A DNA stretch of 60,687 nucleotides from Chiloscyllium plagiosum (GCF_004010195.1 NC_057718.1:86605514-86666200); one strand, 5' to 3'. Shown: positions 1-60,687, numbered from the stretch's first letter. Made by a program: numbers and translations. The notes: generated by a model not told the origin, from the letters alone.

Positions 1-467
1 CAAGCAAACCACGTCCACATAGTCTATGCACCATGATATATTTCAGGCACAAATATAGACATTTTTGTTTTTATTGCCCATCTGTGCTTACCTGAAATTT
101 CTGTCTAATACATGCATCATAAGGAGGGGCATCATTAGGCTCACCATTATTTTTAACCGTAATTTTTGGCCTAATATTTTGAGATGACAGATAGTAATTA
201 AGTGCACGTTAAAAAGGGGAAATTAACTGGGCTATTGCCTAGTCACATGGTTCAGTGACACAAAGAAGGCAGAAATATCATGAGTTGGTCAGTCAGTCTG
301 TGTGTCGGCATGTGAAACAGTAGAAGCTGAAGTGTTAGACTCTCATGTCAGAATTCCTGGGAAAACTGCTGGAAATTGAGTTCAGGGAACTTGTCTGTTG
401 GCTCTGAAGTTAAAGTGGTAATGAGAATAGGTGTCTCAGGGAGAAATATTAGATGTAATAACAAATT

Positions 468-812
468 ACCTAGTGAATAGGATAAATAGATAAAGTCTTT
501 TCCCTGGGGTGGGGGAGTCCAGAACTAGAGGGCATAGGTTTAGGGGGAGAAAAAGATATAAAGGAGACCTAATGGCAGCTTTTTCACGCTGAGGGTGATA
601 CGTGTATGGAATGAGCTGCCAGAGAAAGTTGTGAAGGCTGGTACAATTGCAACATTTAAAAGGCATTTGGATGGGTATATGAATAGGAAGGGTTGGAGGG
701 ATATGGGCCAGGTGCTGGCAGGTGGGACTAGATTGGGTTGGGATATCTGGTCGGCATGGACGGATTGGACCAAAGGGTCTGTTTCCGTGCTGTATATCTC
801 TTTGACTCTATG
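468..812 (+). mobile_element. CR1 LINE 3' fragment
   Basis: ORF 595-813 RVWNELPEKVVKAGTIATFKRHLDGYMNRKG is the typical CR1 ORF2 C-terminus; followed by the 3'UTR ending TGACTCTATGA; same family as 18758-20172 and 44838-45380. Confidence 0.85.
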
Positions 813-1189
813 AATGCCCAGAAAGTTACCAAAAGGAAACCGATTGCTGTTGCATTGGCTAAGAAAGGAGTGTCAGTGGAGGAGTGTGGAGATCATGGAA
901 ACTCTTCTCTGAAGGTTAGTTAAGGATATTGCAAAGTACAAAAAAATGTAGTGAGATCTTAATCCTGCTCTTTTGTATGTAATAAAATCTTTCCAGCGAT
1001 TACGTCTGGTATAACATAGTTCATGCTTTTCGTGTTCAATGTTTTATTCAATGCATTGAAGGTACAATAGTAGACTCTTGTGAATGAGCTAACAGGCTTA
1101 TGGCTAGATAAAAACAAGGTATGAGTCTAACAAGTCGTGTTTAGTCTGGGACCTGGCTTGCCCAGAATTAACATCAGCTGGTATCATAA

Positions 1190-1900
1190 TGACATGGGGT
1201 CACCTTCCAGCATCAAACATTCTTGAATTTAAGGGATCTGTGAATTCTCAAAGGTACAGCTATGTGGAAGTGCTGGGTATATGAATAGATGTTGCATTGA
1301 ATTATATTACATGGGTTGGGATTATAAATGCCTTTGACTCTTCCCAAAACTTTTCTGAGTAGATGATATTTTGAAATATTTGACTATTGTTAACCATAGC
1401 AAGTTAGCAGACAAATTATGGGTAGATATAAAAGCAGGATTTCATAATGAAGATATGATTAAAGTGATTGCCCAGTCCTTACAAGTAAAGAGAGAGAAAC
1501 CCGAAAGTGATAGAATTAGCTAAGATTCAGTTACAAATGAAAGAACCTGAATTGGAGGTAAAGAAAGAAAATTTAAAAATCTTGAATTCAAGGAAAAGAG
1601 AAGAACAGAGAAGTGAAAAGCGAAGAGACAAATGAGGGAAAATGAAAAAGAAATGGAAATAAGAAAGCTCGAATTAACAAAAAAAAAAGAAGAAAGACAA
1701 GAATGGAGCAATGGAAAGGGAAACGCCATCAAAAATGTGAACTCCAGCGAGGGAGTTTTTGGGTAACATAAAGTAGCTGGAGAAAAGTTTAGAGTAGCAA
1801 AAGAAAGAAAACTTTGGACACAATTCCCCTAATGTTTGAATGGTATGAGCAATGGTGAAAATTTGGGAGGATACAATAAACTTGCATCTCGATATCAAGA
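1190..1900 (+). mobile_element. Decayed Gypsy-like gag remnant downstream of an LTR-like sequence
   Basis: LTR-end-like ATCATAATGACA then a PBS-like TGGGG near 1190; E/K-rich coiled-coil-type coding 1500-1800 resembles the gag remnant at 58900-59200; heavily degraded. Confidence 0.35.
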
Positions 1901-2664
1901 TACGAAAAGTCTGATTTTCCTCTTAAAGTTTCAATGTATAGATTATAATCATCAGTAAATAGAAAGAACGTTATTTCCACACATTTGCATCACATTACTA
2001 GGTAATCTCATCTCATTTCTGTGTAGTGTATAATTCCTCCAGGCACTGATGAGAAACCATATGGCAGGAATTTCCAACTTGAAGGTTAGAACAGTTACAT
2101 GCAGCTCATTGCTTGCTTCTATGTTAACCTCTATTCACTAACATTTTATGACACACTGACTGGTCAGTGACTGCTTCCAATCTTCATCCACAGAAGTTGG
2201 TTTCAACAGAACTCCAGACTCACCACATCATCATGGCTCACCTTGGACGAACTCAGAAGACACGTAGCACTTCAATACAATGCTATGGAGCAGTCTGAGA
2301 CCTTACATTGCAATGCTCCTGCCAGGTCTCCCTGTGTGCAGGAACACATCAATCTCATGTATCTTCATAGGATGATCTAAGTGCTCTTAGCTTGCTTTCT
2401 TTGCCCTCACTCAATTGTATTTACTTGGATGCTCGTGGCTTGCCTTGCCTTTTAGCGTACTGCCGCTTCATTCAAAACTCGCAGGCTTACACCATTTCTA
2501 CCTTACTAGAACAAATAGCCAAGCAGCGTGTAATGATTTCCAGCACAGAATAGTCATGGGTATAAACATTTTGCTGCACAGCACTGTGCCACATCAATGC
2601 ATGCCATTTGTGTTAGTATCTTGTATATCAAACACACTGCATAACGTTCAACCAAATGGCCATG

Positions 2665-5380
2665 CCTAAAATCTAATGGGGGGTAGTGAAGGGTGAGTAT
2701 TCTATCACACGCCTGGCTTGTGCCTTGTAGGTGGTGAACAGGATTCAGGGAGTCAGGAGATGAGTTACTCGCCACAGAAATCCTAAACTCTGACCTGCTT
2801 TTGCAGTCACTGTGTTTATATGTCGAGTCTTAAGTTTCTGGTCAAAGGTAACCCCCAGGATTATAATAGTGGGAGATTCTGTGATGGTAACACCAATGAA
2901 TGTCAAGGGAAAATGGGTAGATTGTCTCTTAGTGAGGATGGACGTTGCATAGCATTTGTATGGAATGAATGTTACTTGTCACTTATCAGCCCAAGCCTGG
3001 ACATTGACCAGGTCTTGTTGCATTTGAACATGGGCCATTTCAGTAGGAGTTGTGAATGGTGCTGAACATTGAGTGATCATTGGCAAACATCCCCACCCCT
3101 GACCTCAATGTGTCGGGAACATCACTGAAGCAACTGAAGATGATTGGGCCTCAGAGACTACGCTGAGGAACTCCTGCAGAGATGTTCTGGACATGGCATG
3201 ACTGACATCCAACAATCACAACAATCTTCCTATATGCCAGGTATGACTCCAAACAACAAAGAGTTTTCCCCCTAATACCTATTGATTCCAGTTTTGCTAT
3301 GGCACCTTGATGCCACACTTGGTCAAAAGCAGCCTTGATGTTAATGGCTCTCACCTCACCTCACGTCTGCAATTCAGCTTTTTTGTCCAAGTTTGAACAA
3401 AGGTTGTAAAGAGATCAGGAGCTGAGCAGCCCTGGCGGTACCCAAACTGGGTATCACTAAGCAGGTTATTGCTGAACTGATGCTGCTTGATAGCACTGTT
3501 GATGGCACCTTCCCACATTTTACTGATGAGTGAGGTTAGACTAATGGGGCAGTAATTGGCAGGGTTATATTTGTCCCACCTGCGCTGCTGCTAACACACA
3601 TACCTGGGCAACTTTCCACATTGTCAGGTAGATACCAGTGTTGTAGCCGAACTAAAACAGCTTGACTAGGGGTATGGCAAGTTCTGGAGCACAAGTCTTT
3701 GGGACTATTACTGGAATACTGTTAGAGTCTATAGCTTTTGCAGTAACCAGTACTTCCAATCATTTTTTGTGGAGTGAATGGAGTTGGCTGAAGATCAGTT
3801 TCTGTAACACTGGGGACCACTGGAGGAGACCAAGATGGATCATCCACTTGGCACTTCTTCTGAAGATTGAGGATGAGGGTATTTGTGCAGACTTGTCTTC
3901 CAGATAAGTTGCTTAATTGTCTGTCACTATTCACTACTTGATGTGGCGAGACTGCAGAAGTTATATCTAATTTTTTTATTCTGCAATCACTTAGCTTTAT
4001 CTATTACTTGATGTTTATGCCATTTGGCACACAAGTAATCCTGTTTGGTAGCACAACCAGGTCGTCATCTCATTTTTAGGTGTTTCTGGTACTGCTCCTG
4101 GCATGCCTTTCTGCATTCATCATTGAACCAGGGCTGATCCCCTGACTTGGTAGCAATAGTTGAGGGAGGAATATGCCATGTCATGAGATTGCAGATTACG
4201 GTGGAGTAGAATTCTGCTGCTGTTGATGGTCCATGGTGTCTCATGGTGTCCCTGTCTTTATTGCTAGATCTGTTCAAAGTCTTTCTAGGTTAACACAGTG
4301 AAAGTGCCACACAACACGATGGATGGTATTCTCAATATGAAGGTGCTATTTTGTCTCCACAAGGACTGTGCTTTTGTAACTTTTACTGAAACTGTCATGG
4401 ACAGATGCATTTGCAGCAGCCAAATTAGTGAAGATGAGACCAGTATGTTTTTTCCTTTTGTTGATTCCCTCATCAGCTGCTGCACACTAAGTCTAGCAGC
4501 TATGTCCTGTAGGGCTCAACCAGCTCAATCAGTAGTGCTGCAACTGAGCCATTCATCGTGGTGGACATTGAAACCCTCCATTCAGAGTACATTTTGCACC
4601 CTTGCCACCCTTAGTGTTATGCAACATGGAGGAGTACTGATTTATCAGCCGAAGGAGGACAGTACATGGTAACCGGCAGGAGGTTTCCTTGCCCATGTTT
4701 AACCTGAAGCCATGAGACATCATTGGATGCAGAGTCAGTGTTGTGGATTCCCAAGGCGACTCCCTACCGACTATATACCAATGTGCCACCAGTTCTGCGT
4801 GTCTGTCCTGCTGATGGCACAGGTCATATCCAGATATAACGGTGGTGGTGTCTGGGACATTGTCTAAGTATAAATTGTCAGGCTGTTGCTGGTAAGGCAG
4901 CTCTCCCAATTTTGGCATTGGCCTCCAGATGTTAGTCAGGAGAACTTTGCAGGGTAGACAGAATAGTTTTGCTGTTGTCATTTCCAGTGCCTAGGTCAAT
5001 GCCAGGTGGTCCATCCAGTTTTATTCTTTTGTTGAGATTTTGTCGTGATTGATACAACTGGGTGGCTTGCTTGGCCATTTCAAGGGCAGGGCAAAAGTGA
5101 GGACTGCAGATGTTAGAGATTAGAGTTGAGAGTGTGGTGCTGGAAAAGCACAGCAGGTCAGGCAGCATCCGAGGAGCAAGAAAATTTGACTTTTTGGGCA
5201 AAAGCTCTTCATCAGAGGGCAATTGTGAATCAACCACATTATTGTGAGTCTGGAGTCACATGTAAGCCAGACCAGGTGAGAATGGCAGATCTCCTTCCCT
5301 GAAGGGCATTAGTGAGCCAGATGGGTTTTTCTGACAATTGGCAATGGTTTCATTGTCATTATTAGGGACTTAGCTCCAGA
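2665..5380 (-). mobile_element. LINE remnant (CR1/L2 group): APE endonuclease plus RT, with SINE-like 5' leader
   Basis: Minus-strand fragments LTNIW..PKLGEL...NVPDTTTVISGYDLCHQQD (APE), KSGDQPWFNDECRKAC (linker), INIKAAFDQVWHQG..LESIGIRGKTL and AGVPQ (RT); many frameshifts. Confidence 0.8.
5089..5215 (-). mobile_element. Short PLE-derived element with degenerate hammerhead motif
   Basis: Minus strand begins CTGATGA-AGAGCTTTTGCCC-AAAA-AGTC; flanked by AGGGCA at 5083-5088 and 5216-5221; homologous to 41227, 46470, 49160 and 59221 copies. Confidence 0.75.
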
Positions 5381-7277
5381 CACCCTGTGACAGGATACAC
5401 ATATGCCACCCTAGTGGCTTTAGAACATCAGTGAATTATAAACACAAAAGGACTAGAAATTGAGTTTGAAAAATCTTTGTGTTTTCTCTGTAGTTAAAGT
5501 ATTCTTGAGTTAATTTGAAGTTTGTTCCAGGTATCTCAGGGAGAGATTCCAGCTGGAGATACAAAGCATTGATGGAATTGTACAGGAAACTGGCGTAGCT
5601 GCTAAATACCAGGTGTGAGGCCTTCAGGTCAGGAGACCAATTCAAATCTAAGGAACCCAAGTATGACCTCCGCAGAGACATTAAGACAACCAAGGACCAA
5701 TACTGATCCAAACTAAAGACCCAGACAGAAACCCGGCGATTATGGCAAGGACTGAATGACATCACAGGTTCTAGAAAGAGACAGTGCAAGATAGCAAGCA
5801 AAGACACATCCCTCCCAGATTGTCTCAATGCCTTCTATGCTTGCTTTGAGCAGAACTTCGATGGAGAGGTAACACCTATTCTGACATGTCCTGACGAACC
5901 TATCCCAACAGTCACTGCATCAGAGGTCAGATCAGTTTTCCTTCGTGTGAGCCCAAGGAAAGCGATGGAACCAGATGGAGTACCAGGCCGTGCACTGAGA
6001 GCATGCACACATCAATTAGCAGAGGTCTTCACAGATATCTTCAACCTCTCCCTGCAGTAGGCCACTGTCTCAGCCTGTTTCAAGAGGGCCAACATCATCC
6101 CTGTGCCTAAGAAGGCTCATGCAGCATGTCTCAATGACTACCGCCCAATGGCCCTAACTTCGGTTGTCATGCAGTGCTTTGAAAGGCTGATCATGGCATA
6201 AATCAACTCCAGCCTCCCCACTACTCTTGACCCACTCCAATTTGCCAATCGGACCAACAGATCCACGTCAGATGCCATACCACTTGCCTTTCACTTCTCC
6301 CTAGAACAACTTGACACCAAAACAGCTACATAAGAATCCTACTCATTGACTACAGTTCAGCCTTCAACACTATTATCCCCTTGAGACTTATTACTAAACT
6401 TAATGATCTTGGACTAAGCCCCACTCTCTGCAACTGGATCCTCCGTTTCCTGACCCACAGGCCACAATCAGTGAAGACTGGGGACAATATTTCATCCTCA
6501 CAAACACTCAACACTGGACCCCCTTCCAGGATACATACTCAGCCCCCTACTGTACTCGTTAAATGCCCATGACTGCGTCGCCGGATACCAGACTAATGCC
6601 ATTTACAAGTTTGCTGATGACACCACCATAGTCAATCGAATCTCAGATGGTGACAAAACAGACTACAGACAGGAGATAGAAGACCTCGAACAGCCTATCT
6701 CTCAATGCTGGCAAAACCAAGGAACGCATTATTGACTTTTGGCTAGATGTTACTCATGCCCCCCTACGCATTAACTGCACAGAGGTGGAACGAGTGGAGA
6801 GTGTCAAGCTCCTGGGAGTGGTTATCCACAACAAACTTTCCTGGACTCTTCATGTGGATGCACTGGTTACAAAGGCCCAACAACGTCTGTTCTTTCTCGG
6901 GCAGCTCAGAAAATTTGACATGACGGCAAATATCCTTGCCAACTTTTATAGGTACGCCATCGAGAGCATTTTGTCTGGATGTATCATTACCTGGTATGGC
7001 AACTGTACCATTCAAGATTGGACATGGTTACAGGGAGTGGTGAACTCGACCCGGCCAATCTCAAAGGCCAACCTTCCATCTATAGAATCCATCTACCAGG
7101 CCAGCTGTCAAGGAAAGGCTGCCAGCATTCTCAAAGATCCATCCCACCCTGACAATGTTTTACAACAACCTTTACCACTGGGGAGAAGATACAGAAGCCT
7201 GAACACCCGCACTAACCGGTTTTGAAACAGTTTCTACCATAGCCAGTTTGGTTTGCTCGCTGAGCTGGAAGGTTCTT

Positions 7278-7319
7278 TCCAGACGTTTCATCACCCTACT
7301 AGGTAACATCTTCAGTGGA
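7278..7319 (-). ncRNA. Minimal type I hammerhead ribozyme motif
   Basis: Minus strand reads TCCA-CTGAAGA-T-GTTACCT-AGTA-GGGTGAT-GAAA-C-GTC-TGGA: stem I TCCA/TGGA, core CUGANGA and GAAA, stem II with wobbles, GUC cleavage triplet. Confidence 0.75.
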
Positions 7320-8176
7320 CCTCCAGGCAAAATACTGCTGATAATTCCTGCTTTCTATTTATATGTTTGGTTTCTTTGGGTTAGTGATGTCATTTCCTGT
7401 GATGCTGTCATTTCCTGTTTTATTCAATCTCAGGGGGTAGTAGATGGGGTCTAACTCGATGTGTTTGTTGGTAGAGTCCCGGTTAGAATGCCATGCTTCT
7501 AGGAATTCTTGTGCATGTCTCTGTTTGGCTTGTCCTAGGATGGATGTGTTGTCCCAGTCAAAGTGGTGTCTTTCCTTACTTGTATGTAAGGATACTAGTG
7601 AGAGAGGGTCATGTCGTTTTGTGGCTAGTTGATGTTCATGTATCGTAATGGCTAGTTTTCTGCCTGTTTGTCCAATGTAGTGTTTGTTACAGTTCTTGCA
7701 TGGTATTTTGTAAATGACATTAGTTTTGCTTGCAAAACTTGCAAAACAAGCAAAACTAATGTCATTTACAAAATACCATGCAAGAACTGTAATAAACACT
7801 ACATTGGACAAACAGGCAGAAAACTAGCCATCAGGATACATGAACATCAACTAGCCACAAAACAACGTGACCCTCTCTCACTAGCATCCTTACATACAGA
7901 TAAGGAAGGACATCATTTTGACTGGGACAACACATCCATCCTAGGACAAGCCAAATAGAGACACGCACGAGAATTCTTAGAAGCATGGCATTCCAACCGG
8001 AACTCTACCAATAGACACATCGAGTTAGACCCCATTTATTACCCCCTGAGAGAGAAAAAAAGGAAATGACATTACCACAGGAAATGACAGCACCACAGGA
8101 AATGACATCACCAACCCAAAGAAACCCAAACATATAAATAGAAAGCAGGAATTATTAGCAGTGCTTCACCCGGAGG

Positions 8177-8218
8177 CCCACTGAAGATGTTACCAAGAAG
8201 GGCGATGAAACATCCGGA
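8177..8218 (+). ncRNA. Minimal hammerhead ribozyme motif, decayed partner copy
   Basis: CCCA-CTGAAGA-TGTTACCAAGAAGGGCGAT-GAAA-CATC-CGGA; core boxes intact, stems mutated. Confidence 0.6.
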
Positions 8219-9949
8219 AAGAACCTTCCAGCTCAACGAGCAAACCTACATCCAGAGTTTCTACCCTACTCACAAATAGAATGGACTCACAAACTCTTAG
8301 CATTCGCCTGTACCAGTGTGTTTGTTTTTGCTGGTGTTTACCTATTATTTGCTTATCTATGCTATTTAACTATGTGATCTGCCTGTATTGCTCGCAAGAC
8401 AATGCTTTTCACTGTGCCTCGACACACGTGACAATAAATTAAATTCTAAGTTCTAATTCTAAATTCTAGCTGTGTCAGCTTGAGAAAGGCGCTTTATTGT
8501 GGAGATAGTAGTGAATCTTCCCTGAGGTTAGGGTGTTTGAAAGGATATTATTGGTGAAAAATCCTTTTCTGCAGCTTGTAATAAAATCTTTCCAACATGT
8601 TTGTCTAATGTATTAGTGTTTAAATTTTTCTTTTTAATAGACATTTCATTATTTGTGAAAAGAGTTCACTAGCAGATTCTTGTGAATGTATTCAGAGACA
8701 ATCTTGTACAGTTAGAAAGAACCATGTTAGGATCTAAAATCCCAAGTTCAGACTTGCCCAATACTAACCATGGGGATCATAACAGCCTGAACCTGTAAAG
8801 GTAAATAAGGCCTCAATTTAATCTCCCATAAAGTAATGATATTGTATTATGTGATGAAATACTCTGTTTGATTCCAATTTTGCACTAGGATAGCCATCAA
8901 TCTATGACTGATAATATTAAAGGAGTTGAGTGGCGACAAATGGAATGAATTTGGTTGATAATTAGGACAGTTTGGAGGGTCAGTGAAGAGGGGTTTTTAA
9001 AGAATACAGACAATGGGAGAAACAGCCAGAGAGAAATAAAGGTAGATTCTATGTTACCTAGTTGTTATGCCGCTGGCAGCTAGCTGAACTACACAAGTTC
9101 CACGTTAGGTACTCAGTGAGGCGTCAAGAGCAGCTGCATGGTTCTGTGCTGTTAGAACGCAGGAGGCAGGTCTAGGAATTATTAGACAGCTGTGTGTTGG
9201 AGTCAGGATGCAGTAGTAGTCCTGGGGAGCTGAGAAAGTGGGAAGATCACTGGCTCTGTGTTGAGGGATACCATGAGAGGCTCAGAAGAAGTCTGTAAGC
9301 ATTAATATTTTAGTGCAGATGGGAGAATAGGTGTTGAAAGTATAAAAGTAGTATTTGTTTGATGCACCTGAACAAGACTGGGGAAGCTCAATGAAAAATC
9401 CATGGGCAGGACAGACTCAGTCAGGCTCAGTGACGAACTGGAATCAAGCTTGTGAATGAGTACTGGAAAATAGTTTTGGAGTCCAGGGATATATAGTTCC
9501 GGAAAAGTGGGTAATTATCTAGAACGGCTGCAGTCAATAATGCAGTTTGTGACAAAATGATTCTTGAAAAGAAATTCCAAGGCAGAGTTGGCAAAAGTAA
9601 AGGATTACAATCCCTCTGCCTGCACCCCCCTCCCCATAGACCCACAGAGGGCTACAGCACAGAAAAAGGCCCCTTTGTCCATTCAGTTTGCGCCAGTCAA
9701 GTATTAGCACCTATAACCAACTTGTGAAGTCTAATGAGATTTGATGACCCAATATTTCATCAATATCTTTAAGTATTGCTGAGAAATCCATGAGATCCAG
9801 AATGAAAACTGAAAACACAAGAGAAACACAACTGTTCTGCCATTTCTGTGGAGAAAGCAAGAGAGTTAACGTTTTGAGCACAGATTGACTCTTTCTAAAC
9901 TTTTGCTGAGTTCCTGCAGCATTTTGCTTTTATTAATCCATATGATCAA

Positions 9950-10480
9950 TCTTGATTGCCTTTGCTTTATAATATGCACTGTGAAGTATTTAGTCGTAAC
10001 CAATAACAGGTATTTACCAGGTGTTAATTTTGGGTATTGGAAATAAGTTGTGCTTGTATTGTGGATAATATTATAATTTTAATGTTGTATTGTAAAGCTT
10101 GCTGTTATTTGTGGGATTCTAGGGGTTTATTCCTTTAGTAAGTCTTCTGGATCTCACACTTTGTCTCCTTTAAATATAAATGTGAACTGGTCCTGAGCCA
10201 AATTGTAATATAAATGTGGCAGAGTGGTCCAAAATCATAACATAACTTCGAGGCCACCCAATATTGTAGCATAATTTGGGGGCACATGCTGAAATCCAAA
10301 ATTAATTAGGAGGGTTAGAATTTGCTAAGGCTAAGACCGGTTAAGAGTTTCACAGTGAATGGTATGAAACTTACTGAATATCAAAATGGCTGTCAGTACT
10401 ACAACTTTTCTGGAAAGGGAAGATTTATCCCTGAATGGTTTGCAAAAATTAACTAAAGTTGATGAGCTTTCCAGAATTGT
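9950..10480 (+). mobile_element. LTR end, PBS-like site and gag N-terminus remnant (Gypsy-like)
   Basis: ATCATAACA LTR-end-like motif near 10240; AATTTGGGGGCACATGCTGAAAT near 10274 resembles a tRNA-Pro PBS (TGGGGGCTCGTCCGGGAT); ORF MAVSTTTFLEREDLSLNGLQKLTK at 10386. Confidence 0.4.
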
Positions 10481-12019
10481 AACAACTTCTCTTTTGATTA
10501 GATGCCAGATGAGGTGCATTTGTGTTGTTACTCCAGTGCAAATACTGACTTTAATTTTCAGTGTTTTTATTGCAGTGATCTCCATATATCACATGTTTCA
10601 ACCCAACAGTCGCTTAAAAGACTTATGAGGAGTTCTTACGTTCTGCAGAATCTACAGAAAAAAAATATTATGCAGCCCATTTTCTACTGAATATGGCCTG
10701 ACACAGGAAGGATCCATTGGTTTAACCAACACCAATTTTAATGGAATATTTATTAAAAATGTCTCAGTTAGTCAAAGTTGACTTACTGAGGAATCAACAT
10801 CCTTTTCTCATTTTGTATAAATTGTTGTGATTTTCTGAAAATTGGCATTCTTGCTTTTATCCTGACAAGTGCAAGATGAGAATCTTCAGCATCACATTTC
10901 TTTTATCAGTAATATTCACGTTCTCTAATACCAAGCAACTGTTAGAAATACTTTTCATTCTGCCATCCTGTAATGATTGTGACTGGTATTAACTACAACA
11001 GAAGCAGTTAACACTCAGGTCAGTAGCTATATTGCCAACTCTAACTTTATATCTGGTGGAGTTATTAATGGTATATCAGTGTGATCCCAAAGACAGAGTA
11101 GCGGCAGGGAGTGTATTTATGGAAAATAAAGAGCATGAAGACCACTAGCAACCTGTGTTCTGTGGAGGGAGGGTGGGATAACCATAGTGGAACATTCTTA
11201 CACCAATTAGCAGAGTAAGGTTAAGGCTGAAAGGTCACTATAGTGAGATGAGATAACACAAGTAATAAAGCAAGTTTCTCTGTTAAGTGTTATGACAGGG
11301 TTGGGACTGTAATTATTTGGGACATGACATTAAAATATCTAATTAATTGTTAGTAGAATCAGCTTGAGACAGGAGACTATTGTAATAGATGGAACAGCTG
11401 AATATCTATCATGATAGGTTAGTCTGCAATGAAAGATTACTGTAGCAGAAGTGATAATAAATATACAACCGTGACGTTAGAATAACATTAAGTAGAATGT
11501 ACAACTAAAGAGATAAGGGGAACTAGCATCACTAGTTTATTGTGTAGCTAGAGTGAGGTATTTTGATTAATATAGTTAGACATGCTGATAAGCTAACAGA
11601 AACATAATTAAAAAAAATAAAAATCCATGGACCCTGAGGTTTGTGGGCATTCGAGAATCAGCTTTTTCAGTGTCAAGGTTTTTGTTTGCAAATAAAAGAC
11701 CTACTTCTTGAAGAATTCTCTGCATCTCCTGGTGGTTCTCTATATTTTCTCCACAACATGCTCCACCAAATATTGCAGCAAAAGAATCTGTAAATTCCAC
11801 ATGTAAAATCAGAGACTATTATTGGGACCTCAGAGCAGGTTGCACTCAAGGTTGAAGCCTGGAGACTTGGATGAGGGAAGCACACTGCACGCTTTCATCC
11901 AAATTACAAACCAGTGTGAAAGCACAGGCTGATCCCAGGCAGTTTGTGCCATAGAAGGCTACAAACAAAGGGAAGGACAACTGCCACACATCAGCCCATT
12001 GACTCATTTGATCAAGATC

Positions 12020-12172
12020 TTAGAAAATTTTCTTCACTGTGCACTATACCACCAATTTTGGTGCCATCCACAAACTTAGCTGTGCCACCTGTATTCTCAT
12101 CCAATCATTTATATAAAAGACAAAGAAAAATGGACCCAGTACCGATCCCTGTGGAACACTGTTGGTCACAGG
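12020..12172 (-). mobile_element. CR1 RT fragment
   Basis: Minus strand SVPQGSVLGP and KFVDGTKIGGIV motifs. Confidence 0.65.
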
Positions 12173-12611
12173 AAGATGATGCACCTCCACAGCTTTCTCA
12201 ATCCTAGAGCTGCAGCCAGAATGCTATGTTGGAGGGTGGTGGGAGTGAATCATGTTCAGCTAAGTGGATCCCAGGCTTGCAGTCACACATTGCTTCAGTG
12301 GGTCTTTGAGGGTCCTCTGGGTTCTAGCAAAGTAATTGAACAGTTTACTTTTTTTGGGACTCTTCCATCACTCCTTCAACTGTTAGTAGTTGTATTACAT
12401 ATTCAATACCCTACTTAAGTCCTTGGACAGCAAGTTTTTAATTAAAAGACTTGCCTTGCCCAAATCAGGCAGGAGTTGGATGTCTGGCAGTAGGCCCTTT
12501 CAAAATGGCTACCAACTTCATTCACCATGGCCATGCTGTTAAGATCATCCAAAAACAGTCAAAATCAACCCTGTGGGTCATCCATCAAATGGTCCAAATT
12601 TCCAATGTTCT

Positions 12612-12957
12612 TTTCAAATTCATTCATGAGATGAGGAGATTGCTGCTTGGGCCAGTATTTATTTCCCATCCTTTATTGCCCAGAGGGCAGTTAAGAGTCA
12701 ACCATATTGCTGTGGGTCTGGAGTTACACATAGGCCAGACTGGGTAAGGATGGCAGTTTCCTTCCCTAAAGGGCATTAGTACACTGGATGGGTTTTTCCT
12801 GACAATTGATTCATGGACATCATCCCTTAATTCCAGATATTTATTGAATTCAAATTCCACCATCTGCCATGGCAGATTCAAACCCGTGTCCCCAGGACAT
12901 TATCTACATGTCTGGATTAATTGTCCAGAAATAATACCATTAGGCTATTGCCTCCCC
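12612..12957 (-). mobile_element. tRNA-derived SINE, apparently complete
   Basis: Minus strand starts GGGGAGGCAATAGCCTAATGG (A box) and has GGGTTTGAATC (B-box-like); body shared with 5220-5370; tail ends GAATGAAT. Confidence 0.75.
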
Positions 12958-13376
12958 TAATAAGATACTAATAGCTCATAGTACTTTCCTGCACCCTGTT
13001 TGGGGAATCTTTGTACAATTACAAGGATTTGATTATTTTGTAGGACTTGATTTATCTGAACACAAAAAGGTTTATTTGTAAGATGTGGAAAATAATTGAA
13101 GAAATCCCATAGATGGTGCTGTGGTATAATCTCCAACCACAAAAAAACACTCAGTACAAAATGAGAATTGGGAAATTGCAGAGAAACATCTTTAGTCCGT
13201 AATTTGGAAATTACACATCACTGTCAAGAAAGGAAAGAAATAGAAATTAAGATGACAGACCAGGCAAAATGCTTTCCGAAATTGGAATAAATATTTTTAA
13301 GTGGTATCTCCCATTCTCTGACCTCACGGACCCTCTCCACTTCCTACCTACAGAATAATGGACTTTAATGAAACAT

Positions 13377-13685
13377 GGGCGGTGCGGTGGCACAGTGGTT
13401 AGCACTGCTGCCTCACAGCGCCAGAGACCCGGGTTCAATTCCTGCCTCAGGCAACTGACTGTGTGGAGTTTGCACGTTCTCCCCGTGTCTGCGTGGGTTT
13501 CCTCCGGGTGCTCCGGTTTCCTCCCACAGTCCAAAGATGTGCAGGTCAGGTGAATTAGCCATGCTAAATTGCCCGTAGTGTTAGGTAAGGGGTAAATGTA
13601 AGGGTATGGGTGGGTTACACTTCGGTGTGTCGGTGTGGACTTGTTGGGCCGAAGGGCCTGTTTCCACACTGTAATGTAATCTAAT
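13377..13685 (+). mobile_element. HE1-type V-SINE
   Basis: tRNA head GGTGGCACAGTGGTTAGC and GGGTTCAATTCC; V-domain GTGTGGAGTTTGCAC..CTCCCCGTGTCTGCGTGGGTTTCCTCCGGGTGCTCCGGTTTCCTCCCAC; CR1-like tail. Confidence 0.9.
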
Positions 13686-13689
13686 GTCA

Positions 13690-14822
13690 AACATTCTGCA
13701 GGACTCTTTTTTTCCATAACTGAGAATTCCCTGCTTCCATGGACAACAAGGCCATTAGTCATGTCTGGCCCGTCTCCCGTATTCTGCTCTCACCCCTTCC
13801 TTTCTTTCCCACAACCATAATAGGGACCCCTGGTCCCCACTTAACACCCCACCAACCTCCGCATCCAAAGGATTGTAAGCTGCCATTTTTGTCACCTCCA
13901 ATGGGTTGCCATAACCAGAAACATATTCCCCATCTCTTCCTTGTCAGAATCCTGCAGAGGCCATTCCGTCTGGGACACTCTGGTCCCAGTTCCAACATAC
14001 CCCAAACCCCAACAGCATGTTCCCATGCAATCACAGAAGGTGTAATATCTGCTTATTTACTTCCTCCCTGGATCCAGACATACATTCCAAGTGAAGCAAC
14101 AGTTTTCCTGTACTTCACTCAATCTAGTCCACTGTATTTAATGTTCACAACGTGGTGTTCTCTACGATAGCAAGTTGAAACGCAGACTAAGTGCACACCT
14201 ACACATTCTCTATGCAATAATGACTGTGAGCTACCAGTTGCCTACCACTTCAATACACCACCATATTCCCTGGCCATTGTTTCTGTCTCAGACCTGCTGC
14301 AGTGTTCCAGTGAGCCTTAGTGCAAGCTCGAAGAACGACATCGCATTTTCTGCTTGCGCACCCTGCAGCCTCTAGCACTCAACATCGAGTTGAATAACTT
14401 TAGAGTCTAATTGCATCCTTCCATGTTCTTGACCCATCCCCACCCCCTGGTCCTGCTATGACATGTTTAGTTTTTAGCACAGTCACCCATTCTGACATAC
14501 GCCTGGGCCCACTATCACATGAAATGAATTGTATTCAGTACAGCTCACCCATTTGCTCATAATCTTATTGTCACTTATTGAGCTTTTCTTCAGTCCTGTC
14601 CTGTTATTCATAATCTCCTTGTTTACCTACTCCTCTCATATTTCTCTCTCTCTGGGCTCCATTTCCATCTTAGCCACCCCCATTCCCTCAAACTTCAGTT
14701 TCAGCACAAATCCCATTTTCTCCTAACTGCTTACAGTTTTGATGAAGACTCACTGGACTTGAAATGTTAACTCTGCTGTCTTCCCACAGATGCTGCCAGA
14801 TCTGCTGAGTTTCTCCAGCAAT
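13690..14822 (+). mobile_element. Penelope-like element 3' remnant (GIY-YIG plus pLTR with decayed hammerhead)
   Basis: FQVKQQFSCTSLNLVHCI.CSQRGVLY-type endonuclease remnant near 14085-14190; TGATGA-AGACTCACTGGACTT-GAAA-TGTT near 14740-14770. Confidence 0.7.
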
Positions 14823-15324
14823 GACAACAGTCAGCGAGTGACTCATGCTACAGTTCCCTGCATTGCACAATCTCCTGGTTCCAGAAGAATACCAATGAAT
14901 GAAAGACAGAGTTTGGCAGTCCTGCAACTTACACTTGCTCAGTGCCCCTGTGAAAATATGATGAATTAGAAGCTTAACACGTCTCTGCCAGACTGCGCAA
15001 CAATCAACTTGGAAGGAAATGCCTAAAAAATCCAAATGCCCCATCCCTTCAATCTGAGCGAATACTTTTAAATGATTATTTTCCTGTTTACAGGATTTCA
15101 AAGAACAAAGGAGATTTGAATGAATCTTGTGAAGAAAAGTGTTTCAGTAATTAAAGTACATGCAGGCCAAAACCAGGGGAAGGTCCATGTCAGCCACTTG
15201 ATATGGCAACCTGGAACATTCTTTTGCCGATAAATGTTCTGATTCTATACATGAATTCTACTGACCATAAATCATTAATGTTTGTCCACATCAATGAAAT
15301 AAATAATTGGGATTCATAAAGCCC

Positions 15325-15714
15325 CTTTTATGATCTCAGGACATTGCCAAATGCTTTATCATGAATTTATTACTTTTATAAGGATTATCACTTTTGTAGG
15401 CAATGCAACAGGCAATTTGTACCATCAAGGTCTTAGAAACATCAATGAACAGATAATCTCTTAATAATGTCGGTTTAGATGAAACAGCATATTGGAGAGA
15501 AATCCCATTTACCTGCTTTAAACAGGATTGTTTAGGTTCACTTGAGAGAGGAGGTAGGGCGTTAGTGTAATATCTAAGTCAAAAGACAATACCTTCAAAA
15601 AGACAGTGCTCACTGAGTACCAACTCTAATTGGCACAAGCCTCAAATCTCTGAGGTGGGACTACAAACCTACAACCTCTGATAAAGAGGTAAGAGTACGA
15701 CCAACCGAGCCACA
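15325..15714 (-). mobile_element. Old DeuSINE-like (SacSINE1/AmnSINE1-related) SINE
   Basis: Minus-strand tRNA-like head TGTGGCTCGGTTGGTCGTACTCTTACCTCT; 3' part resembles the Deu-domain/tail consensus as recalled; strongly diverged. Confidence 0.55.
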
Positions 15715-17522
15715 GATTACACACCATGGTGAAGTTCAACCTGCATGCTAAAACTTCTGAGGGATTAAAGAAGCAAGAAATGTCTGTGTGTTGGAGACCA
15801 GTGTGCATTTGCATGGAAATGGAAATCCTTATGGGACAGAAATTCACAGAAAGGAAATAATTTTACATATTGGCTTTGAATGCCATCGTATTGGTCCTTC
15901 ACCCAACCTGAAATTTGTCAAATCAACAATGTGGGAACACTGTGGGAATTGACATGCTTATGAAACTGACAGGCTAGTGAATCTGTAAATATTGAAAGGC
16001 AAAAGCTGTTTCCTTGCCAAAGTGAAAAGCTATTGTTTGCAGGACTCATTCCATGAATGTGCTTTCTTTGTTTTGGCGATGATTTCAGAGGTCAGTTCTT
16101 CCCTCTTGGACTTCCTTCCATTTGATGTACTATTTGATGTCAGCCTTCACTGCAGAACATAATCTTGCTTCTCTGCACATGATGATCAGGAAGGAATGTC
16201 TTCCTTCTGTGCCAGGAAACTCTCCTGTAGGCTGACCAGCACTGGCCTCACCCATCTCGCACTCCCAAGCGAGCTCAGCTAATGCATCCTTGGAGATAAA
16301 AGGACCGTAATCACAGGATGTGGCTAAAGACACTAGATGGCCTACCACTAAGCAAAGGAGGGGAGGGGTACAACTGAAGTCACGTGAGCAAGCAAGTGAT
16401 AATGCAGTCAATAGTTTAAATGCTGAAAGTATGGTTCAACTGATCTGAGGCATCCTTCAATGTGCACCCCCAAGGACCGTCCTGAATGTTATCCATATTG
16501 TGTCTAAGACCTCCCACATCAGTAACCTGTCTTTCCTAAAGTATTTGATTAGTGTATTGTTATTCTTTTGCAGTTCAGTATTTAAAATAATAGCTAATTT
16601 TTTGTGTTCCAGTATGCACCAAATTTTGAAGGATACATTTGGACTGCCTTGGTTCAGAATCAGATATTGTGATTTTCCAATCATCTTCCAATTAAATTAA
16701 CAGTTGCGCATTATGACAGTGATTGCCAGAGAGGTTTCGTTACATATGTTATTATCATTCATACGCATTATCTTCCAAATCATCTTGCAGCATTCTGTTG
16801 ATAATTTGTTTTAATGTACACAAATCAATTAACAAAATAGTTCCAAAATACATTATTCAGAAATAATTATTATGGATAGTTAAATTTCCTGGGGTGTTGC
16901 ACATGGGATTGCAGCAGATGGACTGGTTTAAAATGTCAGTTACCTGCTGCTGGTCACCACTCAACAGATTGTAATCAGTGTACTCATCTAAAACCATGCA
17001 ATGTGAATGCCAAAAGGTACTCTGCTGCTTTTGCAGTTCCTCACACAGACACACACCCATTCAGATTGCACACTTGCACCTGTACACATGTATATAGCTA
17101 ACCATGTATACACACAAACACTCACACACACGGACACCTAATCCTCCAAGCAACCACTGACACATTCGCTGGTCCGACTTAGAGCTGACCTTGATCTGCA
17201 CGAGAATACTCAGCTGGCCTAGATCTTTTGGCAGACCATTACAGGAAGTTGGCATGTACCAAATGGCAGGATGCCCTAGTGGGAGAAAGAGATTTTGACA
17301 GAGATGCTGTGTGTGTGCTTCTGGATGCCAGAGAAGTCCAGTAACACACAGGTAGGTGAAAACTGTGTTGCAAATGGACTGTCAGGAGTTGACAAACATA
17401 ATGAATATTACTGTCACAGTACCAAGGTCATGGATCAGTGGAACAAAAAAATCAACAATCTTCTGAAGGAGCGATTATTGGTGAAGTTCACAACCATTTT
17501 CTGTCAGCTGTACAACAATTGT

Positions 17523-17837
17523 GGGCGACACGGTGGCACAGTGGTTAGCACTGCTGCCGCACAATGCCAGAGACCCGGGTTAAATTCCCGCCTCAGGCAA
17601 CTGACTGTGTGGAATTTGCACATTGTCTGCGTGGGTTTCCTCCGGGTGCTCCGGTTTCCTCCCACAATCCAAAGATGTGCAGGTCAGGTGAATTGGCCAT
17701 GCTAAATTGCCCATAGTGTTAGGTGAAGGGGTAAATGTAGGGGAATGGGTCTGGGTGGGATGCGCTTCGGTGGGTCGGTGTGGACTTGTTGGGCTGAAGG
17801 GCCTGTTTCCACACTGTGTAAGTAATCTAATCTAATT
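17523..17837 (+). mobile_element. HE1-type V-SINE
   Basis: Same head, V-domain and (AATCT)n tail as 13377-13685. Confidence 0.9.
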
Positions 17838-18757
17838 AGCACTTGTATCACAAGTTTGTGTCCAGGATTTAAACTAATATAAAATGGGACTTCACCAATT
17901 TTCATTTCAATATGAAGTTGATGTGTTCTGATTTATAAAGAAAATAGAGCAACTTTAAAAATTATTTAAGCCTTCCAATTCATCATATATTTTCAAACAA
18001 CAGAATGTATACCATATCAGTGATGGTACAAGAGTAAACATTTGAAATCTCATATGTCACAATCTCTGTGTCAAAAGTGGCTTCACACTTCTGGACTGAC
18101 TTAGACATCAGATGTGAATTCTGCATTAATGAGAAATAATAAAATTCTACCAACTTTTAAAATATTGATGTAAAATGTCAGAGAAAGAGAATATTTCTCA
18201 AAAACAACACAATGGAAAACAAATCAAACAAAACAAAGAGAGACAGATTAAAGTTAACAAGTAGACACTTAGTCCCTTAACTTGTATTTGTTTAGAATTC
18301 TAAAACAATAATTGAAATATTTAAAAATGTTGTAATGATATCCAGAGAATATTATCATTCAACCATACCATTTATAAATAAAAAGACATAAGCAACTGCA
18401 AATTTAAACATGTCTATGTGCTAAGTTAATAATTAAATTTGTAAAATAATCCTATTTGTGAAGTAAGTCCTGTTTGGAAACAACATTTTTCTCGAAATCC
18501 TATTAGAGAATCATGAGCTGAATTTTACCAGAAATCAGGTAAGCATTATTTTTGTTGAATTTAATGGTGGCTTTCCCTCTGCAAGGCTGAGGAGTTTTAC
18601 CTGTATCATCATCCCAACCTCACCTCATTAATTCTGTGCTACACCCTTTGGTGGCCCTTTTGTCCAATGCTAACTGGATTCTCCACTCACTGAGGATGGA
18701 GGCACTCAGCACTATAGGGATATCTCAGGCTCACTGGCACCGACAGCATATTTAAAT

Positions 18758-20172
18758 AGAGTCATAGAGTTATAGAGATGTACAGCGTGGAAACAGATCC
18801 TTCAGTCCTACTCATCCAAGCTGACCAGGTATCCCAACTGAAACTAGTCCCACCTGTCAGCACCTGGCCCATATTCCTCCAAACCCTTCCTAATCATATA
18901 CCAATCCAGATGCCTTTTAAATGTTGCAATTGTACTAGTCTCCAACACTTCCTCTGGCAGCTCATTCCATACACATACCACCCTCTGAGTGAAAAGCTGC
19001 CCCTTAGGTCTCTTTTATATCTTTCCCCTCTCACCCTAAATCTATGCCCTCTAGTTCTGGAATCCCCGATCCCAGGGAAAAGACCTTGTCTATTTACCCT
19101 ATCCATGCCCCTCGTGATTTTATAAACCTCTATAAAGTAACTCCTCAGCCTCCAACGTTCCAGGGAAAACAGCCACAGCCTGTTCAACCTCTCCCTGTAG
19201 CTCAAATCCTCCAACTCTGGCAACATCCTTGTAAATCTTTTCTGAACCCTTTCAAGTTTCACAACATCTTTCCGATAGGAAGGAGACCAGAAATGCACGC
19301 AATATTTCAACAGTCCTGTACAGCCACAACAGTCCTGTAACCAATGTCCTGTACAGCCGCAACATGACCTCCTAACTCCTGTACTCAATAGTCTGACCAA
19401 TAAAGGAAAGCATACCAAATGCCTTCTTCACTATCCTATCTACCTGCAATTCCACTTTCAAGGAGCTATGAACCTGCACTCCAAGGTCTCTTTGTTCAGC
19501 AACACTCCCTAGGACCTTACCATTAAGTGTATAAGTCCTGCTAAGATTTGCTTTCCCAAAATATAGCACCTCTCATTTATCTAAATTAAACTCCATCTGC
19601 CACTTCTCAGCCCATTGGCCTATCTGATCAAGATCCTGCTGTAACCTGAGGTAATCTTCTTTGCTGTCCATTACACCTCCAATTTTGGTGTCATCTGCAA
19701 ACTTACTAACTATACCTCTTATGCTCACATCCAAATCATTTATATAAATGATGAGAAGTAGTGGACCCAGCAGCGATGCTTGTGGCACTCCACTGGACAC
19801 AGGCCTCCAGTCTGTTTACCTTTGAGCCAATTCTGTATCCAAATGGCGACTACCCCCCCGTATTCCATGAGATCTAACCTTGCTCACTAGTATCCTATGG
19901 GGAACCTTGTCGAACGCCTTACTGAAGTCCATATAGATCACATCTACCACTCTGCCCTCATCAATCCTCTTTGTTACTTCTTCAAAAAACTCAATCAAGT
20001 TTGTGAGACATGATTTCCCACACATAAAGCCATGTTGACTATCCCTAATCAGTCCTTGCCTTTCTAAATAGACATACATCCTGTCCCTCAGGATTTCCTC
20101 CAACAACTTCCCCACCACCGACGTCAGGCTCACTGGTCTATAGAGTCCTGGCTTGTCCTTACCACCCTTCTT
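18758..20172 (-). mobile_element. CR1 LINE RT and 3' end
   Basis: SLTSVVGKLLE, QHGFMCGKSCLTNLIEFFEEV, DFSKAFDKVPH, GVPQASLLGP, KFADDTKIGG, WSPSYRKDVVKLERVQKRFTRM; internal deletions. Confidence 0.92.
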
Positions 20173-23100
20173 AAAGAGTGACCATTGTGTACCCAGTTAA
20201 ACAATGGTAGATCAGAGTTGCCCTGCACAGTTGGAGACATTTGCCCTGGCCATGACGGACAAGGCAAATGTGGTGCCCTGTGCAGATAGGAACCTGGAAG
20301 GGGTGATACAGAGGGGACTATCCTCTTCACTGGAGTCACCATGTACCCACAAAAACATTCATGTGGGGAATTCTCAGCATCTGGTTTTGATGGGTAGTAG
20401 AATGAGAGATTGCATATTAATGAGTTTAGATTAGTTACTAAATAGGGTGATAATAGGGGCATGTACAAATGAGACAGTATGCACCTGAAGCACATTGGAA
20501 CCAACATTCTTGCAGGTAGGAGGGAGGGACTCAGGATATCGATGAAACAGAGACACAGCAAAGGAAGCAAGTCACAGTGAGTTCAGTTATGTTGAGTCTC
20601 AAGAGAGTAAAGCAAGGCTGGATGATCTTCACTTTAATGATAGGAGTGTAAAAGGTAAGGCTGACGAGTTAATGACATGGATTGACACATGAAAGTATGA
20701 TATTGTTGCCATCACAGAAACATGGTTGAAAGAAGGACTGGACTAGTAACTCAACATTCCAGGGTGTAGGATCTTTAGGTGAGACAGAAGAAAGTGTAAA
20801 AAGGGTGGTAGTGTAGCACAATTAATTATAAATTTATTACTGCAATGTGGAAAGTTTATATCTTGGAACAATCCTCAAATGAGGCTTTGTGGTTGGAACT
20901 TAGGAATGTTAAGGGGGCAGCTACTTTACCAGGAATGTATTATAGGCCCTCAAAGAGTCAGCGGGAAGTAAAGGAGCAAATATGTTGACAGTTCACGGCG
21001 ATGTGTAAGGATAATAATCAGATAACTATATTAGGGGATTTCAACTTTCCCAACATAAAGTGGGATAATCTTAGTGTTAAAGGTGTAGAAGGGGCAGATG
21101 TCTTGAAATGTATCCAGCAAGTGTTTTGTATCAATATGTAGAAGGCCCAACAATGGACAGCACAATGCTGGATCTGCTTCTGGGGAAAGAAGCCAGATAA
21201 GTGTTCAATGTGGCGGCGGGGGAACATTTAAGTGCCAACGACCACAACACGGTACAGTTCAGTTTTGGACAGGGAAAAGATTGCCTGCAAAAGAAAGCTT
21301 TGGATTGGAGGAAGACAGATTTTATTAAAATAAAGCAGGATTCGCTTACAGTTGTCTGGGAACAGCTCCTTGTGGGTAAGTCTACAGCTGATCAATGGGA
21401 AGGCATTCTTTAAAGAGCTGGGGTGAGTCCAGATCCAAAACGTATCCTTCAGAGGGACATGTCGGAGCAATAAGTTCAGAGAACTCTGGATGTCTAGGAC
21501 AATTCAGGACTGAATAAAGAAGAATAGAGCTTTTAATAAGCCCAAAGGGAGCAATTCAGCTGCGGCCCTAGAGGAATAGAAGAGGGAACTAAAGAAGGGA
21601 AGTAAAGAGAAAAAGGGGACATGAAAAGGAGTTGCAACAGGATGAGGGAGAAGCCAAAGATATTTTATAAATACATTAAAGTGAAGAAGTTAACGAGGGA
21701 AGTGGTAGGGCCTATTAGGGACCAAGGAGTAACCTGTGTGTGAAGCTGCAGGATATTGGAAGGGTGTTGAATGAATGCTCCTCTTCAGTCTTCACTCCGG
21801 AAAAGGAGAACCTAGGTTTGGAACTCAGGAAAAGGGACGTGAAGAACTTGCACAGTTTGACAAAGAAAATGGAGAGGCATTGGAAGCTCTGTCCCAGCTT
21901 AAAACAGACAATTCACCTGACTCTGATGAATTGCATCCCAGGCTGTTGTGGGAGGTGAGGCAGGAATTTGCAGGGGCTCCAAAATAAATTTTTAATTCCT
22001 CTCTAATCACAGGGGATAAGTGCTAGAGGACTGGAGAAAGGCTAACGTGGTTCCTCTTTTTAACAGGCAGGGTAGACAATAGCTGCAGGAGTAGGCCATT
22101 CAGCCCTTCGAGCCTGCACCGCCATTCAATATGATCATGGCTGATCATTCCTAATCAGTATCCTCTTCCTGCCTTATCTCCATAACCCTTGATTCCACTA
22201 TCTTTGAGAGCTCTATCCAACTCTTTCTTAAATGAATCCAGAGACTGGGCCTCCACTGCCCTCTGGGGCAGAGCATTCCACACAGCCACCACTCTCTGGG
22301 TGAAGAAGTTTCTCCTCATCTCTGTCCTAAATGGTCTACCCCGTATTTTTAAGCTGTGTCCTCTGGTTCGGCACTCACCAATCAGCGGAAACATGTTTCC
22401 TGCTGCCAGAGTGTCCAATCCTTTCATAATCTTATATGTAGAGATGAACCAGGAGCTTACAGACCAGTGAGTCTCATCAGTGGTAGGAAAACTACTGGAG
22501 CCAATTAATGCCCATTTGGAAAGGCATGGGTTAATTAGAGATAGTCAGAATGGTTTTGTCAGAGGGAAGTCATGCTTAACAAATTTGTTAGAATGTTTTG
22601 AAAATGTGATCAAGTATGTGGATGAAGGAAGTTCAGTTGATGTAATTTAAACAAAGTTTTTATCAAGGTCCCAAGTGAGACACTGATTGATTGAGAAGTT
22701 AAAGCACATGGAATTGAGGAAAACTCAGCAAGATGGGTCAGAAACTGGTCTAGTAATAAGACACAAAAGATAGTGGTAGAAGGCCTTTTGAGTGACTGCA
22801 GGCCAGTGTCCATCAGTATACCACAAGGATCAGTACTAGGACCCTTATTGTTTGTTGTATACATAAATGATATAGATGAAAATGTGGGGGGAATCGTTAA
22901 ACAAATTTGCAAATGACACCAAGTTTGGTAGAGAGGTTAATGGTTGTAGGTTACAGGAAGATATAGATGGGTTGGACAGATGGGCAGAGCAGTGGCAGAT
23001 GGTATTTAACCCTGATGCACTTTGGAAGGAGAAAGCAAGGAGGTAATGTTGGAATTGGCCCGACCACAACCAGAGTACTGTGTGCCATTCTGGTCACCTC

Positions 23101-23590
23101 ACTACAAAAAGCATGTCAGAGCACTAGAGGGAGTACAGAGGGGATTCACCAGGACGTTACCTGGGATGGGGAAATTCAGTTATAAGGATATACTAGATAG
23201 GCCTAGATTGTTTTCTCTAGAGCAGAGAGGACTGAGGAGGGGACATGATTGAGATGCATAAGATTATGAGGGGTATGGGCAGAGTGAATAGAGAGCTGCT
23301 GTTCCCCTTGGTTGAGGGGTTGTTCATGAGAGGACATAGTTTTAGGGTCAGAGGCAGGAGATTCAGAGGGGATTTGGGAAAAACCTTTTCACTTAGCAGG
23401 TCATGGGAATTTAGAATTCACTGCCTGTGAAAGTAGTAGAAGGTGGAAAGCTTACAACACTTTAAAAAAATTTGGATGAATACTTCAAATTTTATAACAT
23501 TCACGAATATGGGAGAAGTGCAGGAAGTCAGGTAGTGCACTTTTAGTGGTAGTTATGACAGTGCAGACTCAATGGACTGAAGGGTCTTTT
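20173..23590 (+). mobile_element. Old near-full-length CR1 LINE (SGNH-esterase ORF1 remnant, APE, RT, 3'UTR)
   Basis: DSMHLKHIGTNILAG (esterase end, near 20470-20520); VAITETWL, YRPS, ILGDFNFP and NDHN (APE); SIPQGSVLGP, FANDTKFG, EYCVPFWSPHYKK (RT and C-terminus). Confidence 0.85.
22077..22437 (-). mobile_element. Young CR1 3' fragment nested in the older CR1
   Basis: Uninterrupted ORF ...RGHSLKIRGRPFRTEMRRNFFTQRVVAVWNALP...GY*; GTAGA duplicated at 22072-22076 and 22438-22442. Confidence 0.88.
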
Positions 23591-24691
23591 TTGTGCTGAA
23601 TGTATCGATGAACCCATGTTATTAGACTACTCACCATTCACTAGCGAGACTCTCATCTCAACATCCAAACTTGGTTGAATAAAGCAATATTTTGGACTTG
23701 CTGAGTCATACAGCACAGAAACAGACCCTTTGGTCTTGGTATCAAGAACAGCCTTACTCGAAGTCTCACTGATTTTCCCAAATTTCTTGCTATGACCCAT
23801 GTCGTTCAGCAATTGGGAAGATGCTGCCATAGAGCCTTGCAGCACCAAACCAGATTATTCAACCACTTGTGTCTACATCAGCTCTTTGAAAGAGCTATCA
23901 CTCACCTTCTTTGTGCAGAGCCATGCACATTTTAGCTTTTCATAGTATTATAAAAAGATAAAGTGCACAAGACCATTCAGTCCATTGTGTCTGTGCTTGC
24001 CCTTTAAGAGCTATCAAATTAGCTGCACTCCTCTATTCTTTCCCTGAAGTCCTGCAACATTTTCTGTGATAAACATTCTTCCAATTCCTTCTGAAATTTG
24101 GTAATCAATCTGCTTCCACTGCTCTTTCAGGCAATGTATTATGCATCATAACTATTCACAGCATAATTATTTTTTCTTCTTGCTTCTGATTATTTAACCT
24201 TAAGTTCCTTCTGCCACTGGAAACAATTTCACCTTATCTATTGCATTAAAACTATTCATGATTTTGAATAATTTTTACTTTTTTAACATTTTCACTTAAC
24301 CTTTTCAGCTTCAGAAAGAATAGTCAGAGTTTATTTAATCTCCGAGCATCACAAATGTCCTTCATTTCTTCTGCACTCTCTTCAAGCATTTGACATCCCT
24401 CCTGGAGTGTGGCTGACAGGGCCTTCTTATCAGACTTTTGAATGCATCCTGCTACCTTCAAAGATTTGTGTATATTTTAGTATATGTTCCTGCACCCCAT
24501 AAAATCGCGCCATGTTATTTACATTGCCTTTCCTCACTCAGAGGTGCATCATTCAGGGAATGGGTCTGGGTGGGTTACTCTTTGGAAGGTCAATGTGGAT
24601 TTGTTGGGCCAAAAGGCCTGTTTCCACACTGTAAGGATTCTATATTTTAAAAATTTATGCTGGAGTAAGGGGTCAGTAGGTCAAAAGAAAT

Positions 24692-24992
24692 GGGTGGCAC
24701 AGTAGCACAGTGGTTAGCACTGCAGCCTCACAGCGCCAGAGACCTCAGGCAACTCTCTGTGTGGAGTTTGCACATTCTCCCCATGTCTGCGTAGGTTTCT
24801 TCCGGGTGCTCCGGTTTCCTCCCACAATCCAAAAAATGTGCAAGTTAGGTGAATTGGCCATGCTAAATTGCCCGTAGTGTTAGGTGTAGGGGAATGGGTC
24901 TGGATGGGTTGTACTTCGGCGGGTCGGTATGGACTTGTTGGGCCGAAGGGCCTGTTTCCACACTGTAATCTAATCTAAAAAAAATCTAATCT
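24692..24992 (+). mobile_element. HE1-type V-SINE with B-box region deleted; a tail-only fragment lies at 24555-24640
   Basis: Head and V-domain match the other copies; AGAGACC joins directly to TCAGGCAACT. Confidence 0.88.
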
Positions 24993-25689
24993 TACCACAA
25001 ATGTTTTCGCATTGCCTTGCACTAAACGTCATCTGTCATGTGTTAGTCCATGTCATCAATCTGCCCGTGCCCTCCTGCTGTATCTAATGGAATGCAGCTT
25101 GTGAGCAAATGTTATAAGCTAGGAACTTGGTGAGTAAGGGAGTGAATCTCAAGGGTTAATCTTGAGGCGAGCCTTGTTTGGTTGCAGTTAGCATTTAACT
25201 GAAATTTACTGCTTAAGTTTCTACTAGACTAGCATAAGGATCACCAAGTCCTCTGCTGGAGACCAGATGAAATCAGTTAATTAGGTGGCTGGTCTAATCT
25301 GGCTTCTATGACTGCAGGAGAGTTTATTCATCTGAGTTTCAGGTAAAGGAAGCTGGAGTTCAATCTGTGTTGGAATGCAACTTGTAGCAGAGTGTTGAGC
25401 GAGGGGTTTGGTGAGTGAGGGGGTTTACTGAGCAAGGCACCAGGAATTGAAAATCTGCACAAGAGGAGACACAGCCAGTTGGACTTTGACACTGTTAAAA
25501 TGTATGACTGTATTTCAAATAACATAAAATGAGATCTCAGATGCTTAGTAAATATTTTGCTCACTTGCCTTTTCAAGGGCAGGTAACCAATGTTTAATAA
25601 TTATTAGTATCAGTAAAGTGTACTAGCAGCTTACAAGGAATAATAGGTTTATTAATTACAGAATAATGAATTAAAGCAAACTAATTAGG

Positions 25690-28180
25690 GCAAAAATATA
25701 GGTGGCAGGGCAGGATATCTGTTGTGACTGCAGAATGTGGGAGCTCCTGAATGCCAGTGCAATCCAGGGTAACTCATCTGTTTACACTCCCGAAGCTCAC
25801 AGTTTCCACTCAGAGCTTACAAACTCAGCTTCAAACACTGTGATACATCCCTCAGGGGAAAGGTTATCTGGATGTTTATGCCAGGAGTCACACTTCTTTG
25901 GAAAGTGTATTCAGATTTGATCAATGGGTAGGGAAAGAAGGATATGACTGCAAATGAGGCAATTATAGACCCAGAAGATGGTGGTGGAGCAGCCTCTGCC
26001 ATTTCAATTGACCAAGTTTGAGGTCCACTGATTGTGGTGGCATGATGCAGGAAGCATTCAAGTGAGGGGAATTAATATATATGTCAAGATTATATTGGAC
26101 ACCATTACTGGGGGGATAAATACAGGTCCCTGCAGCCAAGAGTGAGAATTCAGATGGGTGTGTTGCCTTTCCAGTATCACACTTTGGGCTCACTGCTCTG
26201 AGTCTCCATAAGACCATGAGACATAGGAGCAAAAGGGGCCATTCAGTCCATCAAGCTTGCATTGAAATTTAATGAGATCGTGGCTTACCTGATCGTCCTC
26301 AACTCCACTTTCCTACCTTTTCTCCATAATCCTTGATTCCCTTACTGATTAAACATTGGAGAGTTACTTGCAGGGGGAGGAAATAAAATTGTCATGGTCC
26401 ATCTAGGCACCAACAATGTGGTTAAAGCTAGCAAAGACATTTTGCTGAAGATGTATGAGCAGCCAGAGATTAAATTAAGAAGGAGAACATGTAAAAATAA
26501 ACTCTGGATTATTACCTGAGCTACTAGAAAATAGATATCAGATAAATAAGATTAGAGAGATGAAGGCATGGTTCAAAGATTGATGTGGGGGAAATAGGCT
26601 TTGATTTCTGGGGGACACAACTACTGGACTGGGAAGAATGGAAGCTGTACCATTAGGATGGTCTTTACCTGCTGGAATCAGTGTTTTGGTGAATCACATA
26701 ATTTGGGTGGTTTAGAGGACCTAAAATTAAATAGTGGTGACAAGAAAGTCTGGATATATTTATTAAATTAAGCAGAAAACACAAGGCAAGACGGCAAGGT
26801 CACAATAAGGGAAATGGTGATCAGAGTATGAGTGGAAAGAAGCACGTGTAAAAAGCTAACAGTGCAACAATAGATAGTGCTATAGGTTATAAAAGTGGCA
26901 AAAAGACAGAACTATGGGCTCTGTAGCATTTGTGACACAATAGGTGAATGACAGCATAAAGAAAAAGAAATATATATGATCTGACAGCCATTACAGAGAC
27001 ATGGTTGTAAGAAGGAATTGGAATATTCAAGGATACATAATATTAAAGAACTGGAGGAAGCTAGAAAGATGTGAAGAGTTAGCTCCATTAATTAAAGCTT
27101 GCATTGTTACAATAGAGAGTGATAACCTTAATTCTGAAGATCGGGAGGTAGAATCAGTTTGGGTCGAGGCAAGAAATCATAAAGATAAGAAGTCACTTGA
27201 AGAAATAATATGTAGGCTCCCTAACTGAAACCACTAGTATGGGGTAGACAGGAAGAAATAATGGGGTTTGTGAGAAAGATAAAACAATCATAGGGGATTC
27301 TTGGTAGGAAAGTAAGATATGAAAAGAACTAAGGAGTCTCAAAAGGATAAATGTAGATCAAGAAAATTGTCAAACGGAGACAATTTGAAAGAAATGTGAG
27401 GTTATCCACTTGGCAGGAAAAATAGAAAAGCAGCATATTATTTAAATGAGAAGAGATTATGGAATTCTGAAGTACAAGAGAGACTGGATGTCCTGGCACA
27501 TGAATCACAGTTTTAGTATGCAGATACAGCAGTGATGAGCGAGGCCACCAGAAAGCTGTTACTGCAGGAAGAATGGAATCAAAAAAGTAGTGAAGCTTTG
27601 CTACAGCTGTATAGAGTGTTGGTGAAACTATATCTGCATATGGACAATTTTGATCGTACTTAAGAAATGATGCTAAGCGAAGCAGTGGAGGGAAAGTTCA
27701 ATTGACTTCTCCCTGGGATTGAAGATTATTTATGAAGAAAGGTCCAACCTGTACAGGCTATTTCACTAGAGTTTAGAAGACTGGGAGGGGATCTTATTGA
27801 CACATCAGATCTTGAAGCAACTTGACTGGGTAGTAACTGGAATGATTTTTCTCTTCATGGGGAAGACTAGAACTAGGGGAAACCACTTAAAAGATAAGGG
27901 GTCTTTATTTAAATTCTGAGATGAGCAACTTGTTCTGTTCAGAGGGTCATGAGTCTTTGGAATACTCTTCCCCAGAGAGCATCAAGGTGGGGTCATTGAA
28001 TATTTTTAAGGCTGAGGTAGATAGGCTCGTGATCGACAAGGGAGCCAAATGTTATTGGAGTTAGGTGAGAAACTGGAGTTGAAGCCATAATTGGATCATG
28101 CAGGATCCTGCTGAATGGTAGAGTAAACAAGAGAGGCTGAATGATCCGTTCATGCTCCTCATTCATATTATGTATGTTAC
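25690..28180 (+). mobile_element. Decayed CR1 LINE with ORF1 zinc-finger/esterase remnants, partial APE, large RT deletion and 3' end
   Basis: ICCDCRMWE (ORF1 N-terminus), VMVHLGTNNV (SGNH block III, near 26390-26420), TAITETW and VESVWVE (APE), CR1 C-terminal region 27350-28170. Confidence 0.7.
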
Positions 28181-28979
28181 TATCCATCAGATTTTTCAGA
28201 CTTTTACATCATCTATAAACTTTGAATTTATGTTCTGTGCACCCAATTCCAAGTTATGAACCTATACAAAAGAAGGCCTTCTTGTGCTGAATACTTCCCT
28301 TCAGGAAAGCAGCAATTCATCACTGTATCTGTCCCTCTGCCAGTTTTTAAGCCAATTTGAATCCATGGATTTCAATTTTATCAACAGGTTTACCAAGTGG
28401 TACTTCATCAAATACCTTCTGAATGTCCCCATACATAATATCAACTGCACAACCCTCATCATCCCTCCCTCATTCCATTGTCCAAGAACTGGTTAATTCA
28501 TTCAAACATCATTTTTCTCTAACAAATTCATGCTAATTTTAATTTATTAACTCATATTTATTTCAAAGTTCCAGTTAACTTGTCCCCAGATGTTTGGTTC
28601 TGAATTTGTTACTGCTGATGTTTACCTGACTGATCTCTTATATGATTGAATATGGGTGTAACACCTGACATCGTCCAGTCTTCTCGCATTATTACCAATC
28701 AAAAGGAGGATTATGACCAGAGTGTCTATAATATCCTCCCCCTTTTCACTATTCTCAATGATGCATCCCTCTTGAACATATTTTCAAGTATTAATTTCCT
28801 TTTTAATAAAAATGTCAACCACTGAATTCCAAATTACAGAAAGTCACTTCCCAAACTAATTTTGCATTCACAACTCTGAATAGTTTGCAAAATGATCTTA
28901 TGTCAGCGTTTTCTGGTTATCAACTCTTCTGCTATTGGGAACAACCTCGACTATCTGTTCTACAGTTTATACTTAGAAT

Positions 28980-29630
28980 GATAGAATGGTTAAAGCACAG
29001 AATGTGGCCATTCACTCCATCATGTCTGCTGGCTCACTGCATGAGAAATTCAACCAATACCACCCCCTTACCCTTTCCTATTCCCTGCTCAATTGTGTTC
29101 ATCAGGTGCTTATCCAACTCCTGTTGAAAGCCATGATGGAATCCATTGTCTCAGGCAGGGGCATCCAGAGCTGAATGATTAACTGTGCAATAACATTTTC
29201 CCTCCAGTCACTTTTTGGGGATTCTTTTGCAAATTCCCTTTAAATTAAGGCTTCTGTTTCGTGATCCCAGAACAGCTTCTCTTTATCTCATCTGCTTAGA
29301 CACTCGTGGTTTTAAATGCTAGCAAAATTTTCAAATTTCTCCTCTCCAGGGAGAGCAACCCCAGATTCTCCATCCACATAGCCTTGCAGAAAGATTCTCA
29401 TAAATATTTTCAGTACTCTCTTTAAAATGTTCAAATTCCTCCCAAAGTGTAGTACCAAGAATTGAACACACTGTTCCAGTTTGTGCTGAAGTACTGTTCT
29501 TTAAAGCCTGGTCATAACTTCCTTGTTTCTGAACACTAAACCTCATTTATAAATGTATATTATTTGCCATTTTAAAAACTTTCTTAAGTTTCTCTTCTAT
29601 CATTAACAATTTCTGCACATGTCACCCAGG
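28980..29630 (-). mobile_element. Old CR1 3' fragment
   Basis: Decayed similarity to the other CR1 C-terminal and 3'UTR copies in the window. Confidence 0.55.
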
Positions 29631-29770
29631 TCAGTGCTTCCCAAACATTTTTTCCACTTTGGCTCCAACTCAGGATTTCTCAGTGAGAATTGTATCAGTG
29701 CGATGAGGCATTCCTGTGAGGATAGTCTGTGTTGTTGGGTCACTGTGAAAGTTCAGGTTCAAGAGGGACA

Positions 29771-30074
29771 GAGCATTCTCAAAGATCCATCCCACCCTGG
29801 CAATGATTTTCTACAACCTCTACCATCGGGGAGAAGGTACAGAAGCCTGAACACATGCACCAGCCGGTTTTGAAACAGTTTCTACCCTACTGTTGTTAGA
29901 ATACTGAATTGACTCTTAACATTCGCCTGTACCTGTGTTTTTATTTTTGCCACTGTTTACCTATTATTTACTATCTATGCTACTTAACTCTGTGATCTGC
30001 CAGTATTGCTTGCAAAACAAAGCTTTTCACTGTGCCTCGGTACACGTGACAATAAATATATTCAATTCAATTCA
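29771..30074 (+). mobile_element. Rex1/Babar-like LINE 3' end
   Basis: SILKDPSHPGNDFLQPLPSGRRYRSLNTCTSRF matches 7124-7225; (ATTCA)n tail; shows the uninterrupted form of the site hit by the PLE at 7239. Confidence 0.85.
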
Positions 30075-30633
30075 AGGTGGATTTTGAGATTGGGAGTTAA
30101 ATAATGATGAATGTAAAATGGGAGATGGTGATTATTATTATAGGGCTGGAAAACAAGTCTAGCCAGATAGCTCTTTGGGAGCCAATAAAGACATGACAGA
30201 TCAAATGGCCTCCTTCTATATTGTAAATTCTATGATATGAGAGTGAGAATGCAGCTGTTATAACTCAGTCAGACCTCCACAGTGGGCATTGCTTTCTCAG
30301 AACACACAACCCAAAACTTCAACTCATGACCCCACTGGGGTCCTGAACCCCACTTTGGGAAGCCCTATTATTGGTCTCTGTATCTGCACCCCTTTAGAAT
30401 TATATCCTTTATTCTGTATTCTCTCTATTTTAACTTTCAGTCAAAATATATCACTTCCTATTTCTCTGCATTAAATTTCATCACTGTGTCTGCCCAATCC
30501 ACTAGTCATACCCATCTATATCCACCTGAAGTCTCCTACAAACCTCAGAGTTCACGGTACTTCACATTTTGTTTCATCTTCACATTTTGCAATTGTGCCC
30601 TGTACACCCAAATATATACATAAAAAAGTAGGC

Positions 30634-30772
30634 CTCCATTCTGAGGAAGGGTCACTTGACCCAAAACTTCAACACTGATTTCTCTCCACAGTTGCTGCCA
30701 GACCTGCTGAGCTTATATAGAATCTTCTGTTTTTGTCTCTGATTCCACAGTTCTTTCAGGTTTTGTTTTAAG
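30634..30772 (+). mobile_element. Short PLE-derived element beginning at a decayed hammerhead motif
   Basis: CTGAGGA-AGGGTCACTTGACCC-AAAA at 30641-30666; AAAAGTAGGC duplicated at 30624-30633 and 30773-30782. Confidence 0.72.
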
Positions 30773-31935
30773 AAAAGTAGGCATTTCAGCACTGACCCTT
30801 GAGGACCCCACCAAATAGCAATCATTGTCCATTACTCTGTTCTCCAACACCCAACTCGGTATACATGCACCCACTATCCCTTTAATTCCATGAGCTTAAA
30901 GCAGTATTGTTAGAATTTTGAACAGCTCTACTAAAACTTCTGTAAGTTTCTCTGTTCTAAGCAGAATAATCCTAGCTTGCCTAGTGTCTGCACATAAATT
31001 GAGGTCTGTCAGCCCTGATGCATTCTCGTAAAACCCTCTGCAAAACGTTGGCATCCTTCCGAGGATGTGGTGCCTAGAATTGGATAGTGATTTATGAAGG
31101 TTTCAAATAACCATCAGAATTTAGAATGTGGGTTTCTTAATCTTATTCAGGCTAGAGTTTTGGCTAGGTCTAGCCGTGCCCCCTGAGGACCTCTTACAAA
31201 ACTGTTTTATTTTCTTTTGACACAATAATCCATTCTTTTGGTCAACCAATCTAGCATTCAGAAGAGGGGGAAGTTCCTTTTGCACAGCGTATAGTCGCCA
31301 TGCCGTCGAACTACGGTCGTAATAAGAAACTGGGACATTTCGAACAGTTGGGAACGGTTGCCATGAGAATCAAACTATTTAGTCTTCAGATTTTAATTTT
31401 AACTCAGATTGGCCCAGGATCATTAGATGAAATTAGTGCCAAAACACTATTTCCCAATGCAAGTTTTCAGGAAAGTTGCTTGGAGGCTGGGGGTGAGGGG
31501 TGAAAGATTTCCTTATGCAGATCACGGACAGATCTTTTTAAAGGAAAATAGCTAGGAACATTTCGCCCAGTCTGTTGTTTAGGAGGATGTAGACCCTTTT
31601 CTCATGCAGGAATTTCTGCTGCTAGCTGTCTCCTTTGGCTCCATTTAATTCTGACGCTGGCGGGTGGAGATGCCCTGATTTCAGCTCTGTAGTAAAACAG
31701 ATCGGAAGAGAGAGGGCAGGAGTGTTCAGGCAAAGCGCTTTCTCACAGCAAGCCTAGCCGACCGCAAATGAGAGCTGACAGAATAATTGGGTCCGCCTGG
31801 CTAGAGGGAGGACAGTGATCATCGCAATGATCACAGGTAAGTGTCGAATTTTAGCTTCTATTTCTGGGGGTGGGCAATTCGGCTGTGAGAGGTACAATTT
31901 GTTGGCTCACTCGTGTAAATGCATCGACATTACAA

Positions 31936-31968
31936 CCCCCCCCCCCCCCCCCACCACCACCACCACCC
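31936..31968. repeat. C17 homopolymer followed by (ACC)5
   Basis: Read directly from the sequence. Confidence 0.95.
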
Positions 31969-32207
31969 TACACCCATGTTGTCTTGACTTGCTCGCGATT
32001 GGTGTGGGCAAGTCTGCTCATTGCGTTTCTGTGCCGCACACCCGGGAAACATCAGCTGAGTCGCCGATCTGAACTCCCGCCAGTAACCTGGCGAAAGCTC
32101 CGACTTGGACCCGTGCCTGGCGTTAACCATGTTTGAAGAAACCACGACGAACTTTAGTTAAGGAGTTCGCAAGCGCTTGAGCGCGGTTTGCAGAGTTGCA
32201 ACGGGTT

Positions 32208-32228
32208 GGCGCTGACCATGGTGCTGAA
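32208..32228 (-). promoter_or_regulatory. RE1/NRSE (REST-binding) element
   Basis: Reverse complement TTCAGCACCATGGTCAGCGCC matches 19 of 21 positions of the canonical TTCAGCACCACGGACAGCGCC. Confidence 0.88.
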
Positions 32229-32986
32229 ACTATCCCTGTCTCTGGAAGATGTCTGGCCCAGAACCAGGTATTGAACTCTCTGAATCTATCAATAGGTGCA
32301 ATACTGAAAAAGTGTGGTTAATACAGGGGCCGCGGGGAACTGAATAAATGTGAAATACGTATTAAATTGTAAATCTGCTCCTGCGGCAGATATGATTAAT
32401 CTTAACCTCGATCTTGACCGTCTTCTGAGTAGGCTGCAGTGCCGAACAGCCTCATTCTTGTTCTCCCCGTGTAGATTAGCTGTGCATTGGAATTGGACCA
32501 GTTTTAAGGCGCATTTTATAGCCGGCAGCTTCCTTTTATTGAGTTACTGATTTCAAGGATGTTCCTTTTACCGAGTTGTCCCAACTGAAGGCAGCTGGAA
32601 AATAACGGTGACGCGCCTTGGCTATATCCAGGTGGAAAACAGCCAATGTGCGCGTTTTCTGGCCTGACTCAAGCTGAGGACAGTCTCCTGCGAGATATGC
32701 TAGTCCACACATCTTTAGTTTCTACAGATCTGTGTGCGCAGGGAGCCGGGTTCTCATCCGCTCGAATTTAAGCAGCAATCACAGTATTTTTTTTAAAAAA
32801 TAGAGTGCACAAGTTTGATTTAATGTTTACATAGACTTTTGCTTTCGCTGTACATTAGGGTCGTTCTGACACCAAAATTCTAGTTTGGCGGTAAAACAGC
32901 CAGCTCTCTTTTCACTGTAAGGTTTATCCATATTACCCAGATTTGTGTGTTTGGAATTTGTGACCATCTGTCTTGTTTTTTTTTAA

Positions 32987-33808
<822 letters not shown>

Positions 33809-34521
33809 TAACCCGGTTGTGGACTCTGTTGCGCGTTTGCATTTTGGCTTTGCACAGGTTTGACTGCGGAATCCGCGACTGGCAAGAGGATTGCAACTGT
33901 ACCGAGCTCTAACTTCGCCCAGTTTCTCTCCCCAGGATTGTCTGCTTTCGTTTCAGATTTCCAGCATGGGCAGTCTCTGGGGCTGAGCTCACCAACAGCA
34001 AATGGAAACAGTAGAAAATACCACTTTAGGTCTTTCTTCATGGCTTGCTCCCAAAGAAAAAGCCTTAACTCTTCCAGTTTAGAAAGTAAAGCATTAGCTG
34101 TGCGTTTGTTGTGTGTAGGTCCGTGCGTTGAGCCTCACACTTTCCACTTCGACTAGGTAACGGTGTAGAGTTTACAGTGTATCTGGGTGCTGTTCACTTG
34201 AACCCTTTTGAAGTAGGTTGCAGCCTCTGCGGTATACGCAGGTGACTTCAGCTTTGAAAGTAGCACCACACTTCAAATTGAAGCCCCTCGCCTTGCATCA
34301 GAAAGTGGTGGATACAAGCCCAAACACATGAGCGCGAGTGACACTCCAATTTGACCATAAGCGAGTATTGCATTGTGCTGTCTTTTCATGGGAGACGCGA
34401 ACCTTGGGTACCCTTTAGCCATTCACATGGAGACTGAGGAAGCGTCCTACAACAACCCCTTCTTGTTTAGTGTGAGGGAGGTCAGTAACCATGCAGCCAC
34501 CACTGAAACCTACAAAATGAA

Positions 34522-34665
34522 GGAGAAAAGCAGCAAGTCTGACAGCATCTCTGGATAGAGAGAGAGAGAGAGAGAGAGAGTTGCTCTTTCTCTCTCCACA
34601 GATGCTGCCAGACCTGATGAGTTTCTCCAAAACTTTGTGCTTCAGTTTCTGATTTCCAGCATCAG
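34522..34665. repeat. Imperfect inverted repeat of PLE pLTR 3' segments with an internal (AG)12 microsatellite
   Basis: 34522-34566 is reverse-complementary to 34584-34628 with about 8 mismatches; (AG)12 at 34557-34580; right arm similar to 14770-14820. Confidence 0.7.
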
Positions 34666-35787
34666 CCTATATCAAAGGGTATGCCTTATGTTCTGGTCCT
34701 GGCCAAATTGAATAAAAGGACCAGAAGTTCATTCCAGGCATCTGGCATTACTGTGATCTTTGGCGGTCCTAATTAGTTTAATTTGGAACTCAGGCCCTGA
34801 AAAAAATAATTGTGTTATTCTGTGACAAGTGCCCCAACCCAACTCTACTTATCGAGTCATACCACATGGAAACAGACCCTTCAGTCCAATTCATTCGTGC
34901 CGACCAAATTTCCCAAACTAAACTAGTCCCACCTGCCTGTATTTGGCCAATATCCTTCTAAGCCTACCCATTAAATGTTGTAACAGTACCTGACTGTCCT
35001 AGGATAAGGGTATTGCTGGTGAGACCTGCATTCATTGCCCATCCCCAGTTGTTCATGGGAAAGTGAGCCCTCTCTTCCAATCGCTGCAATCTACGGTGAA
35101 GGTGCTTCCCAAAATGGTGTCAGGTGGAGAGTTACATGTTTTTGAGTCAGTGGTGTGTAAAGAACAAGAATAGGTCACCCCGTTCAGACTAGTATATGAT
35201 GAAGCCAGCTTCAAGTGGTGGTCGTTGGGGAGGGTGTGAGGGTGGCTGAACAGTACACCTGATAGTGTCATCATGCACTTGCTTCCCTTGACCTGCTAAA
35301 GTATGAGGCCACATATTCAGAAGCACTTAGTTCCCTGCATGATCAAAGAGCTACCTGGAAAAAAAACCCATTCATTTTACGTCAAGGTGGGGCTATTGGA
35401 GCTTGCAGGCTAAAGATAGTCTAGGCTTTTTGCCAGAGTAGGAAACCCTAGCCATTGTTTCCAACTATTAGCTTAGTCCAGTGCTTCCCAAATAATGTTC
35501 TAATGTGACCCCAATATTAACTTGAAAGTTAACACCTCCCTAGATGCCAACAAAAAAAGATACAAAGCATTAAAGTAACATAGTAACATTCAATAGATAA
35601 TTATTAAAGCTAATATATTTTACTTCATTTTAGAAACATAAAAATCTGTTGTTTTAAATACTTTGCAAAACTTATAATTTTACGTACTCACCACTCCATT
35701 ACTTTATCACAAATCTTGGTCAGAAGCAGCGGACACAATTAGTGTTCATATTTACATTCACTATTACTGATCTATAGCAACGTCACA

Positions 35788-36287
35788 TAGAGTCATAAAG
35801 TTATCCAGCATGGAAACAGACCCTTCAGTCCAACTGCCAGCCAGGTGTCCTCAGCCAATCTAATCCATTTGCCAGCACTTGACCCACATCCCTCTAAACC
35901 CTTCCTATTCATATTCCCATCCAGATGCCTTTTAAAAGTTGTAATTGTACCAGCCTCCACTTGCCAGCTCATCCCATACACAAACAACCCTCTGCATGAA
36001 AAAGTTGCCCCTTTTAAATATTTCTCCCCTCACCTTAAACCTATGCCATTTAGTTTTTTGACTCCACTCCTCTGGTGAAAAGACCTTGGCTATTCACCCT
36101 ATCCATGCACTTATGATGTTATAAAACTCGATAAGATCGCCCCTCAGCCTCTGATGCTCTAGGAAACAAAGCCCCAACCTATTCGGGCATGACCTATAGC
36201 TCAAACCCTCCAGTCCCAGCAATATTCTTGCAAATCTTGTCTGAACTTTTTCAGGTTTAACAACATCTTTCCTGTAGCAGGGAGACC
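35788..36287 (-). mobile_element. CR1 3' fragment; shorter tail fragments at 34853-34985 and 40310-40455
   Basis: VEAGTITTFKRHLDG motif and the 3'UTR shared with other CR1 copies. Confidence 0.8.
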
Positions 36288-36680
36288 ATCAAGGATTCCT
36301 AAAGACCATCTTGACACCATTGACTTCAGTGTAAAATCAATGAAATAATCTTGTAATTTTCTACAGAGGCTTTCAAAATACATAAAACAGTATTCATAAT
36401 CAGAAAGGCTGCAGTTTTATTGTGAATAGCAAGTCACTTACCTGAAGGTGGAGTTTCATGCCTCCCAACCCAGGATTTGGCTTTAGGAGGAATATAGAGA
36501 CTTCTGAACAGGCATCAAATATAATGTGTGATAGTCACTGACCACTGAGGGGTTCAGCCAATTTATCCATATTCCCCAATGACAGAAAGCTCAGTAAAGC
36601 TCATCTGCCCACCCATGCAGACTGTAATAACCCTGTCTCTATCTGCCACCATTCCCCCTTCTGACACATTCATTAGTCTG

Positions 36681-36703
36681 ACACACACACACACACACAC
36701 ACA
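36681..36703. repeat. (AC)n microsatellite
   Basis: Read directly from the sequence. Confidence 0.95.
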
Positions 36704-37829
36704 TTGACCAGCAGAGGTACAGCATTTTGAACTGATGTGTGGCCATTTTTAAATTAACTTAAATACAAGAAAAACACTCAAGACTGACGAGCACAATGAG
36801 GGCAAGGATGACTGGCAGCTGGCCTTTGACGTTGAAGTGCAGTTTCAGTGGTGAGGAAAAAAAACATCAGTTCCTTTGTTTCTGTAACCCCCCCTCCCCC
36901 TCCATGAGAGATTGCAGATTCCTAGAGTTTGGGGAAGATATTCTCAAACCAACCTGTTCAGAAACATTATTACACACCTCTGGAAGAGGTGGGACTTGAA
37001 GCTGAGCCTTCTTGCTGAAAGGTAGGATTACTATGTCTCCACAGAGTTTTGGAATGCTGCTGTAAGAAATGAGTATCAGCTGACTCATTACTCATGAATG
37101 ATCAATGGGACCTCTTTATTCATCAGTCCAAAGTCCACACTGCATTCTTTGCATCATATATTGTACTGCACTTACCTCCTCAACCATTTTACTCAGCAGT
37201 TATCCATCCACTCATATCCCACATTGTAAAGCGAACTGACGCTAAACTCTCCATACCCTTTTTAAAACTGAACATGAGCCAATAGCCCTGATTGCACAGT
37301 TCACAATCTGTTTAAAGATGTAATTTGTCCATAACCCACAACATTTTTAATGCCACAATTGTAACATCAATCTCGACTGTTTCTTTAATTTTTCTATGGA
37401 TATCATTCGGAAGGCTGACATTTATTGCTCATCCCTAGATTTGATGAAAAATCATGGTGAGCCTTCTTAAATAGGTTTTCTGCTGAAATTTATTTGAAGT
37501 AAAATTATATTACCATGCTCCAGTTTGATTTGAAAGTTTGACACTTGGCATAAGCAATTGATGCAGACTGGAGAGTTTTGGTTCTCCAGATGTTTGTAAT
37601 AATTTCCAATTGGTATTTTCATCATTAGTGCAAACACTGATACAAGAATATCTAAAGAAAAAGAGTAGCTAAAGTAAACATTAGTCCCTTTAGAATTAGA
37701 GAGTGAAGAAATTATCAATAGCTATGAGAAAATAACAATCACACAACACAAATATTTTGTCTGTCTTTTTTAGAAGACATTAGTTTCATTCCAGTAATTT
37801 ATTGTAACTTAATATCTGAAAAAAGATAA

Positions 37830-39310
37830 AATTAAGGAAATTAGTATCTATGGAGAAAAGGTATTGGAGAACCTATTGGGATTAAACTCTCTCAAATCCC
37901 TGCAACCCAGATGGCCTACACCCTAAGGTTTTAAAAGAGAACACTATCAAGATCATGAACAGCTTGCTATAATTTTCTTAATTCCCTAAAGTTTGGGAAC
38001 AGTCTCAACAAATTGGAAGTTAGCCAACTTTTTCAAGAAAGGAAGGACAGAGAAATCCACAGGTTACTTATCCTAATATTAATTGTTGGGAAAGTACTGA
38101 GATTTATTATTAAGGAAGACTTAACAATGTACTTTGAAAAAAAATTGTATGAATAGAATAAGTCAATAATGGTTTTTGCCAAAATAAAGTCCGGTTTCAC
38201 ATTTATTGGAGCTTTTTTGAGAATTTAAATGGTAAGTTACGCTATGGAGAACCGGTAGATATTTCACACCTATGTTTTCAGAAGGCATTTTATAAGATGC
38301 CACATAAAGGATTAAGGGCAACTTAAAGGCTAATTATGTTATGGCAAAGATATTAGCATGGATTGAGGATTGGTTCATAGATGGGAAACAGAGTGGGAAT
38401 AAATGGGACATTTTCAAATTGGCAGGCAATGAATACTAGAGTACATCTAATGACTAGTGAAGTGAGTGAGTGCTGGAAACTTAGCCATTTACAGTCTATG
38501 CTATTGATTTAGTTACATTATTTTCTGTCTCTTCATTTTGGTTTGCTGAAGACACAAAGCTAGTGGAGAAGGAGGAGACAAAGAGGCTACAGGAAGGTAT
38601 AAACAGGTTAAAAGTGAGGGCAAAAGTGGCATATGATTATAATGAAGCAAGTATAAAATTATTCACTTTAGTAATAAGAATAGTAAAGCAGATTTTTAAA
38701 ACTAAAGTGTGAAATCTGTGTTGATGTTCAAAGACTGCACTTACAAGATATGCAGAAAGTTAACATCCACATCTAGTAAGCCATCGGGATGGCCTTTATT
38801 GCAAGGGGACTGGTGAAAAAGAATAAAATTGATTTGTTAAAATATTACAGAGTTTTGGTGAGACCATATTTGGAGTACTGTGTGCAATTTTGGTCTCCAC
38901 ATTTCAGAAAATATATGTACTTGCATTGGAAGCTGTACAACAAATGTTTACTAAATTTGTCCCTGGAATGAAGGGATTGTCCCAAGATGAAAGGCTGAAC
39001 ACATTAGGTCTATCTCATTGAAACATAAAAGATTCTGAGGGGATTGATACAGTAGATGTTGGGAGAGTGTTTCTAATGGTTAGGGAAACTAAAACATAGG
39101 GACACAGACTCAGGAAAGAGGCAATTCATTTAGGACCAAGATTAGGAGAAATTTCTTCGCCCAAAGACCTGTGAGCCTTTGGAATTTGTTTTGTCCCAGT
39201 GGGTTCTGGAGGCTCCATACGTATAAATTTGATGCTGGGATAGACAGACTTTTATGATTGTTTAGGAAATATAGCGATATGGGGAGCAGGCAGGAAAGTG
39301 GCACAGCAGC
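37830..39310 (+). mobile_element. Old CR1 RT and C-terminal remnant
   Basis: KSLQPDGLHPKVLKE, FQKAFYKMPH, FAEDTKL and YRVLVRPYLEYCVQFWSPHFRK motifs. Confidence 0.8.
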
Positions 39311-40612
39311 CTTTACAAGACATGTGATGCACTATTGCTTCTACTTCCTGTGTATTCTTGATTTGCACATGGGTCTAAAAATTGGTATGGAGATATTAGC
39401 TACTTGATGGTCCTCACATGCAGTGGCAATTTTCTGTCTATTATTGAAAGAGGTGTCTTAACACAATTAATGCAGCTTAAAATTACAAAGGAATGTCACA
39501 GAGTGAGAACAATATTCAACTTCTAACATTGCAAATAACTGTTTCTCAACTTTCAAAGACTTTGCTCCAAAGATGCAATTCTAGCATGAAGTCTCATTCA
39601 CCATAACTTTGTATGAACAAGTTCAGGATCCTCTCTTTGTCACACTAATAATATACGGAAATAATGGAAAATCATACTTTCAATGGATGAACTCAATACT
39701 GAGAATGCATATTTCAAACCTTGTTGAGCAAACAGACTTATACACATGCAATGCAGTTGATTAGGTTTCCACACTGATATGAAGTGCACAGTGTTGTGAG
39801 TTTAAAATAAGTTCTTAAGTATTGCCAATCAATACTACAACTTAAATCATTAGTACCATGATGTGAATGCCGTTACTGCTTAGCACCAAAACAACATAAA
39901 TCACCATCTGGTGGATTTTTTTTAGAAACAAGTTCTCAAGGGTTGGATATTGTGTTTTAGTATTTACAACTAATTAATGAGACTTTACTTATAATGGGTT
40001 TGAATATTGTATGAGAGGAGAATTAGATATCTCATTCCATATTGCACCTTAGCGGGTAGCCTTTGTAGATTGGTGGACTAATTTGACTCACTAACACAGA
40101 ACTCTATTCTAATCCAAATATTTTCTGAACCCTCATTGTATGTTGACATTAAATTTCAGGTTGGAATTTGTAAAATTGAGATCTTTACTTCGTTGGATTT
40201 TCATTTAATTCTGACCTAATTTCCGAAAGAACAACATATCAATAATATGAGAATATTTATTTGACATGACAACAACAGTAAAACAAAATTCAGAATTTCG
40301 ATTAAACATAGGGATGTAAAACACAGAAACAGACCCTTTGATCCAATTCATCCATGCCAACCTGATATTCTACATTAATCTAGTCCCATTTGCCAGGATT
40401 TGGCCCATATCCCACTAAACCCTTCCTATTCATATATTCCTATTCTAGATGCCTTTAGGGATAAGTGGGTTTTATTACTATAGAACAATTAATGTCAATT
40501 TTGAAACGGTGAAGGTCTGCGGTGGGAGTGGGGCACAGTGGACTTATTTGGCTGTATATTCCAGAGATGTTTGCATGATTAGAAAGTATAGGAATTAACT
40601 AAATAGACAATA

Positions 40613-40830
40613 CAGTCAGTTCTGCTATAAGGCACATTTCTTCAACATGAATTGGCTTTAAAGCGACTGAGCAAAATAGACCATTGGTGTAGAACGTGAA
40701 CTTTGCTTATCTGTATTGTCCATAATGTGATTCCAGCCCCATTAGATTATATAGAGCTATTATTGCACAATTTTCTTATAAAGCTAGATTGCACAAGAAC
40801 CAAACTTTCGCATTATTTTAGAACTGACTG
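40613..40830. mobile_element. Tc1/mariner (Tigger-like) MITE
   Basis: Terminal inverted repeats CAGTCAGTTCT and AGAACTGACTG, each flanked by TA (40611-40612, 40831-40832); 218 bp, non-coding. Confidence 0.8.
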
Positions 40831-41127
40831 TACGTCATTGTTATGGCTCCCACATCAAAAGCAAATCTCAGTCAGGATGGTAGTGTAAATGATTGATAGC
40901 TTAGAAAGGCAGTCATTTCTTAGAGAGCCAGAGAGGTGTCAGAGATTCAGCCTTTGCTTCCACGTCTTTACATTCATTAATAAAAACTACTTGTTGTATC
41001 TGGCATGCGATATGGAAGTCTCACATTCTCAGGTCTGAGATTGCTGAATGGACTGAGGACAATTGCAAATGTGTGAAGTTGTATATTTAAATTTTCAAGC
41101 ATGCAACATAAGAAATTAATTGCATTT

Positions 41128-41679
41128 TAGATCACAGAATCTCTACAGCGTGGAAACAGGCTATTCAGATCATGCCAACCCTCTGAAGAGAATGCCATTC
41201 AATACTTACACCCCTACTCCATCCCTAGGAGAAAATGACGACTGGAGATGCTGCAGATCAGAGTCGAAGAGTGCAGTGCTGGAAAAGCACAGCCAGTCAG
41301 GTAGCATCCGAGGAGCAGGAGAATTGATGTTTCGGGCATAAGCCTCATTCCTGATGAAGGGCTTATGCCCGAAGCGTCGATTTGCCTGCTCCTTGGATGT
41401 TGCCTGACTGGCTGTGCTTTTCCAGTGCCACACTCTTTGACCCCTACCCTATCCCTGAATTTCCATGGCTAATCCACTAAGCTACACATCCCTGGTCACT
41501 ACGCAGTATGGCCAATTCACCTAATCGGCACATCTTAGGACTGTGGGAGGAAACCTGAAGGAAACCCACGCAGACACAGGGAGAATGTGCAAACTCCACA
41601 CAGACAGTCACCTGAGTCTGGAATTGAACTTGGGTTCTTGGTGTTGTGAGGCAGCAGTGCTAACCACAGAGCCACCATG
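41128..41679 (-). mobile_element. HE1-type V-SINE interrupted by a PLE mini-palindrome
   Basis: Reverse-complement head and V-domain at 41540-41679, tail at 41128-41226. Confidence 0.8.
41227..41440. mobile_element. Fold-back PLE pLTR mini-element with hammerhead motif
   Basis: Arms 41263-41344 and 41359-41441 are reverse complements; CTGATGA-AGGGCTTATGCCC-GAAG-CGTC at 41351-41378; 16-bp flanking repeat with 2 mismatches (41211-41226, 41441-41456). Confidence 0.85.
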
Positions 41680-41799
41680 TTCAAAGATGTATCCTGTTCC
41701 GGTATTTTTTGTATGTAGCATTATCCTTCTTAGCTTCAAGTCATCCTCATCTGACTAGATTGCTTTCCAGTCCTATTCCTGAAAGGATATGAAAGCAGC

Positions 41800-44400
41800 T
41801 CTAGGAGCAGGAGTAAGCTATTTGGTCATATGAGCCTTCACCATCATTCAGTAAGACCAATGTTCAATCCTACCTTACTGCAACATCCCCTTTAATTGTC
41901 TTAATTTTCAAAGGTTAGCTGACGTCTGTCTTGATTGCATCAATAACTGAGCATCTACAAATGTGTGTGGCAGACAATTCCTATTTTCCTAACCCTTTAA
42001 GTGATTTCACCTCATCTCAGCGCTATCCTAAGTCTGCAGTTCCATGTTTTAGATTCCATAGCATTTTCTCACCTGTCAAACTTCTTCCAAGTGTCATGTT
42101 TCAATTAGATCACTTTCGTTCTTCTACTTTCCAGAGATTATTGGCATAGACTATTCATTCTCTTAGGACAATCCTCTCATCTGAGGAGCACAATAGTAAA
42201 TCCATGTTGTACCCGCTTTGGAACAAGTATATGCTTCTTTGTGTAAGGATAGCAAAGCTGCATACCTTACTCCAGGTGTTAACTTGCCAATGGTCTTCAG
42301 CAGCATGGTATTACAGTGGTTAGCACAGCACCAGAGACCTAGGTTCGATTTCAGCCTCAGGCAACTGTCTGTGTGGAGTTTGCATATTGTTTCCGCGTGG
42401 GTTTCCTTTGGGTGCTCCAGTTTCCTTCCACAGTCCAAAGATGTGCAGGTTAGGTGAATTGGTTATGCTAAATTGTCCATCGTGTTCTGGCATGTGTAAG
42501 TTAGGTGCATCAGTCAGGGGAAATGTAAAGTTACAGGTTATGGGAATGAGCCTGGATGAGATACCCTTCGGAGGGTCAGTGTGGAGTTGTTGGTCCTAAT
42601 GGCCTGGTTCTACACTGTAGGGATTCTAAGATGGATTCTGTGATGACTCCAATAGTCTCACGCCTTTGTAACTAAAGCCATCACATTGTTTGACCACCTA
42701 AATTCTTTTATTTTGTTAATTGTCCACGATTCATGTATAATGCTACTTAGTCCCCTCTGAATGCAAACATTCTTCCATCTCTCTTCATTCAATAAAAAGT
42801 TCTGCTTTTTCATTTATAGTCCAAACTGGATTATTTCATAACTTGCCACATTATAGTCCATCTGCCATGTTCTTTCCCACTCAGTCACCTTGTCTGTATT
42901 CCTTTGCAAGCTCTTTTCATTTGTCTTACCAATTATCTTCCTAAACAACTTGGATATTTTACAATCAGTCCCTTCAGCTATGTTATTAATACAGATTGTA
43001 TATAGTTGAAATGCAATGACTAATCCTTCTGGTATGCTGCCAGTTACAGCCTGCCAACCTGAAAATGAGCCATTTATTCCTGCTTTCTGTTTTCTGTCTG
43101 TGAACCAATCCTCAAATCACATGAGTATATTATTCCCAAACCCCACGAAATGCTATTAGAAAATTCAAATACTGGACATCCATCAGTTGTCCCTTACGTA
43201 TATTCTAAATTACATTCTCAAAAAATTCTAATTGATGTGTCAAACAATTTCTCTTTCATAAATCCCTCCTGACTCTGCCTAATTATATTATGATTTTCTA
43301 AATGTCCTGTTACCACATCCCAGAATAGATTCTAACATTTTGCCTTTGCTATTTCAGGCTAATCAGCCTAGTTCCTCCATTTACCTCTGTTACTCCTTTC
43401 ACAAATAGAGTTATGTTTGTAACCTTCCCATTCTTGAGAACTGTTCTCAAATCCAAGCAATCCTAGCAGAGTAAGTCCAATGCATCTTATTATCCCTATG
43501 TCTGTCAGTTTTAGGTTACAAGACCAGCGGATTTATTGCCACTCCGTGCCATTGATCGGCTCAGGCTTGGAGGGCCGTAGGGCCTGTTCCTGGGCTGTAA
43601 ATTTTCTTTGTTCTTTGTATTAGATTTTCTAGTGTTATTTCTTTACCTATAAAGTTTCCTTTTCATTCTAACTAGTCCCTTGACTCCCAATTATTTCAGA
43701 ACATATTTTGTCTTTTCTGCTGTGAAAACAGATATAAAGTATTTGCTTAGTGTCTCTGTCATTTCCTTATTCTTCTGTATAATTTCACCTCTCTCTGTCT
43801 TTAATGGAGCCATATTTACATTCATTAACCTATTCCTTTTCTTCATAAACTCATAGATATGCTGACAACAAGCCATTATGTTTCCTTGCTGATCTATTCT
43901 GAATCCATTTTATCTTTTCTTAACAATTTCTTGATCTTCCCTTTTGCTGAATTCTAAAGTTTTCAAAATTTTATAGGCCTTTTCTCATATTATTTCTAAC
44001 TTCTCTTGCAGCCATGATAGGATAATTTTTTTTCTTCTATGGGGTATTTATGCCTTCAAGGGATATTTGTTGGAAATTGTGTATTAATTTTTAAACACTT
44101 TCTATTAGTTGTCTGCCAGCATGTCTCTTAATGTCAACCTTTTCCAACTTGTCCTTCATACAGAGGTAGTTTATCTTGCTTGGATGTAAGATCCAGACTT
44201 AAGTAAAACATTTGCAAACTGACATTAATGTATTTTATATATACAATAGTTACCTTTCCCCGGAAACCCTTTTCACTACAGGGATGTTAATTAATCCTTT
44301 CATATTGTACAGTACTAGATCCAAAATAGCCTGTCCCTAGTTGAGCCATCAAGATACTCATCCAGAAATATATCCTTCATACTTTCCTTAAATGTGCTGT
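41800..44400 (-). mobile_element. Old CR1 LINE remnant interrupted by an HE1 SINE and a short CR1 tail (43551-43618)
   Basis: CR1 3'UTR near 41800; RT-region remnants 42850-43500; APLKTERGEIIQKNKEMTETLSKYFISVFTAE linker motif at 43691-43810. Confidence 0.7.
42300..42630 (+). mobile_element. HE1-type V-SINE
   Basis: Head, V-domain and tail match the other copies. Confidence 0.85.
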
Positions 44401-44837
44401 ATAAACTACTACAACTAAGTCAGCTTATCCAGTCTATATGCATCCATCATGCCATATAATGTCATTCTATAATTTGGGCTTATTCAGATTGTCATGGAGA
44501 AAGCAAAGTCAAGAACTATTTTCAAGCTTAGTTTTCAAGGTTACACTATTCATTATTTTCAAACTAAATATTACTGTATAGATTACAGTCTGATATATGA
44601 TCACTTAGTTACATTAGGTAAAGACTGATCTATCATCTTTGTGTTCATGCCTGTGTTCTTAACATGTCTTCTGGAGAGTCTCACAATCTAGTGTGTTTCA
44701 GATTGTTGTAACTCCACCTACACTGTGGTATTTATACCTGTGTGTGCAGCTCAGTGACATCATTACAAGGTTGTTGCAGGGTCCTAATGCCATTACACAA
44801 CAGCTTTCCACAAGCTGTTTCCCTCAGTCATAAACAT

Positions 44838-45380
44838 TTAGAATCACAGAGATGTACAGCACAAAACAGACCCTTCGGTCCAACCCGTCCATGCCGACCA
44901 GATATCCCAACCTAATCTAGTCCCACCTGCCAGCACCCGGCCCATATCCCTCCAAACCCTTCCTATTCATATACCCATCTAGATGCCTTTTAAATGTTGC
45001 AATTATACTAGCCTCTACCACTTCCTCTGGCAACTCAATCCATTCATGAACCACCCTCTGCATGAAAGAGTTGCCCCGTAGGTCTCTATTATATCTTTCC
45101 CCTCTTGCCCTAAACCTATGCCCCCCAGTTCTGGACTCCCACACCCCAGGGAAAAGACCTTGTCTATTTATCTTATCCATGCCCCTCATGATTTTATAAA
45201 CCTCTATTAGGTCACCCCTCAGCCTCCAACGTTCCAGGGAAAACAGCCCCAGCCTATTCAACCTTTCTCAAATCCTCCAACCCTGGCAACATCCTTGTAA
45301 ATTTTTTCTGAATCCTTTCAAGTTTCACAACATCCTTCCAATAGGAAGGAGACCAGAATTGCACAGAATATTCCACAAGT
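44838..45380 (-). mobile_element. CR1 3' fragment
   Basis: LGLFSLERWRLRGDLIEVYKIMRG...FKRHLDGYMNRKGLEGYGPGAGRWD*. Confidence 0.92.
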
Positions 45381-46089
45381 GCCCTATTCCTGAATAAGTT
45401 ACCTAGTTGTAATTTTTTAATGACATTTACTGTACATTTTCCTTTCATACTCCTACCATTCTAAGTATTTAAATAGAATATCTTTGACAGAAGGTGAAAC
45501 AGGAAAGCCTATTACCAGGTTTGGAAACACCTAAGGTAAAATTGTGAGCTTGCATTTTCTGTGCTGGCTTTGATCAGAATAATATTAATTGCTGAAGGAC
45601 CTTGAGCTGATGCAACTGCAGGGACATATGGGATGTTGTATTGGCCTTTCTTCTCAATCATTAATGTCTGGATCAAGTGACATTGTTTCTTGTGAGAAAA
45701 CAATTACATTATTCATCTATAGGTAGTTGTTCTTCACTCTACAGACGCTCCTGAGAGTTGTTCTCTGCTATTGAAGAATGTGTTTGCCAGCATTCTGTTT
45801 GTCTTTGAAGTGAAATATTGAACAAAAGTTTTAGGAGGTTATGAAATAATATTTGCTTCTCATTGATTTGTTGTTTGTTTAACAAATGATCTGGAATTCT
45901 TCCCATGTAGACAAGAAGTGTGATCACCTGTCCTGCACCTGATTTGGTGCCCAAACCAGAATAGCTCAAAGTTTCAGGAATGGTGCTTCACTAGTTTGCC
46001 AATATATAGATCTATCAATTGGATCTGATAACTTGGACTTTTGTGGTAGGAAGACTGGTACAGGCAAATTTTGATGGTTTTGGTTAACT

Positions 46090-46562
46090 ATTCAACTCCC
46101 CCTCACACTCCCCCAAGGACATGCAAAACCTGGGCCTCTTCCACTGCCAAATCAAAGTCACCATCAACTGGAGGGAGAACGCCTCATCTTCCACCTCAGG
46201 ACCCTACAACCCCACGGCATCAACATTGACTTCACCAGTTTCCAAATCTCTCCTCCCCCCACCTCATCCCAGATTCATCCCTCCAACTTGGCATTGCCCT
46301 CATGACCTGTCCTACCTATCCATCTTCCTTCCACCTATCCACTCCACCCTCCCCACCGACCTATCACAATTAGCTCCCACCTGCATCCTCCTATCATCAT
46401 CCCATCTACCTTTCCCCCAGCCCCACCCCATACCCCTATTTATCTCTCAGCCCCCTTCCCCCTCCACATTCCTGGTGAAGGGCTTATGCGTGCAGCGTCG
46501 ACTCCCCTGCTCCTCTGATGCTGCCTGACCTGCTGTGCTATCCACCTCCACACTTTTTGACT
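46090..46562 (+). mobile_element. PLE 3' end (endonuclease C-terminus plus pLTR, decayed hammerhead)
   Basis: FNSPSHSPKDMQNLGLFHCQ and RLIFHLRTLQPHGINIDFTSF remnants; CTGGTGA-AGGGCTTATGCGT-GCAG-CGTC near 46472-46500. Confidence 0.8.
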
Positions 46563-47869
46563 TGAATTGTTTTGTTGATTCTGAAGATTATTGTTAGGAT
46601 TTTGATCTCCTGCACTGCACTCTTTTTTCAAATTGTCTTCTTATCTTCATAGTTAATTAAAGTCGTTGATTTTTTATTATTGTTCATTGTCTTCGTACTA
46701 AAACTGAAAGCTGTTAAAGCTTCTAAAATTCCATTTTTGAAGCCACGTTTAATTTACCTTTACCAATATGGCACTATCATGGAGATGAATGATGATATTC
46801 CTATTCCAAGGTGGATAAAGGCAGCCCATCGTAATCCCTCATCAGGATGATGGCTGTATTATCTGATCTCACTACTGTTCAGCTAGTTAGTTGATGCAAG
46901 GTTCCAGTTGTGACACTGCGGATAGGATATATTGACCACGGGGAGATGTGCACGGTAGGGTTTATAGTTAGAAGTTTGAGTTAGAAGAGTTAAATAATGT
47001 GGACAAGTTGCGTAGATCAAACTTATATTCCTACTGAACACAGCAGATTAATAGGCAAGTTAATTGAAGTGTTTACGATGATTAAAAGAGCTGCCAGAAT
47101 ATATTAGAGAACTGACGTCCACTGTAGGAGAATCTAGATCCAGGATCTTAAGATTAGAACCAGGCAGATCAATGCCAGGAGATACCTTTACAAGCAGAGT
47201 AGGAAAAATGTAAAACGCTTTTTCCCCAAGAAGTTGTTGAGGCCAACTCAATTAAAAATGTTAAAAACGCGGGAGTTTTGTTTTTACAAAAGCAAGATGC
47301 ATTGGCTACTTAAAATCTGAAATATAGCCTGAAAAATGCCAGAAATATTTGGGTCGGGTGGTATCTGTGGAGAAGGGGACATTTAATATTTGAGGCCTTT
47401 TATCAGGTTGATTTTTAATAGGTAAAGCTATTTCTATAATGGAGCCAAAATGGACTGGTGGAAAAAAAGATGCAAATGACCCATGATCTAACGGAACTGT
47501 TGAACAGGTTTGAGGGGATGAACCGTCTGCTTTTACTCCAATGTTCCTCTGATATTGGGTAGTAAGGTAATGTTGATTTCATTTGGCTGTAACATTCACT
47601 TACATCTGATACTGAACCTGAGAGATTATCCTATGTGATGTTCAACTTAATTATCTGTCAGTTAAGTTTCACACCAAAAACTGAAGGGCTGTTTTAATGA
47701 AAGCATGAATACATGAGTCAAATGATAGAGGGCTTCAAAATGGTGAAGCATATGCTATGGAAACATTTTTGAATGCAACACTTTTCAATTCAACATTCCA
47801 ACAACAGCTTAACTGGTCAGCAATGATAACCTTGTTTCTTTCAATCAGTAGTTTATAGTAAATTTAAAG

Positions 47870-48425
47870 GTAAACATACAGGAGGCTGGAAGAACACAGC
47901 AAGGCAAGCAGCATCAAAAGGTGGAGAAGTTGATGTTTCGGATGTAACCCTTCTTCAGGACTGGGGGTGGGTGTAAGGAGAGCAGATAAAGGGAGTGGAG
48001 AGGGCAGAGTGCTGAGGTAGGGACAGGTGGAGACAGGTAGAGGGTACAACCTGGTTGGTGGATGGGCGGAATGAATCCGGTATGTGACTGAGAGGAATGG
48101 AAGGGAGAGGAAGGGGCTGGGGAGGGAGTGGGGGGAAGGGAAGGAAAGGGAGGTTATTTGAAATTCGAGAACTCAATGTTGAGTCCTCCAGACTATAAGC
48201 TGCCCAGCGAAATGGAAGGTGTTGTTCCTCCGATTTGCAGTTTGGTTTGTTGTGGCAATGGAGGAGGCCAAGGGAGGGCATGTCGGAGAGGGATTGGGAT
48301 GGGGAATTAAACTGACCAGTGACTGGGAGGTCCGGTCAGCCCCTGCGGGCCCGGTTGTGATGTTTGGCAAAACATTCCTTTAGTTTACATTTGGTGTTCC
48401 TGATGTGGTCTTCTCTACATTGGGA
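47870..48425 (-). mobile_element. PLE 3' end with hammerhead core
   Basis: LGLLHCHNKPNCKSEEQHLPFR endonuclease C-terminus; minus strand AGTC-CTGAAGA-AGGGTTACATCC-GAAA-CATC-AACT near 47929-47962. Confidence 0.8.
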
Positions 48426-49160
48426 GCTCTGGTTGTCTACCTTGGATTCCAGCAACTGCAGTTTTTTTTTGTCTCATAGCAAATTTGAAGGCTGATTTGT
48501 AAAGCTATCCATGTTCAACTGGACACAAGCTGTTGAAGAACCAGATGAGCTATTACTGAACCCTTTCAGATATACCACACAAAAGCCTTCTAATGTTATT
48601 TGTCCAAGGAGAACTAATTAGAAATCCATTAACATACTTTCAGCAAAGAATTCTTAAGTAATTTACTAGTAATGTTGTATTCAAGTTGTGAATAAAATTT
48701 GCATTAACGACTAATCTTAATTGGCCGAGGAAGAAAATCTTGAAATCTAGAGCATTGAGATAAATGTCTTGAGATATTATGCCACTCTGAGTTCTAGCAG
48801 TTGCATTGTGATTGATGTCTCATTATTTGGGAATAAAATTGCAGTTGAGGCATCTACAGCAAACACTTGTTATTTCACAGATTTATTAATCATGAGCAAG
48901 AATTAGCTGAATTTGTGCAAAAGTTTCAAAACATGGGATTCACATTTGAGTAAGAAATGAAGGTCGTGGGTCTTTCAAACTGTTTTCCACAGCAGACAGT
49001 CGGGAGGATTGTTGAATATTTTTAAGGCCGACATAGATTTTTGACTAACAAAGGAAGCAAAAGTTTTTGCATAGGCAGGAAAGTAGAGCTAAGGCCACCA
49101 TCGTATCAATTCTTTTTAAATGGGGTGTAGGTCTGAGAGGCTGAATAGCATACTCTTGCT

Positions 49161-49524
49161 AGGCAGAAGTGGGCACTGCAAATGTTGAAGATTAGAGTCA
49201 AGATTAGAGAGGTGCTGGAAAACCACAGCAGGTCAGGCAGCATCCGAGGAGCAGGGAAATTGATGTTTCAGGCAAAAGCTCTTCGTCAGGAATGAGGCTG
49301 GGAGCCTCGGGGGTGGAGTTGGGAGAAGGTAGCTGAGATTGCAATAGGTGGATGGAGGAAGGGGTAAAGGTGATAGGTCGGAGAGGAGGGTAGAGCAGAT
49401 AGGTGGGACAGGTCATGAGGATGGTGCTGAGCCAGAAGGTTGGAACTGGGGTAATGTGGGGGGAGGGGAAATGAGGAAACTGGTGAAGTCCACATTGATG
49501 CCACGGGGTTGAAGGGTCTCGAGG
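49161..49524 (-). mobile_element. PLE 3' end/pLTR with hammerhead core, nested in a CR1 tail (48940-49160)
   Basis: Minus strand ATTC-CTGACGA-AGAGCTTTTGCCT-GAAA-CATC-AATT at 49258-49293; homologous to 46200-46560. Confidence 0.8.
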
Positions 49525-49551
49525 CTCCTAAGTTGAATGCTTGTACAAAGG

Positions 49552-49742
49552 CAAAGTCACTTTAGGGCTGCTGTCTTACTAGAGAAAAACTGGTGGTGGT
49601 TTAACCTGTGGGTCAGAGCACCTCAGGCGAAGATAGAGGTGGAGAAGAAAGTCATTCAGAGTAACCTCAGCCACTTCAGGAATTGAGTCCATGCTGTTTG
49701 CATCACCAACCAGCTGTCCAGCCAACTGAGCTAATCAGACCC
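49552..49742 (-). mobile_element. Old tRNA-derived SINE, family not assigned
   Basis: Minus-strand head TTAGCTCAGTTGGCTGG (A box) and GGACTCAATTCC (B-box-like). Confidence 0.55.
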
Positions 49743-51171
49743 AATATGTATGCTCATAGAAAACGTATCCAATTCTTAACTACGGTCACACAATCAATGG
49801 GACAACCCAATAACAATTGGCACTCAAAATGTAGCAAGAGCCATGGAGCACCAGTGACCAAGCAGGACTCATATAAACAAACAAACCAACCATGGCCAAA
49901 TATCAAGCTTCAGTATGTTGGGGCAATAAGATGTAGAGGTCTAGAATGGTCTCAGGGCAAAGATAAAGATCCGTAGCAACCATGGGACCAATGACCATCC
50001 CCGTCGAAATGTCTTCCATAAATAACAGAGATGTCTTGACTTCACTGGAATAGCATTCATGAGACTACACCGGAAATGTTGGAGTAGTAGAACTGGACTC
50101 TCTAGCACTTTGGCTTGAGACTGAGCAAGATCGCTGTGAGAGATGATGGAAAATTCAGCAAGTGTGACCAAGCAATGTTGCATGCTCCTTCTCACTCTCC
50201 ATTACACCCCCTAATAATCTATTACAATCTCAGATCTGCTCGGAGTGTTGCTGCTTCTGCATGTCAGTACGGCCTGTATTCCAACTGGATTTTCCTCTTA
50301 TTTCCCCTGTCACACCATATGGAAAATGGTGATAGACTCCACGTAGTAGCAGGAACAGCCCCAAGATCCCTTCCACAAGTCTTCAAAGTTTTTCTGTCCT
50401 TTAACCAGCTGGCAGTCCCACTGGGCCATTCTCTGAGGGCACCCTCTTGGCAGTAATTATCCTGGCAGGGTTCTGCTGTGGAAAGCTGGGAAGTGCTACT
50501 CAGAACAACACGGACATCCTGCCAATGAGAGGAAATCCCTGCCCACTGTATCAATTTCCAGAGCCAGAGCTGAATCATCTGAGATGTGAGCCAGAACAAC
50601 AACTTGACATCAGCAACATTTGGCAATGTCACCCAAAATTTACGCACATTGTGCATCATAGTAATATACACCTGCCATCCCACCTGAAAACCATTTATTT
50701 CTTGGAGAGAAAACAGCACAGATAAAAATCGTAGCCATGTTTGGGGAAAACATCTCCATAAGCAGGCGACTCAGATAAGGCAAGTGGCAAAAATCAGAAT
50801 TGAGTATGGGGGGGGAGGCAGGAAGATGGTTTATATTTTTGCAAAATTACATGTTATGATCTGGAAAGTCCTATTTGAACAGGTGATAGATTTTTAGTTA
50901 TACCTTTTCATAAAGGAATTGGAAAATGTAATGAAAGAGATGTGCTACCTGGAAAGAGCAAGGGTGCAGGATTATTTGGAAGCTCTTTCAGAGAACTGGC
51001 ACAGCTGAATGGGCTGAATAGCTGCTTCTGTGTCATTCTGTGATTCTACATAATGCCTTCATGACATCAAAACTAGTTTAGCAAATCTCTTTGGCACCTA
51101 CATGTATCTACGTGTACAGCCCAGAGAGCTGGAAAAGTGAGATCTTAAAATTTATTTGTAAAAGAAGACCA

Positions 51172-51505
51172 GAAGACCATAAATCATAGGAGCAGAAGTT
51201 AGGCCATTCAGCCCATCGGGTGTGCTCTGCCATTTAATCAAGGCTGGAAAGTTTCTCAATCCCATTCTCCCCCTTTCTCCCATAATCCTCAATCCCCTTG
51301 ACAATCAAGAACCTACCTATCTCCATCTTAAATACACTCAATGACCTGGCCTCCACAGCCTTCTGTGGCAATGAATTCCATAGATTCACCACTCTCTGGC
51401 TGAAGAAGTTTCTACTTATCTCTGTTCTAAAAGGTCTTCCCTTTACACTAAGGCTTTGCCCTCGGATCGTAGTTGTTACCAAAGGAAACATTTTCCCAAC
51501 AGCAC
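51172..51505 (-). mobile_element. CR1 3' fragment
   Basis: GRPFRTEISRNFFSQRVVNLWNSLPQKAVEA; related to 22077-22437. Confidence 0.88.
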
Positions 51506-53691
51506 TGTCAGTGAGAGAATCCAATTGGTGGGCCATTTATCTAACGTGTTTCCTTCAGACAGGGAAATGGCTGCTCACAATCAATTCCTGTGAATAGCTA
51601 TCAGCAATTTAGCTAACATGGCTCCACAATCAAAACCTTCTCCCATACATTGTTTCAGCCTCTTACAAAGAAGAAATTGCACTGGAGATGTCCTCCATGA
51701 AGGAAATCCAAGGGATTAATAGGCCTTCTGTTTAACGAGGCCTGCTGTTAGACCCCAACCCTGGAGGGTTGTGTGGGTATCAATAATAACACTTGTACAA
51801 CTGGACTTTGAGTTCACGACTTTATTTAACACTTCCCAAATTTGCTGATCTGCTACATAGAAATATATTACCCACTACTGAAGAGGGACACTGCCCCATT
51901 CATCTTGTATAGTTCTGTCACTTCATCTCATTTGAAGGGCACACCTCTTGACCTGTAGGTTGGTCTCTGGAGTTTATGCTGCCAAAGTTCTGAACATTGC
52001 TAATATTTATATGATTTTTAACATGGCCGACCATATCTTCCAATGAGTCTGTTCATAATTGACTGGATTTTGCTGCAGTGACCGGACGTTGAACCAATGG
52101 GCTGACTTCCATCATTACGTATTTTTACTCTGGATGTATGAATCAAGGCCCAATGCTTCCTCCTTTGTCTCCTACCTGCATCAGCAGCCTTTGTGGTTAG
52201 TCATGTCAGCAGTTCTTGTGGGGCCCTTTTTTTCTTCGAACTTATTGACTTGTTGTTCGACCACATGATTGGTCCAACACTGCAGACCTTAGACTGTCAG
52301 GAAGAGAATCAAAGTCAACTATCTCCAACCCAGCAAAAGACCAATCTTTTGAGTCTGAAGAGAATGTGTTTTGGGAGAATAGTGAATCTGTAAAAATCAG
52401 ATATTTAGAGATAGGGCAGTGGTGAATGTAATTAAATACACCAATGTATAATATGTAAGTGAAAAAATGGAGACGTTGGTCTGAAGGAGTCTAATGTGGT
52501 TAATTCTGAGGAGTGACATAAGCACCACCCATTACAATAATGTCAAATGGACCTTGGGACAGAACAGATCTGAAATGAGCAAGATCTAGCATTTGGTGAT
52601 GCTCAAAGTCTCAATGTAACAATGTCTATTATCAACGTGACCCATCATTAATTGCAAACATGTGATAAACTGTATCTAACCAAATTTCAGAGGCGCTTCT
52701 AGTTAGACCAGAAAATGGTCTAGATAAGCAGGCCCTTGTAGTTTCTGATACTTAAGAAAGTTGGTGGCAGCAACCTTTTCATAATAAGCATTAGCTCATC
52801 TTTATTCTATCCTGAGGTCATTCCTTGAGACCACGAATGACTTTTTCCACTCTGGATTTTAACAACCTGAAGTGATTCAGTAATCAAGTGTTGATTCTGC
52901 TCATCCAGCTCCTGGTGGTGTTTGAAGAGGCAGATAGTTGGGATTGCTTGGGTTTTTACATGCTGTTTGTGCTTGGTCTCCATTTGGCCTGTTGGAAATG
53001 CTCAAGCAGGTGGCAGGCCCCTATATCATAACCCAGCCATTAACATCATCTGAGACTCTGATGTCTAGTTCTGCTTAACCAAGTTAAGATAAAACAATAT
53101 GCCAAACACAATCTACTTCCTTCCAATGTGACCCGTTGGCTGTCCAAATGCAGTTAACCCTTTCCAAATGTCTCTCATGTGAAAAGCCAACATCAGGGAA
53201 TGGGGAAGACGCAAATGACATGATCTGCCAATATAAGTGTACATCATTGTCCAGTCTCACAGTGCCTCATTTAAAATTCTCATCCACATGTTTTTTTTCC
53301 TGGGTCTCCCACTCCTATGATGACCTTCTCCATCTTATCTCTATAAGTCTTCTCTCCTTCCTCTTACTGTGGGCCTCTATTTACAACTGTAGCTTCAGAC
53401 CTTTCCTTCTGCAATTTTCTCCATAAACCTTTCCCTCCCCTCCTTTCAAGATGCTCCTTGAAAACCAGCTCCTTAACCATTTGTTTGTCATTCCGTCTTC
53501 CTGTCTGCTGAGGCACCACATTTTGATTTGGGCATCTGAAACTTTCCTATGTTACAAGTGCTGGATGAATGAAAGGGATTTAGGCTAGATACAACTCAAA
53601 TCTGAAGAAGTATTATGCTGGGCATGTTAATAAACCTATCTATTGATGTTGCATCAAATTTAAACCTCTTCAACAATTCACCAGTAAGGAA

Positions 53692-54018
53692 AGAATTATA
53701 GAATCCCTACAGTATGGAAACAGGCCTTCGGCCCCATCTCTCCAAAGAGCATTCAACTCAGGCTCACCCCCTCTACCCTATTCCTGTATTTCCCGTGGTT
53801 AATCCACCTAATTTACACATCCCTGGATACTATGGGTAATTTAACATGGCTAATCCAGCTATCACCTGTGGGAGGAAACCAGAGCATCCAGAGAAAAACC
53901 ATGCAGACACAGGGAGAATGTGTAAACTCCACACAGATAGTTGCCCGAGGCTGGAGTTGAACCCGGGTCCCTGGTGCTGTAAGGCCACAGTGCTAACTGG
54001 TGAGCCATTGTGCCACCC
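53692..54018 (-). mobile_element. HE1-type V-SINE
   Basis: Reverse-complement head and V-domain. Confidence 0.82.
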
Positions 54019-55297
54019 CAAAGAAATAGCACCTAAATTATGTTTCTGATGACCTCAAATTGCTTTACAGTCAATTGAATGTTCTTTAAAGTGTAATTAT
54101 TGTTACAGTGTTGAAAATGTGGCAACCAATGCATGCAAAGCATAATCCCACAGAGACTAATATTACAGCTCTGATCAGAGGCATGCACAAGTAATCATGT
54201 GACATGACTCCTCAGGTCCCACTAAAATTGTAAGTATTTATTTAATCCACAAAATGGTCAATTCGTTTCCCTTTCTAACTCAAAGACCAGGTTTCACTAG
54301 ATTTTCTTCATTAAATTCATAAATAACTTGCTTATTAAAACATCATAGCTCTGCAGAGATGATATCAGAATTTTAACAAAGAGCAAAGAGAAAACACACC
54401 AATGGGATCAAGGATCTAAACTGAGAGGATTAAAGACGACTTCTCATGATCCAGTTCACTTCCTGTGCTTGAGATGACAGTTATAGAAACGATGAGATGT
54501 GCAAACAACTCTTCAGTGCATGGAAGTTAATTAAGAATATTTGCCTTTGCCAAATTCTAACAATATTTCAGATGAGGGAGTGTTTTTTTTTAGTTGATTC
54601 TACTCTGGAGTTTCATGGTGTTCTTTTCCTCACAAGAGTCAGAGATTGGCCTTTCCAGCTTGAACGGTTTTCACCAGCTAAGACAACGCAGATTACTGGA
54701 AAACACAACAACTGTGATCCACAGGCTTTGGCTGGGCACCCTGCAGTGCTGGTCTCTTTCACCAATTTGTCTCGTGATTAAAGTAGTTAAACCCACCTCT
54801 CATCTCTCTTAAAAACTTTGCTTCTCGAAAGCCATTTGACGTTTTGTAATCTGCAAGTAAAGAAAGTTCTCTTGGATTTTTTTTAACTTTTCAGTTCCAA
54901 GAAATTGCAAGGTAAAGCCTCTTCAACCAGAAATGACAAAATAGTTCAATTTTCCAATTTCTCACCACTGATAAATATTCCAAACCACCTCCATCCTTGG
55001 GAGATGAAGTGTTATTTCCAAATGCATTTCATTGCAACGTAGCCCTGAGACATAAATAACAAATAAGAAAACTTCATTCATTCTTTTTCATTAATCATTA
55101 CAGAAAATTGCAATTTCTTGATACCTTTTTTAATCTCCAACTATTCCAGTGTTGTTGCATTCTTGATAGGGCATCTGCAATTATGTTATTTTTTTCTAGC
55201 CATATGAATAATTCTTATAATATAAGACTGAATTAATAAACTCCATCAAAAAAATGAGCATTTTAAGTTTTAAGTCTCTCTACAAATACCATAGGTT

Positions 55298-55526
55298 TGA
55301 AATAGTTCCACGAAGGCTGTTATCCCACCACCAAGTCACCCCTTATTTACATGTGCATAGTACATGACACAATCTTAGAGCCAACACCTAGAGTGAGCAG
55401 AACCCCTGACACTCCAATTTATATCTGTCAGCAAGAACTCCTCAATTGGACCAGGTTAGCAACCCCAATCAGGAAATATCCTATTCTATGAGATTCCCCC
55501 TGGCCGACACCTTTGCAATCAGCACA
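55298..55526 (-). mobile_element. Solo LTR inserted in the RNase H remnant
   Basis: TG...CA termini; minus strand carries CCAAT, GATATAAA and an AATAA-like signal in order; RNase H coding resumes on both sides; TSD decayed. Confidence 0.6.
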
Positions 55527-56809
55527 GGACTACGATCAATGTGAATTAGTGTTCCTTTACAGTTGTGATGGACATCAACATTGAAATGTAAACATTTAAA
55601 ACGGGTATAATTTTAAACATACCCACTACAGAAGGGATCTTTCTTTAAATTAAACTTCCCGAAACAACAGCCAATTAGTAAGAACATTTAAGAATGATAT
55701 CCTTCCTTGAAGTATAAGAATACCTAGTCTAACTGTCTGAATATTTCAGTATTGACCAATAGAAGATTCACAATTTGAGTTGACTATCCCTCCTTCAACC
55801 CACTTTGTCATTCTCCATTATTCTTACCGCATAATATATTTGTTCCTTTATACCTTCCTTGCCACAATGAGATTGTTTTAAATGTTTGCATGATATAACC
55901 AATTTGTTTTTCTGGAGTATCAAATAGATAATTCACTTCCCTAACCATCTTCATTACCTTATATGGGCCACTGAATCCTGCTTTCAGACATTCCCCTTAT
56001 AAAGGCAATAACGCTAACATTTTATCTCCTGTTTGATGTGTTCTGGTTTCAGCACAGCTTTCTGTACATCTTTTCATCATTGCTTGTGAAGTTTTTAAAT
56101 GTTCCGGTGCTTTCGTTTTTACATTCTCCTACAAGTCTGTCTAGGAACATGGGCACATTGTCCAACATTGAGAATTTAGCTTTCTGCTTTAAAAATCTTA
56201 CCTTGATTGATTTTAGTCGGTTCTTTTCTCCTGGCCAAAACAACTAAACCCAGTAGATTAATTGTGGAACCTCTGGTGGCAAATAACAGGAAATGCAAAG
56301 CTTTGTCCCATTTCATGAGGGCGTTAATGGCAATATGCTTTCATCATTGTTTTGAGAATCTAATGATATCTCTTTAACTTTCCCGCGTTTGCAGCTGATG
56401 TGTTGTAGACATCAACTGTTTTATACCCAAGTTATTTGTTATGTCTTGAAAATTTTCAGATATAAGGGCAAACAGTATTGGCAGTCCATAATGAGTAGAA
56501 AATTGAATTAATTTTCCACCATTGTTTTAGATGTAACTAGCCTTAAAGGGGAAGTAACATCTGGAAATCAGGATGTTATATCCAACTTTAAGGATGTGTT
56601 GGTGCTGCACTTTGTTTTTGGTGATAGTTTGACAAAGTCTGCTAGTGAATGACTGAATGGGTCTCCAAAAACTGGCATGGCTATTAAAAGTCTGAATATA
56701 TGTTGAGGTAATCCCACTAGCTGACAAGTGTGGCCTGTTTTATGGAACTGAATTATGTCCATATAGAAACATAGACACATAGAAAATAGGAGCAGGAGCA
56801 AGCCATTCA

Positions 56810-57290
56810 ACACAGATACAGGAGATGACATTGGTGGAGGTGCAGGTAAATTTCTGTTGGATGTGGAAGGATCCTTTGAGGTCTTGGGTGAAGGCAAGGG
56901 AGGAGGCGTGGGTGCAGGTTTTTCACTTCCTACGGTGGAAGGGGAAGGTGCTGGGTGTGGGATGTGGGCTGGTGGGGAGGTGTGAATCTGACGAGGGAGT
57001 TGCGGAGGGAATGGTCTCTCCAGAATGCTGATAGGGTGGGGAAGGAAATATATCCCTTGTGGTGGGGTCTGTTTATAGGTGGCGATGAAAATGGTAGAGG
57101 ATGATGCGATGTATACAGTTTGGTGAGGTGGAAGGTGAGGACCCCTTGTTGCATTGGGAGGGGTGGGGTTCAAGGGCAGACATGCGGGAAATGGAGGAGA
57201 TGTGCTGGAGGGCATCGTCAAGCACGTGAGAGGGGAAATTGCGATCTTTAAAAAAGAAGGTCATCTGGGATTTTTTAAGGTGGAATTCCT
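56810..57290 (-). mobile_element. PLE internal fragment nested in the Gypsy integrase
   Basis: SQMTFFFKDRNFPSHVLDDALQHIS and PTLSAFWRDHSLRNSLVR, typical of the PLE RT-to-GIY-YIG linker; similar to 13700-14050. Confidence 0.7.
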
Positions 57291-57825
57291 GCAATAAGAC
57301 TTTCATGTGCTCTCTGCAGTATCTTTTTATGATACCTGGGTGGTATCCTATCTGATGGAAAAATGTCCATCTGTAGGTCAGTGAGGATGGCTCCACTTTC
57401 CCATCAAAGTTTCATTTTTATTAAATCTATTTTCTAATCAACCTGTTCAGGGATGTTACGACACATCTTTGGAGCAGGTGAGACTTGAACCTCGGCCTCC
57501 TGATCTAGGGATGGGGACACTACCTTTGCGCCACAAGATTTAACATGATAACATGCCAGATATCCTTCAGCCTCAGTCTCAGGGTAATTGTGCTAACTTG
57601 CTTAATTCCCGGTCTTCTTGTCAAGCCTCAGTTAAACACATTACAGTAAACACTTCTCTTGAATTATCCTAATTGTTTAGAATTAAATTGAACTTATTAA
57701 GTGAAGAGAGTTTTTGCCACTCTAACATCTGCATGTAGTATTACTTTGACCTCTGGTGATAGACTTTGTTTATTATTGTTCTAGTCACCACACATGGCTG
57801 TAAAACAGCTAAAATTTGTTATTGA

Positions 57826-58071
57826 AGAATCCCTACAGTGTAGAAGAAGGCCATTCAGCCCAAACTGATCCTATCCCAGTATTTCCTTCAGTTAATCCGC
57901 CTAGCTTGCACATCTTTGGATTGTGGGAGCAAACCTGAGCACATGGAGGAAACCACCACAGGCATGGGGAGAATGTGTAAACCCCACATAGACCGTCACC
58001 CAAGGGTGGGATTGAACCCAGGTCCCTGGTGTTATGAGGCAGCAGTGCTAACCACCGAGCCACCAGGCTGC
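57826..58071 (-). mobile_element. HE1-type V-SINE, diverged
   Basis: Reverse-complement head and V-domain. Confidence 0.8.
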
Positions 58072-59220
58072 CCTTTGTTCTGGTGGCTATTTCATCTCTT
58101 TAATCTCACTCAGACTTTCTGTGATTATGGCTGATCTACCACTCTTGCTCCAACCAAATCATTACCACGGAGCAATTCAACACAATCCACAGGTAATTTC
58201 TAAATGACTGCACCTGTCACTATTCCAGACATTAAGTTTTATTTTAATGTACTTTATACAAAGGTACGGTTCTGTACTCTCCACCGATTCCAATGATTAA
58301 AACATTGACTTGCAATACATTCTCTAGAGGAAAAATTTGATCCTTCACCAATAAGAGTTTATGCAGCTCATGTATCCTTTAATGTAGTTATGGATTAAAC
58401 TGCTTAATTTGAAGAAAAATCTTCCCTTTTGACAGCAACCCTATGCATCTCTCTTTTGCCTTGTTCACTTTCTCACCTTCACAACAGTAATTTCCTTAGG
58501 TCTCAAACCTATCATTTGATCTGAAGTAATTTCCCTCTGAACACAGTCTTACATACCCCAATAAAATCCATGGGTTTCCTCATCCAACTTCCATTGTTCA
58601 AAATGGTGTCCTGGCTTGCTATAATGGAAACTCTTTGATTTTCACTTCCACCCTCAGTATCTTCCTTTCCAATGCCTTTGACATTTCCACATGCCCACAC
58701 ACCTTTTTTTTCCCTTAACCAGCTTCTATCCTTCTTGGGGTTGTAGGGGTTATCAGAAGAAAAGGTTTAATTCTATGGATCAGCTGAGAACTATCAACCA
58801 TCACCATTGCCTATTTAGCTGCTGCAATCCTTCATTTTGAAAGAATTCTCTAATCACTGAAGCCAAAAATTAATATTCCTTAGAGTTTTATATGCAGTAT
58901 AAACCACTAATTTTTTCTTTCTTTATTTACTCTTCTTTTGCAATTTCAATTCCAATTTCTGAAATGTTCTCTCTTTATTTTCTTTATACTTTCTCTCTGA
59001 AGTATCTAACGTGCTGTACCTAGGTACCCTTCTATCTAAGATGGTGCCATAAGTGGCAACTTGCGCATTTTTCAGTGTAATCCTTTGAGTATATGTGTCA
59101 AGCAACTTAATTCAATCCAATTCAAGTTCTATCTCTTTTTCTTTCCCCTCAAGATCAAATATTTTAAGTTTTACTTTCTTTTCCATTTCAAGCTGGTTTA
59201 ACTGACTCTGTATTTGGTAT

Positions 59221-59427
59221 GGAGAAAGTGAGGACTGCAAATGCTGGAGATCAGTCAAAAAGTGTGGTGCTGGAAAAGCACAGCCGGTCAGGCAACATCT
59301 GAGGAGCAGGAGAGTTGACGTTTCGGGCATAAATTTCACGATGAGGAGCTTATGCTCAAGACATCGACTCTTCTTCTCCTCGGATGCTGCCTGACCGGCT
59401 GTGCCTATCCAACACCACACTTTTTGT
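59221..59427. mobile_element. Fold-back PLE pLTR mini-element
   Basis: Arms about 59256-59332 and 59350-59426 are reverse complements; 15-bp flanking repeat CTC(T/A)GTATTTGGTAT at 59206-59220 and 59428-59442. Confidence 0.85.
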
Positions 59428-59856
59428 CTCAGTATTTGGTATACCGAGTGTCTCTTGTGTTTCTGCCAATCGCTGTGCTAGTACACCAATTATCTCTGCC
59501 TTCCTGGCTTTTGGGGAGCTTCTACCTTTATCTGTTTTACCAATTCTATCAGCTTAACCCGAATTTTATCCTGTAAACCTGTCAGGGATAAGAAACATGT
59601 TGTGATAAGAAACTTCCAGTGCCATCTCAATAAAAAAACATGAGAAACCTGTTATTTATCCCTTTATCCTTTACTAATCATGATTATTTCACATCCAATC
59701 TCATGTTGTCTGCATACAATGATCCTACATTGAGCATCATTGCTCCAAGCTCCAGCAGTCTATGAGCTGTGCCTGAGGTGTAAAAGTTGTACTTAATCAG
59801 CAAAATGGTCAATTTGTTTCTCTTTATTGCTGTTTACTTCGAGCAAGGGGGGCTTT

Positions 59857-60270
59857 TTAGATTAGATTACTTACAGTGTGGAAATAGGCCCTTCGGTGGA
59901 ACAAGTCCACACCGACCCTCAGAAGAGCAACCCACCCAGACCCATTCCCCTACACCTAACACTACGGGCAATTTAGCATGGCCAATTCACCTAACCTGCA
60001 CATCTTTTGGACTGTGGGAGGAAACTGGAGCACCCGGAGGAAACCCACGCAGACACGGGGAGAATGTGCAAACTCCACACAGACAGTCGCCCAAGGTGGG
60101 AATTGGACCCAGGTCTCTGGCACTGTGAGGCAGCAGTGCTAACCACTGAGCCACCGTGCTGCCCACTAAGGGAGATTTTTCAATTAGATTACTTAGTGTG
60201 GAAACAGGCTCTTTGGCCCAACAAGTCCACACCAACCAACCGAAGAGCAACGCACTCAGACCCATTCCCC
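59857..60270 (-). mobile_element. HE1-type V-SINE (59857-60164) plus adjacent tail-only copy (60183-60270)
   Basis: Well-preserved reverse-complement HE1 with (TTAGA)n tail. Confidence 0.9.
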
Positions 60271-60687
60271 AGTTTTCTTCAATAAACACAAAGCTAACTC
60301 ATTTATTGAAATAAACTTGGTCTTTCAACAATTGGCAAGCTGTTATTCAGAATTAAACTATCTCCTTTTCATCCCAAGACACATAGCCTAACTACAAAAT
60401 AAAATAATGTAGGAAAATAGATACTTCAGTTCACGTTCATACATGACAAGACAGGACAACACAGTTCTGCAGAGATGATATGACATTTTCAAAAATAGGC
60501 AGATGGGAAAATACCCTAGTGGGGCCAAGTCTCCCAACTGACAGAATTTAAAAATAATTCTCATGTCCAATTGACATCTTCTCATCAAGACAACAATGCT
60601 AATACTTCTAGAAATTGTGACATTTCAAATCAGACTTCAGTTCGGACAGGATTCAGCAAGAAATCCTGATTTTGACTTTATGAAGGT

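Follow-up and report, generated by a model that had tools for sequence, protein, structure and literature searches.

Inverted copies are a described feature of Penelope-like elements (PLEs). Arkhipova et al. (2013; PMC3846280) described, in Adineta vaga, insertions bounded by inverted pLTRs, with head-to-head inverted copies, one 8-10-bp duplication around the unit and palindromes at the inverted junction, and self-priming on the antisense strand was proposed for PLEs. An inverted truncated copy often lies at the 5' end of EN+ PLE insertions according to Craig et al. (2021; PMC8557442), where the formation of tandem and inverted insertions is called unresolved, and inverted pLTRs are recorded elsewhere as a known peculiarity (PMC8969392). 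Cervera and De la Pena (2014; PMC4209133) described PLE hammerheads paired on opposite strands about 100-700 bp apart, with an extra nucleotide between 9 and 10.1, a long helix II, a short helix I and a palindromic 15.2-16.2; as single motifs, these minimal hammerheads did not cleave in vitro. For the Anolis Poseidon element (Frangieh et al. 2024; PMC11167929), the purified protein started over a spread of sites, two end classes were tied to the starts of reverse transcription, and the hammerhead needed protein and was dispensable for insertion. In R2 insertions, the 3' end of the cDNA snaps back and primes on itself before the upstream flank is joined (PMC11204384). Snap-back has also been described for bacterial reverse transcriptases, with polymerase theta mentioned (10.1101/2022.03.14.484287), and L1 foldback in chromosome rearrangements is loosely relevant (10.1101/2024.12.14.628481). 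A term search of the accessible text of a retrozyme preprint (10.64898/2026.07.22.740005) returned nothing on inverted copies, and a literature search of main texts, few of them from subscription journals, returned no published account of symmetric truncation or snap-back in PLEs.

The locus described here lies in a 60,687-nt stretch of Chiloscyllium plagiosum DNA, the whole of which was analysed and is called the window. An earlier note, made from this DNA alone, had proposed that it contains a 1-kb palindrome of inverted Penelope arms. Alignment bore this out: an inverted repeat at 7250-8246 is formed by a minus-strand arm and a plus-strand arm placed 5'-to-5', and 7250-7732 (minus) and 7747-8246 (plus), when aligned globally, are 91.9% identical, with 444 matches, 39 substitutions and 17 gap columns. 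Thirty-three of the substitutions are transitions, and 10 of the 39 are compatible with CpG decay. Two indels separate the arms, and an 18-bp tandem unit that follows the endonuclease is present three times in the right arm (8060-8113) and twice in the left (7383-7418). No further copies of the arms were found in the window. The features of the locus, with the paralogous site, are as follows.

5707..7238 (start approximate), plus strand: host LINE upstream of the insertion, a decayed RT-coding 3' part preserved as ORF pieces
7229..7238, plus strand: left target-site duplication, 10 bp, AGTTTCTACC
7239..7249, no strand: filler, 11 nt, containing a 6-nt target repeat, CAGTTT
7250..7732, minus strand: left arm, a 5'-truncated PLE 3' fragment whose endonuclease frame is open for 124 codons (7359-7733)
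7277..7320, minus strand: left minimal hammerhead, core intact, presumed cut after 7282
7733..7744 (to 7746 with two A's assigned to the insert), no strand: central spacer, opening with the reverse complement of 7722-7728
7745..8255, plus strand: right arm, the same PLE 3' fragment, with a stop codon at 7956-7958, ending at the family's tail-less end
8176..8219, plus strand: right minimal hammerhead, degenerate, core boxes present and helices broken, presumed cut 8214
8256..8265, plus strand: right target-site duplication, AGTTTCTACC, its first A also being the element's next native base
8266..8445, plus strand: 3' end of the host LINE beyond the insertion, 88% identical to 29912-30057
29877..29886, plus strand: empty target site in the paralogous LINE, AGTTTCTACC

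Like the A. vaga PLEs (PMC3846280), the shark locus has head-to-head copies, a palindromic junction and one duplication around the unit. Unlike them, as far as the accessible text of that paper goes, it has no longer main copy, both arms being about 0.5 kb with breaks 0-2 nt apart, neither arm has a tail, and the centre holds a templated spacer. It shares with the EN+ PLE architecture an inverted 5'-truncated copy and one flanking duplication, but it lacks the partial tandem of the elements in PMC8557442, and the accessible part of that work draws no special attention to near-perfect symmetry. In L1-type twin priming, the inverted part derives from another stretch of the RNA than the rest. That arrangement was not found here, where both arms span the same segment.

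The left-arm frame encodes 124 codons of a GIY-YIG-type endonuclease with a CxxC between the motifs (VIYKIPCKNCNKHYIG); two cysteines between GIY and YIG, the mark of EN+ PLEs, are thus present. Both arms begin about four codons ahead of VIY...YIG, confirming the truncation just before GIY-YIG that had been claimed. The Pfam GIY-YIG model gave no match on the fragment itself and matched the best homolog below the cut-off. A search of longer proteins yielded 37 homologs among 234 candidates, the best 80% identical over 98% of the query and the closest from the carpet sharks Stegostoma, Chiloscyllium, Hemiscyllium and Rhincodon. Together, these homologs and the cysteine pair upheld the proposed Penelope-like identity. 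The reverse transcriptase is cut off in the window copy and is present upstream in close homologs, for example P0006, P0009 and P0016. An extra Cys-rich finger in the linker between reverse transcriptase and endonuclease marks Neptune and Nematis (PMC8557442). The linker, absent from the window copy, has no such finger in the nearest homologs (columns 601-667), which points to the Penelope/Poseidon clade as far as the homologs can speak for this copy. Pattern scans for related loci found none in prokaryote genomes; in metagenomes, the protein pattern gave 94 matches with none confirmed and a 27-nt pattern gave none. Five shark gene models (P0005, P0015, P0031, P0036 and P0037), named as MAP3K7, CUEDC2, WBP2-like, EYA3-like and ZSWIM7 isoforms, contain the Penelope endonuclease segment, which reflects either exonisation or annotation error.

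For a view of the family, contigs of four of 24 runs (X1, X5, X7 and X9) were aligned at 80% likeness to 7700-8700, a stretch that takes in the centre and the right junction and leaves out the left outer junction. The tables for these runs list 40 letter rows out of 162, 15 joints out of 277 and 24 loose ends out of 3581. The depth values add up contigs and do not count copies. Between 33,095 and 38,604 contigs aligned per run, indicating that the family is very abundant in these runs. Over the unique right flank, X1 showed no differences in 309 bases and X5 showed two, whereas 15 were seen in each of X7 (297 bases) and X9 (258 bases). These results indicated that X1 and X5 are from the species of the window and that X7 and X9 are from relatives.

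The host of the insertion is a LINE, which we take to be Rex1/Babar-like; RVT_1 matched it below the cut-off (E 0.019), and its part upstream of the insertion is 89% identical to the paralog at 29772-29889. The 10-bp sequence AGTTTCTACC occurs exactly three times in the window (7229, 8256 and 29877), and the chance of such a match with 5 nt of slack on each side was roughly estimated at 1e-4. The two statements of the earlier note on the target, that one perfect 10-bp duplication surrounds the whole structure and that a LINE copy near 29.8 kb retains the empty site, were both confirmed, since the duplication is exact and the paralog reads through with no insertion. No duplication lies between the arms, which supports the claim of a single event. 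We hold it very probable that the element is Penelope-like and that it arrived in one insertion. To the right of the duplication, the host LINE at 8271-8290 carries a block change and small indels relative to the paralog and the family, which may be damage done by the insertion or may have arisen separately.

Variants common to both arms bear on their source. Among the sites listed, the right arm differs from the family majority at 19, of which 15 are private and four (7831, 8008, 8040 and 8090, none CpG) are common to both arms; at these four, the non-majority letters make up 1-10% of family depth. Four rare shared variants indicate that both arms came from one template or one source locus. 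The shared site 8040 adjoins the private site 8039, which speaks against a conversion tract. Differences between the arms are sparse near the centre, with none in the first 46 bp and one in 85 bp (post hoc P 0.017 and 0.004; 0.05 and 0.023 with CpG-compatible sites removed). Conversion of one arm by the other in this central part was considered and rejected, since just one shared derived site lies there.

Among the loose ends listed, native upstream family sequence precedes 7745 in all four runs, so that the break of the right arm falls at 7745 and that of the left arm at the equivalent of 7747. The offset is 0-2 nt, depending on whether two A's belong to the insert, so the arms are cut at nearly the same point, as had been proposed, but not at a strictly identical one. 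Their 5'-to-5' orientation also stood, but the join is not flush: a spacer of 12-14 nt lies between them. The spacer begins with CAAAACT; paired with its reverse complement at 7722-7728, this heptamer forms a DNA hairpin with a stem of 7 bp and the loop CTTG (-4.1 kcal/mol). GCAAAAC stands at 7732, 7741 and 7750, and AAC overlaps at 7745-7747. Judged by these repeats, the spacer was templated by the end of the arm itself, and a snap-back step at the centre is probable. The spacer parses equally well from the top or the bottom strand and therefore does not tell which cDNA folded; the cleanest hairpin sits on the cDNA strand of the left arm, not the right.

Depth over 7737-7739 in the four runs was 9.66, 0, 31.6 and 0, with contigs covering the centre in two of the four, whereas depth over the arms was 1e5-1e6. 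A centre of single-copy or zero depth beside amplified arms indicates that it was built at the insertion site. X7, from a second species, shows the letters of the window over 7737-7739, which hints weakly at an insertion older than the species split. Such an age fits a drift of about 4% per arm since insertion against some 2.5-3% per lineage in the flank. A single X1 contig, from the same species as the window, has three other letters at 7737-7739, and it stems either from an allele whose loop has changed or from a different locus whose centre is similar.

The two outer ends are unequal. The right arm terminates at 8255 with one base in common with the duplication. Among the loose ends listed, the family tail follows 8256 in all four runs and heterogeneous ends pile up at 8254 in X1. 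Like Anolis Poseidon (PMC11167929), the shark family thus shows two end classes, with and without a tail; unlike it, the shark target is not ATT-rich, and inverted products are not treated in the accessible text of that paper. Neither arm carries the 30-40-nt tail that is optional in PLEs, though the family has it after 8256. The left arm is 9 nt shorter at its outer end, which is followed by the 11 nt of filler before the duplication, and its position is not among the end pile-ups listed (24 of 3581 loose ends). The outer junctions are bridged by no contig among those listed. A template switch to 7821-7831 (9 of 11 matching) was tried as the source of the filler and rejected, since 17 places in the window, the filler itself included, match it at two or fewer mismatches.

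The explanation we favour is one insertion in which the whole second arm is a fold-back copy of the cDNA, and we give it an even chance of being correct. The endonuclease of the element would have cut both LINE strands 10 bp apart, as the duplication suggests. Reverse transcription would have been primed at the right-hand nick, at the family's usual tail-less start, and would have stopped after about 510 nt. The 3' end of the cDNA would then have folded back on its own last bases, leaving two short abortive copies as the spacer, probably in that order of steps, and the folded cDNA would have copied itself back almost to the start. The left end would finally have been joined to the flank with the loss of 9 nt and the addition of 11 nt of filler, presumably by end-joining. 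The unequal outer ends are the main reason for preferring one primed cDNA followed by fold-back. Self-priming of a cDNA end would be akin to R2 5' junctions (PMC11204384), yet R2 is another class of element, and at the shark locus the inverted part would be the whole cDNA. Against the fold-back, the spacer can be read from either strand with its cleanest hairpin on the cDNA of the left arm, the AAC overlap at 7745-7747 fits two joined cDNA ends, and a pair of RNAs transcribed from a single source locus would share the same variants as well. Given the spread of start sites in the accessible part of PMC11167929, the shorter left end could still have been primed, and, with 24 of 3581 loose ends listed, a pile-up at its position may yet exist.

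The strongest rival is dual priming, which we regard as rather less than even in probability and still a serious contender. An enzyme dimer would prime one cDNA on each cut strand, from two RNAs or repeat units of one locus; one cDNA end would snap back by a few bases, its sense-strand tail would find the homologous position on the other cDNA and anneal there, the flap would be trimmed and the gaps filled, and symmetry would follow automatically. In the accessible text of PMC11167929, the PLE protein cuts and extends both strands in vitro and is predicted to form a dimer, and such priming of both strands could yield outward-facing arms. The spacer also fits, being made of short templated copies whose last 3 nt overlap the start of the right arm, and fold-backs with a tail on one side are frequent in the literature (PMC8557442, accessible part) and occur in the window. 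What counts against dual priming is the left end, which is short, followed by filler and missing from the pile-ups listed, together with the need for both templates to carry the same four rare variants. The earlier note had read identical truncation as a sign of snap-back or dual priming. Both routes stay candidates, but equal truncation cannot choose between them, because a short snap-back tail would anneal to a second cDNA only at the homologous position. We tentatively suggest a rule, itself rather less likely than even, by which snap-back seals inverted Penelope copies, the tail running through the whole cDNA or annealing homologously to a second one.

The remaining explanations fare worse. 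It is improbable that an asymmetric insertion of the usual pattern, a long main copy with a short inverted one, later lost its unpaired middle by hairpin processing and end-joining. A templated spacer fits a repair event, and asymmetric opposite-strand family joints occur in X9 (7752-7805 and 7771-8080, among the joints listed, given without direction), but the letters of X7 over 7737-7739 would make such a loss old, and later deletions mostly break palindromes and do not perfect them. Copying of the palindrome whole from a palindromic donor, or from a multi-copy, MITE-like fold-back element, is very improbable: inverted ends with a duplication do resemble such elements, yet the centre is single-copy or zero in depth in all four runs and the window has no second copy. 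The 8% divergence of the arms, taken alone, would allow successive insertions, with one element landing at the 5' end of an earlier one, but an inner duplication is absent, the breaks are 0-2 nt apart, four rare variants are common to the arms and each arm has private changes, so that this course of events is highly improbable. An assembly fold-back artefact is the least credible of all, for although no contig listed spans the whole stretch or an outer junction, the arms differ by 39 substitutions and two indels, the duplication is exact with an empty paralog, and contigs cover the centre in two of four runs.

The earlier note had placed hammerhead cores at the ends of both arms and pictured a long double-stranded hairpin with potentially self-cleaving ends. 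The cores are present, but they lie inside the ends, with the presumed cut sites 32 and 41 nt in, and the left alone keeps its helices. Both arms have CUGAAGA, an extra U at 9/10.1, a long helix II and GAAA, and in both the G10.1-C11.1 pair is missing (G-U), where the family consensus from loose ends has C. The left hammerhead has a helix I of 4 bp, a helix II of 7 bp (three G-U, including 10.1-11.1) and a palindromic 15.2-16.2 (CG), and it was the one motif in the window to pass the helix I filter. In the right hammerhead, helix I begins with an A-C mismatch, two pairs of helix II are broken and 15.2-16.2 is C-A; the changes of this motif at 8195, 8198, 8203 and 8215 are private relative to the family majority. 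The minimal PLE feature set is therefore found in the left arm and not in the right. Compared with the accessible description in PMC4209133, the extra nucleotide, long helix II, short helix I and (on the left) 15.2-16.2 palindrome agree, whereas in the shark 866 bp separate the cores, both arms have G-U at 10.1-11.1 and the right motif is broken.

The Rfam hammerhead model gave no match at the gathering score or at E up to 10, and no Rfam model matched anywhere in the window at the gathering score. Between 7200 and 8300, 45 Rfam matches with E up to 10 fell short of the gathering score; most were microRNA models on the hairpin, and all were rejected as reflecting shape only. Free folding of 71-nt pieces gave no hammerhead fold (z -1.47 and 0.63). 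The long hairpin itself is predicted, since the 1037-nt RNA folds into one with 448 and 456 pairs. A transcript of either strand carries one sense hammerhead, at its 3' end, and the predicted fold pairs 38 of its 44 bases (plus) or 42 of 44 (minus) into the long stem. With a buried single sense motif and a broken right one, the predicted folds leave the ribozyme claim weak and self-cleaving ends unsupported. The hammerheads are passengers of the end of the element, with no present function indicated.

Other features of the window were also recorded. Two fold-backs of about 212 bp (41227-41439 and 59221-59431) belong to another family. They have duplication-like flanks (15/17 and 14/15), extend on one side by 40 and 32 nt, respectively, and contain a decayed hammerhead-like centre; relatives with a single arm lie near 5090-5215, 46464-46562 and 49162-49299. 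A third hammerhead-like core occurs at 47958 (minus strand) in an unrelated repeat. The palindrome lies about 25 kb upstream of a large coding exon (33071-33808, plus strand) with an ANF_receptor domain (E 9e-40), presumably of a metabotropic glutamate receptor.

The insertion is a dead, old and decayed copy of Penelope/Poseidon type in a known arrangement, and not a new system. The architecture has already been described, and the near-symmetric centre with its fold-back scar is the sole point of mechanistic interest, so that as a single locus, a decayed fragment, it matters little. If such palindromes were transcribed, their hairpins could be a large source of double-stranded RNA. With its exact duplication, empty site, readable centre and unequal outer ends, the locus is a clean fossil for the study of how PLE inversions form. 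If the suggested snap-back rule were true, both routes would force near-symmetric palindromes with templated centres, and this locus would preserve the scar.
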